This document shows positions 1 to 64,000 of a stretch of 64,000 nt of DNA, one piece after another. The DNA is from Bacteroidota bacterium (lineage in GTDB: Bacteria; Bacteroidota; Bacteroidia; Flavobacteriales; Flavobacteriaceae): contig JAIUNZ010000002.1 in NCBI GenBank assembly GCA_020161455.1, positions 131,091-195,090 of the forward strand. The letters are read 5' to 3'. A program made the translations under genes and the position numbers. The notes beneath the pieces are model-generated. The model was not told the origin of the DNA. It searched no databases and saw nothing but the letters and a program-made list of their open reading frames with translations. How positions within the stretch are numbered: the stretch's first letter is position 1; each line of letters starts with the position of its first letter.

Positions 1-446
1 ACTTTTAAACCATGTTTTTTGGCAATGGCTTCAATGACTTCAACATTACATGGGTTTCCAAAAACATGAGTTGCTAAAATAGCTGTAGTTTTATTGGTTA
101 TTGCACTTTCTATTTTACTTTCATCAATTGTTAAATATTCTGGATGAATATCGACAAATACTGGTTTACAATTTTCCCAAATAATTGCCGAAGTAGTTGC
201 CACGTAAGAAAAAGGCGTTGTAATTATCTCTCCATTATTTCCCAATATTTTTAAAGCAATTTGTATAGGAATTGTTCCGTTATTGGTAATAATCATTTTT
301 TCTAATGATAACCTTTTTTTTAGTTTTTCCTCTAATTCTAATACCAATTCGCCTCTATTTGTTAACCATTGGTTATTCCAAGCTCTTTGAATTTCTTTTG
401 TGTAAGTTTCAATTTTTGGAAGAAAAGCTTTTGTTACTGGTATCAT
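1..446 (-). CDS. DegT/DnrJ/EryC1/StrS-family PLP sugar aminotransferase, N-terminal part; the gene runs off the left edge of the window
   Basis: Not in the ORF track because it is partial. Reverse translation from the ATG at 446..444 gives MIPVTKAFLPKIETYTKEIQRAWNNQWLTNRGELVLELEEKLKK...ITTPFSYVATTSAIIWENCKPVFVDI...ILATHVFGNPC, typical of this family. Its start overlaps the wzx stop (TAATG). Confidence 0.7.
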   Translation of the reverse strand, partial: MIPVTKAFLPKIETYTKEIQRAWNNQWLTNRGELVLELEEKLKKRLSLEKMIITNNGTIPIQIALKILGNNGEIITTPFSYVATTSAIIWENCKPVFVDIHPEYLTIDESKIESAITNKTTAILATHVFGNPCNVEVIEAIAKKHGLK

Positions 447-1879
447 TATTGTTTTTTTATTAAATTCAAAATATAAATTATACTCCTATTCTTAATCATA
501 ACATTATATGAGAAATAAAACAAATAGCCCACAGCTATTGGAATTAATATTTGTAAAAATAAGCTATATTTTTCTATTTGCATTAAAACAAAGTACATTA
601 AAAAAGCCATAATAGTTGAAGATAATATCACAGGAAACATATCATATATTTGATTTTTAAAAGAGTAATTAATCAATTTTGAACTGTATTTTGTGTTTAT
701 AATAAGTGCTATAACGGAAGTTATAAAATTACTCCAAATAAGTCCATAAATTCCAAAACTAAATAAAGCTGTTATGCTTAAAACAATTATTATCTTTTTT
801 AAAATTTCTATATTAAGATATAAATCTGTTCTGCCATATATTTTTAAAACTATTATATTAAATGCATGAATGGGATAAAATATACTTGCTAAGCAAAGTA
901 TTTGGAAAAAATTTGATGCTTCAATCCATTCTTTACCCAAAACCAATAAAAATAATGGTTTAGCAATCATTATTACTGAAAAAATTAAAGGTGTTGTAAT
1001 GAAAAATGTTGTTTTCATTAGTTTTTTATAAGAATCAGCTATTTTATCTTTATCGTTTTGCATTTCAGATAAAATTGGATAACTTACTTTGTTAATTATC
1101 CCCACTATGACTGTTATTGGATATTCATTTAATGATTGTGCTCTATCAAAATAGCCCAATGTTTTAATAGAATAAAATTTTCCTATTATTAAATTATAAA
1201 TATTTTTAAAAAGTGTATCAATAACTGTGGCTATCATTAACTTATACCCGTAAAAAAAATGTAAATCAAATTTTTGTTTCGAAAACTCTAGAGTTGGTTT
1301 CCATTCTGAATGTTTCCACAATAAAACTGTATTTATTAATTGTGATGTCAAATACATTACTACTAGACTCCAAACACCAAGGCCTTCATTAACAAGGTAT
1401 AGGGAGAAAATTAATCCAATTATTGTACCTGGTATGTTAAGAATTGTAAGTTTTTTAAATTTTAAATTTTTTATTAAAATGGCAATTTGAATGGATGAAA
1501 AAGCAGATAAAATAAAACTTAAACAATAAACCCTAATTAAATTACAAAGCAACGGTTGCTTAAAAAAATTTGAGATATAATTAGCGGTAAAAAATAAAAT
1601 TAAGTATATAATTAAACTAAAAATTAAGTTTGTAATAAAGACAGTTGAATAATCTTTACTATCTGTGTTTAGAGATCTGATTAAAGAAATTGATAAACCT
1701 CCGTCAACTAATGCGTTTCCTACTGATATGAAAACTGTAAGGATTCCAATTAATCCAAATTCTGCTGGCCCAACTAATCTAGCTAAAAATAATGTGAATA
1801 TAAAAAGAGAGCCTTTTAAAAAAAAAGTGTCTAAAAATGTCCACTTTAATCCTGAAAAAGTTTTATTAGTAAGTGACAT
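446..1879 (-). CDS. wzx: Wzx-type polysaccharide/O-antigen flippase (MOP superfamily)
   Basis: 477 aa, polytopic throughout (about 12-14 hydrophobic segments). The N-terminus MSLTNKTFSGLKWTFLDTFFLKGSLFIF is typical of polysaccharide biosynthesis flippases. It lies within a sugar-nucleotide/O-antigen gene context. Confidence 0.7.
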   Translation of the reverse strand: MSLTNKTFSGLKWTFLDTFFLKGSLFIFTLFLARLVGPAEFGLIGILTVFISVGNALVDGGLSISLIRSLNTDSKDYSTVFITNLIFSLIIYLILFFTANYISNFFKQPLLCNLIRVYCLSFILSAFSSIQIAILIKNLKFKKLTILNIPGTIIGLIFSLYLVNEGLGVWSLVVMYLTSQLINTVLLWKHSEWKPTLEFSKQKFDLHFFYGYKLMIATVIDTLFKNIYNLIIGKFYSIKTLGYFDRAQSLNEYPITVIVGIINKVSYPILSEMQNDKDKIADSYKKLMKTTFFITTPLIFSVIMIAKPLFLLVLGKEWIEASNFFQILCLASIFYPIHAFNIIVLKIYGRTDLYLNIEILKKIIIVLSITALFSFGIYGLIWSNFITSVIALIINTKYSSKLINYSFKNQIYDMFPVILSSTIMAFLMYFVLMQIEKYSLFLQILIPIAVGYLFYFSYNVMIKNRSIIYILNLIKKQ

Positions 1880-3260
1880 TATTTTCTTTTTTAGATAGGT
1901 TTGAAAACTTCATTAATATACAAAGAGACAACCAAAAAACATAAAGTCTAAAAGCATCTATCTGTATCCAGTTAATATAAAGACCTATAAATGTGATAAA
2001 TAATATTATTCCTAAAACTTTTATTTCTAACTCGTCATTTTTCATCAAAATTTTGGTTTGCTTAAAAGTAGTAAATATTAAAAATAAAAAGATGATGATT
2101 CCAATAATTCCTGTTTCAGCTAATAATCTTGTATAAAGATTATAACCTGGCGGAAAAGACCTAACGTTGCTTTCTTGATATATTTTTTTAAATTCCCAGT
2201 TGTTTTTAACTGCCCAAGACGGATATAGATGTCTTCCAGTAAAAGACTGTTGACCAAAACCAACACCAATGATTGGATTTTTTTTAAAAACTTGCAATGA
2301 AGAGTATTGTATGCCAAAACGAGATTGATTGGACACGCTTTTTGTTAAATTTCCAACAAAATCTAATGATTCTACTTTTTTTGTAATGTCTTTTATGGCT
2401 TTATTATCTTTATTTAGTGTAGCTAACAATAACAAAGAAAACGTTAAAACTAGTGTTGATAAAACAATAATTCGTTTCATATTAATGCTTAAGAAAATGT
2501 TTAAGAAAAAAATCAATTGAATTAAAATTACAACTAATGCAGTTCTTGAACCTGAGTAATATGTTAAAATAAGCACCATAAATAATGGAATATATTTCGA
2601 CCTTTTTTTTTCCGTTATCATATAACTGAACATCCAACCGGCAATAGAAATAAGAAATATTGCTAAAAATGGTGGTTCATAAGCAACAGATGATATTCTT
2701 CCTTGTGAGTCAAAATCTTCCTCTAAAAAAGGGAAATAATCAAAAAGGTTGTAAATTGGTTTAAGAAAAGAAAAGCCTAGTATAGTTACAGATACTTCGA
2801 AAAATCCATATATAAAAGTAAATATTAAAGAAAATAAAAATATCCTTCTTATTTTGAATAAAACCTGTTTAATATTCATTTCTATCAATACATTCCAAAA
2901 AAATAAAAGAAAAATAATCGTTGAAAATGAAAGTGAAATAAATTGACGGATAAATCGATTAAATCCAGTTGTATGTTTGAAGTAATTTTCAGAAACTGTC
3001 TGATAATTTAATAACGTACTTAATATTAACCACGCAATAAATGCTAACAATACTTGAAATACAGTTTTATTTAATGGAATATAAAAGGGTTTTCCTTTGA
3101 AAACATCAACTAAAAGTAAAGCAAAACCTATTAGAAAAAAGTAAGCTCCAGCTTCATTTTTATATTCACCTAAAAACTTTAATCCATCAAAAGAGGTAAA
3201 AGGAAAAAAAAACAACCCAAATAAAAAAAGTAAATAATAAGTTTGTTTTAAGCTCAGCAT
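1866..3260 (-). CDS. O-antigen polymerase/ligase-family (Wzy-like) polytopic membrane protein
   Basis: 464 aa with many TM helices and one larger loop (RISSVAYEPPF...). It overlaps wzx by 14 nt. Its position next to the flippase supports the call. Confidence 0.6.
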   Translation of the reverse strand: MLSLKQTYYLLFLFGLFFFPFTSFDGLKFLGEYKNEAGAYFFLIGFALLLVDVFKGKPFYIPLNKTVFQVLLAFIAWLILSTLLNYQTVSENYFKHTTGFNRFIRQFISLSFSTIIFLLFFWNVLIEMNIKQVLFKIRRIFLFSLIFTFIYGFFEVSVTILGFSFLKPIYNLFDYFPFLEEDFDSQGRISSVAYEPPFLAIFLISIAGWMFSYMITEKKRSKYIPLFMVLILTYYSGSRTALVVILIQLIFFLNIFLSINMKRIIVLSTLVLTFSLLLLATLNKDNKAIKDITKKVESLDFVGNLTKSVSNQSRFGIQYSSLQVFKKNPIIGVGFGQQSFTGRHLYPSWAVKNNWEFKKIYQESNVRSFPPGYNLYTRLLAETGIIGIIIFLFLIFTTFKQTKILMKNDELEIKVLGIILFITFIGLYINWIQIDAFRLYVFWLSLCILMKFSNLSKKENNVTY

Positions 3261-3276
3261 TGATGTTCATTTTAAT

Positions 3277-3312
3277 TAAAAAAGGTTGTTGTGAGACAAC
3301 CTTGTTTTTTTT
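3277..3312 (-). terminator. Bidirectional intrinsic terminator downstream of the lipoprotein gene
   Basis: Stem AAGGTTGT (3282-3289) / ACAACCTT (3296-3303), loop TGTGAG, with A-runs and T-runs on both sides. Confidence 0.7.
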
Positions 3313-3340
3313 CTTAAAAACAAATTTAATCGAATATTGT

Positions 3341-3886
3341 TTAAATTCCTTTATTTATCTTATCCATTTCATTATAGAATGGAATGTTTATTGACAAAAA
3401 AGGATCATAAATCCCTTTTGAATCTTTAAATGGAGTATAAAGTTTTGTCGTTGGGTCATACTTCACATATTCATTGTAATCAAAATAATCACTAATTTTA
3501 TCTTCTGTTACTTCAAAACTCTTTCCTAGATAACTAATTTTTATTTTTAATATTCTAACAGGTTCTTGATCTGGATTTTTACTAAAATCAAATCTAATAT
3601 TATTCGGTAGAACTCCTTCGGGTAATGCAAAAATTATTTCTTGCTCTTTATCACTACCTTTTACATGTACCCAAACAGCATGTTCATCATCAAACCACTC
3701 ATTACTAGGGTCTTTATAGTAAACAATTAAGTCATCTTCTTTTGGTATAATAACATTAGTTACCACATTAAAAGTTTCAATTTTCTCTTCTGGTTGTTCT
3801 TGAGTAACTGTTTCTTTTTGTTCTTGTTTACAAGAAGTTAGTAAGGTTATTAATGTTATAATTGCAATTCCAAATTTTGTTTTCAT
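3341..3886 (-). CDS. Lipoprotein of unknown function (paralog 1)
   Basis: 181 aa. Signal peptide plus lipobox LLTSC. Clearly homologous to the next ORF (IVYYKDPSNEWFDDEHAVWVHVKGS versus ILYYKDGSNEWFVDEKTVWVGVKGS; both share YDPF near the C-terminus). Confidence 0.7.
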   Translation of the reverse strand: MKTKFGIAIITLITLLTSCKQEQKETVTQEQPEEKIETFNVVTNVIIPKEDDLIVYYKDPSNEWFDDEHAVWVHVKGSDKEQEIIFALPEGVLPNNIRFDFSKNPDQEPVRILKIKISYLGKSFEVTEDKISDYFDYNEYVKYDPTTKLYTPFKDSKGIYDPFLSINIPFYNEMDKINKGI

Positions 3887-3895
3887 AAATATTCT

Positions 3896-4426
3896 TTATT
3901 CTGTTAATTTCAATAATTCAGGATAAAACTCCATAGTTGTTTCAAAAAATGGATCATATGATCCGTCTTTATTTTTATCTAAGATATACGTTTTTGTAAC
4001 CTCATCATAAGTTACATACTCATTCCCTTTAAAAAATAAATTGAATTTATCTTCAGGAATTACAAGTGATTTATCATAATATTTCAAAACAAATTTTTTA
4101 ATTTGTATTGTTTCTTTTCCTTTGAAATAGTTTCTGCCTATATCTAATCTAAAATCATTAGGTAGAATGTTTGAATTGATTTTAAATATTGCTTGTTGAA
4201 TGTTTTCACTTCCTTTTACACCAACCCAAACGGTTTTTTCGTCTACAAACCATTCATTAGAACCATCTTTATAATACAGAATTATATCATTATCGTTTTT
4301 GATAACTATATTTACTATCACCTCAATATTTCCGTTTTCATTATCATTCTTCTTTTTACAAGATAGTAAAAAAAAACAAAATAATATATATGTTAAGGTT
4401 CTTTGTAAATCCATTTTTTTTAGCAA
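3896..4426 (-). CDS. Lipoprotein of unknown function (paralog 2)
   Basis: 176 aa with lipobox LLSC. It is a tandem paralog of 3341..3886, 9 nt upstream of it. Confidence 0.7.
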   Translation of the reverse strand: MLKKMDLQRTLTYILFCFFLLSCKKKNDNENGNIEVIVNIVIKNDNDIILYYKDGSNEWFVDEKTVWVGVKGSENIQQAIFKINSNILPNDFRLDIGRNYFKGKETIQIKKFVLKYYDKSLVIPEDKFNLFFKGNEYVTYDEVTKTYILDKNKDGSYDPFFETTMEFYPELLKLTE

Positions 4427-4498
4427 AAATATAAATTTTTTTTTCTATTTGTTTTTATAAAAATTTATTGATGCATTAAGCTATTCTTTTTAAAACTT

Positions 4499-5410
4499 TT
4501 ATTGCTTTTTTAAACTGCACTCCCAGCTTTTAATTTCAATTTTTAATTCTTTTTTAATTTTAGTTTTATCCAAAACACTATAAGCTGGTCTTTTGGCTGG
4601 CGTTGGAAAACTTGTTGTTGGAATTGGGAGTAAATTTATACTTATATTATTGATTTCAAATATTTTTTTGGCAAAATCATACCATGAACATTGACCTTCG
4701 TTCGAGAAATTGTAAATTCCGAAAAGGTTGGAAGTTGGAAGTTGGAAGTTGGAAGCACTTCGTCTCTCGACTGCGCTCGAGATGACAAGCTTAGCGCGAC
4801 AAATTATTGTAATTATAACTTCAGCTAAATCAACGGCATTTGTAGGTGTGCCAATTTGGTCGTTTACTACTGAAATAGTGTCTCTTTCGGATGCCAATCG
4901 CAACATGGTTTTCATGAAATTATTTCCAAATTGAGAATAGACCCAAGATGTACGGATGATAAAATGTTTTTTCCAAGTATTTTGAATTGCAATTTCACCT
5001 TCTAGTTTCGTTTGTCCATAAACTCCAGTTGGGTTAGGAATATCCGTTTCTAGATAGCCTTTCGACTGCGCTCGAGATGACAAAGTACCGTCAAAAACAA
5101 AATCAGTAGAAATATGTAATAGGACTGTGTCAAATTCTTTGCAGACAATTGCTAAGTTTTTTGATCCATTTACGTTAATATCAAATGCTTTTTCTGGTTC
5201 GCTTTCTGCTTTATCCACCGCAGTGTATGCTGCTGCATTTATACAAAAGTTTGGTTTAAATTGTTTAAAAGCTTGTTTGATGCTGTTTAAATCTGTTATA
5301 TTTAAAGTAGCCGAATCGCAAAAAACAAATTCAATTTCGGAATAATTTGGAGCAATAAATTGCAAACTTTGTCCTAATTGTCCTGAACTTCCTGTTACTA
5401 AAACTACCAT
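4499..5410 (-). CDS. rfbD: dTDP-4-dehydrorhamnose reductase, carrying two short in-frame insertions
   Basis: 303 aa. MVVLVTGSSGQLG Rossmann N-terminus, STDFVFDG, VYGQTKLEGE (YxxxK) and RTSWVYS motifs. It overlaps the rfbC stop by 7 nt. Confidence 0.88.
   Translation of the reverse strand: MVVLVTGSSGQLGQSLQFIAPNYSEIEFVFCDSATLNITDLNSIKQAFKQFKPNFCINAAAYTAVDKAESEPEKAFDINVNGSKNLAIVCKEFDTVLLHISTDFVFDGTLSSRAQSKGYLETDIPNPTGVYGQTKLEGEIAIQNTWKKHFIIRTSWVYSQFGNNFMKTMLRLASERDTISVVNDQIGTPTNAVDLAEVIITIICRAKLVISSAVERRSASNFQLPTSNLFGIYNFSNEGQCSWYDFAKKIFEINNISINLLPIPTTSFPTPAKRPAYSVLDKTKIKKELKIEIKSWECSLKKQ
4727..4754. repeat. Heptanucleotide tandem repeat (GTTGGAA)x4 inside rfbD
   Basis: Four perfect head-to-tail 7-nt units. 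They are read on the coding strand as (TTCCAAC)x4, which encodes SNFQLPTSNL. Confidence 0.95.
4767..4788. repeat. 22-nt hairpin-type repeat element, copy 1 (inside rfbD)
   Basis: TCGACTGCGCTCGAGATGACAA is identical to 5062..5083. It contains the inverted repeat TCTCGA-ctgcgc-TCGAGA (4765-4782). Confidence 0.95.
5062..5083. repeat. 22-nt hairpin-type repeat element, copy 2 (inside rfbD)
   Basis: TCGACTGCGCTCGAGATGACAA is identical to 4767..4788. It encodes LSSRAQSK in the rfbD frame. Confidence 0.95.
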
Positions 5411-5955
5411 GCTTTTTTGGCATTTTCAAGGTTAGGTTGTACTTTATCTTTTTCGGAAATGATTAAATTTTCTAATGGAAATTGCCAATCAATTCCAATG
5501 GTTTTATCATTAAAGTCAATTCCTCCTTCGGATTCTTTATTGTAAAAATTGTCGCATTTGTAGAAAAAAACAGCGGTTTCGCTCAATACTAAAAATCCGT
5601 GAGCAAATCCTCTTGGAACAAAAAATTGTTTTTGATTTTCACTAGATAAAACTATAGCTTCATATTGACCAAATGTTTTAGAATTAGGACGAATATCGAC
5701 AGCTACATCAAGCACTTCTCCTTGTAGTACTCGCACTAATTTGGCTTGAGCATGTTCACCAGTTTGATAATGTAAACCGCGTAAAACGCCTTTTGTAGAA
5801 AAAGATTGATTGTCTTGAACAAAATGAACCGTTTGTCCTATTCCTTTTTGGAATGTTTCTTCATTGAAACTTTCCATAAAATAACCCCTTTCGTCCAAAA
5901 TAACTTTGGGTTCAATGATAAAACAACCTTTAAGTTTGGTTTCTGTAAAAATCAT
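5404..5955 (-). CDS. rfbC: dTDP-4-dehydrorhamnose 3,5-epimerase
   Basis: ERGYFMESF, VQDNQSFSTKGVLRGLHYQ, KLVRVLQGEVLDVAVDIR and PRGFAHGF motifs. I prefer the ATG at 5955 (MIFTETKLKG) over the track start at 5973. Confidence 0.92.
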   Translation of the reverse strand: MIFTETKLKGCFIIEPKVILDERGYFMESFNEETFQKGIGQTVHFVQDNQSFSTKGVLRGLHYQTGEHAQAKLVRVLQGEVLDVAVDIRPNSKTFGQYEAIVLSSENQKQFFVPRGFAHGFLVLSETAVFFYKCDNFYNKESEGGIDFNDKTIGIDWQFPLENLIISEKDKVQPNLENAKKAW

Positions 5956-6014
5956 GCTCAATATCAATATCAATGTTAAAAATCAATTTCAATAACATTG
6001 TGGTTAAACCCTTA

Positions 6015-6878
6015 TTATTCTTCTAACAATGCCATCAAATGGACACCATAACCACTTTTTAGTAATGGTTCTGCTAATATTTTTAATTGATTTTTATCTA
6101 TAAACCCCATTTTATAAGCAGCTTCTTCGATAGCACCAATTTTTAAACCTTGACGTTCTTCTATAACTTGAACAAATTGACCTGCTTGCATCAACGATTG
6201 GAATGTTCCTGTATCAAGCCAAGCTGTTCCTCTATCCAAAATAGAAACTTTTAGATTTCCTCTTTTTAGATATTCTTTGTTAACATCGGTAATTTCAAGT
6301 TCTCCTCGATGACTTGGTTTTATGTTGGCAGCAACTTCAATAACCGAATTATCATAAAAATAAATTCCTGGTACTGCGTAATTTGATTTTGGCTTTTCTG
6401 GTTTCTCTTCAATGGACAAAACGTTTCCTTGTTTATCAAAATCAACTACACCATATCGTTCGGGATCGTGAACATGATAAGCATAAATTATTCCGCCATC
6501 TGGATTGTTGTTTGCTTGTAATAACTCCGCTAAACCTGTTCCGTAAAATATATTATCACCAAGAATCAAGGCAACTTTATCATTAGCTACAAACTCTTTT
6601 CCAATAATAAATGCTTCCGCCAATCCGTTAGGGTTTTCTTGAACAGCATATTCAAAACGGCACCCAAACTTTTTCCCATCGCCTAATAATTGTTGGAAAA
6701 GTGGTAAATCGTGAGGTGTTGAGATAATTAAAATTTCATTGATTCCTGCCCACATTAAAGTTGACAACGGATAATAAATCATCGGTTTGTCATAAATAGG
6801 CATTAATTGCTTGCTTACTGCTAATGTTAATGGGTGCAATCTTGTTCCTGAACCGCCAGCTAGAATAATTCCTTTCAT
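6015..6878 (-). CDS. rfbA: Glucose-1-phosphate thymidylyltransferase
   Basis: [38 protein letters not shown] and LGDNIFYG are canonical RmlA motifs. Confidence 0.95.
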
Positions 6879-6880
6879 GT

Positions 6881-7864
6881 TTAAGTGTTTAATTTAGCCA
6901 TTTGCCTTTTATAGTAAGCCTTGATTAGTCCTACTAAAATGAATAATGCCACAAAAATTAATGGTAGAATAAATTTCAATTTACCATTTATAGATTCTGT
7001 ATATTTGATATTAAGTACTTCGGCACTATTTTTAATAATTTTATTTAAATTAATTAATTCAATTCTATGAATTCCTTGCTCTCTAACCAAATCATCTTTT
7101 GTTTTGATTACATCATTTAATTGTGAATTTTCATTGTAATAGACCAATTTATCACTTTTTTGAGAGCCATTAACAGTATTTGAAAATGTATTTAAAAAAC
7201 TATTAATCTGATTGATAATAGAATCATTTTCAATTATTTTAATGCTAATGTTATCAATATACTGCTTTTGGATTTTACTATAAAACTCAGAATCATTTAA
7301 GTATTTTAAAATTGGATTTACAGTTTTATCAAAATCTGTTTCTTTAAGTGTTATAAAAGATATCAAATGATATGGATAATTTTTACTTGTGATATTATCT
7401 GAAAAGACTTTGCTAATATCTCCGTCTTCCGCCATCAATTTTATTAATTCAAAATTTTGGGGGTTTTCTTTAACAAACTTATAGACATCTGAAATAGGTT
7501 CGATTGTTATTTCTTTAAGCTTTTTAGCATCTTTAACACCCACTACATTCTTTAAAAAAAGAGTGTCATTGTCTTTAATTTTAGACTCTATTAACTCAAT
7601 TTTGGAATATAAATAATCAACAGAACCAAAATTTGGTTGGACATAAAGTTTGTTTTCAAATTCTTTATTAGTTTTATCTAAATAGAAACCAAGAGCCACT
7701 CCAATTATAAATAATATTGAAATTATAATTAAATTTCTTTTCAAAAAAAGAAATCCTCTAAAAATAGAAGTAGAAATGTTTTCAAAAAATTGTCCTATTT
7801 TTTTTGATACTTGCGATAAATCAATCTCTTGATTATCCGAATTGTTTTTAGACGTATCGTTCAT
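6881..7864 (-). CDS. Wzz-like (chain-length-determinant topology) membrane protein; function not proven
   Basis: 327 aa. One TM near the N-terminus ([16 protein letters not shown]) and one at the extreme C-terminus ([17 protein letters not shown]), flanking a ~250-aa coiled/soluble domain. This is PCP-1-like topology. It sits directly upstream of rfbA with a 2-nt gap. Confidence 0.45.
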
Positions 7865-7872
7865 ATAAAAAT

Positions 7873-9561
7873 TTATTTTATGTTAAAAATTTGTTCTAAT
7901 ATTTTAATAGTAATCAAATATGTGGGTTTAACTCCCGTAGTTCCTAAGCCACCAGATGCTAATGTACTTCCTGTTTCCAATGGATTATCAGATGCATAAT
8001 AAGCATATCTTACTTTTACATTTTCTGGAATACTTTTTCTAATTTTTGAAGCTGATTGAATGGCTTTTTGATAATAAGCACCTTCCATTTCCAGTCCGAT
8101 TACTTCCCAGGTAGATTCGTGGAAGAATTTTAATAACTCTTTGTTTTGAAGCGATGTTCCAAGAACGGTTATCATTGGTCCGGCAAAAACAGGAATGCCA
8201 TTTCCTTCAAACATTTCGGCTGTTAATTGATTTTCGAATGGATAATTGTCTGCTGTTCCTTCATTTATATGTGCTGATGGAATCATAATATCGCCTTTTC
8301 CACCTTGAAGAATTCCTGCTTTTCCCATGATGGAAACCGACGCTACATTGATTAATTTTTTGTCTTTTCCATTTTTAAAGGGTTTTAACAATTCATCTAT
8401 GGTTTCAAAAGCTTGTTCTCCAAAAGCATAATCCATAACGATTAATACCGGAAATTCTTTCTCAATTTTTGCTGTTGGAAATGCCGATTTTTTCCAATCA
8501 ATTTTTGCAGTATCAAAAATTTGTACATCAATGTTTGTTCCCGATTCGTCTGGAAGTGAAATCATTCCGTGCTGAACAGCAAATGCTTCTACTTTATCTC
8601 GAACATCATGTGCGCCTTGTTTGCTTAATTCTTGAAAAATATCAAACTCTGATTTTCCTTTAAACTTTGTTCCTAAAACATGGGTAGCAAATAACGAATT
8701 CATCACACTATGCATATTGGCACTTATGATATGAATTGGTCTATCAATCAATTTGTTTTCTTTTAAAACTTGTTTGATTCTTGTTGCCCAAATTTCTCCA
8801 TGAATATGATGTCCTAATCGTTCTCTTAAAATAGGACTAAACGTAATAGTTCGTTTATTATTGTCTATTATTTCTTCTATGGCCAATTTTCCTAACCAAT
8901 AAATTACATGTAAAAAGCGGTCTGGTTTTTCTTTGGTTCCAAATGAATCGTAGATGTCTAACACTTCAATAAAAGTTCTTCCTAATACATTTGCTGTATG
9001 TGAAATGGCTTTCTCTTTTTCAACTTGTGTTAATTTTTTAGTTTGAAGAACAGCTTGTTCTAATTTTTGCCAATCTCGCGATAATTTTCCTTCTTCATCT
9101 TCTAAAACTCTGTCTTTTATTTTATGTGATTCTATAAAAATAAAAGTCAAATGCGTTAAAATATCGTAGATGTCTGATCGACCACGAGTGATTTCAACAT
9201 TCATTTGTTCTTCATCTATTCGGTAACAATTTCGTTTTCTCTTTGGTGGTACTATAGCTTGAAAATGCGACTTAGAATAACCCTCATCTGATGTTAAATT
9301 AATATAACGACATTCTTCAATTCCAACGGGTAATCTTTCTATAACATAAAGCAAACCACTTAGTTCTACTTTTTCTTCTGCAATACTTCCATAAATTTCT
9401 GGACTAAGCTCTAACAAAGCTTCTCTTAAAGTATCTCCCGAAACACCCATTGGTTTATAGAAACCTCTGTTGAATAAATGTCTCATGGTAATGTACAATC
9501 GTTCGATAGCTGCCGACGATTCTTGCGCTTTGGAGCGCGAAATGTTTTTAATTTCTTTCAT
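7873..9561 (-). CDS. Conserved hypothetical protein with a C-terminal nucleoside-phosphorylase-like (PNP/UDP fold) domain
   Basis: The track ORF begins at a TTG that is itself part of a TATCTTTG -7 box, so I prefer the ATG at 9561 (MKEIKNISR), giving 562 aa. The C-terminal third has VLIVMDYAFGEQA, GKAG and GLEMEGAYY, which resembles phosphorylase-family motifs. Confidence 0.6.
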   Translation of the reverse strand: MKEIKNISRSKAQESSAAIERLYITMRHLFNRGFYKPMGVSGDTLREALLELSPEIYGSIAEEKVELSGLLYVIERLPVGIEECRYINLTSDEGYSKSHFQAIVPPKRKRNCYRIDEEQMNVEITRGRSDIYDILTHLTFIFIESHKIKDRVLEDEEGKLSRDWQKLEQAVLQTKKLTQVEKEKAISHTANVLGRTFIEVLDIYDSFGTKEKPDRFLHVIYWLGKLAIEEIIDNNKRTITFSPILRERLGHHIHGEIWATRIKQVLKENKLIDRPIHIISANMHSVMNSLFATHVLGTKFKGKSEFDIFQELSKQGAHDVRDKVEAFAVQHGMISLPDESGTNIDVQIFDTAKIDWKKSAFPTAKIEKEFPVLIVMDYAFGEQAFETIDELLKPFKNGKDKKLINVASVSIMGKAGILQGGKGDIMIPSAHINEGTADNYPFENQLTAEMFEGNGIPVFAGPMITVLGTSLQNKELLKFFHESTWEVIGLEMEGAYYQKAIQSASKIRKSIPENVKVRYAYYASDNPLETGSTLASGGLGTTGVKPTYLITIKILEQIFNIK

Positions 9562-9582
9562 TAAATTGTTTTTACTAACCCG

Positions 9583-9590
9583 CAAAGATA
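9583..9590 (-). promoter_or_regulatory. Bacteroidota -7 promoter box TAnnTTTG (TATCTTTG)
   Basis: The minus strand reads TATCTTTG, with 21 nt between it and the ATG at 9561. It lies just downstream of the stop of the preceding gene. Confidence 0.5.
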
Positions 9591-9603
9591 GTTTTTTTAT
9601 AGT

Positions 9604-10464
9604 TTAGTTGGTTAAAACAAGGTTAATTGCTGGTTCGTATATTTTCATTTTTTCTTCGTTTTCTTCTTTACTCCACTTTCCTCCAAAAAAGATAAACTTG
9701 TCTCTTCGCTGTACATAATCATAAAGTATGTAGGGAAAATAAAGTCGTTCTGTTTTTGAAATGTTACTATTCTTATCTATTGAAGTGACTTCCAACTTGT
9801 TTTTTTCAATCATCAGTTTCTCAAAAACTACAAACAGTCCGTTCTTAGGCATCACTAAATGATAGTTGGATACGTCAAACTTGTGTTTAAAAACGCCATT
9901 TTTAATATAAACAATATTCTCCTTTTTTAATAAATTCTCGTCTGGCAAACCATCACTTCCAACGCTATAAAAATGCAATCTTATTGAAGCATCTTCTATT
10001 TTACTATCTGTTTGTAGCGTTACATATTTAATATAAGGTGTCTTTTTATATTCTGGTAAAAAAGGAAAAAATTTACAATCTACTTTGGGTCCATTTGGAA
10101 ATGCTTCAAATATTTTGTTCTCACTTTTACCAATCGTTTTTTGTTTGGTTTCCAATCGTTTTGAAATAAATACTTCTTTCAGTTCGATGGATGATTCTTT
10201 TAAAATTACTTTTTTACAGTCTTTGCCTAAAATAATTTTCTTTTCATATCCTAAAACATTAAAAATCAAACGACTATTTTCATTATTGGTATGAATAATA
10301 AACTCGCCACTTTCTTCGCTCGAAGTGCCAATGTTTTCGCCTTCAACCCAAATATTTACAAATGGAATTGGAGTGTTATTTTCGTCAACAACAATGCCCT
10401 TTAGCTGACTAAAAACCGAACTTGTAATTAAAAACAACAGCAATAGTAGTCTTTTATCTTTCAT
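9604..10464 (-). CDS. Carboxypeptidase-regulatory-like (CarboxypepD_reg) domain protein, secreted
   Basis: Signal peptide followed by LKGIVVDENNTPIPFVNIWVEGENIGTSSEESGEFII, a typical CarboxypepD_reg beta-sandwich. ATGA overlap with the GH3 gene. Confidence 0.6.
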   Translation of the reverse strand: MKDKRLLLLLFLITSSVFSQLKGIVVDENNTPIPFVNIWVEGENIGTSSEESGEFIIHTNNENSRLIFNVLGYEKKIILGKDCKKVILKESSIELKEVFISKRLETKQKTIGKSENKIFEAFPNGPKVDCKFFPFLPEYKKTPYIKYVTLQTDSKIEDASIRLHFYSVGSDGLPDENLLKKENIVYIKNGVFKHKFDVSNYHLVMPKNGLFVVFEKLMIEKNKLEVTSIDKNSNISKTERLYFPYILYDYVQRRDKFIFFGGKWSKEENEEKMKIYEPAINLVLTN

Positions 10465-11969
10465 CTATTTTCTTTGTTCTGTGCTCTATTTTCAAAATAA
10501 TCAGCAATCTTTCTATCATTTGCCAATCGTGGTAATTTATTTTGTCCTCCTAGTTTTCCAATCGATTTCATATAGTCTTGAAAACCATTTTTAGAAACTT
10601 TAGTGATGACTAATTTTCGCAACACTTTGCCCACAATTAAATCATCGTAATAGGCATTTTGTTTGCGCATTTCGTCATCAATTTGCAAGGCAAAATCTTC
10701 TAATTTTTCAGGTTCATTTTCAAACTCAATGAACCATTCATGATAAGGTAATCCTTCTTTTGGCGTAATTTGTGGCGCAACGGTAAATTCATTAATTGAT
10801 ATGTTTGAATTTTGCATTGCTAATTGTAACGCGCTTTCTACTTCCTTACCAATAACATGTTCGCCAAAAGCTGAAATATAATGCTTGATTCTTCCAGAAA
10901 CGATAACTCGATAAGGTTTCAGTGAAGTAAACTGAACGGTATCTCCAATATTATATCCCCAAAGTCCGGCGTTGGTAGAAATGATTAAAACATAATTCAT
11001 GTTAAGTACTACTTCGCCAATAGTATATCGTTTTGGATTTTCAGTATAAAATTCATCAGCCTTTATAAATTCATAAAAAATACCCGAATTCAACAACAAC
11101 AACATTCCTTTTTCGTGTTGTGAATCCTGATAAGCAAAAAATCCTTCCGAAGCCGGAAACAACTCAATAGAATCTACTTTTCGTCCTATTAGATTTTCAA
11201 ATTTGGCTCTATAAGGTTCATAGTTTACACCGCCGTAGATAAACAAATTAAAGTTCCTAAAAATATCCCCAACAGGTTTATTGGTCTTTTGTTCTAGCTT
11301 TTCAAAGTACATCTGAACCCACGACGGAATTCCCGAAATCACCGACATGTTTTCGGTAATAGTTTCTTCAACTATAGCATTTACTTTGGTTTCCCAATCT
11401 TCAATACAATTGGTTTCCCAACTAGGCATTCTATTTTTCATCAAATATTTTGGAACAAAATGTGCTACAATTCCAGAAAGTCGTCCGAGCTTAATCCCGT
11501 TTTTTTCTTCCAAAATCGGACTACCTTGCAAGAATATCATTTTGCCATCTACAAAATCTGCTTTTCCTGTTTCGTGAATGTAACTCAAAATAGCATTTCG
11601 AGCTGCTTCAATATGATAAGGCATCGATGCTGCCGTTAATGGAATATATTTTGCACCCGAAGTCGTACCCGAAGTTTTTGCAAAATACAATGGTTTTCCT
11701 TTCCAAAGTATGTTTTCTTCACCTTTAACAACACGATCTACATAAGGCTTCAATGCTTCATAATCTCGAACTGGAACTTGAGCCGAAAAATCTTTAAAAG
11801 TCTTTATTTTTGAAAAATTGTGGTCTTTCCCAAATGCTGTTTCACGCGCTTGCTTTATCAAATCTTCAAAAACTTTTTGTTGTGTTTCCACAGGTTTTGA
11901 AACCCATTTTTGGGTTTGAAGATGAATCTTTTTAGCAAATAATTTAGCAGCAATTGCTTTTATTGACAT
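10461..11969 (-). CDS. GH3 (auxin-responsive promoter) family acyl-adenylate-forming enzyme
   Basis: 502 aa. The N-terminus (KWVSKPVETQQKVFEDLIKQARETAFGKDHNF), FAKTSGTTSGAKYIP and the overall length match bacterial GH3-family proteins common in Bacteroidota. Confidence 0.75.
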   Translation of the reverse strand: MSIKAIAAKLFAKKIHLQTQKWVSKPVETQQKVFEDLIKQARETAFGKDHNFSKIKTFKDFSAQVPVRDYEALKPYVDRVVKGEENILWKGKPLYFAKTSGTTSGAKYIPLTAASMPYHIEAARNAILSYIHETGKADFVDGKMIFLQGSPILEEKNGIKLGRLSGIVAHFVPKYLMKNRMPSWETNCIEDWETKVNAIVEETITENMSVISGIPSWVQMYFEKLEQKTNKPVGDIFRNFNLFIYGGVNYEPYRAKFENLIGRKVDSIELFPASEGFFAYQDSQHEKGMLLLLNSGIFYEFIKADEFYTENPKRYTIGEVVLNMNYVLIISTNAGLWGYNIGDTVQFTSLKPYRVIVSGRIKHYISAFGEHVIGKEVESALQLAMQNSNISINEFTVAPQITPKEGLPYHEWFIEFENEPEKLEDFALQIDDEMRKQNAYYDDLIVGKVLRKLVITKVSKNGFQDYMKSIGKLGGQNKLPRLANDRKIADYFENRAQNKENR

Positions 11970-11971
11970 AC

Positions 11972-12337
11972 TTATTCTTGATTAGTAAATTTTTTCTTAA
12001 TGTCTCTTTCAACCGTAAAAAACAATAATAATATAACAATCGCAATTGAAACCAAACTTGTTATTAATTCTTGTCCAATATCAAAAGGAATAAACAATTT
12101 TAATCCAGAAATCAGAATCAATAACAACCCTGATTGTATCATTTTTATAGAAGAAATTCGTTGTGAAAAATCCCAAACTTCTTGCGATTTCATAGATGCA
12201 CTCGTTCGATAACCATAAAAATGATTAATCTTCTTTGGTGGAAAAAAATACATAATCAAACCCGTAACACAAAAAATAAAGCCTATAAAAAAAGGCATTC
12301 CCATCATATTGGTTGACACTATGTTAATGATATCCAT
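11972..12337 (-). CDS. SdpI/YhfL-family small membrane protein
   Basis: 121 aa with 3-4 TM segments. The motif PPKKINHFYGYRTSASMKSQEVWDFSQR is typical of the SdpI family. Confidence 0.6.
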   Translation of the reverse strand: MDIINIVSTNMMGMPFFIGFIFCVTGLIMYFFPPKKINHFYGYRTSASMKSQEVWDFSQRISSIKMIQSGLLLILISGLKLFIPFDIGQELITSLVSIAIVILLLFFTVERDIKKKFTNQE

Positions 12338-12339
12338 AA

Positions 12340-13212
12340 TTATTCAAAATTAATAAAAACCGTTGGATCAATCGGATAACCGTCTTTCCAAAGCTCAAAA
12401 TGCAAATGAATTCCCGTCGATTCTTGACCAGTCGAACCAGCAAGCGCAATAACTTCTCCAGTTCTAACAGCATCTCCTTGCGATTTCGTCAACGAAGCAG
12501 CGTGTTTATAAACCGAAATAAATCCATTATTATGACGAATAATAATTACATTTCCAGTAGTTGGAGTCCAATCTGCAAAAATTACTTTTCCCGTCAAAAT
12601 TGCTTTTATAGGTGTGTTTTTTGCCAAAGCTACATCAATGGCATAGTGCTTTTCCCTAGCATTAAATTTTTCAGTAATCAATCCTTTTGCAGGTGGAAAA
12701 AATACTGTAGTTACCTTCGGTTTTGCCTTTTCAAAAAGATTGTACTTATCTTCTTGCGCTACTTCTTCTCTAAGTTTCAATTCTTCCTCGTCGGGCAACA
12801 TTTCTTTTTCATCAACAACTTCTGTCGTAGCTACTGCCAAAATAGAATCCTTATTAAACTTAGCATATTCCAACTCTCCAGTAAGTATCTTTTTAATTGA
12901 TTTAATATAAGCATCGTTTTCTTGAATTCGTTTCGTTAAAGAATCCGATTTCAAAGCCAATTCCGTTGCGTCTTTTTTAAGTTTTGAAGAAGCATAACCA
13001 GGAATATATTCGCGCAAAGGTGTAAATGCAATTATAAAAGTAGTTACAAAAATGATAATAATAGCACCCAAAGTGGCCACCACAAAAACATTCATCATCG
13101 TTAATCGCAAAGAAAACAATTCTTCAAAAGTATCTTCATTCAAAATAACCAATCGGTTTTTGGTAAAGAGTTTTTTCTTGATTTTTTTACGTTTTAAACG
13201 TTTCTCAGACAT
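12340..13212 (-). CDS. M23-family peptidoglycan metalloendopeptidase
   Basis: N-terminal TM segment, a coiled region, and a C-terminal HYAIDV...GSTGQESTGIHLHFELW (HxH) M23 signature. Confidence 0.85.
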   Translation of the reverse strand: MSEKRLKRKKIKKKLFTKNRLVILNEDTFEELFSLRLTMMNVFVVATLGAIIIIFVTTFIIAFTPLREYIPGYASSKLKKDATELALKSDSLTKRIQENDAYIKSIKKILTGELEYAKFNKDSILAVATTEVVDEKEMLPDEEELKLREEVAQEDKYNLFEKAKPKVTTVFFPPAKGLITEKFNAREKHYAIDVALAKNTPIKAILTGKVIFADWTPTTGNVIIIRHNNGFISVYKHAASLTKSQGDAVRTGEVIALAGSTGQESTGIHLHFELWKDGYPIDPTVFINFE

Positions 13213-13381
13213 GATTTTTGATTGTGTTACAAATATAGAAAATAATACTCGATACTATTTCCTATGAATAACGAACTTTAACACCATTTATTTTCTATAA
13301 ATCAAAAAGAATATCAATTTCTTTTTACCTTTGCCTAACTTTATTACAAATAAAATCTGCGAAAGCATAAAATAAAATATC

Positions 13382-13564
13382 ATGGGAAGATTAGGAATGC
13401 CTGAAATATTAGTAATTCTAGTAGTTGTATTGCTTCTTTTTGGAGGTAAAAAAATTCCAGAACTAATGAAAGGTTTAGGAACAGGAATCAAAGAATTTAA
13501 AGACGCTGCAAAAGGTGAAGACGAAGCAAAAGCGACTTCTAAAAAAGAAGAAACTAAAGAGTAA
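13382..13564 (+). CDS. tatA: Twin-arginine translocase TatA/E-family subunit
   Basis: [42 protein letters not shown] followed by an acidic/lysine-rich tail. Confidence 0.9.
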
Positions 13565-13587
13565 CCTTTTTTAATTTACAAAACAGT

Positions 13588-13636
13588 AAACCCCAAAATA
13601 CAATTCATAAAAAAATTGATGTTTGGGGTTTTTTTA
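13588..13636 (+). terminator. Intrinsic terminator after tatA
   Basis: AAACCCCAAA (13588-13597) pairs with TTTGGGGTTT (13622-13631) and is followed by a T-run. The loop is long (24 nt). Confidence 0.6.
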
Positions 13637-13669
13637 TCTATAAATAGCCACTGGCTAATCTTATCATAA

Positions 13670-15049
13670 ATGAAAAAAATAATTTTACTATTGATTTTAA
13701 TCTCAGGATATGCATCTGTTTTTTCACAAGAAATTATAGGCTCATGGGCTGGAGAACTAAATGTTCAAGGTAGAAAAATACCTTTAATTTTCAACATTAA
13801 AAAAATAGGCGACACCTATGAATCTACCGCAGATAGCCCAATGCAAGGTGCAAAAGATATTCCTATAGACAACACAATTTTTAGCAACGATGAATTACTT
13901 TTAGATGCAAAAAAGTTAGGTTTTCAATACAAAGGAAAATTTGAAAACCAAACCATCACCGGTACTTTTTCCCAAGGTGGAATGACTATTGATTTGGTTC
14001 TTTCTAGAAAAAAAGAAAATGAATTTGAACTAAAAAGACCTCAAGAACCAAAAGCTCCTTTCAACTACATTATTCAAGAAGTTACTTTTACAAATCCAAA
14101 AGACAATAATATTCTCGCAGGAACATTAACACTTCCAAAAGACAAAAAAGAATTTCCAATTGCTGTTTTAATAACCGGCTCTGGTCAAGAAAATAGAGAT
14201 TCAGAAATTTTTGGTCATAAACCATTTTGGGTAATTGCCGATGATTTTGCCAAAAAAGGAATCGGTGTTTTACGAATTGACGATAGAGGAATTGGCGGTT
14301 CAAGCAAAGGAAATAACAACGATACTTCCGAAAATTTTGCAGGTGATATAAACACTGCTGTCGATTTTCTTAGTGAAAAAGGTTACAAAAACATCGGACT
14401 AATAGGTCATAGCGAAGGCGGATTAATTGCACCAATGGTAGCCGCAAAAAACAAAAATGTAAAATTTTTAATTTCAATGGCTGGTCCAGGTGTTTCTATT
14501 GATGAATTATTGCTTTTACAAACTAAGGCTCTTTCTAAGTCAAATGGTGCTAGTGAGGAAGAAATAATAGCTACCAGCGCATTCAATAAAAAATTATATT
14601 CTTTTATTAAAAATTATGACGGAACTAATTTAGAAACAGAAATTAGACCTATATTTATTGAAGAATTAAAAAAATCATTTGCAAACGAATTGCCAAGTGA
14701 AACTGAACTCAATCAATATGTTGACGATCAAATGCAACAAATAACCAATCCTTGGTTTGTCTATTTTATAAAAAGCAATCCACAAGATTATTGGTCAAAA
14801 CTAAAAATACCCGTATTAGCAATAAACGGCACAAAAGATTTACAAGTAATCGCCACTGAAAATTTAGCTGGAATTAAAAAAGCATTAGAAAAAGCAGGAA
14901 ACAAAAAATTTGAAATCAAATCTTTCGAAGGTTTAAATCATCTATTTCAAACCGCAACTACTGGAGCCGTTTCAGAATACGTAACCATCGAAGAAACAAT
15001 TTCTCCAGCAGTTCTAAACACCATGAGCAACTGGATTTTAAAACAATAA
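13670..15049 (+). CDS. Secreted alpha/beta-hydrolase (serine hydrolase)
   Basis: Signal peptide, nucleophile elbow GHSEGG, and a late conserved NH (GLNHLF). Confidence 0.7.
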   Translation: MKKIILLLILISGYASVFSQEIIGSWAGELNVQGRKIPLIFNIKKIGDTYESTADSPMQGAKDIPIDNTIFSNDELLLDAKKLGFQYKGKFENQTITGTFSQGGMTIDLVLSRKKENEFELKRPQEPKAPFNYIIQEVTFTNPKDNNILAGTLTLPKDKKEFPIAVLITGSGQENRDSEIFGHKPFWVIADDFAKKGIGVLRIDDRGIGGSSKGNNNDTSENFAGDINTAVDFLSEKGYKNIGLIGHSEGGLIAPMVAAKNKNVKFLISMAGPGVSIDELLLLQTKALSKSNGASEEEIIATSAFNKKLYSFIKNYDGTNLETEIRPIFIEELKKSFANELPSETELNQYVDDQMQQITNPWFVYFIKSNPQDYWSKLKIPVLAINGTKDLQVIATENLAGIKKALEKAGNKKFEIKSFEGLNHLFQTATTGAVSEYVTIEETISPAVLNTMSNWILKQ

Positions 15050-15067
15050 CAATAGTTATAAAAATCG

Positions 15068-15111
15068 AAATCCCAAACTCAATTCAACAATTGAGTTTGG
15101 GATTTTTTTTT
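15068..15111. terminator. Bidirectional intrinsic terminator between the hydrolase gene (+) and tex (-)
   Basis: 17-bp stem AAATCCCAAACTCAATT / AATTGAGTTTGGGATTT, loop CAAC, with a T-run downstream and an A-run upstream. Confidence 0.85.
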
Positions 15112-15115
15112 GTTT

Positions 15116-17242
15116 CTATATAATCATCGTCAACTGAATTCTTTTCCGTGCTTCATCCACTTCAACCACTTTCACCTGAACATGCTGATGCATTTTCACC
15201 ACTTCATTCACATCACTAACAAATCCTTCCTTCAATTGCGAAATATGAACCAACCCGCTTTCTTTTATACCAATGTCAACAAAACATCCAAAAGCAGTAA
15301 TATTATTCACAATCCCCGGCAAAATCATCCCTTCTCGCAAATGTCCAATCGACTTCACATTTGGGTCAAATTCAAACACCTTTGCTGCTTTCCTCGGGTC
15401 CAAACCTGGTTTTTCCAATTCCTTCAAAATATTTTTGATGCCCAAAATTCCAACTTCAGCAGTAGTATAATTTTCAAGTTTCACCAAAGCAATCTTCTCT
15501 TTATTTCCAATCAATTCCGAAACCTTTACACCCAAATCCTTAGCCATCTTTTCAACCGTTTTATACGACTCAGGATGCACCGCCGAGTTATCCAACGGAT
15601 TTTTTCCGTCTTTGATTCTAATAAATGCCGCCGCTTGTTGATAAGCCTTGTCGCCCAATCTCGGCACCTTTTTCAACTGATTTCTATCCTCAAAGGCACC
15701 ATTCTCACTGCGATACGCCACTATATTCTCGGCCATCTTCTCTCCTATTCCGCTCACATAACTCAACAACGACTTGCTCGCGGTATTCAAATTAACGCCA
15801 ACAGAATTCACACATCGAACAACAGTTGTATCCAATTCTTCCTTCAATCTAGTCTGGTCAACATCATGTTGATATTGCCCAACACCAATCGATTTTGCAT
15901 CAATTTTTACCAATTCCGCCAACGGATCAGACAATCTTCTGCCTATAGAAACAGCTCCACGAACAGTAACATCATAACTCGGAAACTCCTCTCGAGCAAT
16001 CTTACTTGCCGAATAAACCGAAGCACCAGCTTCCGAAACCACAAATACCTGTACCGGTTTATCAAAAGCAATCTTCTTTATAAAAAACTCAGTCTCACGA
16101 CTAGCCGTTCCATTTCCAATCGAAATCGCTTCAATGTTATACGCATTTACCATCGATTTTATTTTCTTCATCGCCATCGTCGTTTCATTCTGTGGCGCAT
16201 GCGGATAAATCGTTTCATTGTATATCAAATCTCCTTTTTCATCCAAACAAACCACTTTACAACCAGAACGAAAACCTGGGTCAATAGCCAAAATTCTTTT
16301 TTCTCCCAAAGGCGGAGCAAGCAATAATTGACCTAAATTTTCTGCAAAAACCGATATCGCTTTGGTGTCTGCTTTCAATTTCGCTTCCTGCAATGTTTCA
16401 TTAGAAATTGCTGGTTCGAGCAGTCGTTTGTAACTGTCTTTTATGGCCAATTCCAACTGTTCCGCAGCTTCCGATTTTCTATTCTTAATAGTATTTTCTT
16501 CGATAAAATCAAGTGCTTCTTCTTTTTCTATAGATACTGAAAGTTTCACAAATCCTTCCGCTTCGGCACGCAACATCGCCAACAATCGATGCGATGGCGC
16601 TTTAGAAATCGGTTCGGCCCAATCAAAATACTGCTTAAACTTTTGTGCTTCTTCTTCTTCCGCTTTCTTCTTCACCACTTTGGTTTCAACAACTCCCGAA
16701 CGCTGAAACATTCGTCTAAGGTTTTTTCTAATATAAATGTTTTCGTTTATCCATTCCGCAATAATATCTCGTGCACCTTGCAAAGCTTCATCTTCATTCA
16801 CGACGTTTTTATTTAAATAGTTGGAGGCCAAAAACTCAATATCACCCGAATTTTGCGCCATAATGATTTTCGCCAACGGTTCTAATCCGTTTTCACGAGC
16901 CACATCGGCTTTGGTTTTTTTCTTCTTTTTATACGGCAAATACAAGTCTTCTATTTCTTGTAAATCAAAAGATTTCTCAATTTTAGATTTCAATTCCGCC
17001 GAAAGTTGTCCTTGTTCTTCAATCGAATTCAAAACGCTTTCTTTTCGTTTAACGATGTCATCAAATTGCTTCGATAGTTTAGCAATTTGTTCTATCTGAA
17101 CTTCATCCAAATTTCCGGTAGCATCTTTTCGATACCGCGAAATAAAAGGAATAGTACAATCTTCCGAAAGTAATTTTAAAGTAGCTTCTATGTTTTTATC
17201 AGCAGTATTTACAACTGATTTTATAAATTGAATGTTTGTCAT
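15116..17242 (-). CDS. tex: Tex-family RNA-binding transcription accessory protein
   Basis: 708 aa. TIPFISRYRKD N-terminus, YqgF-like ILAIDPGFRSGCK, HhH region and a C-terminal S1 domain (GMILPGIVNNITAFGCFVDIG). Confidence 0.92.
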   Translation of the reverse strand: MTNIQFIKSVVNTADKNIEATLKLLSEDCTIPFISRYRKDATGNLDEVQIEQIAKLSKQFDDIVKRKESVLNSIEEQGQLSAELKSKIEKSFDLQEIEDLYLPYKKKKKTKADVARENGLEPLAKIIMAQNSGDIEFLASNYLNKNVVNEDEALQGARDIIAEWINENIYIRKNLRRMFQRSGVVETKVVKKKAEEEEAQKFKQYFDWAEPISKAPSHRLLAMLRAEAEGFVKLSVSIEKEEALDFIEENTIKNRKSEAAEQLELAIKDSYKRLLEPAISNETLQEAKLKADTKAISVFAENLGQLLLAPPLGEKRILAIDPGFRSGCKVVCLDEKGDLIYNETIYPHAPQNETTMAMKKIKSMVNAYNIEAISIGNGTASRETEFFIKKIAFDKPVQVFVVSEAGASVYSASKIAREEFPSYDVTVRGAVSIGRRLSDPLAELVKIDAKSIGVGQYQHDVDQTRLKEELDTTVVRCVNSVGVNLNTASKSLLSYVSGIGEKMAENIVAYRSENGAFEDRNQLKKVPRLGDKAYQQAAAFIRIKDGKNPLDNSAVHPESYKTVEKMAKDLGVKVSELIGNKEKIALVKLENYTTAEVGILGIKNILKELEKPGLDPRKAAKVFEFDPNVKSIGHLREGMILPGIVNNITAFGCFVDIGIKESGLVHISQLKEGFVSDVNEVVKMHQHVQVKVVEVDEARKRIQLTMII

Positions 17243-17253
17243 TATAGGAGTAT

Positions 17254-18171
17254 CTAATCCTGAACTATAAAATCTTTTGGGTCAATTTTTTTAAATTCGG
17301 GTTGAATATTAGTATGGTTGATATTGAATTTTTGAAATAAAAGCAATTCAACTTTTTCTAATAAAACATTGAATTCACTCATTTTTATATCTTCCGAGCA
17401 ATCCAAATGTGCTTCGAGATGTAATTCTTCGTCGTTCAAATGCCAAACATGAATGTGATGTAATTTTCCAACACCTTTTATTTTATGTACTTCTCGAACA
17501 ATTTCTTTGATATTGATATGATCGGGTGTAAAAAGCATCAACATTTTGGTAGATTGAATTAATAATTTTGTTCCAACAACAATTAGATATACAGCAATTA
17601 GAATTGTCATCACGCTGTCAACCCAAAACCAACCGTAAAATTTCATTAAAATTCCACCAACCAAAACTGCCACCGAAGCCAACATATCCGTCAATAAATG
17701 CAAATAAGCTGATTTCATGTTGATATTATGCTCGGCATCTTTTTTTAGAAATAAAACCGAAAGTCCATTCACAATAATTCCTAACAACGCCAACCAAATC
17801 ACTAAATTCGATTCGATAGGATGAGGATTAAAAAATCGTTCGATTGCCCCATAAATTAATATAAAGGCAACAATTACCAATGTTGAAGCATTGACAAAGG
17901 CTGCAATTAATTCGGCACGTTTGTAGCCAAAAGTATTTCCAATAGTGGCTTTTCTTCGAGAAAGTTTATGAGCCACTAAACTAAAAACCAATGATAAAAC
18001 ATCCGAAAAATTATGAAGTGCATCCGAAATTAATGCCAAACTTCCTGATATTAATCCGCCTATTAATTGAGCAATCGTGATGATAACATTTAATAAAATG
18101 GATAAAACGAGATTTTTACCTTTTACTTCGTGTTTATGAATATGAATTTCTCCCATTATTTTTAAATACAA
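17254..18171 (-). CDS. Cation diffusion facilitator (CDF) family metal efflux transporter
   Basis: Six TM segments. HNFSD and HLLTD metal-site motifs and a C-terminal cytoplasmic domain (HHIHVWHL). The start may instead be the ATG at 18156. Confidence 0.85.
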   Translation of the reverse strand: MYLKIMGEIHIHKHEVKGKNLVLSILLNVIITIAQLIGGLISGSLALISDALHNFSDVLSLVFSLVAHKLSRRKATIGNTFGYKRAELIAAFVNASTLVIVAFILIYGAIERFFNPHPIESNLVIWLALLGIIVNGLSVLFLKKDAEHNINMKSAYLHLLTDMLASVAVLVGGILMKFYGWFWVDSVMTILIAVYLIVVGTKLLIQSTKMLMLFTPDHINIKEIVREVHKIKGVGKLHHIHVWHLNDEELHLEAHLDCSEDIKMSEFNVLLEKVELLLFQKFNINHTNIQPEFKKIDPKDFIVQD

Positions 18172-18593
18172 GCTATTTTTTGAACTCTTCTTTCGTGTCT
18201 TCCGCCTTCAAAAGACGTGTTTAAGAAAGTATCAACCATTTCTACAGCTTGCGGAATTGAGGTAAATCGAGCCGGAATACTAATAATATTAGCATCGTTA
18301 TGTTGGCGAGCTAATTCGGCTATTTCTTTTGTCCAACAAAGAGCAGCACGTATATCTTGGTGTTTATTAACGGTCATAGCAATACCATTTCCTGAACCAC
18401 AAATTACAATGCCAAAATGTGCTTTTTTACTCTCAACGTCATACGCAACTGGATGACCAAAATCGGGATAATCAACACTTTCCTGATTGTCTGTTCCATG
18501 ATTAAAAATTTCATGACCTTGTGATTGTAAATAGTCAACAATTGCTTGTTTATAATCTGGTCCTGCGTGATCGTTTCCAATTGAGATTTTCAT
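18162..18593 (-). CDS. rpiB: Ribose-5-phosphate isomerase B
   Basis: MKISIGNDHAG..VICGSGNGIAMTVNK..RHERRV is the LacAB/RpiB signature. Confidence 0.92.
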   Translation of the reverse strand: MKISIGNDHAGPDYKQAIVDYLQSQGHEIFNHGTDNQESVDYPDFGHPVAYDVESKKAHFGIVICGSGNGIAMTVNKHQDIRAALCWTKEIAELARQHNDANIISIPARFTSIPQAVEMVDTFLNTSFEGGRHERRVQKIACI

Positions 18594-19221
18594 ATAATTT
18601 AGTTTGTTGTTTGTTTTACAAATTTACTCAAAAGCAATTGTTTTATTCGTTTAATTTAATAAAAATATAAGCTATTGATTTTTAGCGTATAATTTATGAA
18701 ATAAATTTTAATGTTTTGATATTTAATGTTTTATATAAAATATAAAAACAATTGTTAATAGTGTTTTACAATCAATTGATTTTCAATTAACTTTAATTTA
18801 ACATCTTTTGTTAACAACTTCGGATAGAATTTTAGAAGTTTTTTTAGTTGGTATGAAGATAAATTGTAATCAAAAATTGAAATGAAAAAATCAAATTTAG
18901 TTTGGTGTTTTTTTAGAAAAGTTATCAATATTAAAAATTAGTTTTTAAACAGTTTTTATAAATTTACTTATTTACAAAAAAGTATTTTTTTTAGATGTTA
19001 ACAACTGTTAATTAAAACTAAAAATTAGTTTAAAATGAAATGATTACTATTTAAAAAACCTGTTAATAAATCAGTATAAAAAACTAAAAGTTTAAATAAA
19101 ATTTATTTCTAATAAAGTTATTGTAACAATTAACATGCTATAATAACCATCATTTAATTAAATTTAAAATTCTTTTTTTGTTTTTGTTTTTAATAGATGT
19201 TGACAACTTTTAGATTTTAAA

Positions 19222-19455
19222 TCAAACAATTTTTAAATTAGAATCTAAATTATCTAAAATTTGTTGAACCAATTCTCTATCGTTAGGATGAATTTTTAGT
19301 TTGATGCCACCGTAAGCTAAACTAGCAAAGGGATCAACCGAAACAATCATTTCATTTTCAAAATAATACTGAATTCCTTCATTATCTAAAATAGATTTTA
19401 GAACAACAATTTCATTTTGAAAATTAAAGATAGCAATAGTGATAAAATCATTCAT
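19222..19455 (-). CDS. DUF2007-like small protein (putative signal-transducing fold)
   Basis: MNDFITIAIFNFQNEIVVLKSILDNEGIQYYFENE...KLKIHPND. I prefer the ATG at 19455 over the track start at 19506. Confidence 0.6.
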   Translation of the reverse strand: MNDFITIAIFNFQNEIVVLKSILDNEGIQYYFENEMIVSVDPFASLAYGGIKLKIHPNDRELVQQILDNLDSNLKIV

Positions 19456-19504
19456 AGTATTTTTTTTAAAGATACTAAATGTTACTTTTTTATTAAAACT
19501 ATTC

Positions 19505-19532
19505 ACTAATTACTATTTACTAATTACTATTT
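19505..19532. repeat. Perfect 14-bp tandem duplication (ACTAATTACTATTT)x2
   Basis: Read directly from the sequence. It lies in the divergent region between the DUF2007 gene and rnr. Confidence 0.9.
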
Positions 19533-19564
19533 CGTAATTTTCAACATTAATTAGAAAAGATACA

Positions 19565-21745
19565 ATGAGTAAGAAACCTAAGAAATTCGGAAAAAAAGAG
19601 AAAACCTATTCCGAAAAGATATTTAAAATATTATCTAAAAATGCCAATAAACCTTTCAACTATAAACAAATAGCGGCAATTTTAGAATTAAATGATACCA
19701 AAAGCAGAAATGAAATTATAAAAGATTTAAAAATTCTAGCTGCTCAAAAATTAATCATCGAAACCGAACCTGGAAAGTATTTAGTAAAAGCTTCAAGTCA
19801 GCAATACTATGAAGGTGTTGTTGATATGACGTCTAGAAAAGCAGGTTATTTTGTTTGTGATGAACTTGAAAATGATGTTTACATTCCGTTTATCAATTTA
19901 AATCATGCACTTGATGGCGATAAAGTAAAAGCCTATGTTTACAATCGAAGAAGCTCAAGAAAGCCAGAAGCTGAAGTAATTGAAATTTTAGAAAGAGCAA
20001 AAACAGAATTCGTTGGAGTTGTAGATATTCAAAAGAATTTTGGATTTGTAACTACTGCCAATGCAAAAATGTACACTGATATTTTTATACCAAAAAATAA
20101 ATTAGCCGATGCAGAACATGGCGATGTAGTTTTAGTAAAACTCGAAGATTGGCCAGCAAAAGCTGATTCTCCTTTTGGTTCTGTAATTAAAGTACTTGGA
20201 AAACCTGGTGAACATAATACTGAAATTCATGCCATACTTGCTGAATATGGTTTACCATATGATTTTCCAATTGAAGTGGATGCTTATGCAAATAAATTAG
20301 ATACTTCTATAACTCAAGAAGAAATAGCAAAGCGTCGTGATATGCGTGATATTTTAACATTTACTATTGATCCAAAAGATGCAAAAGATTTTGATGATGC
20401 ATTATCATTTCAAGTTTTAGAAAATGGAAATTATGAAATTGGTGTTCATATTGCTGATGTTTCGCATTACTTGAAAGAAGGAACTATTCTTGATGATGAA
20501 GCATATAATCGAGCAACTTCGGTTTATTTGGTTGATAGAGTTGTTCCGATGTTACCTGAAGTATTATCAAATTTTGCTTGTTCGCTTCGTCCGCATGAAG
20601 AAAAATATACGTTTTCAGCCATTTTTCAACTGAATCCAAAAGCTGAAGTTGTTGATTCATGGTTTGGAAGAACAGTAATCTATTCTGACCAACGTTTTTC
20701 TTATGAAGAAGCTCAAAGTATTATTGAAACGAAATTAGATGTTATTCCAGCAGAAATTTCATTAACTGGAAACGAATATAAAGTTGATGCTAAAATTGTG
20801 GAAGCCACATTAAAATTAGATGAATTAGCTAAAATTCTTCGTAGAAAAAGAATGGCTGCAGGAGCAATTTCTTTTGATAAAGTAGAAGTAAAATTCAATT
20901 TAAATGAACAAGCAGAACCAGTTGGTGTGTTCTTTAAAATTTCAAAAGATGCCAATCATTTAATTGAAGAATTCATGCTATTAGCAAATAGAAAAGTGGC
21001 AGAATTTATAGGAAAGCAAAAGAAAACTTTTGTTTATCGTATTCACGATGAACCAAATGAAGATAAATTAATTAATCTTCAAACTGTAATTTCTAAGTTT
21101 GGTTATTCAATTAACATGAAATCCAAACAAGATATTTCAAAATCATTAAATAATTTATTGAATGAAGTAAGTGGAAAAAAAGAACAAAATTTAGTAGATA
21201 CTTTAACGATACGTTCAATGAGTAAAGCTAAATATTCAACTGATAATATTGGACATTACGGATTAGCTTTTGATTATTACAGTCATTTTACATCGCCAAT
21301 TCGTCGTTATCCAGATGTTATGGTGCATCGTTTGTTACAATATTATCTTGATGGAGGAAAATCAGCATCAGCAGAAGTATATGAAGAAAAATGTGAACAT
21401 TCCAGTAATATGGAAGCATTAGCTGCACAAGCCGAACGAGATTCTATTAAATACATGCAAGTAAAATACATGCAAGATCATAAAGATCAAGAGTTTTTAG
21501 GTGTTATTTCTGGAGTTACCGAATGGGGAATTTATGTTGAAATTGTAGAAAATAAATGTGAAGGAATGGTTCGTATTCGTGAAATAAAAGAAGATTACTA
21601 TACGTTTGACGAAAAACAATATGCCTTAGTTGGCGAAATGTCAAAAGGATTATTGCAACTAGGCGATGAAGTTTATGTAAAAGTAAAAAATGCCGATTTA
21701 GTTAAAAAACAATTGGATTTTCACTTTATTAGAAGGAAAGAGTAA
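19565..21745 (+). CDS. rnr: Ribonuclease R
   Basis: 726 aa. N-terminal HTH/cold-shock-like region, RNB core (TIDPKDAKDFDDALS; HYGLAFDYYSHFTSPIRRYPD) and a C-terminal S1 domain. Confidence 0.93.
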   Translation: MSKKPKKFGKKEKTYSEKIFKILSKNANKPFNYKQIAAILELNDTKSRNEIIKDLKILAAQKLIIETEPGKYLVKASSQQYYEGVVDMTSRKAGYFVCDELENDVYIPFINLNHALDGDKVKAYVYNRRSSRKPEAEVIEILERAKTEFVGVVDIQKNFGFVTTANAKMYTDIFIPKNKLADAEHGDVVLVKLEDWPAKADSPFGSVIKVLGKPGEHNTEIHAILAEYGLPYDFPIEVDAYANKLDTSITQEEIAKRRDMRDILTFTIDPKDAKDFDDALSFQVLENGNYEIGVHIADVSHYLKEGTILDDEAYNRATSVYLVDRVVPMLPEVLSNFACSLRPHEEKYTFSAIFQLNPKAEVVDSWFGRTVIYSDQRFSYEEAQSIIETKLDVIPAEISLTGNEYKVDAKIVEATLKLDELAKILRRKRMAAGAISFDKVEVKFNLNEQAEPVGVFFKISKDANHLIEEFMLLANRKVAEFIGKQKKTFVYRIHDEPNEDKLINLQTVISKFGYSINMKSKQDISKSLNNLLNEVSGKKEQNLVDTLTIRSMSKAKYSTDNIGHYGLAFDYYSHFTSPIRRYPDVMVHRLLQYYLDGGKSASAEVYEEKCEHSSNMEALAAQAERDSIKYMQVKYMQDHKDQEFLGVISGVTEWGIYVEIVENKCEGMVRIREIKEDYYTFDEKQYALVGEMSKGLLQLGDEVYVKVKNADLVKKQLDFHFIRRKE

Positions 21746-21797
21746 CCAATCCTGCAAGGTTTTTAAAAACCTTGTAGGTATATTAAAATAAAAATTT

Positions 21798-22463
21798 ATG
21801 AAAAAAATAGTATTCAGTTTATTAATATTCAGTTCAATAGCTTTTGGACAAGTACATAAAAATTTAGGTGATTTTGATAAAGTAACTTCGTTTGATAAAA
21901 TTGATGTGATGTTAATTCCATCTTCAGAAAATAAAATTGTTATTGACGGAAAAGAAGCAAATGAAGTAGAATTGGTTAATAAAAATGGAGAATTAAAAAT
22001 CAGAATGCCATTTACAAAAATTCTTTCAGGTGATAATATTTCTGTGACGTTATATTTTAAAAAAATCAATGCAGTCGAGGCAAATGAAGGTTCAAGAATA
22101 GCGTGTAATGACGAAATTAAAAGCACTTCTTTTGATGTAAAAGCTAAAGAAGGTTCGGAGGTAAAACTAATTTTAAACGTTCAGAAGCTTACTTTAAGAA
22201 ATGCTAATGGTTCTAAAGTTACATTAGAAGGTTTTGCTACCAATCAAGATGTTTTAGTAAATTCAGGCGGAATTTATCAAGCCAAAAATCTAAAAACAGA
22301 GCAAACCACTATTACAAGCAATGCGGGTGGCGAAGCAGCTATTTATGCAACTGTTTTTGTTGATGCTAAAGTTCGTGCTGGTGGAGAAATTACGATTCAT
22401 GGAAAACCAAAAGAAATCAATCAAAAAGTAGTAGCCGGCGGAACAATTGAAGAAGCAAAATAG
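21798..22463 (+). CDS. GIN-domain (DUF2807, adhesin-head-like) secreted protein
   Basis: Signal peptide followed by repeated beta-helix-like segments (VLVNSGGIYQAKNL..SNAGGEAAIYA..VRAGGEITIHG). Confidence 0.65.
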   Translation: MKKIVFSLLIFSSIAFGQVHKNLGDFDKVTSFDKIDVMLIPSSENKIVIDGKEANEVELVNKNGELKIRMPFTKILSGDNISVTLYFKKINAVEANEGSRIACNDEIKSTSFDVKAKEGSEVKLILNVQKLTLRNANGSKVTLEGFATNQDVLVNSGGIYQAKNLKTEQTTITSNAGGEAAIYATVFVDAKVRAGGEITIHGKPKEINQKVVAGGTIEEAK

Positions 22464-22519
22464 ATTTTATTTTATCATATAAATTTTAAATTCTAAATTG
22501 CAATGTCAAAAAAATAAAC

Positions 22520-23212
22520 ATGATTTTTCTAAACGATATTTTATCTGCCATTCCACTAGGTTTCTTTCTTAGTTTTATGATTGGACCTGTATTTTTTGTA
22601 TTACTCGAAACCAGTGTTGTGAAAGGTTTTCGTGCTGCAGTAATGTTTGATTTAGGTGTTGTTTTAGCAGATATTGTTTTTATTCTTATTGCTTTTTTTA
22701 GTAGTTATCGATTGATTCAAAGTATAAAAGATGATCCAGCTTTGTTTATTTTTGGAGGATTAGTAATGCTTACTTACGGAATTATTTCTTTTATAAATAA
22801 CAGAAAAGAAGCAAAGAAAAATATTGATCCCGAAGATCCAGCAGAATTAGCAAAAAACGATTACTTTTCCCTTTTTATGAAAGGTTTTTTCTTAAACTTT
22901 ATCAATATTGGAGTTTTGGGTTTTTGGTTGGCTATTTTAATTACGATTGGTCCACAATTAGAGTTAAAAACTTCGAGAATGCTAACTTTTTTCTCAACTT
23001 TAATCATAGTTTATTTTATAACTGATTTGTTTAAAATAATATTAGCCAAACAATTAAGAAGTAAACTCAATCCAAAAAATATTTTACTAATCAAAAAGTT
23101 TATTAGTATCGTTTTAATTATCTGTGGAGTTGTTTTATTATCCCAAGCTTGGTTTCCAAAAGAAAGAAAGATTGTTGATAAAGCTTTTGAGAAATTAGAA
23201 AAGCAACATTAA
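22520..23212 (+). CDS. LysE-family amino-acid exporter
   Basis: 230 aa, about 6 TM segments. The N-terminal GPVFFVLLETSVVKGFRAA is typical of LysE/RhtB translocators. Confidence 0.7.
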   Translation: MIFLNDILSAIPLGFFLSFMIGPVFFVLLETSVVKGFRAAVMFDLGVVLADIVFILIAFFSSYRLIQSIKDDPALFIFGGLVMLTYGIISFINNRKEAKKNIDPEDPAELAKNDYFSLFMKGFFLNFINIGVLGFWLAILITIGPQLELKTSRMLTFFSTLIIVYFITDLFKIILAKQLRSKLNPKNILLIKKFISIVLIICGVVLLSQAWFPKERKIVDKAFEKLEKQH

Positions 23213-23221
23213 AATTTGCTC

Positions 23222-23878
23222 ATGAAAAAAATAATCTTTCTCCTTTTTTTATTTTTTTCAATATCATTTTTTGCGCAGAATGATACTTTATCTGTAGTAA
23301 GACATACAGATAGTGATTTTATTATTCCAAAAAAATTAAAAGTAATTTATAAAGAACTACCAAATGAATTTTTTATAAATGTTCCAAATGTAAAATCTTT
23401 TAAAGTTTCAGGTAATGGATTATTTAAAAAAAGTAACAATTTATATTATATAGATAACAGAGAAGAAGATGAAATTTTTATAAATTTTGAAATTATATTG
23501 AACAACAATCAAATTAAAAAAGAAAGGCATTTGATAAAAAAGAGAAGTTTAAGTAATTTAATTATAGCTCTTAATAGTCAAGATGGACCAATTTTTAAAC
23601 TTCAAAAAGAAAAACTTAAAAATGCAGTATTAGAATTAAAGTTTGAAGATGAAAATATAGATGTTAAAAAGTTTATGTTTATATATAAATTTAAAGTTAA
23701 AATTCCTGGAAGACAAGAGATAGAAGTTAATGGAAATAAGATTGATACTAAAACATTTGAGTCTATTAAAAAGTTTACTTCAAGGAATGATATTATAACA
23801 ATTTATGATGTTAAAACTCAGATTAGATGTGGAATTTCGACAACACAAATTCAACCTTTAGTTATTACAATTCTCTAA
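23222..23878 (+). CDS. Secreted hypothetical protein
   Basis: Signal peptide MKKIIFLLFLFFSISFFAQ. I recognise no family. Its last codons and stop lie inside the first unit of the tRNA-Cys-linked tandem repeat. Confidence 0.55.
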   Translation: MKKIIFLLFLFFSISFFAQNDTLSVVRHTDSDFIIPKKLKVIYKELPNEFFINVPNVKSFKVSGNGLFKKSNNLYYIDNREEDEIFINFEIILNNNQIKKERHLIKKRSLSNLIIALNSQDGPIFKLQKEKLKNAVLELKFEDENIDVKKFMFIYKFKVKIPGRQEIEVNGNKIDTKTFESIKKFTSRNDIITIYDVKTQIRCGISTTQIQPLVITIL

Positions 23879-24190
23879 TCAATTTTTTCTAAAATTTATT
23901 ACAAAAAAACCTCCAAGTTTCCCTGAAGGTTTTATAGACATCGTCCGGATTCGAACCGGAGTATAAGGTTTTGCGTATTCTTTAATCAATTTTTTCTAAA
24001 AATTTACCATAAAAAAACCTCCAAGTTTCCTTGAAGGTTTTCGAGGCATCGTCCGGATTCAAACCAGAGTATCGGTTTTGCGTATTCTTTTAATCAATTT
24101 TTTCTAAAAATTTACCATAAAAAAACCTCCAAGTTTCCTTGAAGGTTTTCGAGGCATCGTCCGGATTCGAACCGGAGTATACGGTTTTGC
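23877..24190. repeat. Tandem repeat (period ~107-108 bp, ~2.9 copies) made of the tRNA-Cys 3' half, its terminator hairpin and ~45 bp of spacer
   Basis: AATCAATTTTTTCTAAAA.. recurs at 23877, 23984 and 24092. Each unit ends in ..CGTCCGGATTCGAACCGGAGTATA.GGTTTTGC. Only the last unit continues into the 5' half of the tRNA. Confidence 0.9.
24117..24146 (-). terminator. Intrinsic terminator of tRNA-Cys
   Basis: The minus-strand RNA folds as CCUUCAAG-GAAA-CUUGGAGG (one G-U pair) followed by U7. Confidence 0.75.
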
Positions 24191-24222
24191 AGACCGGTGC
24201 CTAGCCGCTCGGCCACGATGCC
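24152..24222 (-). tRNA. tRNA-Cys (anticodon GCA)
   Basis: The reverse complement reads GGCATCGTGGCCGAGCGGCTAGGCACCGGTCTGCAAAACCGTATACTCCGGTTCGAATCCGGACGATGCCT. Acceptor stem GGCATCG/CGATGCC, anticodon loop CT-GCA-AA, T-arm TCCGG-TTCGAAT-CCGGA, discriminator U73. 71 nt, with no encoded CCA. Confidence 0.93.
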
Positions 24223-24263
24223 AGTTGGACGGCAAATATATAAAAAATTCCAAACTTAAAACT

Positions 24264-24302
24264 CCAAATTCCAATATTTAAAACTAATTCGTTGGAATTT
24301 GG
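24264..24302 (-). terminator. Hairpin downstream of folB (probable terminator)
   Basis: Perfect 11-bp inverted repeat CCAAATTCCAA / TTGGAATTTGG with a 17-nt loop. On the minus strand it is followed by AGUUUUAAGUUUG. Confidence 0.5.
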
Positions 24303-24319
24303 AATTTATTTGTTGGAAT

Positions 24320-24679
24320 TTAACTTCTGTATTCTTCCATTTCAATAGTAACTGCTTCAACATCACCACCAATTGGCGGATTTAATTTAGAAACAGCTAA
24401 AACAATTCGAGAAACTTCTGGAATTTCTCCAAAAATACGAGTGATAATTCGATGCGCAACATGTTCCAATAACTTAGAACGGATAGCCATTTCTTCGACT
24501 ACAATTCGATTTAAAAGTACATAATCTACAGTATCTTTCAATTCATCAGACAACGAAGATTTTCGTAAATCGGTTTTTATTTCTAAATCTACTCGGTAAT
24601 CTGAACCAATTTTTGCTTCTTCCATCAAACAACCATGAAAGGAAAAAGTTCTAATATTTTGTAATTTAATTGTTCCCAT
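24320..24679 (-). CDS. folB: Dihydroneopterin aldolase
   Basis: 119 aa. FHGCLMEEAKIGSDYRVDL and DTVDYVLL are typical FolB features. Confidence 0.85.
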   Translation of the reverse strand: MGTIKLQNIRTFSFHGCLMEEAKIGSDYRVDLEIKTDLRKSSLSDELKDTVDYVLLNRIVVEEMAIRSKLLEHVAHRIITRIFGEIPEVSRIVLAVSKLNPPIGGDVEAVTIEMEEYRS

Positions 24680-24695
24680 TTTTTGATTTCCTTAT

Positions 24696-24725
24696 CAATT
24701 TTCAAATTTTCAAATTTTCAAATTG
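24696..24725. repeat. 8-bp tandem repeat CAAATTTT, about 4 units
   Basis: The sequence reads CAATTTT CAAATTTT CAAATTTT CAAATTG. It lies in the folB/glnS divergent promoter region. Confidence 0.85.
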
Positions 24726-24737
24726 ACTAATTAAACA

Positions 24738-24745
24738 TATCTTTG
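24738..24745 (+). promoter_or_regulatory. Bacteroidota -7 box (TATCTTTG) for glnS
   Basis: It matches TAnnTTTG, with 17 nt between it and the ATG at 24763. Confidence 0.5.
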
Positions 24746-24762
24746 CTAAAATTACGAAAATA

Positions 24763-26448
24763 ATGTCAACAGAAGAGAAGTCTTTAAATTTCATTGAACA
24801 AATTATTGAAGAAGATTTAAAACACGGTTTACCAAATGATAAGCTGCGTTTTCGTTTTCCACCTGAACCAAATGGTTATTTACATGTTGGTCATGCTAGT
24901 GCAATTTGTTTAAATTTTGGATTAGGTTTAGATTATAATTCGCCAGTAAATTTGCGTTTTGATGATACCAATCCAGCCAAAGAAGAACAAGAATATGTTG
25001 ATGCCATTAAGCGTGATATCGAATGGTTAGGATATGAATGGGCAAATGAATGTTATGCTTCCGATTATTTTCAACAATTATATGATTGGGCAGTTGAGTT
25101 TATTAAAAAAGGCAAAGCTTATGTAGATAGTCAAACTTCTGAAGAAATGGCTATTCAAAAAGGAACACCAACAACTCCAGGAACAAATTCGCCTTATAGA
25201 AATCGTTCAATTGAAGAGAATTTAGACCTTTTCGAACGTATGAAAAACGGCGAATTTGAAGAAGGAACGCATATTCTTCGTGCTAAAATTGACATGACAC
25301 ACAACAACATGTTGATGCGTGATCCAATTATGTATCGAATTCTAAAAAAACACCATCACCGAACAGGAAATGATTGGTGTATTTATCCAATGTACGATTG
25401 GGCACACGGTGAAAGTGATTATTTAGAACAAATTTCACATTCGTTTTGTACGCTAGAATTTTTGCCACATCGTGAGTTATATGATTGGTTTTTAGACCAA
25501 ATTTATGATGATAAAAAAGTGCGTCCGAAACAAAGAGAATTTGCGCGTAGAAATTTATCGCATACTGTAGTTTCTAAACGTAAATTATTGCAATTAGTTG
25601 AAGAAAAACACGTTACTGGTTGGGATGATCCAAGAATGAGTACCATTTCTGGAATGCGTCGTCGTGGTTTTCCGCCAATGGCTATCAGAAATTTTGCTAA
25701 AACGATTGGAATTGCAAAACGGACTAATTTGATAGATGTTTCACTTTTGGAGTTTTGTGTTCGTGAAGAATTGAACAAAACAGCACCAAGAGTTATGGCA
25801 GTTTTAAATCCTGTGAAATTGGTTATTACCAATTATCCTGAAGGGAAAACCGAAATATTGGAAGCTGAAAATTCACAAGAAGACGCAAGTTTAGGATTCA
25901 GAGAAGTGCCTTTTTCTAGAGAGTTATATATCGAAAGAGAAGATTTTCAGGAAGAAGCACACAAGAAGTTTTTCCGATTAACATTAGGAACTGAAGTGCG
26001 TTTAAAAAATGCCTATATCATTAAAGGTGAAAGTGTTATCAAAGATGAAAACGGAAATATAACAGAAATTCATTGTACGTATGATGTCGATTCTAAATCA
26101 GGAAGCGGTACCGAAGCCAGCCAACGAAAAGTAAAAGGAACCATTCATTGGGTTTCTATAGAACATGCTATTGAAGCTGAAGTTCGAGTTTACGACCGAT
26201 TATTTACTAACGAAAATCCCGATGGAAATAAAGAAGTTGATTTTAAAGAATACATCAATCCAAATTCATTAGAAATAATAACAGGTTATGTTGAACCAAG
26301 TTTACAATCGGCTAAAAATTTAGACCAATTCCAATTTCAACGATTGGGTTATTTTTGTGTTGACAAAGATTCATCGGCTGAAAAATTAGTTTTTAACAAA
26401 ACAGTTGGTCTTCGCGATACTTGGGCAAAAGTAGAAAGTAAAGAATAA
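24763..26448 (+). CDS. glnS: Glutamine--tRNA ligase
   Basis: RFRFPPEPNGYLHVGHA (HIGH motif), VVSKRKL (KMSKS-like) and the C-terminal anticodon-binding beta-barrels. 561 aa. Confidence 0.95.
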   Translation: MSTEEKSLNFIEQIIEEDLKHGLPNDKLRFRFPPEPNGYLHVGHASAICLNFGLGLDYNSPVNLRFDDTNPAKEEQEYVDAIKRDIEWLGYEWANECYASDYFQQLYDWAVEFIKKGKAYVDSQTSEEMAIQKGTPTTPGTNSPYRNRSIEENLDLFERMKNGEFEEGTHILRAKIDMTHNNMLMRDPIMYRILKKHHHRTGNDWCIYPMYDWAHGESDYLEQISHSFCTLEFLPHRELYDWFLDQIYDDKKVRPKQREFARRNLSHTVVSKRKLLQLVEEKHVTGWDDPRMSTISGMRRRGFPPMAIRNFAKTIGIAKRTNLIDVSLLEFCVREELNKTAPRVMAVLNPVKLVITNYPEGKTEILEAENSQEDASLGFREVPFSRELYIEREDFQEEAHKKFFRLTLGTEVRLKNAYIIKGESVIKDENGNITEIHCTYDVDSKSGSGTEASQRKVKGTIHWVSIEHAIEAEVRVYDRLFTNENPDGNKEVDFKEYINPNSLEIITGYVEPSLQSAKNLDQFQFQRLGYFCVDKDSSAEKLVFNKTVGLRDTWAKVESKE

Positions 26449-26471
26449 ATACATTATAAGTTTTATAAATG

Positions 26472-26499
26472 AAAATCCCGAAACACTTCGGGATTTTTC
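26472..26499 (+). terminator. Intrinsic terminator after glnS
   Basis: AAAATCCCGAA-acac-TTCGGGATTTT followed by TCT. Confidence 0.85.
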
Positions 26500-26694
26500 T
26501 ATTATTAGGATTAACTATTATAATTAAAATAAGTATCATAAAAAGCTATTAAAAGTAGCTTTCATACTTTCGATTTAATCAAAAAATAAAAAAGGTTAAT
26601 GTAATTTGTTATTTGATAATACGAAAATGTCTTAAATCGATTTATTTTAGTTTTTGATGAAAAATAATATAAATTTTCAAAATTTAGTTTACTG

Positions 26695-26719
26695 TTTATA
26701 GTTTACTGTAAACTATAAA
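26695..26719. promoter_or_regulatory. Perfect 25-bp palindrome (putative operator 1)
   Basis: TTTATAGTTTAC-T-GTAAACTATAAA, with 12-bp arms and a 1-nt centre. Confidence 0.6.
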
Positions 26720-26730
26720 GAATTTATTTG

Positions 26731-26738
26731 TATATTTG
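26731..26738 (+). promoter_or_regulatory. Bacteroidota -7 box (TATATTTG) for the wHTH-PRTase gene
   Basis: It matches TAnnTTTG, lies between the two palindromes, and has 42 nt between it and the ATG at 26781. Confidence 0.45.
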
Positions 26739-26770
26739 TTTATAGTTTACTGTTTATAGTAAACTATAAA
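26739..26770. promoter_or_regulatory. Second palindrome with the same 12-bp arms (putative operator 2)
   Basis: TTTATAGTTTAC-tgtttata-GTAAACTATAAA, with an 8-nt spacer. It ends 10 nt before the ATG. Confidence 0.6.
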
Positions 26771-26780
26771 CTATCAAGTA

Positions 26781-27767
26781 ATGGACAAAGCCGCATTAAT
26801 CAAAAATCTTTTTCTTGAAAGAAAAGAATTGAGTGTTACCGAAATTGTAAACGAGATAAATGTTTCAAAACAGTACATTCATCGTGTTATAAAAACATTA
26901 TTAGAAAATAATGAAATTATAAAAATTGGTATGCCGCCAAAAACAATTTACAAACTTAATGATACTGAAATTGTATCGATTGTAAAAAATGAAGGCGATT
27001 TTAGCCAAGATAAAATACGTTTTCTTGACGAAAATTTTATGATAATTACCGAAATTGGTCAAATACTAAATGGAGTAGAAGGTTTTCAAAATTGGTGTTT
27101 AAAAAGAAAATTACCACTAGAAAAAACTGTTGACGAGTTTATACTAACAAAAAAAAAATACACAAACTATCTCGACAGTAATGGCTTACTATCAGGATTA
27201 GCAAAACTTAAAAGCACGGTTGGTTTCAAAGAAATTTACATGGATGAATTACTTTATCTTGATTTTTATGCTATTGAAAGATTTGGAAAAACTAGGTTAG
27301 GAACTATTTTACATTATGCCAAACAAGGTCAAAACATAATGCTTATGAAAATTCTAATCAAAGAGATAAGAGATAAAATAGATTTGATTATTTCTACCTA
27401 TAAAATTGATGCGATTGCTTTTGTACCACCAACAATCAAAAGAGAAACACAATTAATGAAAGTTTTAGCTAATGGATTAAAAATCAATTTACCAAGTGTG
27501 GAAATTTTGAAGATAAGCGGTATAATTCCCGTACCGCAAAAGTCATTAAACAAAATAGAAGAACGTATTAATAATGCTGAAAGCACCTTTGTTGTAAAAA
27601 GTAATGTTACGTTTAATACAATTTTATTAATTGATGATGCTGTTGGCTCTGGCGCGACGTTAAATCAAATTGCGGGTAAAATTAAGAATAAAGACGTGGC
27701 AAAAATTGTTATTGGATTAGCAATAGTTGGAAGTTTTAAAGGTTTTGATGTTATTACTGATGTATAA
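26781..27767 (+). CDS. Winged-HTH / phosphoribosyltransferase (ComF/PurR-like PRTase) fusion protein
   Basis: 328 aa. N-terminal HTH (LSVTEIVNEINVSKQYIHRVIKTLLENNEIIKIG). A ComF-like segment IDAIAFVPPTIKRE. A C-terminal PRPP-binding loop ILLIDDAVGSGATLNQIA. Confidence 0.65.
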   Translation: MDKAALIKNLFLERKELSVTEIVNEINVSKQYIHRVIKTLLENNEIIKIGMPPKTIYKLNDTEIVSIVKNEGDFSQDKIRFLDENFMIITEIGQILNGVEGFQNWCLKRKLPLEKTVDEFILTKKKYTNYLDSNGLLSGLAKLKSTVGFKEIYMDELLYLDFYAIERFGKTRLGTILHYAKQGQNIMLMKILIKEIRDKIDLIISTYKIDAIAFVPPTIKRETQLMKVLANGLKINLPSVEILKISGIIPVPQKSLNKIEERINNAESTFVVKSNVTFNTILLIDDAVGSGATLNQIAGKIKNKDVAKIVIGLAIVGSFKGFDVITDV

Positions 27768-27819
27768 AAAAAAGAGCCAAATTTTGACTCTTTACTTTTT
27801 TTAAATTAGATACGATATT

Positions 27820-28785
27820 TTATTCTTCCGATTCATTTCTATCTAAATCGTCTGAATCACGTTTTGATAATCTTTTCGTGCTGTTCGCTTTTTTCATGGC
27901 TTCACCTACTTGGTTACTTGCTGTAAAACTTGCTACCATATTGTTTAACATGTCACTTCCGGCTTGTGGCGAATTTGGTAACAAAATTAAGTTCGAATTG
28001 GTGTCAGCACCAATGGCTTGCAAAGTATCATAATGTTGTGTAACTACAATTAAAGCTGATGCTTCTTGCGAATTGATTCCAACACTATTTAAAACCTCCA
28101 CACTTTCTAACAAACCTTTAGCAATTTCTCTTCTTTGGTCGGCAATACCTTGACCTTGAAGTTTTTTGCTTTCAGCTTCAGCTTTTGCTTTGGCAACAAT
28201 TCTAATTCTGCTTGCTTCCGCTTCATATTCTGCAGCTGTTTTTTCTCTATCGGCAGCATTAATTCTATTCATCGCATTTTTTACCTGAATATCCGGATCA
28301 ATATCTGTAATTAACGTGTTGATAATATCATAACCATAAGTCGTCATTGCATCGTTCAATTCACGTTTTACAGCAACGGCAACGTCATCTTTTCTTTCAA
28401 AAACATCGTCCAATTTTAATTTTGGAACTTCAGCACGAACCACATCAAATACATACGAAGTAATTTGATCATGTGGATATTCTAATTTATAAAACGCTTC
28501 ATATACTTTTTCTTGAATCACTTTAAACTGAACCGAAACTTTTAGTTTAACAAACACGTTGTCTTTGGTTTTGGTTTCAATAATAACATCCAATTGTTGA
28601 ATTCTAAGATTTACACGACCAGCAATTCTATCAATAATTGGAACTTTTAATTGCAATCCCGAGTTTCGAATGCTTTGAAATTTCCCAAATCGTTCTACAA
28701 TAAACGAAGATTGCTGCTTAACCGTAAAGAACGAAGCAAAAAGAATAAATAAACCTAAAACGAGAATAATAATTAAAAATGGCAT
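27820..28785 (-). CDS. SPFH/Band-7 (stomatin/prohibitin-like) domain membrane protein
   Basis: N-terminal TM segment, then the SPFH core (FFTVKQQSSFIVERFGKFQSI...) and an A/E/K-rich coiled coil (EKTAAEYEAEASRIRIVAKAKAEAE). Confidence 0.85.
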   Translation of the reverse strand: MPFLIIILVLGLFILFASFFTVKQQSSFIVERFGKFQSIRNSGLQLKVPIIDRIAGRVNLRIQQLDVIIETKTKDNVFVKLKVSVQFKVIQEKVYEAFYKLEYPHDQITSYVFDVVRAEVPKLKLDDVFERKDDVAVAVKRELNDAMTTYGYDIINTLITDIDPDIQVKNAMNRINAADREKTAAEYEAEASRIRIVAKAKAEAESKKLQGQGIADQRREIAKGLLESVEVLNSVGINSQEASALIVVTQHYDTLQAIGADTNSNLILLPNSPQAGSDMLNNMVASFTASNQVGEAMKKANSTKRLSKRDSDDLDRNESEE

Positions 28786-28866
28786 AGTTTATATGATTTT
28801 GTTGTTAATAAAGTAGTTGTACGAAATATTGTTTATGTTTGTTACAAATTTCAAGCTACTTATTTT

Positions 28867-29511
28867 ATGAACAAACTATTTACGCTTATTGTTTTGTGTT
28901 GTACAACAATAAGTTTTGCCCAATATGGAAGGCGCGATGGTAACAGAATTGGCCTATCGGCAGGAATTTCTCAAACTTCTTTATTCACCAATAATTTCAA
29001 ATCTTCTCCCGAAATTGGTTTTGCTGGCGGTCTTTCCGTTAGAGGAAATTATTACAACAATTGGAGTATGATTTATGGAATGCAGTTTTTTTCGAGTAAT
29101 TTCAATCTTCAATCTACTTTTGACCAAAAAATAAAATACAATCTCGAAGGTGTAAAAGTACGTTTGTTATTAAGTTATAATGTAGTAGAAGATCATGTTT
29201 CATTAGATTTTGGTCCTGTTTTACAGATTAACGGAAAACTAAAAGTAAGCGATAGTGATAAAAACAAAATTTTAGATGGAACATTACTTAGAGCTGAACA
29301 AATTCAGGACATTTCTACATTTAGCGGTAACTTTTATTTAGGTGTTTCTGCCGGAAGCAAAGTAGTTCGAGCGGTTATTTTCTATGAATACGGATTTACC
29401 AATATTCTAAACAACCTCAATAGTGAAGATGGATTAAAAGTGTTGAATAACGGAGATAAATTCAAAGGAAACCTTGGAACTATTAACGGACAAATAGTTT
29501 TTAATTTATAA
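28867..29511 (+). CDS. Outer-membrane beta-barrel (porin-family/OmpW-like size) protein
   Basis: Signal peptide, alternating amphipathic beta strands and a C-terminal aromatic-rich strand (GQIVFNL). Confidence 0.6.
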   Translation: MNKLFTLIVLCCTTISFAQYGRRDGNRIGLSAGISQTSLFTNNFKSSPEIGFAGGLSVRGNYYNNWSMIYGMQFFSSNFNLQSTFDQKIKYNLEGVKVRLLLSYNVVEDHVSLDFGPVLQINGKLKVSDSDKNKILDGTLLRAEQIQDISTFSGNFYLGVSAGSKVVRAVIFYEYGFTNILNNLNSEDGLKVLNNGDKFKGNLGTINGQIVFNL

Positions 29512-29540
29512 AAAAACCCTAAATTTCAGGGATTTTTTTA
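29512..29540 (+). terminator. Weak intrinsic terminator after the OMP gene
   Basis: AAAAAACCCT-aaatttc-AGGGATTTTTTT has a short stem and a long T-run. Confidence 0.5.
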
Positions 29541-29570
29541 TTTTTATAAATAGCCGTTTGATTAATCGTT

Positions 29571-29969
29571 ACTCAATAACTAGTAAACTACATAGAGTAC
29601 AGATTAAACCACACTCAATAACTAATAAACCACATCGAGTAACTAATAAACATTACTCAATAACTAGTAAGCAACATTGAGTAACTAGGAAGCGTTACTC
29701 GATAACTAATAAGCAACACTGAGTAACTAGTAAACGTTACTCGATAACTAATAAACCACATCGAGTACAGAATAAGCATCACTCAATAACTAGAAAGCAA
29801 CATCAGGTAACTAGTAAACGTCACTCAATAACTAGAAAGCAACATCGAGTAACTAATAAACATTACTCAATAACGAATAAGCAACATTGAGTACAGAGTA
29901 AACAACACTCAATAACTAGTAAACATTACTTGATAACTAATAATCAACATCGAGTAAGTAGAAAGCAAA
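29571..29969. repeat. Array of 19 exactly phased 21-bp tandem units (42-bp higher-order period), non-coding
   Basis: Units start at 29571 + 21n with no indels. Type A resembles ACTCAATAACTAGTAAGCAAC and type B resembles ATCGAGTAACTAATAAACATT, and they alternate (ABAB...AAB). No ORF of 60 aa or more on either strand. Confidence 0.95.
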
Positions 29970-29972
29970 ACT

Positions 29973-30005
29973 AAAAAATCCCGAGCAATCGGGATTTTTA
30001 TTTTT
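29973..30005 (-). terminator. Strong bidirectional intrinsic terminator after gltX
   Basis: AAAAAATCCCGA-GCAA-TCGGGATTTTT has a 12-bp stem and a GNRA-type loop, with T-runs in both orientations. Confidence 0.85.
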
Positions 30006-31514
30006 TTATAATGTTGTTATTGCTTTTCCAATTCGTTTGATGGTTTCCTCTTTTCCAATCATTTCGATGATATCAAAAAGATGCGGACCTTTCAAAGCAC
30101 CAACTAAGCTTAGTCGTAACGGTTGCATTACTTTCCCCATTCCGATTTCGTTTTCGGTCATCCAGTTTTTTAAGATGGTTTCGATGTTTACAGAAGTAAA
30201 ATCATCTATAGAATTTAATACTTCAGAAACTTGTTGCATCAAATTTGGCGTTTCTTCTTTCCAGTTTTTGGCTGCTTTTTCATCATACGATGTTGGTGCT
30301 ACAAAGAAATAATCACTTAATTCCCAAAATTCAGACACGAAATTTGCACGTTCTTTTATGGATGAAACTATTTTTACCAAAGTCGTATAATCAACATCAA
30401 TTCCTTTTTCATAAAGAATAGGAGCAAAGGCTTTTGCTAATTCTTCATCACTTTGTTTTTGTAAATACTGATGATTGAACCATTTGTTTTTTTCTGGATC
30501 AAATTTGGCTCCAGCTTTATGAACTCTGTTTAAATCGAATTTTTCAGCCAATTCATCTAACGAAAACAGTTCTTGTTCCGTTCCGTCATTCCAACCTAAT
30601 AACGCTAAAAAGTTAACTACAGCTTCTGGGAAAAATCCTTTTTCTCTATAACCTGATGAAATGGTGCCGTCTTCATTTTTCCAATCTAATGGAAATACAG
30701 GAAAGCCCATTTTATCGCCATCACGTTTTGATAATTTTCCGTTACCAATTGGTTTTAAAATCAATGGTAAATGCGCAAATTCTGGCGCTTGCCATCCAAA
30801 TGCTTTGTACAATAAACTGTGTAACGGCAAACTTGGTAACCATTCTTCACCACGAATTACATGAGATGTTTCCATCAAATGGTCGTCAACTATGTTCGCT
30901 AAATGATAAGTTGGCATTCCATCCGATTTAAACAAAACTTTATCGTCTAATAAATTGGTTTCAAAATTAATGTCACCACGAATGATATCTTTTAAATGCA
31001 ACGTTTCGTTAACAGGCGTTTTAAATCGTATAACATAAGCTTCGTCATTGGCAATTCTTTTTTCAGTTTCTTCTTTTGAAATTACCAAAGAAGTATCTAA
31101 TTTTTCACGATTGTGCCAATTGTAAATAAAGGTTTTGCCTTGTTCTTCGTGTTGTTTTCTATGAAAATCTAAGGCTTCGGCTGTATCAAAAGCATAGTAA
31201 GCCCAACCTTTTTCTATTAGTTCATCGGCGTACTTTTTGTATAAATGCTTGCGTTCACTTTGACGGTATGGTCCAAACTTCTCGTTTTTTCCAACCGTTT
31301 CACTAGGCGCAATTCCCAACCATTCTAAAGCTTCAAATATATAAGCTTCTGCTCCAGGAACAAAACGATTTTGATCGGTATCTTCAATTCGTAAATAGAA
31401 AACTCCGTTGTGTTTTTTGGCAAATAAATAATTAAATAACGCTGTTCTTACACCACCAATATGCAATGGTCCAGTTGGACTTGGTGCAAAACGAACTCTT
31501 ACAGGTCTTGACAT
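30006..31514 (-). CDS. gltX: Glutamate--tRNA ligase
   Basis: MSRPVRVRFAPSPTGPLHIGGVRTALFNYLFA (HIGH motif) and KLSKRD (KMSKS motif). I prefer the ATG at 31514 over the track start at 31541. Confidence 0.95.
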   Translation of the reverse strand: MSRPVRVRFAPSPTGPLHIGGVRTALFNYLFAKKHNGVFYLRIEDTDQNRFVPGAEAYIFEALEWLGIAPSETVGKNEKFGPYRQSERKHLYKKYADELIEKGWAYYAFDTAEALDFHRKQHEEQGKTFIYNWHNREKLDTSLVISKEETEKRIANDEAYVIRFKTPVNETLHLKDIIRGDINFETNLLDDKVLFKSDGMPTYHLANIVDDHLMETSHVIRGEEWLPSLPLHSLLYKAFGWQAPEFAHLPLILKPIGNGKLSKRDGDKMGFPVFPLDWKNEDGTISSGYREKGFFPEAVVNFLALLGWNDGTEQELFSLDELAEKFDLNRVHKAGAKFDPEKNKWFNHQYLQKQSDEELAKAFAPILYEKGIDVDYTTLVKIVSSIKERANFVSEFWELSDYFFVAPTSYDEKAAKNWKEETPNLMQQVSEVLNSIDDFTSVNIETILKNWMTENEIGMGKVMQPLRLSLVGALKGPHLFDIIEMIGKEETIKRIGKAITTL

Positions 31515-31656
31515 TTTTACTAATTTTTGGCAAAGATACAATTGTCGTTGTAATTGACATTGCTATTAAAATTGAAATTTGGTTTAATTTATTTTTAACT
31601 TTTATTCTATCTATAAATTTGTACATTTATCGGTTATTAACAAAAGAGGTACAATT

Positions 31657-34600
31657 TTGAACAATTCGAATATTATTTACGAGAAATTAGAAAGCTTTAT
31701 TAAGAAGTTTTACACCAACGAATTACTACGTGGAACATTATTTTTCATTGGTTTGGGTTTGTTGTATTTTATTTTTACGTTGTTTATAGAATATTTTCTT
31801 TGGTTAAAGCCAACAGCAAGAACCATTTTGTTCTGGACATTCATCGTTGTTGAACTCTTTCTTTTGTTCCGATTTATTGCTTTTCCGTTGTTTAAATTAT
31901 TCAAACTTCAAAAAGGAATTGATTATAACGAAGCTTCAAAAATCATTGGAAATCATTTTAGTGAAGTAGGCGATAAGCTGACGAATTTTTTACAGCTTTC
32001 TCAAGACCAGAATAAATCAGAGTTACTTTTAGCATCGATTGACCAAAAAGCAAATACTTTGCAACCCATTCCGTTTAGCAACGCCATTAATTTTGGAACC
32101 AATAAAAAATACATTCCGTTAGCCATTATTCCGATTTTGTTTTTTGCCTTCTTTTATCTTTCGGGAAACAGCAATTTTATTTCACAAAGTTTAAATCGTG
32201 TTGTGAATTATAAACAACAATTTTTGCCACCTGCACCTTTTGAATTTGTGGTTTTAAACCAAAGTTTACAAACCGAACAAAACAAAGATTTCCTTTTGAA
32301 AGTTAAAACGGTTGGGAAAATTGTTCCAGAAAACGCAATGATTGTAGTTGGCGATGAAAGTTATTTTATGGAAAAAGGCGAAACAGGTGAATTTCAGTTT
32401 GTAATTCCAAAACTAACAGAAAAATTAGAATTTTATCTTGAAGCGAATGATATAAAATCAAAAGAATATGAACTGCAAGTAATCACAGTTCCATCGATTG
32501 CCAATTTTGAAATGGTGTTGAATTTTCCAGGTTATTTGAATAAAAAATCAGAGACTATCAAAGGAACAGGAAATGCCATTATTCCAGAAGGAACAAAAGT
32601 AACGTGGAAAATGAATACGGTTGCTACTCAAAAAGTAGATTGGTTATCAGACAATATCAAGCAAACATTTGCCAAAACAGATAATATATTTTCACTTTCT
32701 AAAAACATCAATCAGAATACAGAATATCAAATACTTACTTCAAACAATAAAGTAGCGAATTACGAAAAATTGAATTATCAAATTTCAGTTATTAAAGATC
32801 AGTTTCCAACAATTACTGTTAATACTGCGCCGGATAGCCTAAAAGTGACTAAAAACTATCTATTAGGGCAAGTTTCGGACGATTATGGTTTAACGAAGTT
32901 ACAGGTCATTTATTATCCAAAAGACAAACCTAATGATGCTAAACATGGAACAATTGCTGTAAAGAAAGACAGTTATGATCAGTTTGTTTTTTCTTTTCCA
33001 AGTACTTTGCCAGTTGAAGAAGGTGTTACCTATGAATATTACTTTGAAGTGTTTGATAATGATGCGCTTCATAATTATAAAAGCACAAAATCTACGGTTT
33101 TCAGCAATCGTATAGAAACACAAACTGAAAAAGAAGACCAAATGCTGCAACAACAGAATGATAATATTAATGCATTGTCAAAATCGTTGAAAGCTCAAGA
33201 CAAGCAATTATCTGAAATGGATAAGTTGCAAAAAATGGGTAAAGAAAAAGATAATTTAGAGTATAAAGACCAACAAAAAGTAAATGAATTTCTTCAACGT
33301 CAAAAACAACAAGACGAAATGATGAAAGAGTTTGCCGAGAAAATGAAAGACAATCTCGATAAATTCAAATCTGAAGAAAAAGATGAAAAGAAAGAAGCTT
33401 TACAAGAACGCTTAGAAAAATCAAAAGAAGAAATTGAAAAAAATCAAAAGCTTTTGGACGAACTTAAAAAACTGAATGACAAAATCAGCAAAGAAGAGTT
33501 GTTCGAGAAAATGGAGAAATTCCAAAAAGAAAGTAAAAACCAAACCAAAAGTTTAGAGCAGTTAGTTGAATTAACCAAACGCTATTATGTCGAAAAGAAA
33601 GCAGAACAAATAGCAGACAAACTAAACAAATTAGCTGAAAAACAAGATAAACTTTCTGAAAAGAATGAAGAGAATAATGCTGCAAAGCAAGATGAAATCA
33701 ATAAAGAGTTTGATAAAATTCAGGAAGAATTAAATCAGTTAGAAAAAGACAATAAAGATTTAAAATCTCCAATGGAATTACCTAAAACGGACGAAAAGGA
33801 GAAAAGCATTGATGAAGATTTAAAGAACGCTAAAGACCAATTGCAAAAACAGCAAAAAGATAAAGCCAAACCAAAACAAAAGAATGCGGCTAAAAAAATG
33901 AAGCAAATGAGTCAAGAAATGAGCGAGTCAATGGCATCGGGTGAAATGGAACAAATGGAAGAGGATGTTGCTATGCTTCGTCAAATATTAGATAACTTAT
34001 TAGCTTTTTCATTTTCCCAAGAGGATGTTATGAAACAATTTAAGGGTTTAAAGCGAGGTGCACCATCGTTCAATAAACATTTAAAAACGCAACAAAATTT
34101 AAAACAACAATTTAAACATGTTGATGATAGTTTATTTTCAATGTCACTTCGTAATCCAAAAATTGCTGAAGATGTAACTAAAGAAATCGGAAATGTGCAA
34201 TACAATGTTGATAAAGCTTTAGAAAATTTAGCAGAAGCAATTATAATAAAAGGAAATTCACACCAACAATATGCAGTTGCCTCTTCCAATAAACTTGCTG
34301 ATTTGTTAAGCGAAATTTTAAACGGAATGCAAATGTCCATGCAAATGTCTGGAGCAGGAAAGGGTAAACCAAAACCAGGTCAAGGAAAAGGAGAAATGCA
34401 ATTGCCTGATATTATTCAGAAACAAGACGGTTTAGGTGAAAAAATGAAAAAAGGAATGAAGAAAGGAGAAAAACCCGGCGAAGGAGAAGAAGGTCAAGAT
34501 GGCGAACCAAAGAATGGAAGTCAAGGAAATAAAGAAGGACAAGGTCAAGGAAAGGACGGTAAAGGTAAAAACGGTAAGAATGGTCAATCTGGCGGAAGTG

Positions 34601-35064
34601 GAACTTCTCAAGGAAACAAAGACGGCGAAAATGGACAAGATGGCGAAGGCGATGCACAAATGATTATGGAAATCTATAAAGAACAACAACAATTACGAGA
34701 AGCTTTGCAAAATGAATTAAACAAACAAGGTATTGGCGGAAACGGACAAGGAACTTTAGATAAAATGAAGGAAATTGAAAAACAATTAATCAATAAAGGA
34801 TTTAAAAATGAAACCCTTCAAAAAATGTTGAATTTAAAATATGAATTATTAAAACTTGAAAAAGCTATTCAGCAACAAGGAGAAGATAAAAAGCGTCAAT
34901 CAGAAACAAATAAGAAAGAATTTAATAATCAAGCTAATGCTTTACCCGCCAAACTTCAAGATTATTTAAACAGTATTGAAATTTTAAATAGACAAAGCTT
35001 ACCTTTGCGCTCCAATTTTAATCAAAAGGTTCAAGAATATTTCAAAAACAATGATAAATTATAA
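31657..35064 (+). CDS. Large membrane-anchored coiled-coil protein (DUF4175-like, from memory); function unknown
   Basis: 1135 aa with an apparent TTG start. Two N-terminal TM helices, a beta-rich ~450-aa region, a long K/E/Q coiled coil (about aa 490-760) and a G/K/Q/E low-complexity tract (about aa 900-960). Its 3' end overlaps the ybeY start by 14 nt. Confidence 0.6.
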   Translation: MNNSNIIYEKLESFIKKFYTNELLRGTLFFIGLGLLYFIFTLFIEYFLWLKPTARTILFWTFIVVELFLLFRFIAFPLFKLFKLQKGIDYNEASKIIGNHFSEVGDKLTNFLQLSQDQNKSELLLASIDQKANTLQPIPFSNAINFGTNKKYIPLAIIPILFFAFFYLSGNSNFISQSLNRVVNYKQQFLPPAPFEFVVLNQSLQTEQNKDFLLKVKTVGKIVPENAMIVVGDESYFMEKGETGEFQFVIPKLTEKLEFYLEANDIKSKEYELQVITVPSIANFEMVLNFPGYLNKKSETIKGTGNAIIPEGTKVTWKMNTVATQKVDWLSDNIKQTFAKTDNIFSLSKNINQNTEYQILTSNNKVANYEKLNYQISVIKDQFPTITVNTAPDSLKVTKNYLLGQVSDDYGLTKLQVIYYPKDKPNDAKHGTIAVKKDSYDQFVFSFPSTLPVEEGVTYEYYFEVFDNDALHNYKSTKSTVFSNRIETQTEKEDQMLQQQNDNINALSKSLKAQDKQLSEMDKLQKMGKEKDNLEYKDQQKVNEFLQRQKQQDEMMKEFAEKMKDNLDKFKSEEKDEKKEALQERLEKSKEEIEKNQKLLDELKKLNDKISKEELFEKMEKFQKESKNQTKSLEQLVELTKRYYVEKKAEQIADKLNKLAEKQDKLSEKNEENNAAKQDEINKEFDKIQEELNQLEKDNKDLKSPMELPKTDEKEKSIDEDLKNAKDQLQKQQKDKAKPKQKNAAKKMKQMSQEMSESMASGEMEQMEEDVAMLRQILDNLLAFSFSQEDVMKQFKGLKRGAPSFNKHLKTQQNLKQQFKHVDDSLFSMSLRNPKIAEDVTKEIGNVQYNVDKALENLAEAIIIKGNSHQQYAVASSNKLADLLSEILNGMQMSMQMSGAGKGKPKPGQGKGEMQLPDIIQKQDGLGEKMKKGMKKGEKPGEGEEGQDGEPKNGSQGNKEGQGQGKDGKGKNGKNGQSGGSGTSQGNKDGENGQDGEGDAQMIMEIYKEQQQLREALQNELNKQGIGGNGQGTLDKMKEIEKQLINKGFKNETLQKMLNLKYELLKLEKAIQQQGEDKKRQSETNKKEFNNQANALPAKLQDYLNSIEILNRQSLPLRSNFNQKVQEYFKNNDKL

Positions 35065-35470
35065 TTATGAAATTGACTTTCAATTAGATAATGAAGAAAA
35101 CTATTCTTTTTGGATAGAAAATGTCATTAATTCTGAGAATAAAATTTTAGGAGAAGTAAATTATATTTTTTGTGATGATGATTATCTGTTAGAAATTAAC
35201 AAGCAATACTTAAATCATGATTATTTTACGGATATAATTAGTTTTGATTACACAGAAGGGAATTTAATTTCAGGCGATATTTTTATTTCTATCGATAGGG
35301 TTAAAGAAAACGCGAATGATTTTAAAGTTTCTTTCGAAGATGAATTAAAACGTGTTATTATTCATGGAATACTACATTATTGTGGTTATAAAGATAAATC
35401 ATTAGCTGACGAAAAAATGATGAGAAGCAAAGAAGAGGAAAAAATTAAAATGTTCCACGTGAAACATTAA
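35051..35470 (+). CDS. ybeY: rRNA maturation endoribonuclease YbeY
   Basis: 139 aa. The HGILHYCGYKD zinc-binding motif (HGxLHxxGYxH-like). Confidence 0.88.
   Translation: MINYNYEIDFQLDNEENYSFWIENVINSENKILGEVNYIFCDDDYLLEINKQYLNHDYFTDIISFDYTEGNLISGDIFISIDRVKENANDFKVSFEDELKRVIIHGILHYCGYKDKSLADEKMMRSKEEEKIKMFHVKH
35452..35465 (+). promoter_or_regulatory. GTTCCACGTGAAAC motif, copy 1 (in the last codons of ybeY)
   Basis: An exact 14-mer with a CACGTG core. It is a near-palindrome. Confidence 0.5.
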
Positions 35471-35490
35471 ACGATAGTTTTAAATAAAAC

Positions 35491-35504
35491 GTTCCACGTG
35501 AAAC
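35491..35504 (+). promoter_or_regulatory. GTTCCACGTGAAAC motif, copy 2
   Basis: An exact 14-mer, with 16 nt between it and the mnmG ATG at 35521. Confidence 0.5.
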
Positions 35505-35520
35505 AATACAGAAAAGAAAA

Positions 35521-37392
35521 ATGTTTTTAGAAAAATATGATGTTATAGTTGTTGGTGCTGGTCATGCTGGTTGCGAAGCTGCTGCTTCAGCGGCCAATAT
35601 GGGTTGTTCAACGCTTTTGGTTACTATGAGTTTGCAAAATATTGCGCAAATGTCATGCAATCCAGCCATGGGTGGAATTGCAAAAGGGCAAATTGTGCGC
35701 GAAATTGATGCGCTAGGCGGTTATTCCGGAATTATCTCTGATAATACAGCGGTTCAATTTAAAATGCTTAATAAATCAAAAGGTCCAGCCATGTGGTCAC
35801 CAAGAGTACAGAGTGATAGAATGCGTTTTGCTGAAGAGTGGCGTTTGCGATTAGAACAAACACCTAATGTTGATTTTTATCAAGAAATGGTAAAAGGTTT
35901 GTTGATTAAGAATAATAAAATTGAAGGTGTTGTTACTTCACTTGGAATTGAAATAAAAGCAAAGACAGTTATTTTAACCAACGGAACTTTTCTAAATGGA
36001 TTAATTCACATTGGTGACAAACAGTTTGGCGGAGGAAGAGCTGGCGAAAGTGCAGCTTTTGGTATTACTGATGATTTAGTAAAAGCGGGTTTTGAAGCAG
36101 GCAGAATGAAAACGGGAACACCACCAAGAGTTGATGGTCGTTCACTTGATTATACTAAAATGCGTGAAGAACCTGGTGATGATAAACCAGCTAAATTCTC
36201 GTATTCAGACGAGACAAAACCCTTAACGAATCAAAAATTATGTCACATGACTTACACTTCATTAGAAGTACATGATATTTTGAGAGAAGGTTTTGAGCGA
36301 TCGCCAATGTTTAATGGAAGAATAAAGAGTATCGGTCCAAGATATTGTCCTTCTATTGAAGATAAAATTAATCGATTTGCTGACAAAGAAAGACATCAAC
36401 TGTTTGTAGAACCCGAAGGTTGGAATACTGTTGAAGTATATGTAAATGGATTTTCAACATCTTTGCCTGAAGATATTCAATTTAAAGCATTGCGTTCTGT
36501 AGCAGGTTTTGAAAAAGTTAAATTTTTCCGTCCAGGGTATGCTATTGAATACGATTATTTTCCACCAACACAATTAAAGCACACGTTAGAGACCAAATTG
36601 GTAGAAGGTTTGTATTTTGCTGGTCAAATTAACGGAACTACAGGTTATGAAGAAGCCGCTTCTCAAGGATTAATGGCTGGAATTAACGCAGCACTTAAAG
36701 TAAAAGAAGAACAACCTTTAATATTGCGTAGAGATGAAGCTTATATTGGTGTTCTGATAGATGATTTAATTACAAAAGGAACTGAAGAACCTTATAGAAT
36801 GTTCACTTCTCGAGCAGAATATCGTACTTTGTTGCGTCAAGACAATGCCGATTACCGATTGACTCCTAAAGGCTATGAAATTGGTTTAGCATCTGAAAAA
36901 CAGCTTCGTAGAATGGAATATAAATTCAATGAAAGTGAAAAAATGGTTGATTTTTTCAAAGAAACGAGCATTTCTCCAGAAGAAGCCAATCCAATATTAA
37001 TTGAAAAAGGAAGTTCTACGATGTCACAATCGGATAAGATGTTTAAAGTTTTTTCAAGACCACAGATTGAGTTGGAAGATTTCATCCGTTTTGATAAGGT
37101 TAAAAATTATATTAATGATAATAATCTTGATGATGAAATTGTTGAGCAAGCAGAAATTCAAGTAAAATATTCAGGATATATTGAAAAAGAACGCAACAAT
37201 GCTGAGAAATTAATTCGTTTGGAAGACATTAAAATTCCAGAAAATTTCGATTATAATAAAATCAAATCCATGTCAATTGAAGCTAAACAAAAATTGTCCA
37301 AAATCAGACCAATAACTATTTCTCAAGCCTCAAGAATCAGCGGTGTTTCTCCTGCTGATGTATCTGTTTTATTAATACACATGGGTAGGTAG
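35521..37392 (+). CDS. mnmG: tRNA uridine-5-carboxymethylaminomethyl(34) synthesis enzyme MnmG (GidA)
   Basis: YDVIVVGAGHAGCEAA FAD motif, SCNPAMGGIAKGQ and GPRYCPSIEDK. 623 aa. Confidence 0.96.
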   Translation: MFLEKYDVIVVGAGHAGCEAAASAANMGCSTLLVTMSLQNIAQMSCNPAMGGIAKGQIVREIDALGGYSGIISDNTAVQFKMLNKSKGPAMWSPRVQSDRMRFAEEWRLRLEQTPNVDFYQEMVKGLLIKNNKIEGVVTSLGIEIKAKTVILTNGTFLNGLIHIGDKQFGGGRAGESAAFGITDDLVKAGFEAGRMKTGTPPRVDGRSLDYTKMREEPGDDKPAKFSYSDETKPLTNQKLCHMTYTSLEVHDILREGFERSPMFNGRIKSIGPRYCPSIEDKINRFADKERHQLFVEPEGWNTVEVYVNGFSTSLPEDIQFKALRSVAGFEKVKFFRPGYAIEYDYFPPTQLKHTLETKLVEGLYFAGQINGTTGYEEAASQGLMAGINAALKVKEEQPLILRRDEAYIGVLIDDLITKGTEEPYRMFTSRAEYRTLLRQDNADYRLTPKGYEIGLASEKQLRRMEYKFNESEKMVDFFKETSISPEEANPILIEKGSSTMSQSDKMFKVFSRPQIELEDFIRFDKVKNYINDNNLDDEIVEQAEIQVKYSGYIEKERNNAEKLIRLEDIKIPENFDYNKIKSMSIEAKQKLSKIRPITISQASRISGVSPADVSVLLIHMGR

Positions 37393-37508
37393 AGATATTA
37401 GACTGTAGATTTTTGATTTGTGTAAATTAAAACGAGGAGTTTAATTTATTTTAAGTGAATTTTTCGTTGTATATGAATATAAAGTGAAATAAAATCTAAA
37501 ATATAAAT

Positions 37509-37522
37509 GTTCCACGTGAAAC
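37509..37522 (+). promoter_or_regulatory. GTTCCACGTGAAAC motif, copy 3
   Basis: An exact 14-mer, with 33 nt between it and the ATG at 37556. Confidence 0.5.
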
Positions 37523-37555
37523 TAACTTTCAAAAAGCCTATAAATAAAGACATCA

Positions 37556-38398
37556 ATGAGTTTTCATAACAATATTTTTTATCAAAAAACAAAAGACTAT
37601 TCTGTTTCAAAAGAAGTTTTTGACTTGCATCACAATCCAGAATTTGATATGTTAATGACGTTTCCCAAACCAAGTTTGGAAGCGTTACCACGTTATTATG
37701 AAAGTGAAGATTATATTTCGCATACCGATGGAAAACGTTCTTTGTTTGAGAAAGTGTATCAAATTGTAAAAGGAATTGCACTTCGGAAAAAACTAAAGCT
37801 AATCAATACAATTTCAGAAAAAGGGAAGCTTCTAGATATTGGTGCTGGAACTGGAGATTTTCTATCAGTAGCCAAAAAGGACAATTGGAACGTTATTGGA
37901 ATTGAACCCAACGAAAAAGCAAAATCAATTGCCACCTCAAAAGGAGTTTCTTTGGCAAACGATTTAAAAACTTTGGATAATAACTCATTTGATGTCATCA
38001 CCATGTGGCATGTTTTAGAGCATGTGCCAAATCTAGAAGAGTATATTTCAGAACTGAAACGATTAATTAAACCTACAGGTACCATTATTATTGCTGTTCC
38101 AAATTTTAAATCTTTTGATGCCAATTATTATCAAGAATATTGGGCGGCTTATGATGTTCCAAGACATCTATGGCATTTTTCAAAAACTGCCATCCAAAAG
38201 CTTTTTGCAAAGCAAGAATTAAATTTGGTTGATGTTTTACCAATGAAATTTGATAGTTATTATGTGAGTTTACTATCCGAAAAATATAAAAATGGAAAAA
38301 TGAATTTCCTCAATGCATTATGGATAGGATGGAAGTCTAACCAATATGGAAAACGGAAAAATGAGTTTTCTTCTCACATTTACATTATAAAAAATTAA
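37556..38398 (+). CDS. Class I SAM-dependent methyltransferase
   Basis: The SAM motif LLDIGAGTGDF and DVITMWHVLEHVPN, typical of the Methyltransf_11/23 type. Confidence 0.8.
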   Translation: MSFHNNIFYQKTKDYSVSKEVFDLHHNPEFDMLMTFPKPSLEALPRYYESEDYISHTDGKRSLFEKVYQIVKGIALRKKLKLINTISEKGKLLDIGAGTGDFLSVAKKDNWNVIGIEPNEKAKSIATSKGVSLANDLKTLDNNSFDVITMWHVLEHVPNLEEYISELKRLIKPTGTIIIAVPNFKSFDANYYQEYWAAYDVPRHLWHFSKTAIQKLFAKQELNLVDVLPMKFDSYYVSLLSEKYKNGKMNFLNALWIGWKSNQYGKRKNEFSSHIYIIKN

Positions 38399-38533
38399 TA
38401 ATTAAAAAAAACAAACTTATAAGTATTAATTATAGCAATATATAAAGCTATAAGATTTTACAATAGGTTAAATAACGAACAGAAAATGAAATTTATTTTT
38501 TACTTTTGGAATCTTATAAATATTAAATCAAAA

Positions 38534-39121
38534 ATGAAAAAATCACTTATCGTTTTAGCAATAGTTTTTACTTTTATTGCTTGTGAAAAAACAACTCAGA
38601 CTAAAGAATTTAAAACGGCTTATATTGATACCGCTAAGCTTATGGACGAAAGCATAGAGGGAAAAGATGTAGAAGCAAAATATAAAGAAAAAGCTAAAGT
38701 TATGGGCAGCCAATTGGATGCAGAAGTTGCACGTTGGAAAGACGAAGCTGCCAATTTTCAAAAAAATGCTCAAGCCAACGGACAAGCTTGGGCACAACAA
38801 AAAGGTGCTGAATTGCAAAAAAGAGAACAACAAATTTCGTATGCTCAAGACGGAATGTTACGCCAATTGCAACAAGAAAGTGGTGTTGAAATGGATTCTT
38901 TAGTGAAATCGTACAAAAAAATCATCAAAGAATATGGTAAAGAAAAAGGCTTTGATTACATTTATGGAACTGGAGAAGCAAACTCAGTTTTATACGCCAA
39001 GGACCAATATGATATTACCAAAGAAATTATCAAAATGGTGAATGATAAATACAAAGCAGCTGATAAAAAAGAGGTTAAAGCTGATGATAAATCGGAAGCA
39101 AAAAAAGCTGACAAAAAATAA
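38534..39121 (+). CDS. OmpH/Skp-family periplasmic chaperone (lipoprotein-like N-terminus)
   Basis: MKKSLIVLAIVFTFIAC, followed by a coiled coil and a K-rich tail typical of OmpH. I prefer the ATG at 38534. Confidence 0.75.
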   Translation: MKKSLIVLAIVFTFIACEKTTQTKEFKTAYIDTAKLMDESIEGKDVEAKYKEKAKVMGSQLDAEVARWKDEAANFQKNAQANGQAWAQQKGAELQKREQQISYAQDGMLRQLQQESGVEMDSLVKSYKKIIKEYGKEKGFDYIYGTGEANSVLYAKDQYDITKEIIKMVNDKYKAADKKEVKADDKSEAKKADKK

Positions 39122-39143
39122 TATTATACCAGTTTTTACAATT

Positions 39144-39176
39144 AAAATGCCTTTTATAACGAAAGGCATTTTTTTA
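39144..39176 (+). terminator. Intrinsic terminator after ompH
   Basis: AAAATGCCTTT-tataacg-AAAGGCATTTT followed by a T-run. Confidence 0.85.
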
Positions 39177-39199
39177 TTGTTTGTTGAAATACAAAGTTT

Positions 39200-39207
39200 T
39201 ATATTTG
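39200..39207 (+). promoter_or_regulatory. Bacteroidota -7 box (TATATTTG) for the helicase gene
   Basis: It matches TAnnTTTG, with 23 nt between it and the ATG at 39231. A TTTG at 39180-39183 is a possible -33 element. Confidence 0.45.
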
Positions 39208-39230
39208 TTTTTCTTTAATATACCTGCCAA

Positions 39231-41504
39231 ATGGAAACGCTATCTGCCGAAGCAAATTACGTCTTGCAATTTATCAACCAAACCAACCGTTCGATTTTCC
39301 TAACAGGAAAAGCCGGAACAGGAAAAACAACACTTCTCAAAGAAATCATCAATTCTACACACAAAAATTGTGTGGTCGTTGCGCCAACTGGAATTGCAGC
39401 TTTAAATGCAGGCGGCGTAACAATTCATTCCTTGTTTCAGCTACCTTTTGGTGGGTTTATTCCAGATAGTTCCGCTAATGCACATTTTTCAAGCCAGATA
39501 AAGTTTGAAACGAAAGCTACACTAAACCGTCATTTTAAAATGAGTGCTTCAAAAAAAGCAGTAATCCAAAATATGGAATTGCTAATTATTGACGAAGTAA
39601 GTATGTTGAGAGCAGATTTGTTGGATGCCATTGATTATATGCTCCAAAGTGTTCGAAGAAAAAAACAAGCTTTTGGTGGTGTTCAAGTTCTTTTTATTGG
39701 TGATTTATTACAACTTCCTCCTATAATTCGAGAGGAAGAATGGAAAACTTTACGCAACTATTATTCAGGAAAATTCTTTTTTCATTCGCATGTAGTTCAA
39801 ACTAATCCGCCGTTATATGTGGAGCTATCTAAAATATTCAGACAAACGGATGAAATTTTTATTGATTTGCTTAATAACTTAAGAAACAACACTATAACTT
39901 CTAAGAATATTTCTTTTTTAAATCAATTTGTACAACCAAATTTTAATTTGAAAGCCAATAAAGGATACATCACATTGACCACGCATAACGCTAAAGCAGA
40001 TGCTATAAACGAACAATCGTTAAAAGATTTGGAAGGCACTTCTGTAAAGTTTAAAGCAAATATAGTTGACGATTTTCCAGATAAAATTTTCCCTTTAGAA
40101 GAATATTTAGAACTTAAAGTTGGAGCACAAATTATGTTCATCAAAAATGATTTGTCATTTGAGAAAAATTATTTTAATGGAAAAATGGGTTTTATAAAAT
40201 CATTATCCAACGATGAAATTTGGGTTCATTTTCCTGATGAAAATAAAACAATTGAAGTGGAACGCTATGAATGGCAAAATATTAGGTATTTCGTAAATGA
40301 CAATACCAAAGAAATTGAAGAAGAAGTTTTAGGAACTTTTGTGCATTTTCCAATCAAATTAGCTTGGGCAATTACGGTTCATAAAAGCCAAGGATTAACA
40401 TTTGACAAAGCAGCACTTGATGTATCACAAGTTTTTCTTCCCGGACAGGCCTATGTAGCACTTTCGCGTTTACGTTCGCTAAATGGCTTGATTCTGTTAT
40501 CTCCAATTCAAATGAATGGTATTTCAAACGATGACGATGTGATGAATTATTCTGCAAATAAAGCATCTACTGATGTTTTACAAAGTGAACTGCAAAAACA
40601 AACCAAATTATTTCTTCATCACTATTTAAAAAACAGTTTTGATTGGACCGAACTTGCACAAGAATGGCGCAATCATAAGTTTAGCTATTTAGACAGCGAT
40701 TTATCTGCAAAATCAAAACACAAAAATTGGGCAGATGAACAACTTGATTTTTGTGAAGCTTTGCTTGATCCAGCAAAAAAATTTAGGTCGCAATTAGATA
40801 AAATTTTCAACGATGATAAAGTTGATTTTAAATTCATAAATGAAAGAATTCAAGCAGCTTATGGTTATTTTTTTGAAAAAATAGATACTTTAGAATATCA
40901 AATTTTATATAAAATAGAAGAAATTAAGCGCATTAAACAAGTCAAACAGTTTTATCAAGAGTTACAGGTTATAGAAGAACTGCAAACTAATGCTGTTTTA
41001 CGATTAATGAAAGCTAAAAAGCTGATTGAAAATGTTATGAACGAAACCATTTTGGACAAGCAAAGTTTAAATTCGTCGGAAATAAAAAATTATAAAAGAA
41101 TTAAAACAGAACGTGTCATTGAAGATTTTAAAAAGAAAAACATCAATTTAATCGAAGAACAAGAAGACGTAAGTTACTATCAACCCAAAAAAAAGAAGTC
41201 TGAAAAAGAAGCAAAAAAACCAACGACTCAAATTACTTATGAACTTTGGGTTGATAAAAATTCGATTGAAGAAATCGCTTTAATTCGCAAGTTAACAGTT
41301 GGAACAATTTTGACACATTTTACAAAACTAGTTCAAGATAAAGCCGTTGCAATCAATGATGTTTTACCCGAAGACAAGCTGAAAAGTTTATCAAAACTAT
41401 TTGAGAATTATAATGAAGAAACTTTAAATACTATGAAAGAACAAGTTGGAGAAGATTTTTCATGGAATGAATTACGATTGTTTAAAGCAAGTTTGAATGT
41501 TTAA
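39231..41504 (+). CDS. Pif1/RecD-like SF1 DNA helicase with a C-terminal HTH-type extension
   Basis: Walker A GKAGTGKTT, LIIDEVSMLRADLLD, VLFIGDLLQLPPI and AITVHKSQGLTFD. 757 aa. Confidence 0.85.
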   Translation: METLSAEANYVLQFINQTNRSIFLTGKAGTGKTTLLKEIINSTHKNCVVVAPTGIAALNAGGVTIHSLFQLPFGGFIPDSSANAHFSSQIKFETKATLNRHFKMSASKKAVIQNMELLIIDEVSMLRADLLDAIDYMLQSVRRKKQAFGGVQVLFIGDLLQLPPIIREEEWKTLRNYYSGKFFFHSHVVQTNPPLYVELSKIFRQTDEIFIDLLNNLRNNTITSKNISFLNQFVQPNFNLKANKGYITLTTHNAKADAINEQSLKDLEGTSVKFKANIVDDFPDKIFPLEEYLELKVGAQIMFIKNDLSFEKNYFNGKMGFIKSLSNDEIWVHFPDENKTIEVERYEWQNIRYFVNDNTKEIEEEVLGTFVHFPIKLAWAITVHKSQGLTFDKAALDVSQVFLPGQAYVALSRLRSLNGLILLSPIQMNGISNDDDVMNYSANKASTDVLQSELQKQTKLFLHHYLKNSFDWTELAQEWRNHKFSYLDSDLSAKSKHKNWADEQLDFCEALLDPAKKFRSQLDKIFNDDKVDFKFINERIQAAYGYFFEKIDTLEYQILYKIEEIKRIKQVKQFYQELQVIEELQTNAVLRLMKAKKLIENVMNETILDKQSLNSSEIKNYKRIKTERVIEDFKKKNINLIEEQEDVSYYQPKKKKSEKEAKKPTTQITYELWVDKNSIEEIALIRKLTVGTILTHFTKLVQDKAVAINDVLPEDKLKSLSKLFENYNEETLNTMKEQVGEDFSWNELRLFKASLNV

Positions 41505-41887
41505 TTTAACCAATAAACCGCTAAAACCGAAGGTATAAAATAAATAGCAATCGTTCTTGCACCGTCATAATCTTTTGCCAGCCTTTGACCAAACAGCATC
41601 AATATTAAAGTAATTGACGATAAAACAGCACCATAAAAACCAAAAGTCCTTCCGCCATTAATTAGTAATTGAGCGCAACCAACAAGCGTTAAAATTCCAG
41701 TACAAAGTTCAAGAAACACTAATAAAACAATAGATTGTGCAACATAATTTTTTAAAATACTTGTTTTTGAAAAATGAACTTTAAGAAATTCAACGTTTGC
41801 TTTCCAATCAAAAATTTTATCATACGCTGATTGAATGAAAGTTATAGCCAAAAAAACTAAAATTAGTAGCGAAGCAGGATTGTTCAT
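41501..41887 (-). CDS. DoxX-family small membrane protein
   Basis: 128 aa with 4 TM segments. The assignment rests on size and topology only, since I see no specific motif. Confidence 0.5.
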   Translation of the reverse strand: MNNPASLLILVFLAITFIQSAYDKIFDWKANVEFLKVHFSKTSILKNYVAQSIVLLVFLELCTGILTLVGCAQLLINGGRTFGFYGAVLSSITLILMLFGQRLAKDYDGARTIAIYFIPSVLAVYWLN

Positions 41888-41891
41888 ATTT

Positions 41892-43040
41892 TTATTTTTT
41901 ATGGATTAGACGAGTTAATTTTATGGATAAGTCAGTCAAAACTATCTTTGCATTTCCATTCCGTTCAATCATATAAATGGCATCCGATAGTGACTCAAAA
42001 ATCTCTGAAATGTTGTTTCCAGTAACGAATGGTGCAAATTTATCAAAGGTAAAACCAGAAGTTTGTGGCTCAACATAAACCAATTCCTTGGTTTCATAAT
42101 TGTGTAACAATGCCTGTCGAAACATTACGATACAATAATTTAAAAACTGTTTTTGACTTTCACGACCAATGCTTGCAATCGAATCGCTCCAAGCAATTAA
42201 ATCATAAATTGCCGTAGCATTTCCTTTGGCTTTAAAAGCAGAACGAACCCAATGTACAAACCATTCCTCAAACGGTAATTCGTCTTCATCATGTTTCAAA
42301 AAATGCATCGCTTTATTATAATTTCCTTGAGATTGATGTGCAATTTTATCAGCTAAATTTGTTTCAACTTGAAAACGATTTACTAAAGATGCTGCAATTA
42401 TTTTTTCGGGCAATGCACCAAAATGCAATACTTGACAACGAGAACGAATGGTTTGAATAATAGCCTCTTCATCTTCGGCAATTAATAGAAAAAGTGTTTT
42501 TTCGGGTGGTTCTTCCAGCAATTTTAAAATCTTATTAGAAGCGGCAATGTTCATTTTTTCTGCCATCCAAACAATCATGATTTTATAACCACCTTCATAG
42601 GATTTTAAAGCAAGCGCCTTCAAAATATCTGTAGCATCTTCTACTCGTATTTCGCCTTGTTTGTTTTTTACACCAAGATGTTTGTACCAATCAAATAAAC
42701 TACCATAAGGATTTGCAAGTGTAAATTCTCTAAAATCAGCTAAAAAATCAGCACTTTTAGGCTTTGATTTTACTTCATCGTTGGAAGTATTTGGAAAAAT
42801 AAAATGTAGATCAGGATGCGAAAGCGATTGGAATTTCAGATTACAACTTTGGTTTCCTTCTGAATTGTCTTGGGAAGTATTTTTACACAAAACCAATTGA
42901 GCATAAGCAATTGCCATAGCCAAAGTTCCTGAGCCTTCTGGACCAACAAATAGTTGTGCATGTGGAATTCGACCTGCAACGGCACTTTTAATCAAATGAT
43001 TTTTAATGTAATCTTGTCCTATAATTTCCGTAAAATGCAT
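41892..43040 (-). CDS. holB: DNA polymerase III subunit delta-prime
   Basis: IIGQDYIKNHLIKSAVAGRIPHAQLFVGPEGSG, NKILKLLEEPPEKTLFLL and SRCQ. Confidence 0.88.
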   Translation of the reverse strand: MHFTEIIGQDYIKNHLIKSAVAGRIPHAQLFVGPEGSGTLAMAIAYAQLVLCKNTSQDNSEGNQSCNLKFQSLSHPDLHFIFPNTSNDEVKSKPKSADFLADFREFTLANPYGSLFDWYKHLGVKNKQGEIRVEDATDILKALALKSYEGGYKIMIVWMAEKMNIAASNKILKLLEEPPEKTLFLLIAEDEEAIIQTIRSRCQVLHFGALPEKIIAASLVNRFQVETNLADKIAHQSQGNYNKAMHFLKHDEDELPFEEWFVHWVRSAFKAKGNATAIYDLIAWSDSIASIGRESQKQFLNYCIVMFRQALLHNYETKELVYVEPQTSGFTFDKFAPFVTGNNISEIFESLSDAIYMIERNGNAKIVLTDLSIKLTRLIHKK

Positions 43041-43340
43041 AAAGCAAATATAAATGAATTTAGAATTGAAAAGAGTAATTTGTTCTAAAAAAAGCCATTT
43101 TATTTCATGTCAAATGGTTCTAAAAACAACACAAAAATCGATTTTTGCCGATAAAAATCGACTTTTATCGACAAAATTAAGTATAATTGCAGTGAGTTTA
43201 AGATAAAAAGTAACAGGTTAAAAACAGAAACTCACTCTTTTTTAGCAATTTATTTAATAAAATTAAAGAAACTATTTATAAATTCTTGAAAAACTATTAC
43301 TTACAAATGTCTTATAGTCAATAAATTAATGTAAATAAAG

Positions 43341-45194
43341 ATGGAAAAAAACAATCATTTATCTCTTTTAATTTTTTTACTTCTTACTATTTTTTCACAT
43401 CAGTTGTCCGCCCAATTAAACGTACCGTTTAAAGTTAGACACCAATCTTTTGTTAAAGGCGACATGACAATTATTGCTAACAATATTGTAAACAGGAAAG
43501 ATTCATTTGTCAAAGCAGTTGCTCCCTATAACAGCACCGATTATAGCGCAAAACATAACGATGAATTAAACATGGAGTATATTGATATTGACAACGACAA
43601 CTCCACTTTTTCATCTAGTAATGCTAATTTTTCGACGGAAAAAACGGCCAATTTAAAAGTGGTTTATGCTGGTTTGTATTGGTCAGCAACCTATAAGTAC
43701 AATATAGGAAAACAAAAAAGAAATCGAAAATATGTTGCCGTAGATAAAGACAGAGATGCTTTTGATGTTGTTAAATTGAAATTGCCAAGACAAGAAAAAT
43801 ACATAGACATAAAAGGAGAAATTTTATTTGATGGATTGAACGAAAATGGCTTTGAAGAAAATGCGCCATATGCTGTATATGCCGATGTTACAAAACTGCT
43901 TAGCGATCTTCAAAATCCTCAAGGGAATTACACAGTTGCCAATGTAAGAGCTACAAATGGAACTTTAAGCGGCGGCGTTTCTGCTGGTTGGACAATGATA
44001 ATTGTGTATGAAGACAAGCAAGAAACGGGTAAATTTATTACTACCTATGATGGTTTTACGGGTGTTAGCAAAGAATCATCCGATATTGATTTTAATGGAT
44101 TTCAAACCTTGCCCGAAGGAAAAGTAAATTTGAAAATTGCAGGCGCAGGATTAGAAGGCGATTTAGGATTAAAAGGTGATCAAATTTCATTCAAATCAGC
44201 CGAAAATGAAGATTTTACAATTCTAAATACTAAAGTTAGAGATTTTAATAATTTTTTCAATAGTTCCATTACTATTAACGATGAAGTGTTTGCTAAAAGA
44301 TTTCCCAACTCTCAAAATACACTTGGTTATGATTCTTTTTTAATGACGGTTTATAATCCAGACAATCAAGTTATTGGAAACAACACTACTGAAGCAAAAT
44401 TAAGATTCAAATCAACAGGCGATCGCTATTTTATGTTTTTTAGTGCTTTTAGCGTTGAAGTTTTAGAGACGGCAAAAGCTATTGACGAAATTAAACCAAA
44501 TGAACTACTAGTTGAAAACAAAACACTTCAAACAGCAACAAATACAACTTCTTTGTCAAATGCAGTTGCTTTGAATGAAACTACCGAAAATACAATTCAA
44601 AAAGAAGAAGTTAAAGAAGTAACGCAATATAAAATTACTGCTACAAAAGAAAAAGAGGAAAAAAGCCAAACTACAACAAAAACAAATGACAATGTAGTGG
44701 CAACAAAAACAGTAAAAACAACAACTAAAAAAGCTGATAAAATAAGAGTAACACCTATAGAATCTAAAAGTAGAAGTTTTCCAGGTGAAGAAAAAGGATA
44801 TTATATTATTGCGAATGTATTTGCAAAACACTCAAATGCTACTCGATTTGTGTCAAAACTTCAGTCTCTAGGAATTGAAGCGGGTTATTTCATAAACCAA
44901 GCTAACAATTATAGATATGTATATGTTAGTCACCACGAAAATTTTTCGGAAGCACAAACACTTTATTTTTCAAATATTAATGAAAAGTATTTTGGTGATT
45001 TGTGGATAATGACGGTTAACAAAGAAAATGACAAGATTGTTAAAAATAAAATTGAAAATACTACTTTTGCAAAAGATAAAGATGTGGCATTGACCATCAA
45101 AAATACTACAATTAAAAAGTTAATTAAGAGTAGCTTAAGTTTTTTTGAGGAAAGTCTAAATTATATTTGCCATTTCAAACAAAAGGAATCCTAA
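43341..45194 (+). CDS. Secreted protein with a ~370-aa beta-rich N-terminal domain, a T/K/E-rich linker and a SPOR-like domain
   Basis: Signal peptide. The SPOR-like segment is GYYIIANVFAKHSNATRFVSKLQSLGIEAGYFINQANNYRYVYVSHHENFSEAQ. Confidence 0.55.
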   Translation: MEKNNHLSLLIFLLLTIFSHQLSAQLNVPFKVRHQSFVKGDMTIIANNIVNRKDSFVKAVAPYNSTDYSAKHNDELNMEYIDIDNDNSTFSSSNANFSTEKTANLKVVYAGLYWSATYKYNIGKQKRNRKYVAVDKDRDAFDVVKLKLPRQEKYIDIKGEILFDGLNENGFEENAPYAVYADVTKLLSDLQNPQGNYTVANVRATNGTLSGGVSAGWTMIIVYEDKQETGKFITTYDGFTGVSKESSDIDFNGFQTLPEGKVNLKIAGAGLEGDLGLKGDQISFKSAENEDFTILNTKVRDFNNFFNSSITINDEVFAKRFPNSQNTLGYDSFLMTVYNPDNQVIGNNTTEAKLRFKSTGDRYFMFFSAFSVEVLETAKAIDEIKPNELLVENKTLQTATNTTSLSNAVALNETTENTIQKEEVKEVTQYKITATKEKEEKSQTTTKTNDNVVATKTVKTTTKKADKIRVTPIESKSRSFPGEEKGYYIIANVFAKHSNATRFVSKLQSLGIEAGYFINQANNYRYVYVSHHENFSEAQTLYFSNINEKYFGDLWIMTVNKENDKIVKNKIENTTFAKDKDVALTIKNTTIKKLIKSSLSFFEESLNYICHFKQKES

Positions 45195-45228
45195 ACAAAC
45201 CAATTGAAAACAACTATCCATTTTTAAT

Positions 45229-46416
45229 ATGAAAACCATTAACGATTTTAATTTTAAAAATAAAAAAGCCATCATTCGAGTAGATTTTAACGTTCCTTTA
45301 GACGAAAAGTTCAATGTTACGGATGTAAATCGAATAGAAGCAGCAAAACCAACTATTGATAAAATTTTAATCGATGGCGGAAGTGTTATCTTAATGTCAC
45401 ATTTAGGACGACCAAAAGGGAAAGAAGAAAAATATTCGTTAAAACATATCATTGCTACTTGTTCAAAAGTACTTGGAGTAAATGTAAAATTTGCTGAAGA
45501 TTGTCGTGGAGCAATTGCTAAAGAAGCAGCATCAAATTTGCAAAAAGGTGAAGTATTATTGTTAGAAAATCTTCGTTTTTATCCAGAAGAAGAAGCTGGC
45601 GATGTTGAATTTGCAAAAGAATTAGCTTCGCTAGGTGATATTTATGTAAACGACGCTTTTGGAACAGCACATAGAGCACATGCTTCAACAGCAATTATTG
45701 CCCAATTTTTTCCAGAAAATAAATGTTTTGGATTATTATTGGCAAAAGAAATCGAAAGTTTAAACAGAGTGTTAAATAATTCGGTAAAACCAGTAACAGC
45801 AGTACTTGGTGGTTCAAAAGTTTCATCGAAAATTACGGTTATCGAGAATATTTTAGACAAAATAGATCACATGATTATTGGTGGCGGAATGACATTTACG
45901 TTTGTAAAAGCATTGGGAGGAAAGATAGGAAATTCCATTTGTGAAGATGACAAACTTGATTTAGCCTTAGAGATTCTCCAAAAAGCAAAAGAAAAAAATG
46001 TTCAAATACATATTCCAGTAGATGTTGTAGCAGCCGATGCTTTTTCAAACGATGCCAATACTAAAATTATTGATGTAAATCAAATTCCTGATGGATGGCA
46101 AGGTTTAGATGCTGGACCAAAATCGTTAGAAAATTTTAAAAAAGTAATTCTTGACAGCAAAACCATTCTTTGGAACGGACCATTGGGCGTTTTTGAAATG
46201 GAAAATTTTGCCAACGGAACTATTAAATTAGGTGAATTTATTGCCGAATCCACTAAAAATGGAGCATTTTCTCTTGTAGGTGGAGGCGATTCTGTAGCAG
46301 CTGTGAAACAATTTGGCTTAGAAGATAAGATGAGCTATGTTTCTACTGGCGGAGGTGCTATGTTAGAAATGCTTGAAGGTACTGTTTTACCTGGTATTGC
46401 AGCTATTTTAGAATAA
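45229..46416 (+). CDS. pgk: Phosphoglycerate kinase
   Basis: [31 protein letters not shown] and GGGDS. Confidence 0.97.
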
Positions 46417-46493
46417 TTTTTTAAAAGTAACACAATAAATTTCAACAAATTGCGTTATTAATAGAATAAAATACCACTTTAGACAATAAAGTT

Positions 46494-48761
46494 ATGAATA
46501 AATTAAAAATCACTTCGTTAGCGATTGTTTTGCTAACAAGTATCGGATTTGCACAAGACACCATCATTACAGCTCAGGTTAAGAAAGAACCGTTAACCAG
46601 ACAACAATACTTAGATTCTATCAAGGGAACTTTTGTTCGCGATAATATTGCATCTTGTATTGATAGTATGTGGATGAAAGAATTAGCAAATCTCGATTTA
46701 TATGATGAATTGAGTTTAGATATACAAAACATTGATGTAGATCAAAAAGTTGATTATGAACTTCCTACGGAATTATTAAAAGAACGATTAAAAAAGCTTA
46801 ACCAAAAATCGGCTTTTAATATAGAATACAACCAAGGATTAGAAAACGTAATCAAATCGTTTTTAAAAAACAGAAGAAAATCATTTGAACGATTAATGGG
46901 AATTTCTCAATATTATTTCCCAATGTTTGAAGAATCGTTGGCAGCTCAAAATATTCCTTTAGAAATAAAATACTTAGCCGTTGTTGAGTCAGCCTTGAAT
47001 CCAAGAGCCGTTTCTAGAGTTGGTGCAACGGGTTTGTGGCAATTTATGTATCAAACCGGAAAACAATACAATCTAAATATTGATACGTTTGTTGATGAAA
47101 GAAGCGATCCGTTAAAAGCTAGTAAAGCAGCAACACAATATATGAAAAACATGTATGCTATTTTTGGCGATTGGGATTTGGTTTTAGCATCATATAACTC
47201 TGGACCAGGAAATGTTGCCAAAGCCATTCGTCGTTCGGGTGGAAAACAAAATTATTGGAACATTCGTCCCTATTTGCACAAAGAAACTCAAGGATATGTA
47301 CCAGCTTTTTTAGCTACGATGTATATTTTTGAATATCACAAAGAACACGGAATTGTGCCCAACAAAGCAATTGCCAACCATTTTGCAACGGATACCGTAA
47401 ACATAAAAAGTAAAATGACATTCAAACAAATTTCAGATTTGTTGGACGTTCCTGTTGCACAACTACAATTTTTAAATCCTTCATACAAAAGAGATGTTGT
47501 TCCTTTTATAACTGGAGAAAATCATTATTTACGATTACCAATAGACAAAATTGCGCGATTTGTTTCTAATGAAGAAAAAATTTATGCTTATGTCAATTAT
47601 GAAGATTCGTTAAGAGAAAAACCATTTGCCAACAATACAGCTATTGCTGCCAATGATGGAAACTCAACATCAAGATTAAAATATCATAAAGTCAAACGAG
47701 GCGATACTTTAAGTGAACTTTCGGAATCGTATGGCGTTTCTATTTCTGAAATAAAAAAATGGAACAAACTTAGAGGTAATTCGGTACCATTGGGTAGAAA
47801 ATTAAAAATATATACGGAAGAAGCTGTTGCGGCTGTTGAAAAAAAATCATCTAAAATTGACACAACTTCTGTAAAAGAAACCAAATCAGCAATTGCTTCA
47901 AACAGTAAAAATTATACAGAAGAAAAAGTAGTTTCGTTTAAAGATGTAGTGAAGTATCATAAAGTAAAACGAGGCGACAATCTTGGAGAAATTGCTAGTA
48001 AATATGATGTTTCGGTTGCCGAAGTAAAAAAATGGAATAAGTTAAAAAACAACAATATTAATCTTGGTGCAAATTTAAAAATCATCAAAAATGAAAGAGT
48101 TGTAACGGTTGTTAAAAAAGAAATTAAACCAGAAAAAATCAATACAACTATAGAAGAAGAAACTCAAGTAGCTTCTAATGATGAACAAGAAAACCCAGAA
48201 GATTTTTATGTAGTTCAAAAAGGCGATAACTTATTTACAATTGCCAAAAAATTCAATGTTTCATTAGAAGATTTAAAAGAGTGGAACAATATTGAAAACG
48301 GAACTATTCAATCGGGTTCAAAGTTGGTATTAAACAACGCTTCAACGGCTCAAAACGAATCAGTTGAAACACCAAAAACAGAAACAAAGATTGTAGAATA
48401 TGTGGTTAAAAGCGGCGATAATCTTGGTACTATTGCCAAAAAATACAACGCTTCAATTTCTGATATAAAAGATTGGAATGAAATGGAGGATGATAATATT
48501 TCAGTAGGTTCAAAATTAATAGTTTCTAAAAAATTATTTATCGTTCCAACTCAAATAGCTAAAACAAGCAAAACCTCTAAAAACCAAACCATTGCACAAT
48601 CAAAAAGCGAAGAAGTAAAACACTATCTGGTTAAAAAAGGCGATTCGTTATTTAGCATTGCCAAAAAATATCCAGGAGTAACAATTTCGGATATTAAAAA
48701 GTGGAATGGTATAGGAAACGAAAGTATCAAACCAGGCATGAAATTAAGAATTAACGGTTAA
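46494..48761 (+). CDS. Lytic transglycosylase (SLT domain) with about six C-terminal LysM repeats, MltD-like
   Basis: VVESALNPRAVSRVGATGLWQFM and ASYNSGPGNV, then repeated Y.VKRGD.L..IA..Y.VS..E.K.WN LysM units. Confidence 0.88.
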   Translation: MNKLKITSLAIVLLTSIGFAQDTIITAQVKKEPLTRQQYLDSIKGTFVRDNIASCIDSMWMKELANLDLYDELSLDIQNIDVDQKVDYELPTELLKERLKKLNQKSAFNIEYNQGLENVIKSFLKNRRKSFERLMGISQYYFPMFEESLAAQNIPLEIKYLAVVESALNPRAVSRVGATGLWQFMYQTGKQYNLNIDTFVDERSDPLKASKAATQYMKNMYAIFGDWDLVLASYNSGPGNVAKAIRRSGGKQNYWNIRPYLHKETQGYVPAFLATMYIFEYHKEHGIVPNKAIANHFATDTVNIKSKMTFKQISDLLDVPVAQLQFLNPSYKRDVVPFITGENHYLRLPIDKIARFVSNEEKIYAYVNYEDSLREKPFANNTAIAANDGNSTSRLKYHKVKRGDTLSELSESYGVSISEIKKWNKLRGNSVPLGRKLKIYTEEAVAAVEKKSSKIDTTSVKETKSAIASNSKNYTEEKVVSFKDVVKYHKVKRGDNLGEIASKYDVSVAEVKKWNKLKNNNINLGANLKIIKNERVVTVVKKEIKPEKINTTIEEETQVASNDEQENPEDFYVVQKGDNLFTIAKKFNVSLEDLKEWNNIENGTIQSGSKLVLNNASTAQNESVETPKTETKIVEYVVKSGDNLGTIAKKYNASISDIKDWNEMEDDNISVGSKLIVSKKLFIVPTQIAKTSKTSKNQTIAQSKSEEVKHYLVKKGDSLFSIAKKYPGVTISDIKKWNGIGNESIKPGMKLRING

Positions 48762-48800
48762 TCCGAAAATCTTCAATATCTTTGGGTTTTATTTATTAAA

Positions 48801-49775
48801 ATGAATAAAACCCTTTTTTTATACTTGTGTTTTGCCTTTTTGACCTTTTCGTGTCAAAAAAAAGTCGATTCTCTAAGTCAAGAAAAAGCGGCAGCAATTA
48901 ATACTATTTCTGTTATTATTGACGAACAGCTTTGGAATGGTGAAATTGGCGATAGCATTCGAAATAAATTTGCTTCACCAGTTTTAGGACTACCACAAGA
49001 AGAACCACTTTTTACCATAAAACAATTTCCGCTAAAACTTTTTGAAGGATTTTCTACCGGAAGTCGCAACATGATTATTGTAAAAAAAGAAAATAAAAGC
49101 GAATTCAAAATTGGAATAAACGAGTTTTCTACACCACAAAATTCGTTTCATATTTCAGGAAAAAATACGGTTCAAATTATAGCATTGCTTGAAGAACATT
49201 CGGCAGAAATGATTAAAAGAATGCGGCAAACTGAAATTGAAGCCTGCCTAAAAACAATAAAAGATTCGCTGCTAAATACAAAAACAATAAAATCAAAATT
49301 TGATATTGATATAACAATTCCAGGAAATTATGAATACGCGTTAACCAGTAGAAATTTTGTTTGGATAAAAAAAGAAATTACATCGGGCAACATTAGTTTA
49401 CTGATTTATCAAGTTCCCTATCAAAGAATTCACAAGTATCATACGGTAAATGACATTGTAAAAGTTAGAGATTCTATAGGAAAAAAATACATTCACGGCA
49501 GACCAAGAAATTCTATGATGATTACCGAAGAAGCTTATTTCCCTTATTTTTCTAGAATAAAATTCAATAATTTTGATGCTTTCGAAACCAAAGGAACATG
49601 GCAAATGAAAAACGATTTTATGTCCGGACCATTTATCAATTATGCCCTAAGAGATAAAGCCAACAACAGAGTTTTGATTTTAGAAGGTTTTTGTTATGCG
49701 CCGTCAAAAACCAAACGTGATTTAATGTTTGAAGTAGAATCCATTATCAAATCGGTAAAAATTCTAAAAAAATAA
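48801..49775 (+). CDS. DUF4837-like lipoprotein
   Basis: Lipobox LTFSC. ISVIIDEQLWNGEIGDSIRNKFASPVLGLPQEEPLF is typical of this Bacteroidota family (from memory). Confidence 0.6.
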   Translation: MNKTLFLYLCFAFLTFSCQKKVDSLSQEKAAAINTISVIIDEQLWNGEIGDSIRNKFASPVLGLPQEEPLFTIKQFPLKLFEGFSTGSRNMIIVKKENKSEFKIGINEFSTPQNSFHISGKNTVQIIALLEEHSAEMIKRMRQTEIEACLKTIKDSLLNTKTIKSKFDIDITIPGNYEYALTSRNFVWIKKEITSGNISLLIYQVPYQRIHKYHTVNDIVKVRDSIGKKYIHGRPRNSMMITEEAYFPYFSRIKFNNFDAFETKGTWQMKNDFMSGPFINYALRDKANNRVLILEGFCYAPSKTKRDLMFEVESIIKSVKILKK

Positions 49776-49780
49776 TATTT

Positions 49781-50227
49781 ATGGCAACCGAATGGAAAAT
49801 TAAGCGATTTCAAGCACTTTCTTTGGAAGAACTATACCAAATACTCAAACTTAGAAGTGAAGTGTTTGTGGTAGAGCAAAACTGCATTTATCTTGACATT
49901 GATGACAAAGATCAAAAGGCATTACATGTTTTTGGACAAATTGATGAAAAAATGGTGGCTTATGCACGACTTTTTAATCGAAACGATTATTTTGAAAACG
50001 CTTCTATTGGTAGAGTGGTAACACATCCTGATTTTAGAGCCAACAAAATTGGACATCAATTAATGAAACAAGCCATTGAGGCTATTGACAATCATTTTGG
50101 AGAAAAACAAATTACCATTTCAGCTCAATTATACTTAAAAAAATTCTACGAAAGCCACGGATTTGAACAAACCAGCGAGATGTATCTTGAAGATGATATT
50201 CCGCATATTGAGATGAAACGAAATTAA
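49781..50227 (+). CDS. GNAT-family N-acetyltransferase (ElaA-like)
   Basis: 148 aa. LYQILKLRSEVFVVEQNCIYLDIDDKD and RANKIGHQLM (acetyl-CoA loop). Confidence 0.8.
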   Translation: MATEWKIKRFQALSLEELYQILKLRSEVFVVEQNCIYLDIDDKDQKALHVFGQIDEKMVAYARLFNRNDYFENASIGRVVTHPDFRANKIGHQLMKQAIEAIDNHFGEKQITISAQLYLKKFYESHGFEQTSEMYLEDDIPHIEMKRN

Positions 50228-51039
50228 ATCTTAGTAATCACCAACTCAACTCTACGGTCATATTCTGTGCCTTTTCCCAAAGGAACGGTGTTGCCATAAC
50301 CTTTAAACGTCATTCGATTTTTGGCTATTTTTTTGAAAACTAAATATTTATAAACCGATTCTGCTCTATTGGTCGATAATTCTCTTTTTCGGGTTTCGCG
50401 GTCAATGGCTTCTTTTTGATACTGAGGCGTACAGCAAACATGTCCTTGTACTTCAAATTGCAAATTCTTGTACTTCAATAAAAGTTTGGCAATTTTATCC
50501 AAAGCTGTTTTTGATTTATAATCCAACTTGCTACTTCCACGGTCAAAAAGAATATTGTCTAAATAAATATGGTCGCCAACCACATGATTTTTTTGAATAG
50601 TATTATAAAAACCCGGAATTACAATTTTTGGCAATGGTTTTAGGTTGATAACCACATCAACCCGACGATTTTTAGAGCGTTTTTCTGGAAGATTTTCTAC
50701 AACATCGTCATCAATTAAGATTCTGCCTTTTCCTTCGATTGTAACAATAATTTTGTTTTTTATACCGCTATCAATCATTTTTTGCTGAATCATTGAAGCA
50801 CGCTTGGTAGAAAGTTTAAAATTATAAGCTTCTTTTCCAATATCATCTGTGTAACCAAAAATCTCAATGGCTTCAATTCGTGTGGAATCAATCGTTTTTA
50901 TAAATTTAATTAAATCCTCGCCTTGTTTTGCATTTAAATCCGATTTGTCAAAGTCAAAATAAACAGAAAAAACAGCTTCTTCTTGCGCATGAACAACAGA
51001 AGTTAATAGGAAAAAAGCAAATAAATAGAACAGTCGCAT
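50224..51039 (-). CDS. OmpA-family protein with two OmpA-like domains
   Basis: Signal peptide. GYTDDIGKEAYNFKLSTKRA..NRRVDV and a second LSTNRAESV..GYGNTVPL..DRRVELV. Confidence 0.8.
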   Translation of the reverse strand: MRLFYLFAFFLLTSVVHAQEEAVFSVYFDFDKSDLNAKQGEDLIKFIKTIDSTRIEAIEIFGYTDDIGKEAYNFKLSTKRASMIQQKMIDSGIKNKIIVTIEGKGRILIDDDVVENLPEKRSKNRRVDVVINLKPLPKIVIPGFYNTIQKNHVVGDHIYLDNILFDRGSSKLDYKSKTALDKIAKLLLKYKNLQFEVQGHVCCTPQYQKEAIDRETRKRELSTNRAESVYKYLVFKKIAKNRMTFKGYGNTVPLGKGTEYDRRVELVITKI

Positions 51040-52673
51040 TATTGTAGAATTTTAGAAAACGCAGATTTATCGTTTAACAAAGTAACCGATTTTTTAACTT
51101 CAGCGTTGTTTTTAATATAATAGTGATACAAACCTTCTTTGTACTGGTAGCGTTTGATGATTTCGTCTAAAATCAAAATTTTAATTTCTTTAGCATTTTT
51201 GTCAATCATTGTTTCTTCACTTTTTTGAACAGCAGTCAATAATTGTTGATATTCCGAGGCAATAGCCGAATCTACATTGTCTTTTTTGGCTTTTTCCAAC
51301 ATGGCTTTCAATGCAATTTCAGTATCAGTATTGATATTGATTTTTTCTTTTTTGATAAAATTTTTAAAATCTGTCAAATCAGCGTCAGTAATCGTTGGTA
51401 TTTTATCGCCAAGTGTTGGGTTTTTATAATAATAATTGGTTACATAATTAAAAATAGCATCATTTTTTTCTAAAGCTTCAGCAATAGTGCTGGTTTTAGA
51501 TTCTTCCATAACAACATCTGGCAAAATTCCACCACCATCATAAACGGTTCTTCCATTTTTGGTTTTGAAAGCGGTATAATTTTTTTCATCTGTTCTAATG
51601 GCTTTTCCATTTTTATCTTTTTTGGCATAATCCAATGCTTGAATGCATCTTCCAGATGGCGTATAATATTTAGAAATAGTAACTTTTACTTGCGTCCCAT
51701 AGGTCATGTCAAATGGTCGCTGTACCAATCCTTTCCCAAAACTTCTGCTGCCAATAATCACGGCTCTGTCTAAATCTTGCAAAGCACCCGAAACAATTTC
51801 GGAAGCAGAAGCACTTTTTCCATCAACAATAATAGCAATTGGAATTTCGGTATCTATTGGTTCGCGAGTAGTTTTATAAGTGTTGTTGTATTTTTCATTT
51901 TTAGACTTTGTAGTAACAATAATTTCTCCTTTGGGCACAAATAAATTACAAATATTCACGGCTTCGTTTAATAATCCACCAGGATTTCCACGTAAATCTA
52001 ATACAATTTGAGTACAGCCATCATTTTTCAATTTTTCCAATGCTTCTTTGGTTTCATAAGATGCTTTTTTATTGAATTGAGACAATACAATGTAACCAGT
52101 TTTCTCATCTATTTTTCCAAAAAAAGGTACTGCTTTTATTTCTACTTCATCCAAAATCAACTGTGCGGTCATTGCTTTTCCTTGACGTAAGTATTTTAAA
52201 TCTATTTTAGTATTTTTGGCACCTTTCATCAATTGCGATGCATCGTCTTTGAAATCAGCAATTAAAACATCACCAATTTGTATGATTTCATCACCAGCTT
52301 TAAGTCCTGCTTTGTCGGCAGGAAAACCTTTATAAGGTTCGCGAATAATCAGTTTGTCTTCTTTTCGCGTAATCATGGCGCCAATTCCGGTGTATTCGCC
52401 CGTGTTGTTAATTTTGAATTTAATAACGTCTTGTTCGTTGAAAAAATTGGTGTAGGGATCTACTTCAACCAACATGCTTTTGATGGCTTTATCCATTAAT
52501 TCCGCTGGATTTAAATCGTCAACATAATTTTGATTAACTGTTTTATAAACGTTGGTAAATATTTCGATTTGTTTGGCAATTTCAAAAAAATCTTGCTTGA
52601 AGCTTACGCCAACAAATAGAAAACCAGTTAGCATGGCGGGAAGTATATATCTTTTTTTAATTTTTGGAAACAT
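51039..52673 (-). CDS. S41-family C-terminal processing peptidase (PDZ-containing)
   Basis: PDZ region (GFPADKAGLKAGDEII), LDLRGNPGG, SASASEI and GSRSFGKG. Confidence 0.9.
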   Translation of the reverse strand: MFPKIKKRYILPAMLTGFLFVGVSFKQDFFEIAKQIEIFTNVYKTVNQNYVDDLNPAELMDKAIKSMLVEVDPYTNFFNEQDVIKFKINNTGEYTGIGAMITRKEDKLIIREPYKGFPADKAGLKAGDEIIQIGDVLIADFKDDASQLMKGAKNTKIDLKYLRQGKAMTAQLILDEVEIKAVPFFGKIDEKTGYIVLSQFNKKASYETKEALEKLKNDGCTQIVLDLRGNPGGLLNEAVNICNLFVPKGEIIVTTKSKNEKYNNTYKTTREPIDTEIPIAIIVDGKSASASEIVSGALQDLDRAVIIGSRSFGKGLVQRPFDMTYGTQVKVTISKYYTPSGRCIQALDYAKKDKNGKAIRTDEKNYTAFKTKNGRTVYDGGGILPDVVMEESKTSTIAEALEKNDAIFNYVTNYYYKNPTLGDKIPTITDADLTDFKNFIKKEKININTDTEIALKAMLEKAKKDNVDSAIASEYQQLLTAVQKSEETMIDKNAKEIKILILDEIIKRYQYKEGLYHYYIKNNAEVKKSVTLLNDKSAFSKILQ

Positions 52674-52713
52674 AATTAATTGGTTGATTTATTTTTAAGG
52701 CAATACGAAGATA

Positions 52714-53109
52714 CTAATTCTCGTTTTTAGTTTCGTTTTCCTGGAGTGAATTAACAAATTTTTCAAATAATTGAATGGTTTTTTGATTAATTTCGGCATA
52801 TTCTAATCGGTCTTTTGATTGATAGAAAAACATAAAGCAATATTTTTGATTTAAATTATCAATCAACAGTTGTTTGTTTAGTCGATAACACTCTCTCAGC
52901 ACACGTTTGAAATAGTTTCTATCAACCGCATTTTTGAAATATTTTTTGGAAACCGAAACACCCATTTTTAGCGGAATATCTTCTTCAAAATCTTTTTGAA
53001 TATACACCAATCGCAGCGGATATTTACCTACTGATTTTCCTTCGGAAAAGAGTAAATCAATGATTTTTTTACTTTTTAATTTCTCCGCTTTTGGATAAGT
53101 ATAATCCAT
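52714..53109 (-). CDS. rnpA: Ribonuclease P protein component
   Basis: 131 aa. LKSKKIIDLLFSEGKSV, VSVSKKYFKNAVDRNYFKR and LRE. Confidence 0.85.
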   Translation of the reverse strand: MDYTYPKAEKLKSKKIIDLLFSEGKSVGKYPLRLVYIQKDFEEDIPLKMGVSVSKKYFKNAVDRNYFKRVLRECYRLNKQLLIDNLNQKYCFMFFYQSKDRLEYAEINQKTIQLFEKFVNSLQENETKNEN

Positions 53110-53111
53110 TA

Positions 53112-53525
53112 TTATTTGACATTGTAAATGTTGTAAACAAATTTTACTTCATTATAATTGATGTAAAATTGCATGCGATTGCCTTCTTTCTTTTTGGTAA
53201 TAATCAGAATTGTACATTTAGAAAACTTATTGTCAATACATTCAAACGGAACAATATTTACTTCATCATTATCAGTAATTTCTCCGTAAGCTTTAATCAT
53301 AAAGGATTGTACTTCGTTAGAATTTACGGTGATTAAATTTTTCTTTGCATCCAAGGTAATCAATACATTGGCATCAACAAATTCGGACCAATCGTTCCAT
53401 TTTCCTTTACTGTCTTTGTCGGTAAAACTTGCGCTACTGGTTTTAAAACGAATGGGTTGAGCACTTACATTTTGAAAACCAAAACTAAATGCTAGAAAAA
53501 GGATAGTGATTTTTAAAAAATTCAT
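53112..53525 (-). CDS. Small secreted hypothetical protein
   Basis: 137 aa with signal peptide MNFLKITILFLAFSFGFQNVSAQ. Only 2 nt separate it from rnpA. Confidence 0.55.
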   Translation of the reverse strand: MNFLKITILFLAFSFGFQNVSAQPIRFKTSSASFTDKDSKGKWNDWSEFVDANVLITLDAKKNLITVNSNEVQSFMIKAYGEITDNDEVNIVPFECIDNKFSKCTILIITKKKEGNRMQFYINYNEVKFVYNIYNVK

Positions 53526-53564
53526 AGTTAAAAATATTTGTGGTAAATCTACAAATTCTATTCC

Positions 53565-53597
53565 AAAAAAAAACCGTTCTAAAAAAGGAACGGTTTT
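53565..53597 (-). terminator. Intrinsic terminator after the M1 peptidase gene
   Basis: AACCGTTC / GAACGGTT stem with an 8-nt loop. On the minus strand it is followed by a T9 run. Confidence 0.8.
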
Positions 53598-53603
53598 AAA
53601 GTT

Positions 53604-55481
53604 TTATTTTGCTTCGTAAACGTTATTCTCACGTTTGACATCTGCCATCAAACCACTAGCATCAAGTGTGATTTTTTTAATAGCTGATTTTCCTTTAGGA
53701 ATTTCAAAGAAATAATTAGGATTTCCCCAATTCCATGAAGGTAAAGTGGTTCGTTTGATTGATGGTGTTGGATTTTCTTTTTCAAAAAATAGCATTTCTA
53801 ATGGAACGTAAAAACTTTCTTTGGAACCATCAATATATTCTACCATAACATCGATTGGCATTGGCGTTCTACCAATTCTTTCAAGTGAAACACCTGTTCT
53901 TTGAACACCATCAGTTGCAGCTTCAACATTTTTTATTCCATAATCAATAGTGTTTAAAGTTTCAGTCCAATCGATTAAATACCAACCTAAATGTGCACCC
54001 GAAACTCGTTCAGCTGTTCGTTTAATATCATTCGGCGTTGGATGTTTGAATTTGAAATCGGAATAATATTTTTTAATCGTTTTTCTAAGGTTTTCTTTTC
54101 CAATTAAATATTCCAATTGTGCCAAAAAAACTTCACCTTTACTATAGGAAGCAATGCTGTAACTTCTGTTTTCATCATATCGGTCAGCATGGGTTGAAAG
54201 CGGTTGTTCTTTGCCAGAATTGGCTAAATTGATATAACTTTTATAAGCACCAGCAAAAGGATTTTCTACTTTTTTAGATGATAATTCGTTCATTACCCAA
54301 TCTTCAATATAAGAAGTAAAACCTTCGTCCATCCAACTGTGTTTGCTTTCATTGGTTGCCAAAACGTGTTGAAACCACGAATGTCCCATTTCATGAGCAA
54401 TTAAACCAACAAAACCGCCTAAAGTTCCTTCGCCAAGCACCAAAGTACACATGGCATATTCCATACCACCATCTCCTCCTTGTATAACAGAATATTGTTT
54501 GTAGGGATATTTGCCAACGTTTTGATTGTAAAAATCCATTATTTTTGAAGTTAATGGTTCAGCTTGTTTCCAAACTTCGCTAATTTTTGGATTGTTTTTG
54601 TATAAAAAATGCAGCGTTACACCATCAGGACGAACTAATTTGTCGTGAATATAATCTTTGTCGGCAGCCCAAGTAAAATCATGAACGTTTGGTGCGATAA
54701 AATGCCAAGTTAAGGTTTTAGCATTTTTATCTTTCTTAACTGATTTGCCAACATCTTCGTAACCACAACCAATTTCATTGTTGTTTTTCAAATAACCCGT
54801 TCCGCCCAAAATATAATTTTTATCAATGGTTATTTTTACATCAAAATTTCCCCAAACACCGTGAAATTCTCTACCAATATAGGCATCAGCATGCCAGCCT
54901 TCGTTGTCAAATTCTGCCATTTTTGGATACCATTGCGCCATGGATAATTCAATTCCTTCCGAATTATTTCTTCCAGAACGACGAATTTGAACAGGAACTT
55001 GTCCGTCAAAATCTAATGTAAAACAGGTTGATTTTCCAGGTAATAAAGGTTTGTTGAGTGTTACTTCTAAGATAGTTCCTTTTTCAATTGCTTTTGCGGC
55101 AACTTTATCTTGCTTGAAATTGGATATTTTCAAATAGCCAATTTCATTTGGTTGTAATTTGGCTATTCTACTTTCTTTAACTTCTTTCCCGTCAACATTT
55201 TTAACTTTATCTACCATTCTTCCATCAGGATCAACGATGTTTTGCAATCTCATGTCCATTTCACTTCCTGGTTGAAAAGCGTTGTTATACAAATGATAAT
55301 ATACTTTTCGAAGAGTGTCTTCCGAGTTGTTTTTATAGACTAATTTTTGAGTTCCTTTGTATTGATAGTTGTTTATGTTCATCGAAACTTCCATCGTATA
55401 ATCTACTTTTTGTTGCCAATAATGTTTGGTTTGAGAAAAACAAAAAATGGGTAGTAAGAGTAATAAATAAAAATACTTCAT
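53604..55481 (-). CDS. M1-family (gluzincin) metallopeptidase, secreted
   Basis: HEMGHSWF ... WMDEGFTSY (HExxH-18-E motif). Signal peptide present. Confidence 0.88.
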   Translation of the reverse strand: MKYFYLLLLLPIFCFSQTKHYWQQKVDYTMEVSMNINNYQYKGTQKLVYKNNSEDTLRKVYYHLYNNAFQPGSEMDMRLQNIVDPDGRMVDKVKNVDGKEVKESRIAKLQPNEIGYLKISNFKQDKVAAKAIEKGTILEVTLNKPLLPGKSTCFTLDFDGQVPVQIRRSGRNNSEGIELSMAQWYPKMAEFDNEGWHADAYIGREFHGVWGNFDVKITIDKNYILGGTGYLKNNNEIGCGYEDVGKSVKKDKNAKTLTWHFIAPNVHDFTWAADKDYIHDKLVRPDGVTLHFLYKNNPKISEVWKQAEPLTSKIMDFYNQNVGKYPYKQYSVIQGGDGGMEYAMCTLVLGEGTLGGFVGLIAHEMGHSWFQHVLATNESKHSWMDEGFTSYIEDWVMNELSSKKVENPFAGAYKSYINLANSGKEQPLSTHADRYDENRSYSIASYSKGEVFLAQLEYLIGKENLRKTIKKYYSDFKFKHPTPNDIKRTAERVSGAHLGWYLIDWTETLNTIDYGIKNVEAATDGVQRTGVSLERIGRTPMPIDVMVEYIDGSKESFYVPLEMLFFEKENPTPSIKRTTLPSWNWGNPNYFFEIPKGKSAIKKITLDASGLMADVKRENNVYEAK

Positions 55482-55490
55482 AAAAAATAA

Positions 55491-57074
55491 TTATGCTTTT
55501 GGATTGGATTTTGGTTCTTTTGAAAGTTGTTCGGCCATTTTCATAGCGTTATAAGCATTGACAATTTTTCCCGAAACACATGTTTCTGAAAAAGGAATTA
55601 ATTTGTGTTCATCACCAACTTCAACATCAAAATTTATTGGTGTGCCCGATTGCATGATGATGTTTTTAATTTGTGAGGCTTTTAAATTTGGATAGAAAGA
55701 ACGCAACATCGCAGCCACACCAGCTACATTTGGAGAAGCCATTGAAGTTCCTTGTTCGTATTTGTATTTTCCTTCGGGAATAGTGGCATAAATTTTCACA
55801 CCAGGAGCAAAAACATCTACATTTGTTTTACCATAATTAGAAAAATCGGCTACCATTTTTGAGCCATAATTGTAGTTAATGGCACCAATTTCTATAACAT
55901 TTGAAGCAATTTCGGTTTTTTTATCTTTCGTATCAGCAGGAAAACTTGGTTCGGTATCTATATTTTTTCCGTCATTTCCTGCTGCAAAAACAATTAATAC
56001 ATCTTTGCTTTCGGCATATTTTATAGCATCCCAAACCCATTCTTTATGCGGTGAAAAATCTTTTCCAAAACTTCCGTTAATGACTTTTGCACCATTATCG
56101 GTAGCATATCGTATTGCTAAGGCGATGTCTTTATCATATTCATCACCATTTGGCACGGCACGAATTGGCATAATTTCAACATTTTGGGCAACACCATCAC
56201 CGCCAATACCGTTGCCACGAATTTGAGCAATGATTCCGGCAACGTGTGTTCCGTGAAGCGAATCTTTTCGGTCTTTAGAATAGACTACATTGTTTCCATA
56301 TTTTTTATCGTTGATGTCATTTGGATTATCACCAACAATTTTTCTTCCATCAAATTCTTTGTTTAAGTTAAAATTCAATTGGTCGTAAACATAGTCTTTG
56401 AATTCTTTTAAATCTTGGTGAAAATTTTTGCCTTCACTTTGTTCTATAAAAGATTGCATAATACGCTTACTTTGAAATAATTCGTATTTCACCGATGGCA
56501 TATTGTTCAATTCTTCTGATGTATAATCCTCTTTTTTAAGTGCTTCTCGAACGTTTTTATCAGCATTTAAGAACAAATCAACGGTTTCTTTTAAAGGAAA
56601 AACTTTGTTGTATTTTTTTTCATATTCTGCTAATGCTAATTTGTATTCTTCCGAACCGTCGTTTGGTTTTTTTAACATTCTAACCAATTCTAGGTTTTCA
56701 TTATTGGCTTCGCCTAAAAAGTTCCATCCATGAATATCGTCAACATATCCGTTTTTGTCGTCGTCTTTTTTGTTGTTGACTTTTTCGTTTTTATTAGTCC
56801 AAATAGTAGATTTTAAATCGGGATGATCAATGTCAACACCCGAATCGATTACAGCAACGATTACTTTTGAGCCTTTTTTGTCTTTGATAAGTTCAGAATA
56901 TACTTTATCAACACTCATTCCAGGAATCGAATCTTTCTCAAGATCAAGATGACTCCAACGTTGTAACTGTAGTTCGCTAAGTGGCTGTTTTTTATAATTT
57001 TCTGAAATTGAATTTTGAGAAAATGCTGAATAAGATAAAGCAATTAGGTAAATTGCTATGAACTTTTTAATCAT
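55491..57074 (-). CDS. S8-family subtilisin-like serine peptidase, secreted
   Basis: D-H-S triad motifs VAVIDSGVD, HGTHVAGI and GTSMASPNVAG. I prefer the ATG at 57074 (MIKKFIAIYL). Confidence 0.9.
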   Translation of the reverse strand: MIKKFIAIYLIALSYSAFSQNSISENYKKQPLSELQLQRWSHLDLEKDSIPGMSVDKVYSELIKDKKGSKVIVAVIDSGVDIDHPDLKSTIWTNKNEKVNNKKDDDKNGYVDDIHGWNFLGEANNENLELVRMLKKPNDGSEEYKLALAEYEKKYNKVFPLKETVDLFLNADKNVREALKKEDYTSEELNNMPSVKYELFQSKRIMQSFIEQSEGKNFHQDLKEFKDYVYDQLNFNLNKEFDGRKIVGDNPNDINDKKYGNNVVYSKDRKDSLHGTHVAGIIAQIRGNGIGGDGVAQNVEIMPIRAVPNGDEYDKDIALAIRYATDNGAKVINGSFGKDFSPHKEWVWDAIKYAESKDVLIVFAAGNDGKNIDTEPSFPADTKDKKTEIASNVIEIGAINYNYGSKMVADFSNYGKTNVDVFAPGVKIYATIPEGKYKYEQGTSMASPNVAGVAAMLRSFYPNLKASQIKNIIMQSGTPINFDVEVGDEHKLIPFSETCVSGKIVNAYNAMKMAEQLSKEPKSNPKA

Positions 57075-57147
57075 GATTTTATAATTTAGTATCAATAAAC
57101 TAGTGCAATAATAATTCCTTTTGTTACACTTAATAAAAGGATTAACA

Positions 57148-58008
57148 CTATCTTAAGATTTCATCACAATGAAAAACTTCTTTCAAACGAACACCTTTTT
57201 CAGTATTTTCAACGGTAATAATTTCGTTATGTGCATCGTGTTCTAACCATAAATAGAAATTATTTTCAGCAGCAGTTTTCAAAAATTTTTCTTTTTCGGG
57301 CATGGTTAAAAGTGGTCGTGTGTCATAACCCATCACATAGGGTAAAGGCAAATGTCCAGCAGTTGGCAATAAATCAGCACAAAAAACGATGGTTTTATCA
57401 TTGTATTTAATATGTGGAATCATCATTTTTTCGGTATGTCCATCAACGTAGTAAATTCCAAAATTCATTTCATCTGAAAAGCCAAAATCGGAATCCTGTT
57501 TTTCAATAAAATGAAGTTGGCCACTTTCTTGCATTGGAATTATATTTTCATGTAAAAACGAAGCTTTTTCACGATTATTAGGTTTTGTTGCCCATTGCCA
57601 ATGATTTTCGTTTGTCCAATATTTAGCATTTTTAAAAGCAACTTCATAACCCGTTTTGTCCTTATTCCAATTGACACTTCCGCCACAATGGTCAAAATGC
57701 AAATGTGACATAAAAACATCGGTAATATCATCACGATGAAAACCTATTTTTTGCAACGAACTATCTAAAGAATGATTTCCCCAAAGTGAATAATAGCTGA
57801 AAAATTTCTCTGATTGTTTGTTTCCCATACCTGTATCAATTAAAATTAATCGTTTTCCGTCTTCAATGAGCATGCATCTTGCAGCTATGTCGATGAGGTT
57901 GTTTTCATCGGCAGGATTGGTTCGGTTCCAAAGTGTTTTTGGTACTACGCCAAACATGGCACCACCGTCAAGTTTAAAATTTCCGGCTTCTATTGGGTAT
58001 ATTTTCAT
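57148..58008 (-). CDS. MBL-fold metallo-hydrolase
   Basis: The SHLHFDHCGG (HxHxDH) motif plus later His/Asp ligands. Confidence 0.85.
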   Translation of the reverse strand: MKIYPIEAGNFKLDGGAMFGVVPKTLWNRTNPADENNLIDIAARCMLIEDGKRLILIDTGMGNKQSEKFFSYYSLWGNHSLDSSLQKIGFHRDDITDVFMSHLHFDHCGGSVNWNKDKTGYEVAFKNAKYWTNENHWQWATKPNNREKASFLHENIIPMQESGQLHFIEKQDSDFGFSDEMNFGIYYVDGHTEKMMIPHIKYNDKTIVFCADLLPTAGHLPLPYVMGYDTRPLLTMPEKEKFLKTAAENNFYLWLEHDAHNEIITVENTEKGVRLKEVFHCDEILR

Positions 58009-58168
58009 GTGATTTTTAATTTATACAAAGATAACATTGTTTATTTAATTTGAATTGAAGCTTTAAAAGTGAAGTTTTAGTATTTTTATAAAAATTTGCT
58101 TTGATGTTTACTTTTAATACAATTTTACACAAATTAAGATACTTAAATTGAAAACAACCATAATCATT

Positions 58169-61100
58169 ATGAATAAGATTATTTTTTACTTTTTAATAGC
58201 CTTCTACAGCACTACATTTTACAGCCAAAACAATCTTGAAGTCTTATTAAAAAAAGTTGATTCATTAGAAAAAAGCGGAAATTATAAAGAAGTACAGCTC
58301 GTCTTTGAACGTTTAAAAAAAGAAAATAAAAATAAAAATCAGTTGTATTACTCAGCAAAATTTTTATTTGCAAAAGGTATGTCTTTGGCCAATAATGGTA
58401 ACTACGATGCAGCTAAAGAAAATTTCAGCAAAGCGATACAAGTGGCAAAAAAAATAAAACCAAGCCACAATTCAAAACAATTATTAAGTAGAATATATTT
58501 AGAATTAAGTTATTGTTATTTTGACTGGGAAGTAGCATTGAAACAAAACACTATCGGATATAATTATACGTTAAAAAATTTACCAAAAGACACACTATTA
58601 ATCGATTATTTGTCTGATTGTGGATTCATTCATAAGCAATTAAGGAATTACGAACAATCGATTTTGGCTTCTGAAAAAGCATTGAAATTAATCGCTAAAT
58701 TACAACCAAAAAAGTATGATCTACTTGGCGATGTTCACAATAATCTTGGTATTGCTTATTCTGATTTGCATTTGCATAATCAATCTTTGTATCATTATGC
58801 AAAAGGTTTAGAATATAACATTAAATCAAACCAAAAGGATAAATCTGATATAGTCAACTCTGCAAATAATACCATTTGGGAAAGTTTGGATTATGGTGAT
58901 GAAAAAAAGGCAAAAGAAATTTTAAATTTTTTAAATAAAAACTTTTATAAGTGGTATAATAATAAAGATTTTGCAACGACAGATGTGTCTGCGAATTTGC
59001 AATCTTGGAGGCTTTATTTCAAATCAATTTATCATTTGTCAAATTTAAGGAATGAAATTTATGATAAAAATTATTTTGAAGCAAAAAAACACTTTGACAC
59101 CATCGTTTCAATATTTGAGAAATACCCTTCAGAGCGAAAGAAGAAAGACAATACTTTACTGCTTAGCCGATATGAATATGAAGAAATTTTTAAATCAAAA
59201 CCTTTAACGGATGAACTAAACATCAAACAGCATATCGATTTTAATAAAAGAACAATACAAATAGCTAGAAGAGACGAATCTAAGCACGAAGAATTGGTGG
59301 CGTGTTTAAAATTAGCTATAGCTTTTAATAGATACAAAAAATATGATGATGCACTTAAAACCATTGATGAAGCAAAAAAAATAGACGAAACATTTTTTAA
59401 TGCATCACGATTTACTATTGGCGTTTTAGAAGCCACAGTATTAAATTCTTTGAACAAAAATGAAGAATCTCGAAGAGTTATTTTAAAATCGTATCAAAAA
59501 TTGTTAGAAAAACAAAAAAAAATTAAAAGTTTACAACACTTAAAATATGCGGATTTTAAAAAATTTAACAGCAGTACTTTTATTAGAAATACCATTAATT
59601 CGGCAACAATTTATTTTAAAATCTATCAGAAAGATAAAAATAAAGAAGACTTATTGATTGCCAACAATTTATTTTTTATAGCTTCTGATATTTTTGCCGA
59701 ATTCTACCAAAAAGGGAAATATAATTACCATTTAAATGCTTTCAATAAAGAAATTGCTTCGGGACTTTTAGAAACGCAAATGCTAATCGACCCAAATGAT
59801 AAAGTAAAAATAAAAGCAATACTCAATAGAATTGAAAATAACTCATCGCAGCATTTGTGGAATCTTTTTGAATTGAAAAACAGTCAAAATTTGAAAATAC
59901 CTGCTTCTTTAATCCGAAAATTAAATGAACTTGTTTTTGAAAAAAACAGTTTACAAGAGCAACTTGAAAAAAGCAAATCTTCTGTTGAATTAAAAAATCA
60001 ACTAGCAACTCTCAATAAAGAAATTGATAAAACACAAAAAGCAATTAATCAAAAGGATGCATCTTTTCAAAAATTCAAATCATCTGATTTTGATGTTGAC
60101 AACGTCCAAAAACAACTTTTACCAACTCAAATTGTAGTTAAGTATCTTGTAATGGATAAAAAAACATTCGCATTTACCATTTCAGATAAAAGCATTCAAT
60201 TAGTTAATTTAGGCGATACTGAATTATTAAAATCAACGGTTTTACAGTTTACGAAATCAATTAATTCGATTGATAATAATTATACTAAAATCTCCCAAAA
60301 TTTGTACGGCAAACTAATAGAACCAATTCTCAAAGAAAAACAAGTTGCTACCATCATTTTTGTACCCGAAGATTTTTTGAATGCAATTTCTTTTGAAAGT
60401 CTAATGAATAAAAACGGTAAGTTTATAGCGCAAAATTATATTGTAAGTTATGCTTATTCATTAAAAATATGGGATTTTTTACAACAAAAGCAAATAGCAA
60501 ATAAAGATACCCATCAATTCGTTTCATTTGCTCCTAATTATAACAAAACACCTAATTCAAACCAAAATAGAGGATTACGAAGAGGTAATTTGTTCGATTT
60601 GGCAGAAGCAAAAATTGAAGCACAAACCATAAACAATATGTTTAACGGAAGGTTGTTTTTAAACGAAAAGGCAACTAAAACTAACTTTTTACAATCAACG
60701 ACACAATTTGATTTTCATCATTTGGCAATGCATTCTATGCTTGAAGATGATTATTCCAATTCGTCTTTAGTTTTCACAAATAACCAAAAAGTGTATTTTG
60801 ATGAATTGTATCAACTTAATTTTCCTTCCAAAATGGTCGTTCTAAGTGCCTGTAGCACTGGGCTTGGCACGCAAGAAAGCGGAGAAGGCATTATGAGTTT
60901 ATCAAGAGCATTAGCCTACTCAGGTGTAAAATCCTCAGTATATAGTCTTTGGCAAGTTCCGGATAAAGAAACCTCAGAAATCATGATTTCGTTTTATCAA
61001 AATCTCAAAAAAGGACAATCAAAAGACGAAGCATTAGCCAACGCCAAAACTACTTTTATTTCCAATAATCCGATGAAAAAACATCCATTTTATTGGGCTG

Positions 61101-61231
61101 GATTTGTAGTTAATGGCGATGTTTCTCCAATTGTTTCCAATTCAAATTGGATAATTTATATAGGAATAGGCTTAGTCATTTTAGCATTAATTTTCTTTTT
61201 CAGAAAGAAATTATTCCAATTCAGACAATAA
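58169..61231 (+). CDS. TPR-repeat / CHAT-domain (caspase-fold peptidase) protein with a signal peptide and a C-terminal TM anchor
   Basis: MNKIIFYFLIAFYSTTFYSQ signal peptide and a ~700-aa helical-repeat region. The C-terminal CHAT domain has a His (FHHLAMHS) and a Cys (VVLSACSTGLG), plus SLWQVPD and a final TM segment IIYIGIGLVILALIFFF. Confidence 0.8.
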   Translation: MNKIIFYFLIAFYSTTFYSQNNLEVLLKKVDSLEKSGNYKEVQLVFERLKKENKNKNQLYYSAKFLFAKGMSLANNGNYDAAKENFSKAIQVAKKIKPSHNSKQLLSRIYLELSYCYFDWEVALKQNTIGYNYTLKNLPKDTLLIDYLSDCGFIHKQLRNYEQSILASEKALKLIAKLQPKKYDLLGDVHNNLGIAYSDLHLHNQSLYHYAKGLEYNIKSNQKDKSDIVNSANNTIWESLDYGDEKKAKEILNFLNKNFYKWYNNKDFATTDVSANLQSWRLYFKSIYHLSNLRNEIYDKNYFEAKKHFDTIVSIFEKYPSERKKKDNTLLLSRYEYEEIFKSKPLTDELNIKQHIDFNKRTIQIARRDESKHEELVACLKLAIAFNRYKKYDDALKTIDEAKKIDETFFNASRFTIGVLEATVLNSLNKNEESRRVILKSYQKLLEKQKKIKSLQHLKYADFKKFNSSTFIRNTINSATIYFKIYQKDKNKEDLLIANNLFFIASDIFAEFYQKGKYNYHLNAFNKEIASGLLETQMLIDPNDKVKIKAILNRIENNSSQHLWNLFELKNSQNLKIPASLIRKLNELVFEKNSLQEQLEKSKSSVELKNQLATLNKEIDKTQKAINQKDASFQKFKSSDFDVDNVQKQLLPTQIVVKYLVMDKKTFAFTISDKSIQLVNLGDTELLKSTVLQFTKSINSIDNNYTKISQNLYGKLIEPILKEKQVATIIFVPEDFLNAISFESLMNKNGKFIAQNYIVSYAYSLKIWDFLQQKQIANKDTHQFVSFAPNYNKTPNSNQNRGLRRGNLFDLAEAKIEAQTINNMFNGRLFLNEKATKTNFLQSTTQFDFHHLAMHSMLEDDYSNSSLVFTNNQKVYFDELYQLNFPSKMVVLSACSTGLGTQESGEGIMSLSRALAYSGVKSSVYSLWQVPDKETSEIMISFYQNLKKGQSKDEALANAKTTFISNNPMKKHPFYWAGFVVNGDVSPIVSNSNWIIYIGIGLVILALIFFFRKKLFQFRQ

Positions 61232-61915
61232 CTTTTTAGCCATTTCTTGTTGTGGATTATCGGTTTCAGTCAACGATTTCAATAACGGAATGGCTTTTTC
61301 TTTTTGATTTTCTTTGAGATACGAAAGTGCTAAATACCATTTTACAAAAGGTGTAAAAGCATTATTTTTGGATAAGTCAAATTGCTTGAAAGTTACAATT
61401 GCATCTTTAGTTTTTTCTAATTCCATTAATGATAATCCTTTATAAAACAAGGCATAATCAACATTTTCTGAATCATAAATTTTAGAAAACAATTCCAAAG
61501 ATTTTTTGTAATTCCCATTATCATATTCAAAAAATGCTTCTGATTTACTATCTTCTTTCATTTCACCTCGAACGGTTGGCGCAACAACATTTGGATAGGA
61601 TTGATAATAATCGTCATAAATTGAAGAAGTTGCGTTTTGTGTGAAATAAAATCCTACACCAAAAAGCAATACAATGGAAGCTGCTGCATACCAAATTTTA
61701 AACGATTTTAATTTTGGATTTGAAGTTTCAAAAGATTGTAATTTCTTTTTCAAATCACTTCTTTCGTTTAAAGTAATTGCTTTTTTTACACCTTTTTGAT
61801 AGGATACTTCTTTGGCAAAATCGACATTGGTTTCCATCAATAGCACAAATTGCTTTTGCTCTTCTTCCGAAAGTGATTTTTCAAAATATTTATTGATTAA
61901 TGTTTCGTTGTCCAT
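61211..61915 (-). CDS. Anti-sigma-factor-like single-pass membrane protein with an extracytoplasmic TPR-like domain
   Basis: 234 aa. N-terminus MDNETLINKYFEKSLSEEEQKQF, TM segment IWYAAASIVLLFGVGFYF, and C-terminal TPR-like helices (YALFYKGLSLMELEKTKDAIVTF..YLALSYLKENQKEKAI). It lies immediately downstream of the sigma gene. Confidence 0.6.
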   Translation of the reverse strand: MDNETLINKYFEKSLSEEEQKQFVLLMETNVDFAKEVSYQKGVKKAITLNERSDLKKKLQSFETSNPKLKSFKIWYAAASIVLLFGVGFYFTQNATSSIYDDYYQSYPNVVAPTVRGEMKEDSKSEAFFEYDNGNYKKSLELFSKIYDSENVDYALFYKGLSLMELEKTKDAIVTFKQFDLSKNNAFTPFVKWYLALSYLKENQKEKAIPLLKSLTETDNPQQEMAKKLLSELE

Positions 61916-61964
61916 TTTTTATAAGTTTACTAGTTCTGAAACAAGTTTAGATGTTCAGTGATTT

Positions 61965-62507
61965 TTATTTTTTGATTAAGTCTTTCAGTTGTTTTAAACA
62001 ACGTGATTTTTGACTTTTTAAAACGTCTTTATTGGTATATTCTAATTCAATTTGAATTGCATCGAGTTTTTTTTCTTCATAATAGAACAACCGTAAAACT
62101 TTTTGACATTTTTCCCCAAGTTTTTTAAAATTATCTCGAAGGATTTTTATTTCTTCTTCGTCTTGCTCTTCTTCTTCATCTTCAACCACTTGAGGCAAGT
62201 GATGATCGTAATCTATTGAAATATTGATGTTTTTTGACTTCAATTTTTTGTAAATCATGTATTTGCCAATTGAAAATAAATAAGTTGTTATGCTGCTTTC
62301 TAAACTGTCTATCGTTCCTTTTTTAGCATTTTCACACAAAGCAACAATACTATCTTGATAAACATCTAATAAATCATCTGATGATAAATTATATCTGTTT
62401 GCAAATAACAAAAACCCATTTTTATTGTCAACATATATACTATGAATAGTTTTTTCATCGCCTTTTTTTAGCTGTTCAAGTAGAATCAAATGATTTGGTT
62501 TACTCAT
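61965..62507 (-). CDS. Sigma-70-family (ECF-type) RNA polymerase sigma factor
   Basis: Region 2-like (DLLDVYQDSIVAL..YLFSIGKYMIYKK), an acidic linker, and a region 4 HTH (CQKVLRLFYYEEKKLDAIQIELEYTNKDVLKSQKSRCLKQLK). I prefer the ATG at 62507. Confidence 0.75.
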   Translation of the reverse strand: MSKPNHLILLEQLKKGDEKTIHSIYVDNKNGFLLFANRYNLSSDDLLDVYQDSIVALCENAKKGTIDSLESSITTYLFSIGKYMIYKKLKSKNINISIDYDHHLPQVVEDEEEEQDEEEIKILRDNFKKLGEKCQKVLRLFYYEEKKLDAIQIELEYTNKDVLKSQKSRCLKQLKDLIKK

Positions 62508-62639
62508 TAGTGTACAGTTTTTCTCAAAAGTAAACATAATTACTTCAAAAAATAAATTTCAAAAATAGATGTTTACTTTTTTTTATTTCTAACACTAAAT
62601 TGGAAAATGAATCTAAAAATTAATTAATAAATAGAAATT

Positions 62640-63968
62640 ATGAAAACAATTTTGACCATTGTAATTACACTGTTTACTGTATGTATGTCTTTTTCACAAG
62701 AAACAGTAGGCGAAAGAGTTGTAAAAAATGCTAAAGACAAAACCTATCAACGTGGTGAACAAAAAAGTGATGAAACGGTAGATGGTGCTTTAAACAAAGT
62801 TGAAGAAGGGATAAAGGGGATTTTTAAAAAGAAAGACAAAAAGAAAAAGCAAGAATCAGCAGCAGAAAATCAGGAAACTAAAGATTCTGGAATTCAAAAT
62901 AGTTCATCTGAAAATTCTTCAACAAAATCAATAAAGAAAAATTCCAAATTTGATTTTGAACCTGGACAAAAACAATTGGGTTTTGATGACTTCTCAACCA
63001 CTAATGTGGGTGATTTTCCTCTGGGTTGGAATACGAATTCCTCTGCTGAAATTGTAACACTCGATGAAAGCAATCAAAAGTGGCTTTCTATCACTAAAGA
63101 TGGTTTTTTTCTTCCAGAATTCATTAAAGATTTGCCCGAAAATTGCACGATAGAATTTGATGTTTTTACACGCTATGTTTCTAATAATATACTGATGTAT
63201 TCTTTTTATATCAATGCGGTTGATAGTCCAAAAAAAGATTTAGATAACAAATACATCCAAAATGGATTCAACTTTAATTGGCGACCAGTTGTTGGTTCAG
63301 CTAGTTATTTTGTCTATGAAAATGGAGAAGAAGTGAGTAAAAATGAAGGTTTAAAAGTAAATGCTTTTCTAACCAATAATCCAGAAAATCCAATTATTGC
63401 AAGAGTTTCTATTTGGCGTCAAAAATCTAGATTACGTGTATATGTAAATGAAGATAAAATTTTAGACTTACCACAAGCTTTTGACCCAAAACTAAAATAC
63501 AACTCGTTCAAATTTGGTGCAGAATACATGAACTATTCTAACGGAAGAGAACAAGACGATGAGTTTATGGTTGCAAATGTTCGGTATGCAGTTGCAGGAG
63601 AAGATACACGAAGTAAGTTAATTACTGAAGGACGATTTGTAACTAACGGAATTTTATTTGATGTGAATAGTGATTCTATAAAGCCAGAAAGTGGTACGGT
63701 TTTAAAAGAAATTGCATCAACACTTCAGGAAAATCCAACCGTGAAAGTGAAAATAATTGGTCATACCGATAGCGATGGCGATGCAAATTCAAATTTGACT
63801 TTATCTCAAAAAAGAGCTGTAGCAGTAAAAACAGCCTTATCAACTTTTTATGGAATTGATGGTTCTCGAATAGAAACCGATGGAAAAGGTGAAAGCCAAC
63901 CTTTAAATAAAAACGCGAATGCTACAGAAAAAGCAACTAATAGAAGAGTAGAATTTATCAAACTTTAA
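62640..63968 (+). CDS. OmpA-family protein (C-terminal OmpA/peptidoglycan-binding domain)
   Basis: Signal peptide. The C-terminus has IIGHTDSDGDANSNLTLSQKRAVAV...NRRVEFI. Confidence 0.85.
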   Translation: MKTILTIVITLFTVCMSFSQETVGERVVKNAKDKTYQRGEQKSDETVDGALNKVEEGIKGIFKKKDKKKKQESAAENQETKDSGIQNSSSENSSTKSIKKNSKFDFEPGQKQLGFDDFSTTNVGDFPLGWNTNSSAEIVTLDESNQKWLSITKDGFFLPEFIKDLPENCTIEFDVFTRYVSNNILMYSFYINAVDSPKKDLDNKYIQNGFNFNWRPVVGSASYFVYENGEEVSKNEGLKVNAFLTNNPENPIIARVSIWRQKSRLRVYVNEDKILDLPQAFDPKLKYNSFKFGAEYMNYSNGREQDDEFMVANVRYAVAGEDTRSKLITEGRFVTNGILFDVNSDSIKPESGTVLKEIASTLQENPTVKVKIIGHTDSDGDANSNLTLSQKRAVAVKTALSTFYGIDGSRIETDGKGESQPLNKNANATEKATNRRVEFIKL

Positions 63969-64000
63969 AAACATTAAATAATAGAAAACATGTATAAAAA

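Follow-up and report, generated by a model that had tools for sequence, protein, structure and literature searches.

Locus and Flanking Genes

The DNA that was analysed, called here the window, is a stretch of 64,000 nucleotides. The array under study lies in it between two convergent genes, one coding for a PorT-family outer-membrane beta-barrel protein and the other being gltX, which codes for glutamyl-tRNA synthetase. The PorT-family name was taken from the source annotations only, and the protein had no match in Pfam or in PADLOC. The genes found in the neighbourhood were those of LysE, FolB, GlnRS, Band_7, the PorT-family protein, GluRS, a DUF4175-like protein, YbeY, and MnmG. The features of the locus are the following.

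28867–29511, plus strand: PorT-family outer-membrane beta-barrel gene (214 aa), upstream flank
29517–29531, called on the minus strand only: left terminator-like hairpin after the PorT-family gene, 6 pairs followed by seven T
29541–29570, plus strand: left junction motif, TTTTTATAAATAGCCGTTTGATTAATCGTT, containing CCGTTTG at 29554–29560
29571–29969, no strand assigned: tandem array, 19 × 21 bp, of A and B units with the common core TAACTAnTAArC
29592–29612, no strand assigned: variant unit B′ (GAGTACAGA); the others are at 29760–29780 and 29886–29906
29907–29948, no strand assigned: phase break, where the A-type units 17 and 18 adjoin
29966–29973, minus strand: candidate −7 promoter box, TAGTTTTG, a perfect TAnnTTTG that reads into the array in the gltX sense
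29974–29999, both strands: right bidirectional gltX terminator, 11 pairs, variable in sequence among alleles
30006–31514, minus strand: gltX, downstream flank, convergent with the PorT-family gene

Of the two hairpins, the left one is not symmetric: the plus strand gave no call. At the other end, the candidate promoter box of the minus strand, also given as TTAATTTG/TAGTTTTG, adjoins the gltX terminator. The −7 promoter box of Bacteroidetes has the consensus TAnnTTTG, which occurs in the window at 0.88 per kb per strand. An exact box was found at the locus in the window and in loci L243 and L251; L249 had no exact match, and by eye both L250 and L249 carry variants with one mismatch. A plus-strand promoter within the left junction motif was considered and discarded, because the motif holds no plus-strand TAnnTTTG box and is deleted in some of the alleles described below (type II).

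Anatomy of the Array

The array, 399 bp in length, consists of 19 units of exactly 21 bp in head-to-tail order, with zero indels, as the earlier note on this DNA had described. The order of the units is ABABABABABABABABAAB, the odd-numbered ones being of type A (approximately ACTCAATAACTAGTAAGCAAC) and the even-numbered ones of type B (approximately ATCGAGTAACTAATAAACATT), and this alternation results in a 42-bp period. Both types have in common the core TAACTAnTAArC, located at unit positions 7–18. The 42-bp period that had been claimed was thus recovered; the unbroken pattern of two unit types was not, owing to the A-A break at units 17 and 18 and to a third type, B′, found at units 2, 10, and 16. 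In B′ the core is altered, TACAGA taking the place of TAACTA, and its orthologue in F. capsici is unit 2.

The self-identity of the array was 0.60 at a lag of 21, 0.76 at a lag of 42, and 0.78 at a lag of 126, over a background of 0.28 ± 0.06, and the periods reported by TRF were 42 and 126. The 126-bp superperiod was rejected as not robust, given that successive B′ units lie 8 and then 6 units apart in the window and at other distances elsewhere. The A consensus had 8 matches with up to 3 mismatches, where shuffled sequences would be expected to give 0. The array is noncoding: the longest open reading frames overlapping it have 40 and 41 amino acids, in agreement with the earlier statement that there is none of 60 amino acids or more. 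Considering that independent assemblies from NCBI, ENA, JGI, and Logan all carry the same array, an assembly artefact is excluded.

A shorter periodicity lies inside the unit. Identity reached 0.43–0.45 at lags that are multiples of 7, and the agreement among the six heptads of the 42-mer is 3.8 of 7 positions, a value attained by none of 5,000 shuffles (2.19 ± 0.27). The central heptad is AACTAAT, and other Bacteroidota carry pure (TAACTAA)n microsatellites. By its sequence, the simplest history of the repeat appears to be a satellite growth from an AACTAAT-like heptamer, from 7 to 21 and then to 42 bp. In the sequences scanned, the array is a single-locus minisatellite with nested 7/21/42-bp periodicity.

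Distribution and Alleles

Syntenic loci were retrieved by means of the PorT-family and Band_7 proteins. The array was found in three lineages only, namely, the species of the window, F. capsici, and a capsici-like lineage, and it is confined to a small Flavobacterium clade. Six alleles were distinguished, with 9, 12 (three versions), 13, or 19 units, all of them whole multiples of 21 bp.

Window species, 19 units: the window, L241/242/244, L266/268
Window species, 12 units, version a: L243/245/246, L269/273
Window species, 12 units, version b: L250, L270/271/274/275
Window species, 13 units: L267/L272
F. capsici, 12 units: CP134878.1, region of about 640–653 kb (L249)
Capsici-like lineage, 9 units: L251–254

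The metagenome-assembled genome GCA_963169305.1 has a locus identical to that of the window. In four further, more distantly related lineages, a Flavobacterium sp. and F. terrisoli among them, the array is absent and the interval from the upstream gene to gltX has just a bidirectional terminator of 31–33 bp; the PorT-family proteins of these lineages are 78–86% identical to that of the window. The contigs P0001, P0002, P0003, and P0008 stop short of the gltX side. Being absent from relatives, and with the retained units varying freely in number and identity, the array cannot be essential.

Two structural haplotypes were recognized. In type I, to which the window and F. capsici belong, the order is upstream gene, terminator, a junction motif of about 30 nt (TATAAA..CCGTTTG..GTT), array, bidirectional terminator, and gltX. 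In type II, represented by L251–254 and L267/L272, the array begins directly after the stop codon of the PorT-family gene (TAA-TTAAACGTA-ACTCGC...) and there is neither a left terminator nor a junction motif; where it is present, the motif has 82% identity between the window and F. capsici. From this position it follows that type II arrays are necessarily cotranscribed with the PorT-family gene. The two terminators said to box in the array are, hence, no general property of the element, as L251–254 and L267/L272 lack the left one, and the argument that the array is insulated from read-through does not hold for alleles in which it follows the PorT stop codon immediately.

The type II allele L267 bears a window-type PorT gene (97–100% identical), which places both haplotypes in both species. 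Moreover, units 9–13 of L267/L272 are identical to units 15–19 of the window, the right terminator differs between alleles that have the same array, and gltX contains segments of 74–76% identity between strains that are otherwise about 90–100% identical. Taking these shared units, differing terminators, and patchy gltX identity together, the locus is a mosaic produced by recombination.

Conservation of Sequence and Register

Units 1–8 of the window are collinear with units 1–8 of F. capsici, and units 9–15 with units 1–7 of the capsici-like lineage (L251), with unit-specific variants in common in both cases. Such collinear orthologous units indicate that the array is older than the split of the species and that concerted evolution has been weak. 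The orthologous units were identical at 288 of 315 positions (91.4%). By comparison, identity at 4-fold sites of four neighbouring genes was 0.54–0.79, and the first 100 nt to the right of the array had 83% identity between species; two nearby intergenic regions that bear promoters were 93–96% identical. Set against a neutral divergence of 29%, the conservation of the array gave a binomial p of 5e-19.

The 27 orthologous substitutions were unevenly spread over the unit (chi-square p = 6e-4). Position 13 accumulated 7 of them, position 19 had 4, and position 5 had 3, while positions 2, 7–9, 12, 15, 16, 18, and 20 had none. By our tally, positions 13, 14, 17, and 19 jointly change at about 25%, near the neutral rate, and the others at about 5%. 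Positions 9, 12, 15, and 16 were invariant in all three unit types (50 distinct units). With a conservative count the heterogeneity was marginal, both in the chi-square test (p = 0.043) and in the number of invariant positions (P = 0.056). Comparison of the unit listings of the two species revealed no difference of the A or B consensus at any position. No small indel was detected among the 77 units (50 distinct) of the 6 alleles, in which only whole-unit changes occur; the short noncoding stretches at the flanks differ in length by 1 nt each and have in addition about 6-7 substitutions.

The uneven substitutions, the unchanged consensus, and the lack of small indels point to probable purifying selection on the motif T7-A-A-C-T-A-n-T-A-A-r-C18 and on the 21-nt register. 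Part of the signal could be produced by gene flow at the mosaic locus together with in-register gene conversion. As judged from the sequences, this conservation of motif and register fits the DNA-level role, or the transcript of its own, that the earlier note had favoured.

Hairpins and Possible RNA Structure

The array folds better than its shuffles on both strands (z = −6.0 on the plus and −5.6 on the minus strand, near −6 whether computed as RNA or as DNA). The minimum free energy (MFE) structure has an ensemble frequency of about zero, which implies many competing structures. The inverted arms quoted previously do exist; for example, GAGTAAC-N8-GTTACTC is present at 29679–29700 and at 29721–29742. 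Most arms are nevertheless imperfect, with means of 7.0–7.5 of 10 or 5.5 of 7 Watson-Crick pairs. When wobble pairs were admitted, the 7-bp core arms paired at about 6.1–6.3 of 7, equally on both strands.

In the register of 10 bp with an 8-nt loop, read as minus-strand RNA, 89.4% of the cells paired, compared with 86.8 ± 1.3 in shuffles, 21 of 500 of which reached that value; the covariation score was reached by 28 of 500, and double changes were seen at two pairs. The same register on the plus strand gave 77.2% pairing, equal to its shuffles, and no covariation excess was obtained in the 14-nt-loop register. Some orthologous substitutions in the arms are uncompensated, for instance, those that give ACTCTAT, ACTCGCT, and TCTCAAT in L251. 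No Rfam match fell wholly within the array up to an E of 10; a few extend into its final units, but they have the right terminator at their centre and score far under the gathering thresholds.

On the basis of these folding models, RNA structure formed from the array is possible. Extrusion of DNA cruciforms was discarded because the arms are too short and too imperfect for their loops of 8–14 nt, and DNA cruciforms are unlikely. The ladder of alternative hairpins or cruciforms envisaged in the earlier note is therefore a weak proposal, with 5.5 of 7 Watson-Crick pairs and no robust covariation.

Searches for Further Copies, Homologues, and Partner Genes

With up to 4 mismatches, no other copy of either unit was found in the 64 kb window, and patterns combining the 10–12 nt core with the arm had just 1–3 near-matches outside the array in the same window. 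From metagenome contigs a specific two-unit pattern recovered this same locus and no other, and it had zero matches in viral contigs. A looser pattern, TAACTARWAA-N11-TAACTARWAA, was scanned over genome contigs, and a loose scan of viral contigs was also done. Among the at least 240 loci listed from the loose scans none was related, these being chance matches and heptamer microsatellites. One apparent 21-bp relative, L108, turned out to be a cyanobacterial in-frame coding repeat. In distant mode, blastn against 72,556 plasmids and 50,697 phages gave no match.

None of the lineages has a par or rep gene in the roughly 6 kb to the left and to the right of the array, so that the earlier observation about their absence was borne out by the neighbouring genes. 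Two candidate partner genes were dismissed. In F. capsici as in F. terrisoli, a gene of 296/317 aa is inserted after PorT; it is hypothetical and ancestral, and F. terrisoli has it but no array; a strain-variable 328-aa HTH/PRTase gene (PsyrT-like) occurs independently of the array. A role as replication origin or terminus was likewise dropped, the skew switch being absent at 29.6–30.0 kb.

Comparison with Known Systems

The array answers to the definition of bacterial VNTR or minisatellite loci, such as the MIRU-type intergenic repeats, as it has tandem units in the range of about 10–100 bp at one locus, with whole-unit variation between strains. As in a VNTR, its noncoding head-to-tail units are confined to a single intergenic locus. 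Unlike the usual VNTR, its units are old, individually diverged, and positionally orthologous across species, and it combines a 7/21/42 structure and an inverted arm in alternate units with a conservation above that of flanks and 4-fold sites. In sponge RNAs such as CsrB and RsmZ, a short motif that recurs many times, in loops and linkers, titrates one protein, the spacing in CsrB being irregular. A putative RNA form of the array would resemble them in working by multisite titration; it differs from them in that its motif is unrelated, its spacing is exact, and it has no Rfam match. Plasmid iterons are direct repeats of 17–22 bp bound by Rep, usually in 3–9 copies. The array is similar in its unit of 21 bp, equivalent to two helical turns as in many iterons, and in its direct-repeat core, and dissimilar in having 9–19 copies and no rep gene, AT-rich origin context, or DnaA boxes.

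The type III antitoxin RNA arrays, for example, ToxI, are made up of tandem repeats of about 36 nt (PMC5086642). They resemble our array as strictly length-conserved noncoding tandem repeats bounded by a terminator, but the endoribonuclease toxin gene that would come next on the same strand is missing here on both strands, and the unit has 21 or 42 nt. A CRISPR array was also considered and rejected, because the units abut and unique spacers are absent. The array failed on the tested defining features of sopC, iterons, type III antitoxins, CRISPR, and Rfam membership.

A centromere or iteron array of plasmid type, in which a ParB- or Rep-type protein would bind the repeats for the control of segregation or replication, was suggested by analogy with the F plasmid, whose sopC is made of 43-bp direct repeats, 12 in number, in each of which SopB binds an inverted repeat of 16 bp (PMC3177203). 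The geometry is indeed similar, with many phased copies of a tandem period of about 42-43 bp that holds an inverted repeat. However, the array is chromosomal and flanked by syntenic housekeeping genes, sopAB/parAB and rep genes are missing, plasmid and phage matches were not found, the skew does not switch across the array, its copy number is unstable, and it is absent from sister and closely related species. The analogy thus loses its ground, and we consider such a function hardly credible, the least probable of the readings examined.

The array might also be a local amplification of a dispersed, genome-wide palindromic element of the REP/BIME type, mobilized by a RAYT transposase. BIMEs are regularly spaced REPs in alternating orientations (PMC2817692). 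Like the REP/BIME elements of Enterobacteria and Pseudomonas (PMC2817692, PMC3116915), the array is extragenic, lies between convergent genes and beside terminators, and is polymorphic by whole units. Its arm of 7–10 bp alternates in orientation every 21 bp and may correspond to their regularly spaced palindromes, but the arms are AT-rich and weak and the 12-nt core is direct and not inverted. The unit is 21 bp long. REPs exceed 100 copies per genome (PMC2817692); of the array, just the one locus was found in the 64 kb window and, with the two-unit pattern, in metagenome contigs. Membership in such a family is, in our opinion, very improbable.

Interpretation

The anatomy of the array is unusual, since sequence and register are conserved and copy number is unstable. 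The reading that we favour, at a probability of roughly 0.4, is that of a multivalent platform of the repeated TAACTAnTAArC motif. The array is an old single-locus higher-order minisatellite, apparently grown from a heptamer to a 21-bp unit and then to a 42-bp A/B dimer, and in-register recombination or slippage keeps shifting its unit number between 9 and 19. For the platform speak the age and orthology of the units, their conservation above flanks and 4-fold sites, the uneven placing of the substitutions, and the register. According to this proposal, the array would act as a landing pad, with 9–19 copies of the motif at a spacing of 21 nt, for one sequence-specific factor, and, the sites being redundant, copy number would be free to drift. 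Recognition would lean, at about 55:45, to double-stranded DNA, the alternative being an RNA copy, that is, a sponge-like transcript. The lean to DNA comes from the invariant register, which equals two helical turns and would leave all sites facing one way, from the fact that the conservation pattern is the same in A and B units despite their differing roles in the hairpin model (loop versus linker), and from a transcriptional context that is not conserved between alleles. Several observations stand against the platform. No candidate binding protein is encoded beside the array, where the neighbours are housekeeping genes, and the B′ units break the core. The positional heterogeneity is marginal in the conservative count, the mosaic locus would allow gene flow and conversion to mimic part of the conservation, and related Flavobacterium species lack the array.

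The same array may be read as a neutral minisatellite, in which a heptamer microsatellite expanded harmlessly and without function in the permissive gap between convergent genes, while in-register unequal exchange and gene conversion kept its units similar and in phase. Such a history agrees with a unit number that differs among strains and species, with the array missing from four related lineages, with the recombination mosaic, and with the nested 7/21/42 periodicity, which is typical of satellite growth and has parallels in the (TAACTAA)n microsatellites of other Bacteroidota; neither a partner gene nor a known RNA family nor a homologue elsewhere was found, and the conservative heterogeneity test was marginal only. 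It accounts less well for units that remain 91% identical and keep their positional orthology despite 21–46% divergence at 4-fold sites, for immediate flanks that are less conserved than the array, for substitutions that gather at a few positions, with a rate close to the neutral one there and none at others, and for zero small indels in 77 units. The earlier note would have regarded the array as neutral if the 21-mer were scattered over the genome, or if the locus were absent or hypervariable in close relatives with no conserved phasing; several close relatives do lack the locus and its unit number varies, but the phase is strictly kept, and the sequences scanned showed no scattered copies of REP type. 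The neutral explanation is plausible, and we hold it as a possible though somewhat doubtful account.

A structure-based RNA element would instead require that the transcribed array fold into about 9 short hairpins in a row, either in a minus-strand RNA of about 450 nt in the gltX sense, running from the TAGTTTTG box to the left terminator, or in the 3′ UTR of the PorT-family or gltX mRNA. These hairpins would protect 3′ ends or block convergent read-through, as has been proposed for REP/BIME. The folding energies on both strands, far better than those of shuffles, agree with it, and so do the pairing excess and the two double-change pairs of the 8-nt-loop register on the minus strand. A minus-strand transcript would also suit the perfect TAnnTTTG box after the gltX terminator, scored in three lineages, and the left hairpin that is called on that strand only; type II arrays, for their part, lie necessarily within the PorT-family transcript. 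On the other hand, hairpins need no strict 21-nt register, and the most conserved part of the unit is the direct-repeat core and not the arms, in which several substitutions are uncompensated. Pairing of the 7-bp core arms is no better on one strand than on the other, the 14-nt-loop hairpins do not covary, and the ensemble frequency of the MFE structure is about zero. The type II alleles have no minus-strand terminator, the TAnnTTTG box is a common motif, and a match in Rfam is absent. Such an element, as modelled, is unlikely.

In a bolder proposal, itself rather unlikely, the array is a functional multirepeat regulator of a kind undescribed in Bacteroidota, either an RNA sponge or a platform for a DNA-protein filament. 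In the former case, an RNA of about 450 nt in the gltX sense, with about 9 hairpin modules and conserved loops or linkers, would titrate an RNA-binding protein in the manner of CsrB. In the latter, a chromosomal, helically phased array would nucleate a filament of a DNA-binding protein. Under either option, variation in unit number would adjust the dose from strain to strain.

Annotation of the array as a centromere, iteron, CRISPR, REP, or known RNA is unwarranted. If the array is neutral, it would serve as a strain-typing marker and would offer a clear case of the evolution of a bacterial higher-order repeat (7 to 21 to 42 bp), in which structural haplotypes cross species at a hot spot of recombination. 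Considering that F. capsici is cultured and its genome is complete, the array is experimentally tractable. Should selection lie behind its conservation, a bacterial satellite would here have been co-opted into a compact multisite platform with a strain-variable dose, and it would represent a new type of regulator for a phylum whose posttranscriptional and nucleoid biology is poorly known.

Sequence Variation around gltX

The gltX gene next to the array was found to be a mosaic among strains of the same species, in which some 100-nt segments were 74-76% identical while the adjacent ones reached ~90-100%. The positions in the window are as follows, further divergent segments being located elsewhere in the gene:

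30006-31514, minus strand, gltX
~30170-30270, within the minus-strand gene, divergent gltX segment

The terminator of gltX also differed by allele, being CCCGAGCAATCGGG in some and CCCTGAAWWTCAGGG in others. This segment-wise mosaic of identity, together with the switching of the terminator sequence, indicates that the 3′ end of gltX recombines frequently.

Two species, F. capsici and F. terrisoli, carry a hypothetical gene of 296-317 aa between gltX and the PorT-family gene, and their copies are 61% identical. Several metagenome contigs had a plus-strand gene at the same position, and the hypothetical gene was absent from the window species and other lineages. Neither a significant match in the Pfam search nor a match in PADLOC was obtained for it. 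The hypothetical or same-position genes were located at:

6746-7636, F. capsici locus L249
4660-5613, locus L260
1257-1685, locus L261

Long microsatellites made up purely of a heptamer, either (TAACTAA)n or a variant of it, were observed in intergenic positions of unrelated Bacteroidota MAGs, with roughly 10-35 copies per array as estimated by eye. The TAACTAA heptamer agrees with the heptad at the centre of the 21-bp array unit. The microsatellites were located in four loci recovered by loose repeat-pattern scans:

~760-930, L001
~3160-3400, L008
~7420-7490, L053
~5720-5880, L080

Repeats and a Strain-Variable Gene near glnS

Other repeats of the window, and a gene at the glnS/Band_7 junction, were located as follows:

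23870-24190, tandem repeat, 108-bp unit x 3, 92% identity
24151-24222, minus strand, tRNA-Cys (ARAGORN)
24697-24732, 8-bp repeat, AATTTTCA x 3.5, folB-glnS intergenic region
26781-27767, plus strand, gene for a 328-aa protein with Pfam and PADLOC matches

The only intact tRNA-Cys called by ARAGORN lies where the 108-bp repeat ends. The consensus of the 108-bp unit looks like the 3′ part of a tRNA gene with a terminator-like sequence behind it, and the repeat could be a tandem duplication of a tRNA 3′ end or integration scars at the tRNA.

At the corresponding folB-glnS position F. capsici had another short repeat, CATAAAC-like; small repeats thus turn over within this promoter region.

The 328-aa gene, placed between glnS and the Band_7 gene, was carried by the window and by strains of the L241 and L250 types (19 and 12 array units) and was missing in L243-type strains of the same species, in F. 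capsici, and in the capsici-like lineage L251. Its protein gave weak HTH_11 and PRTase matches in Pfam and matched the PADLOC models PsyrT (E = 2.9e-18) and ShosT. Given this patchy presence and the PsyrT/ShosT matches, it is a defence-like, strain-variable gene inserted at the glnS/Band_7 junction.
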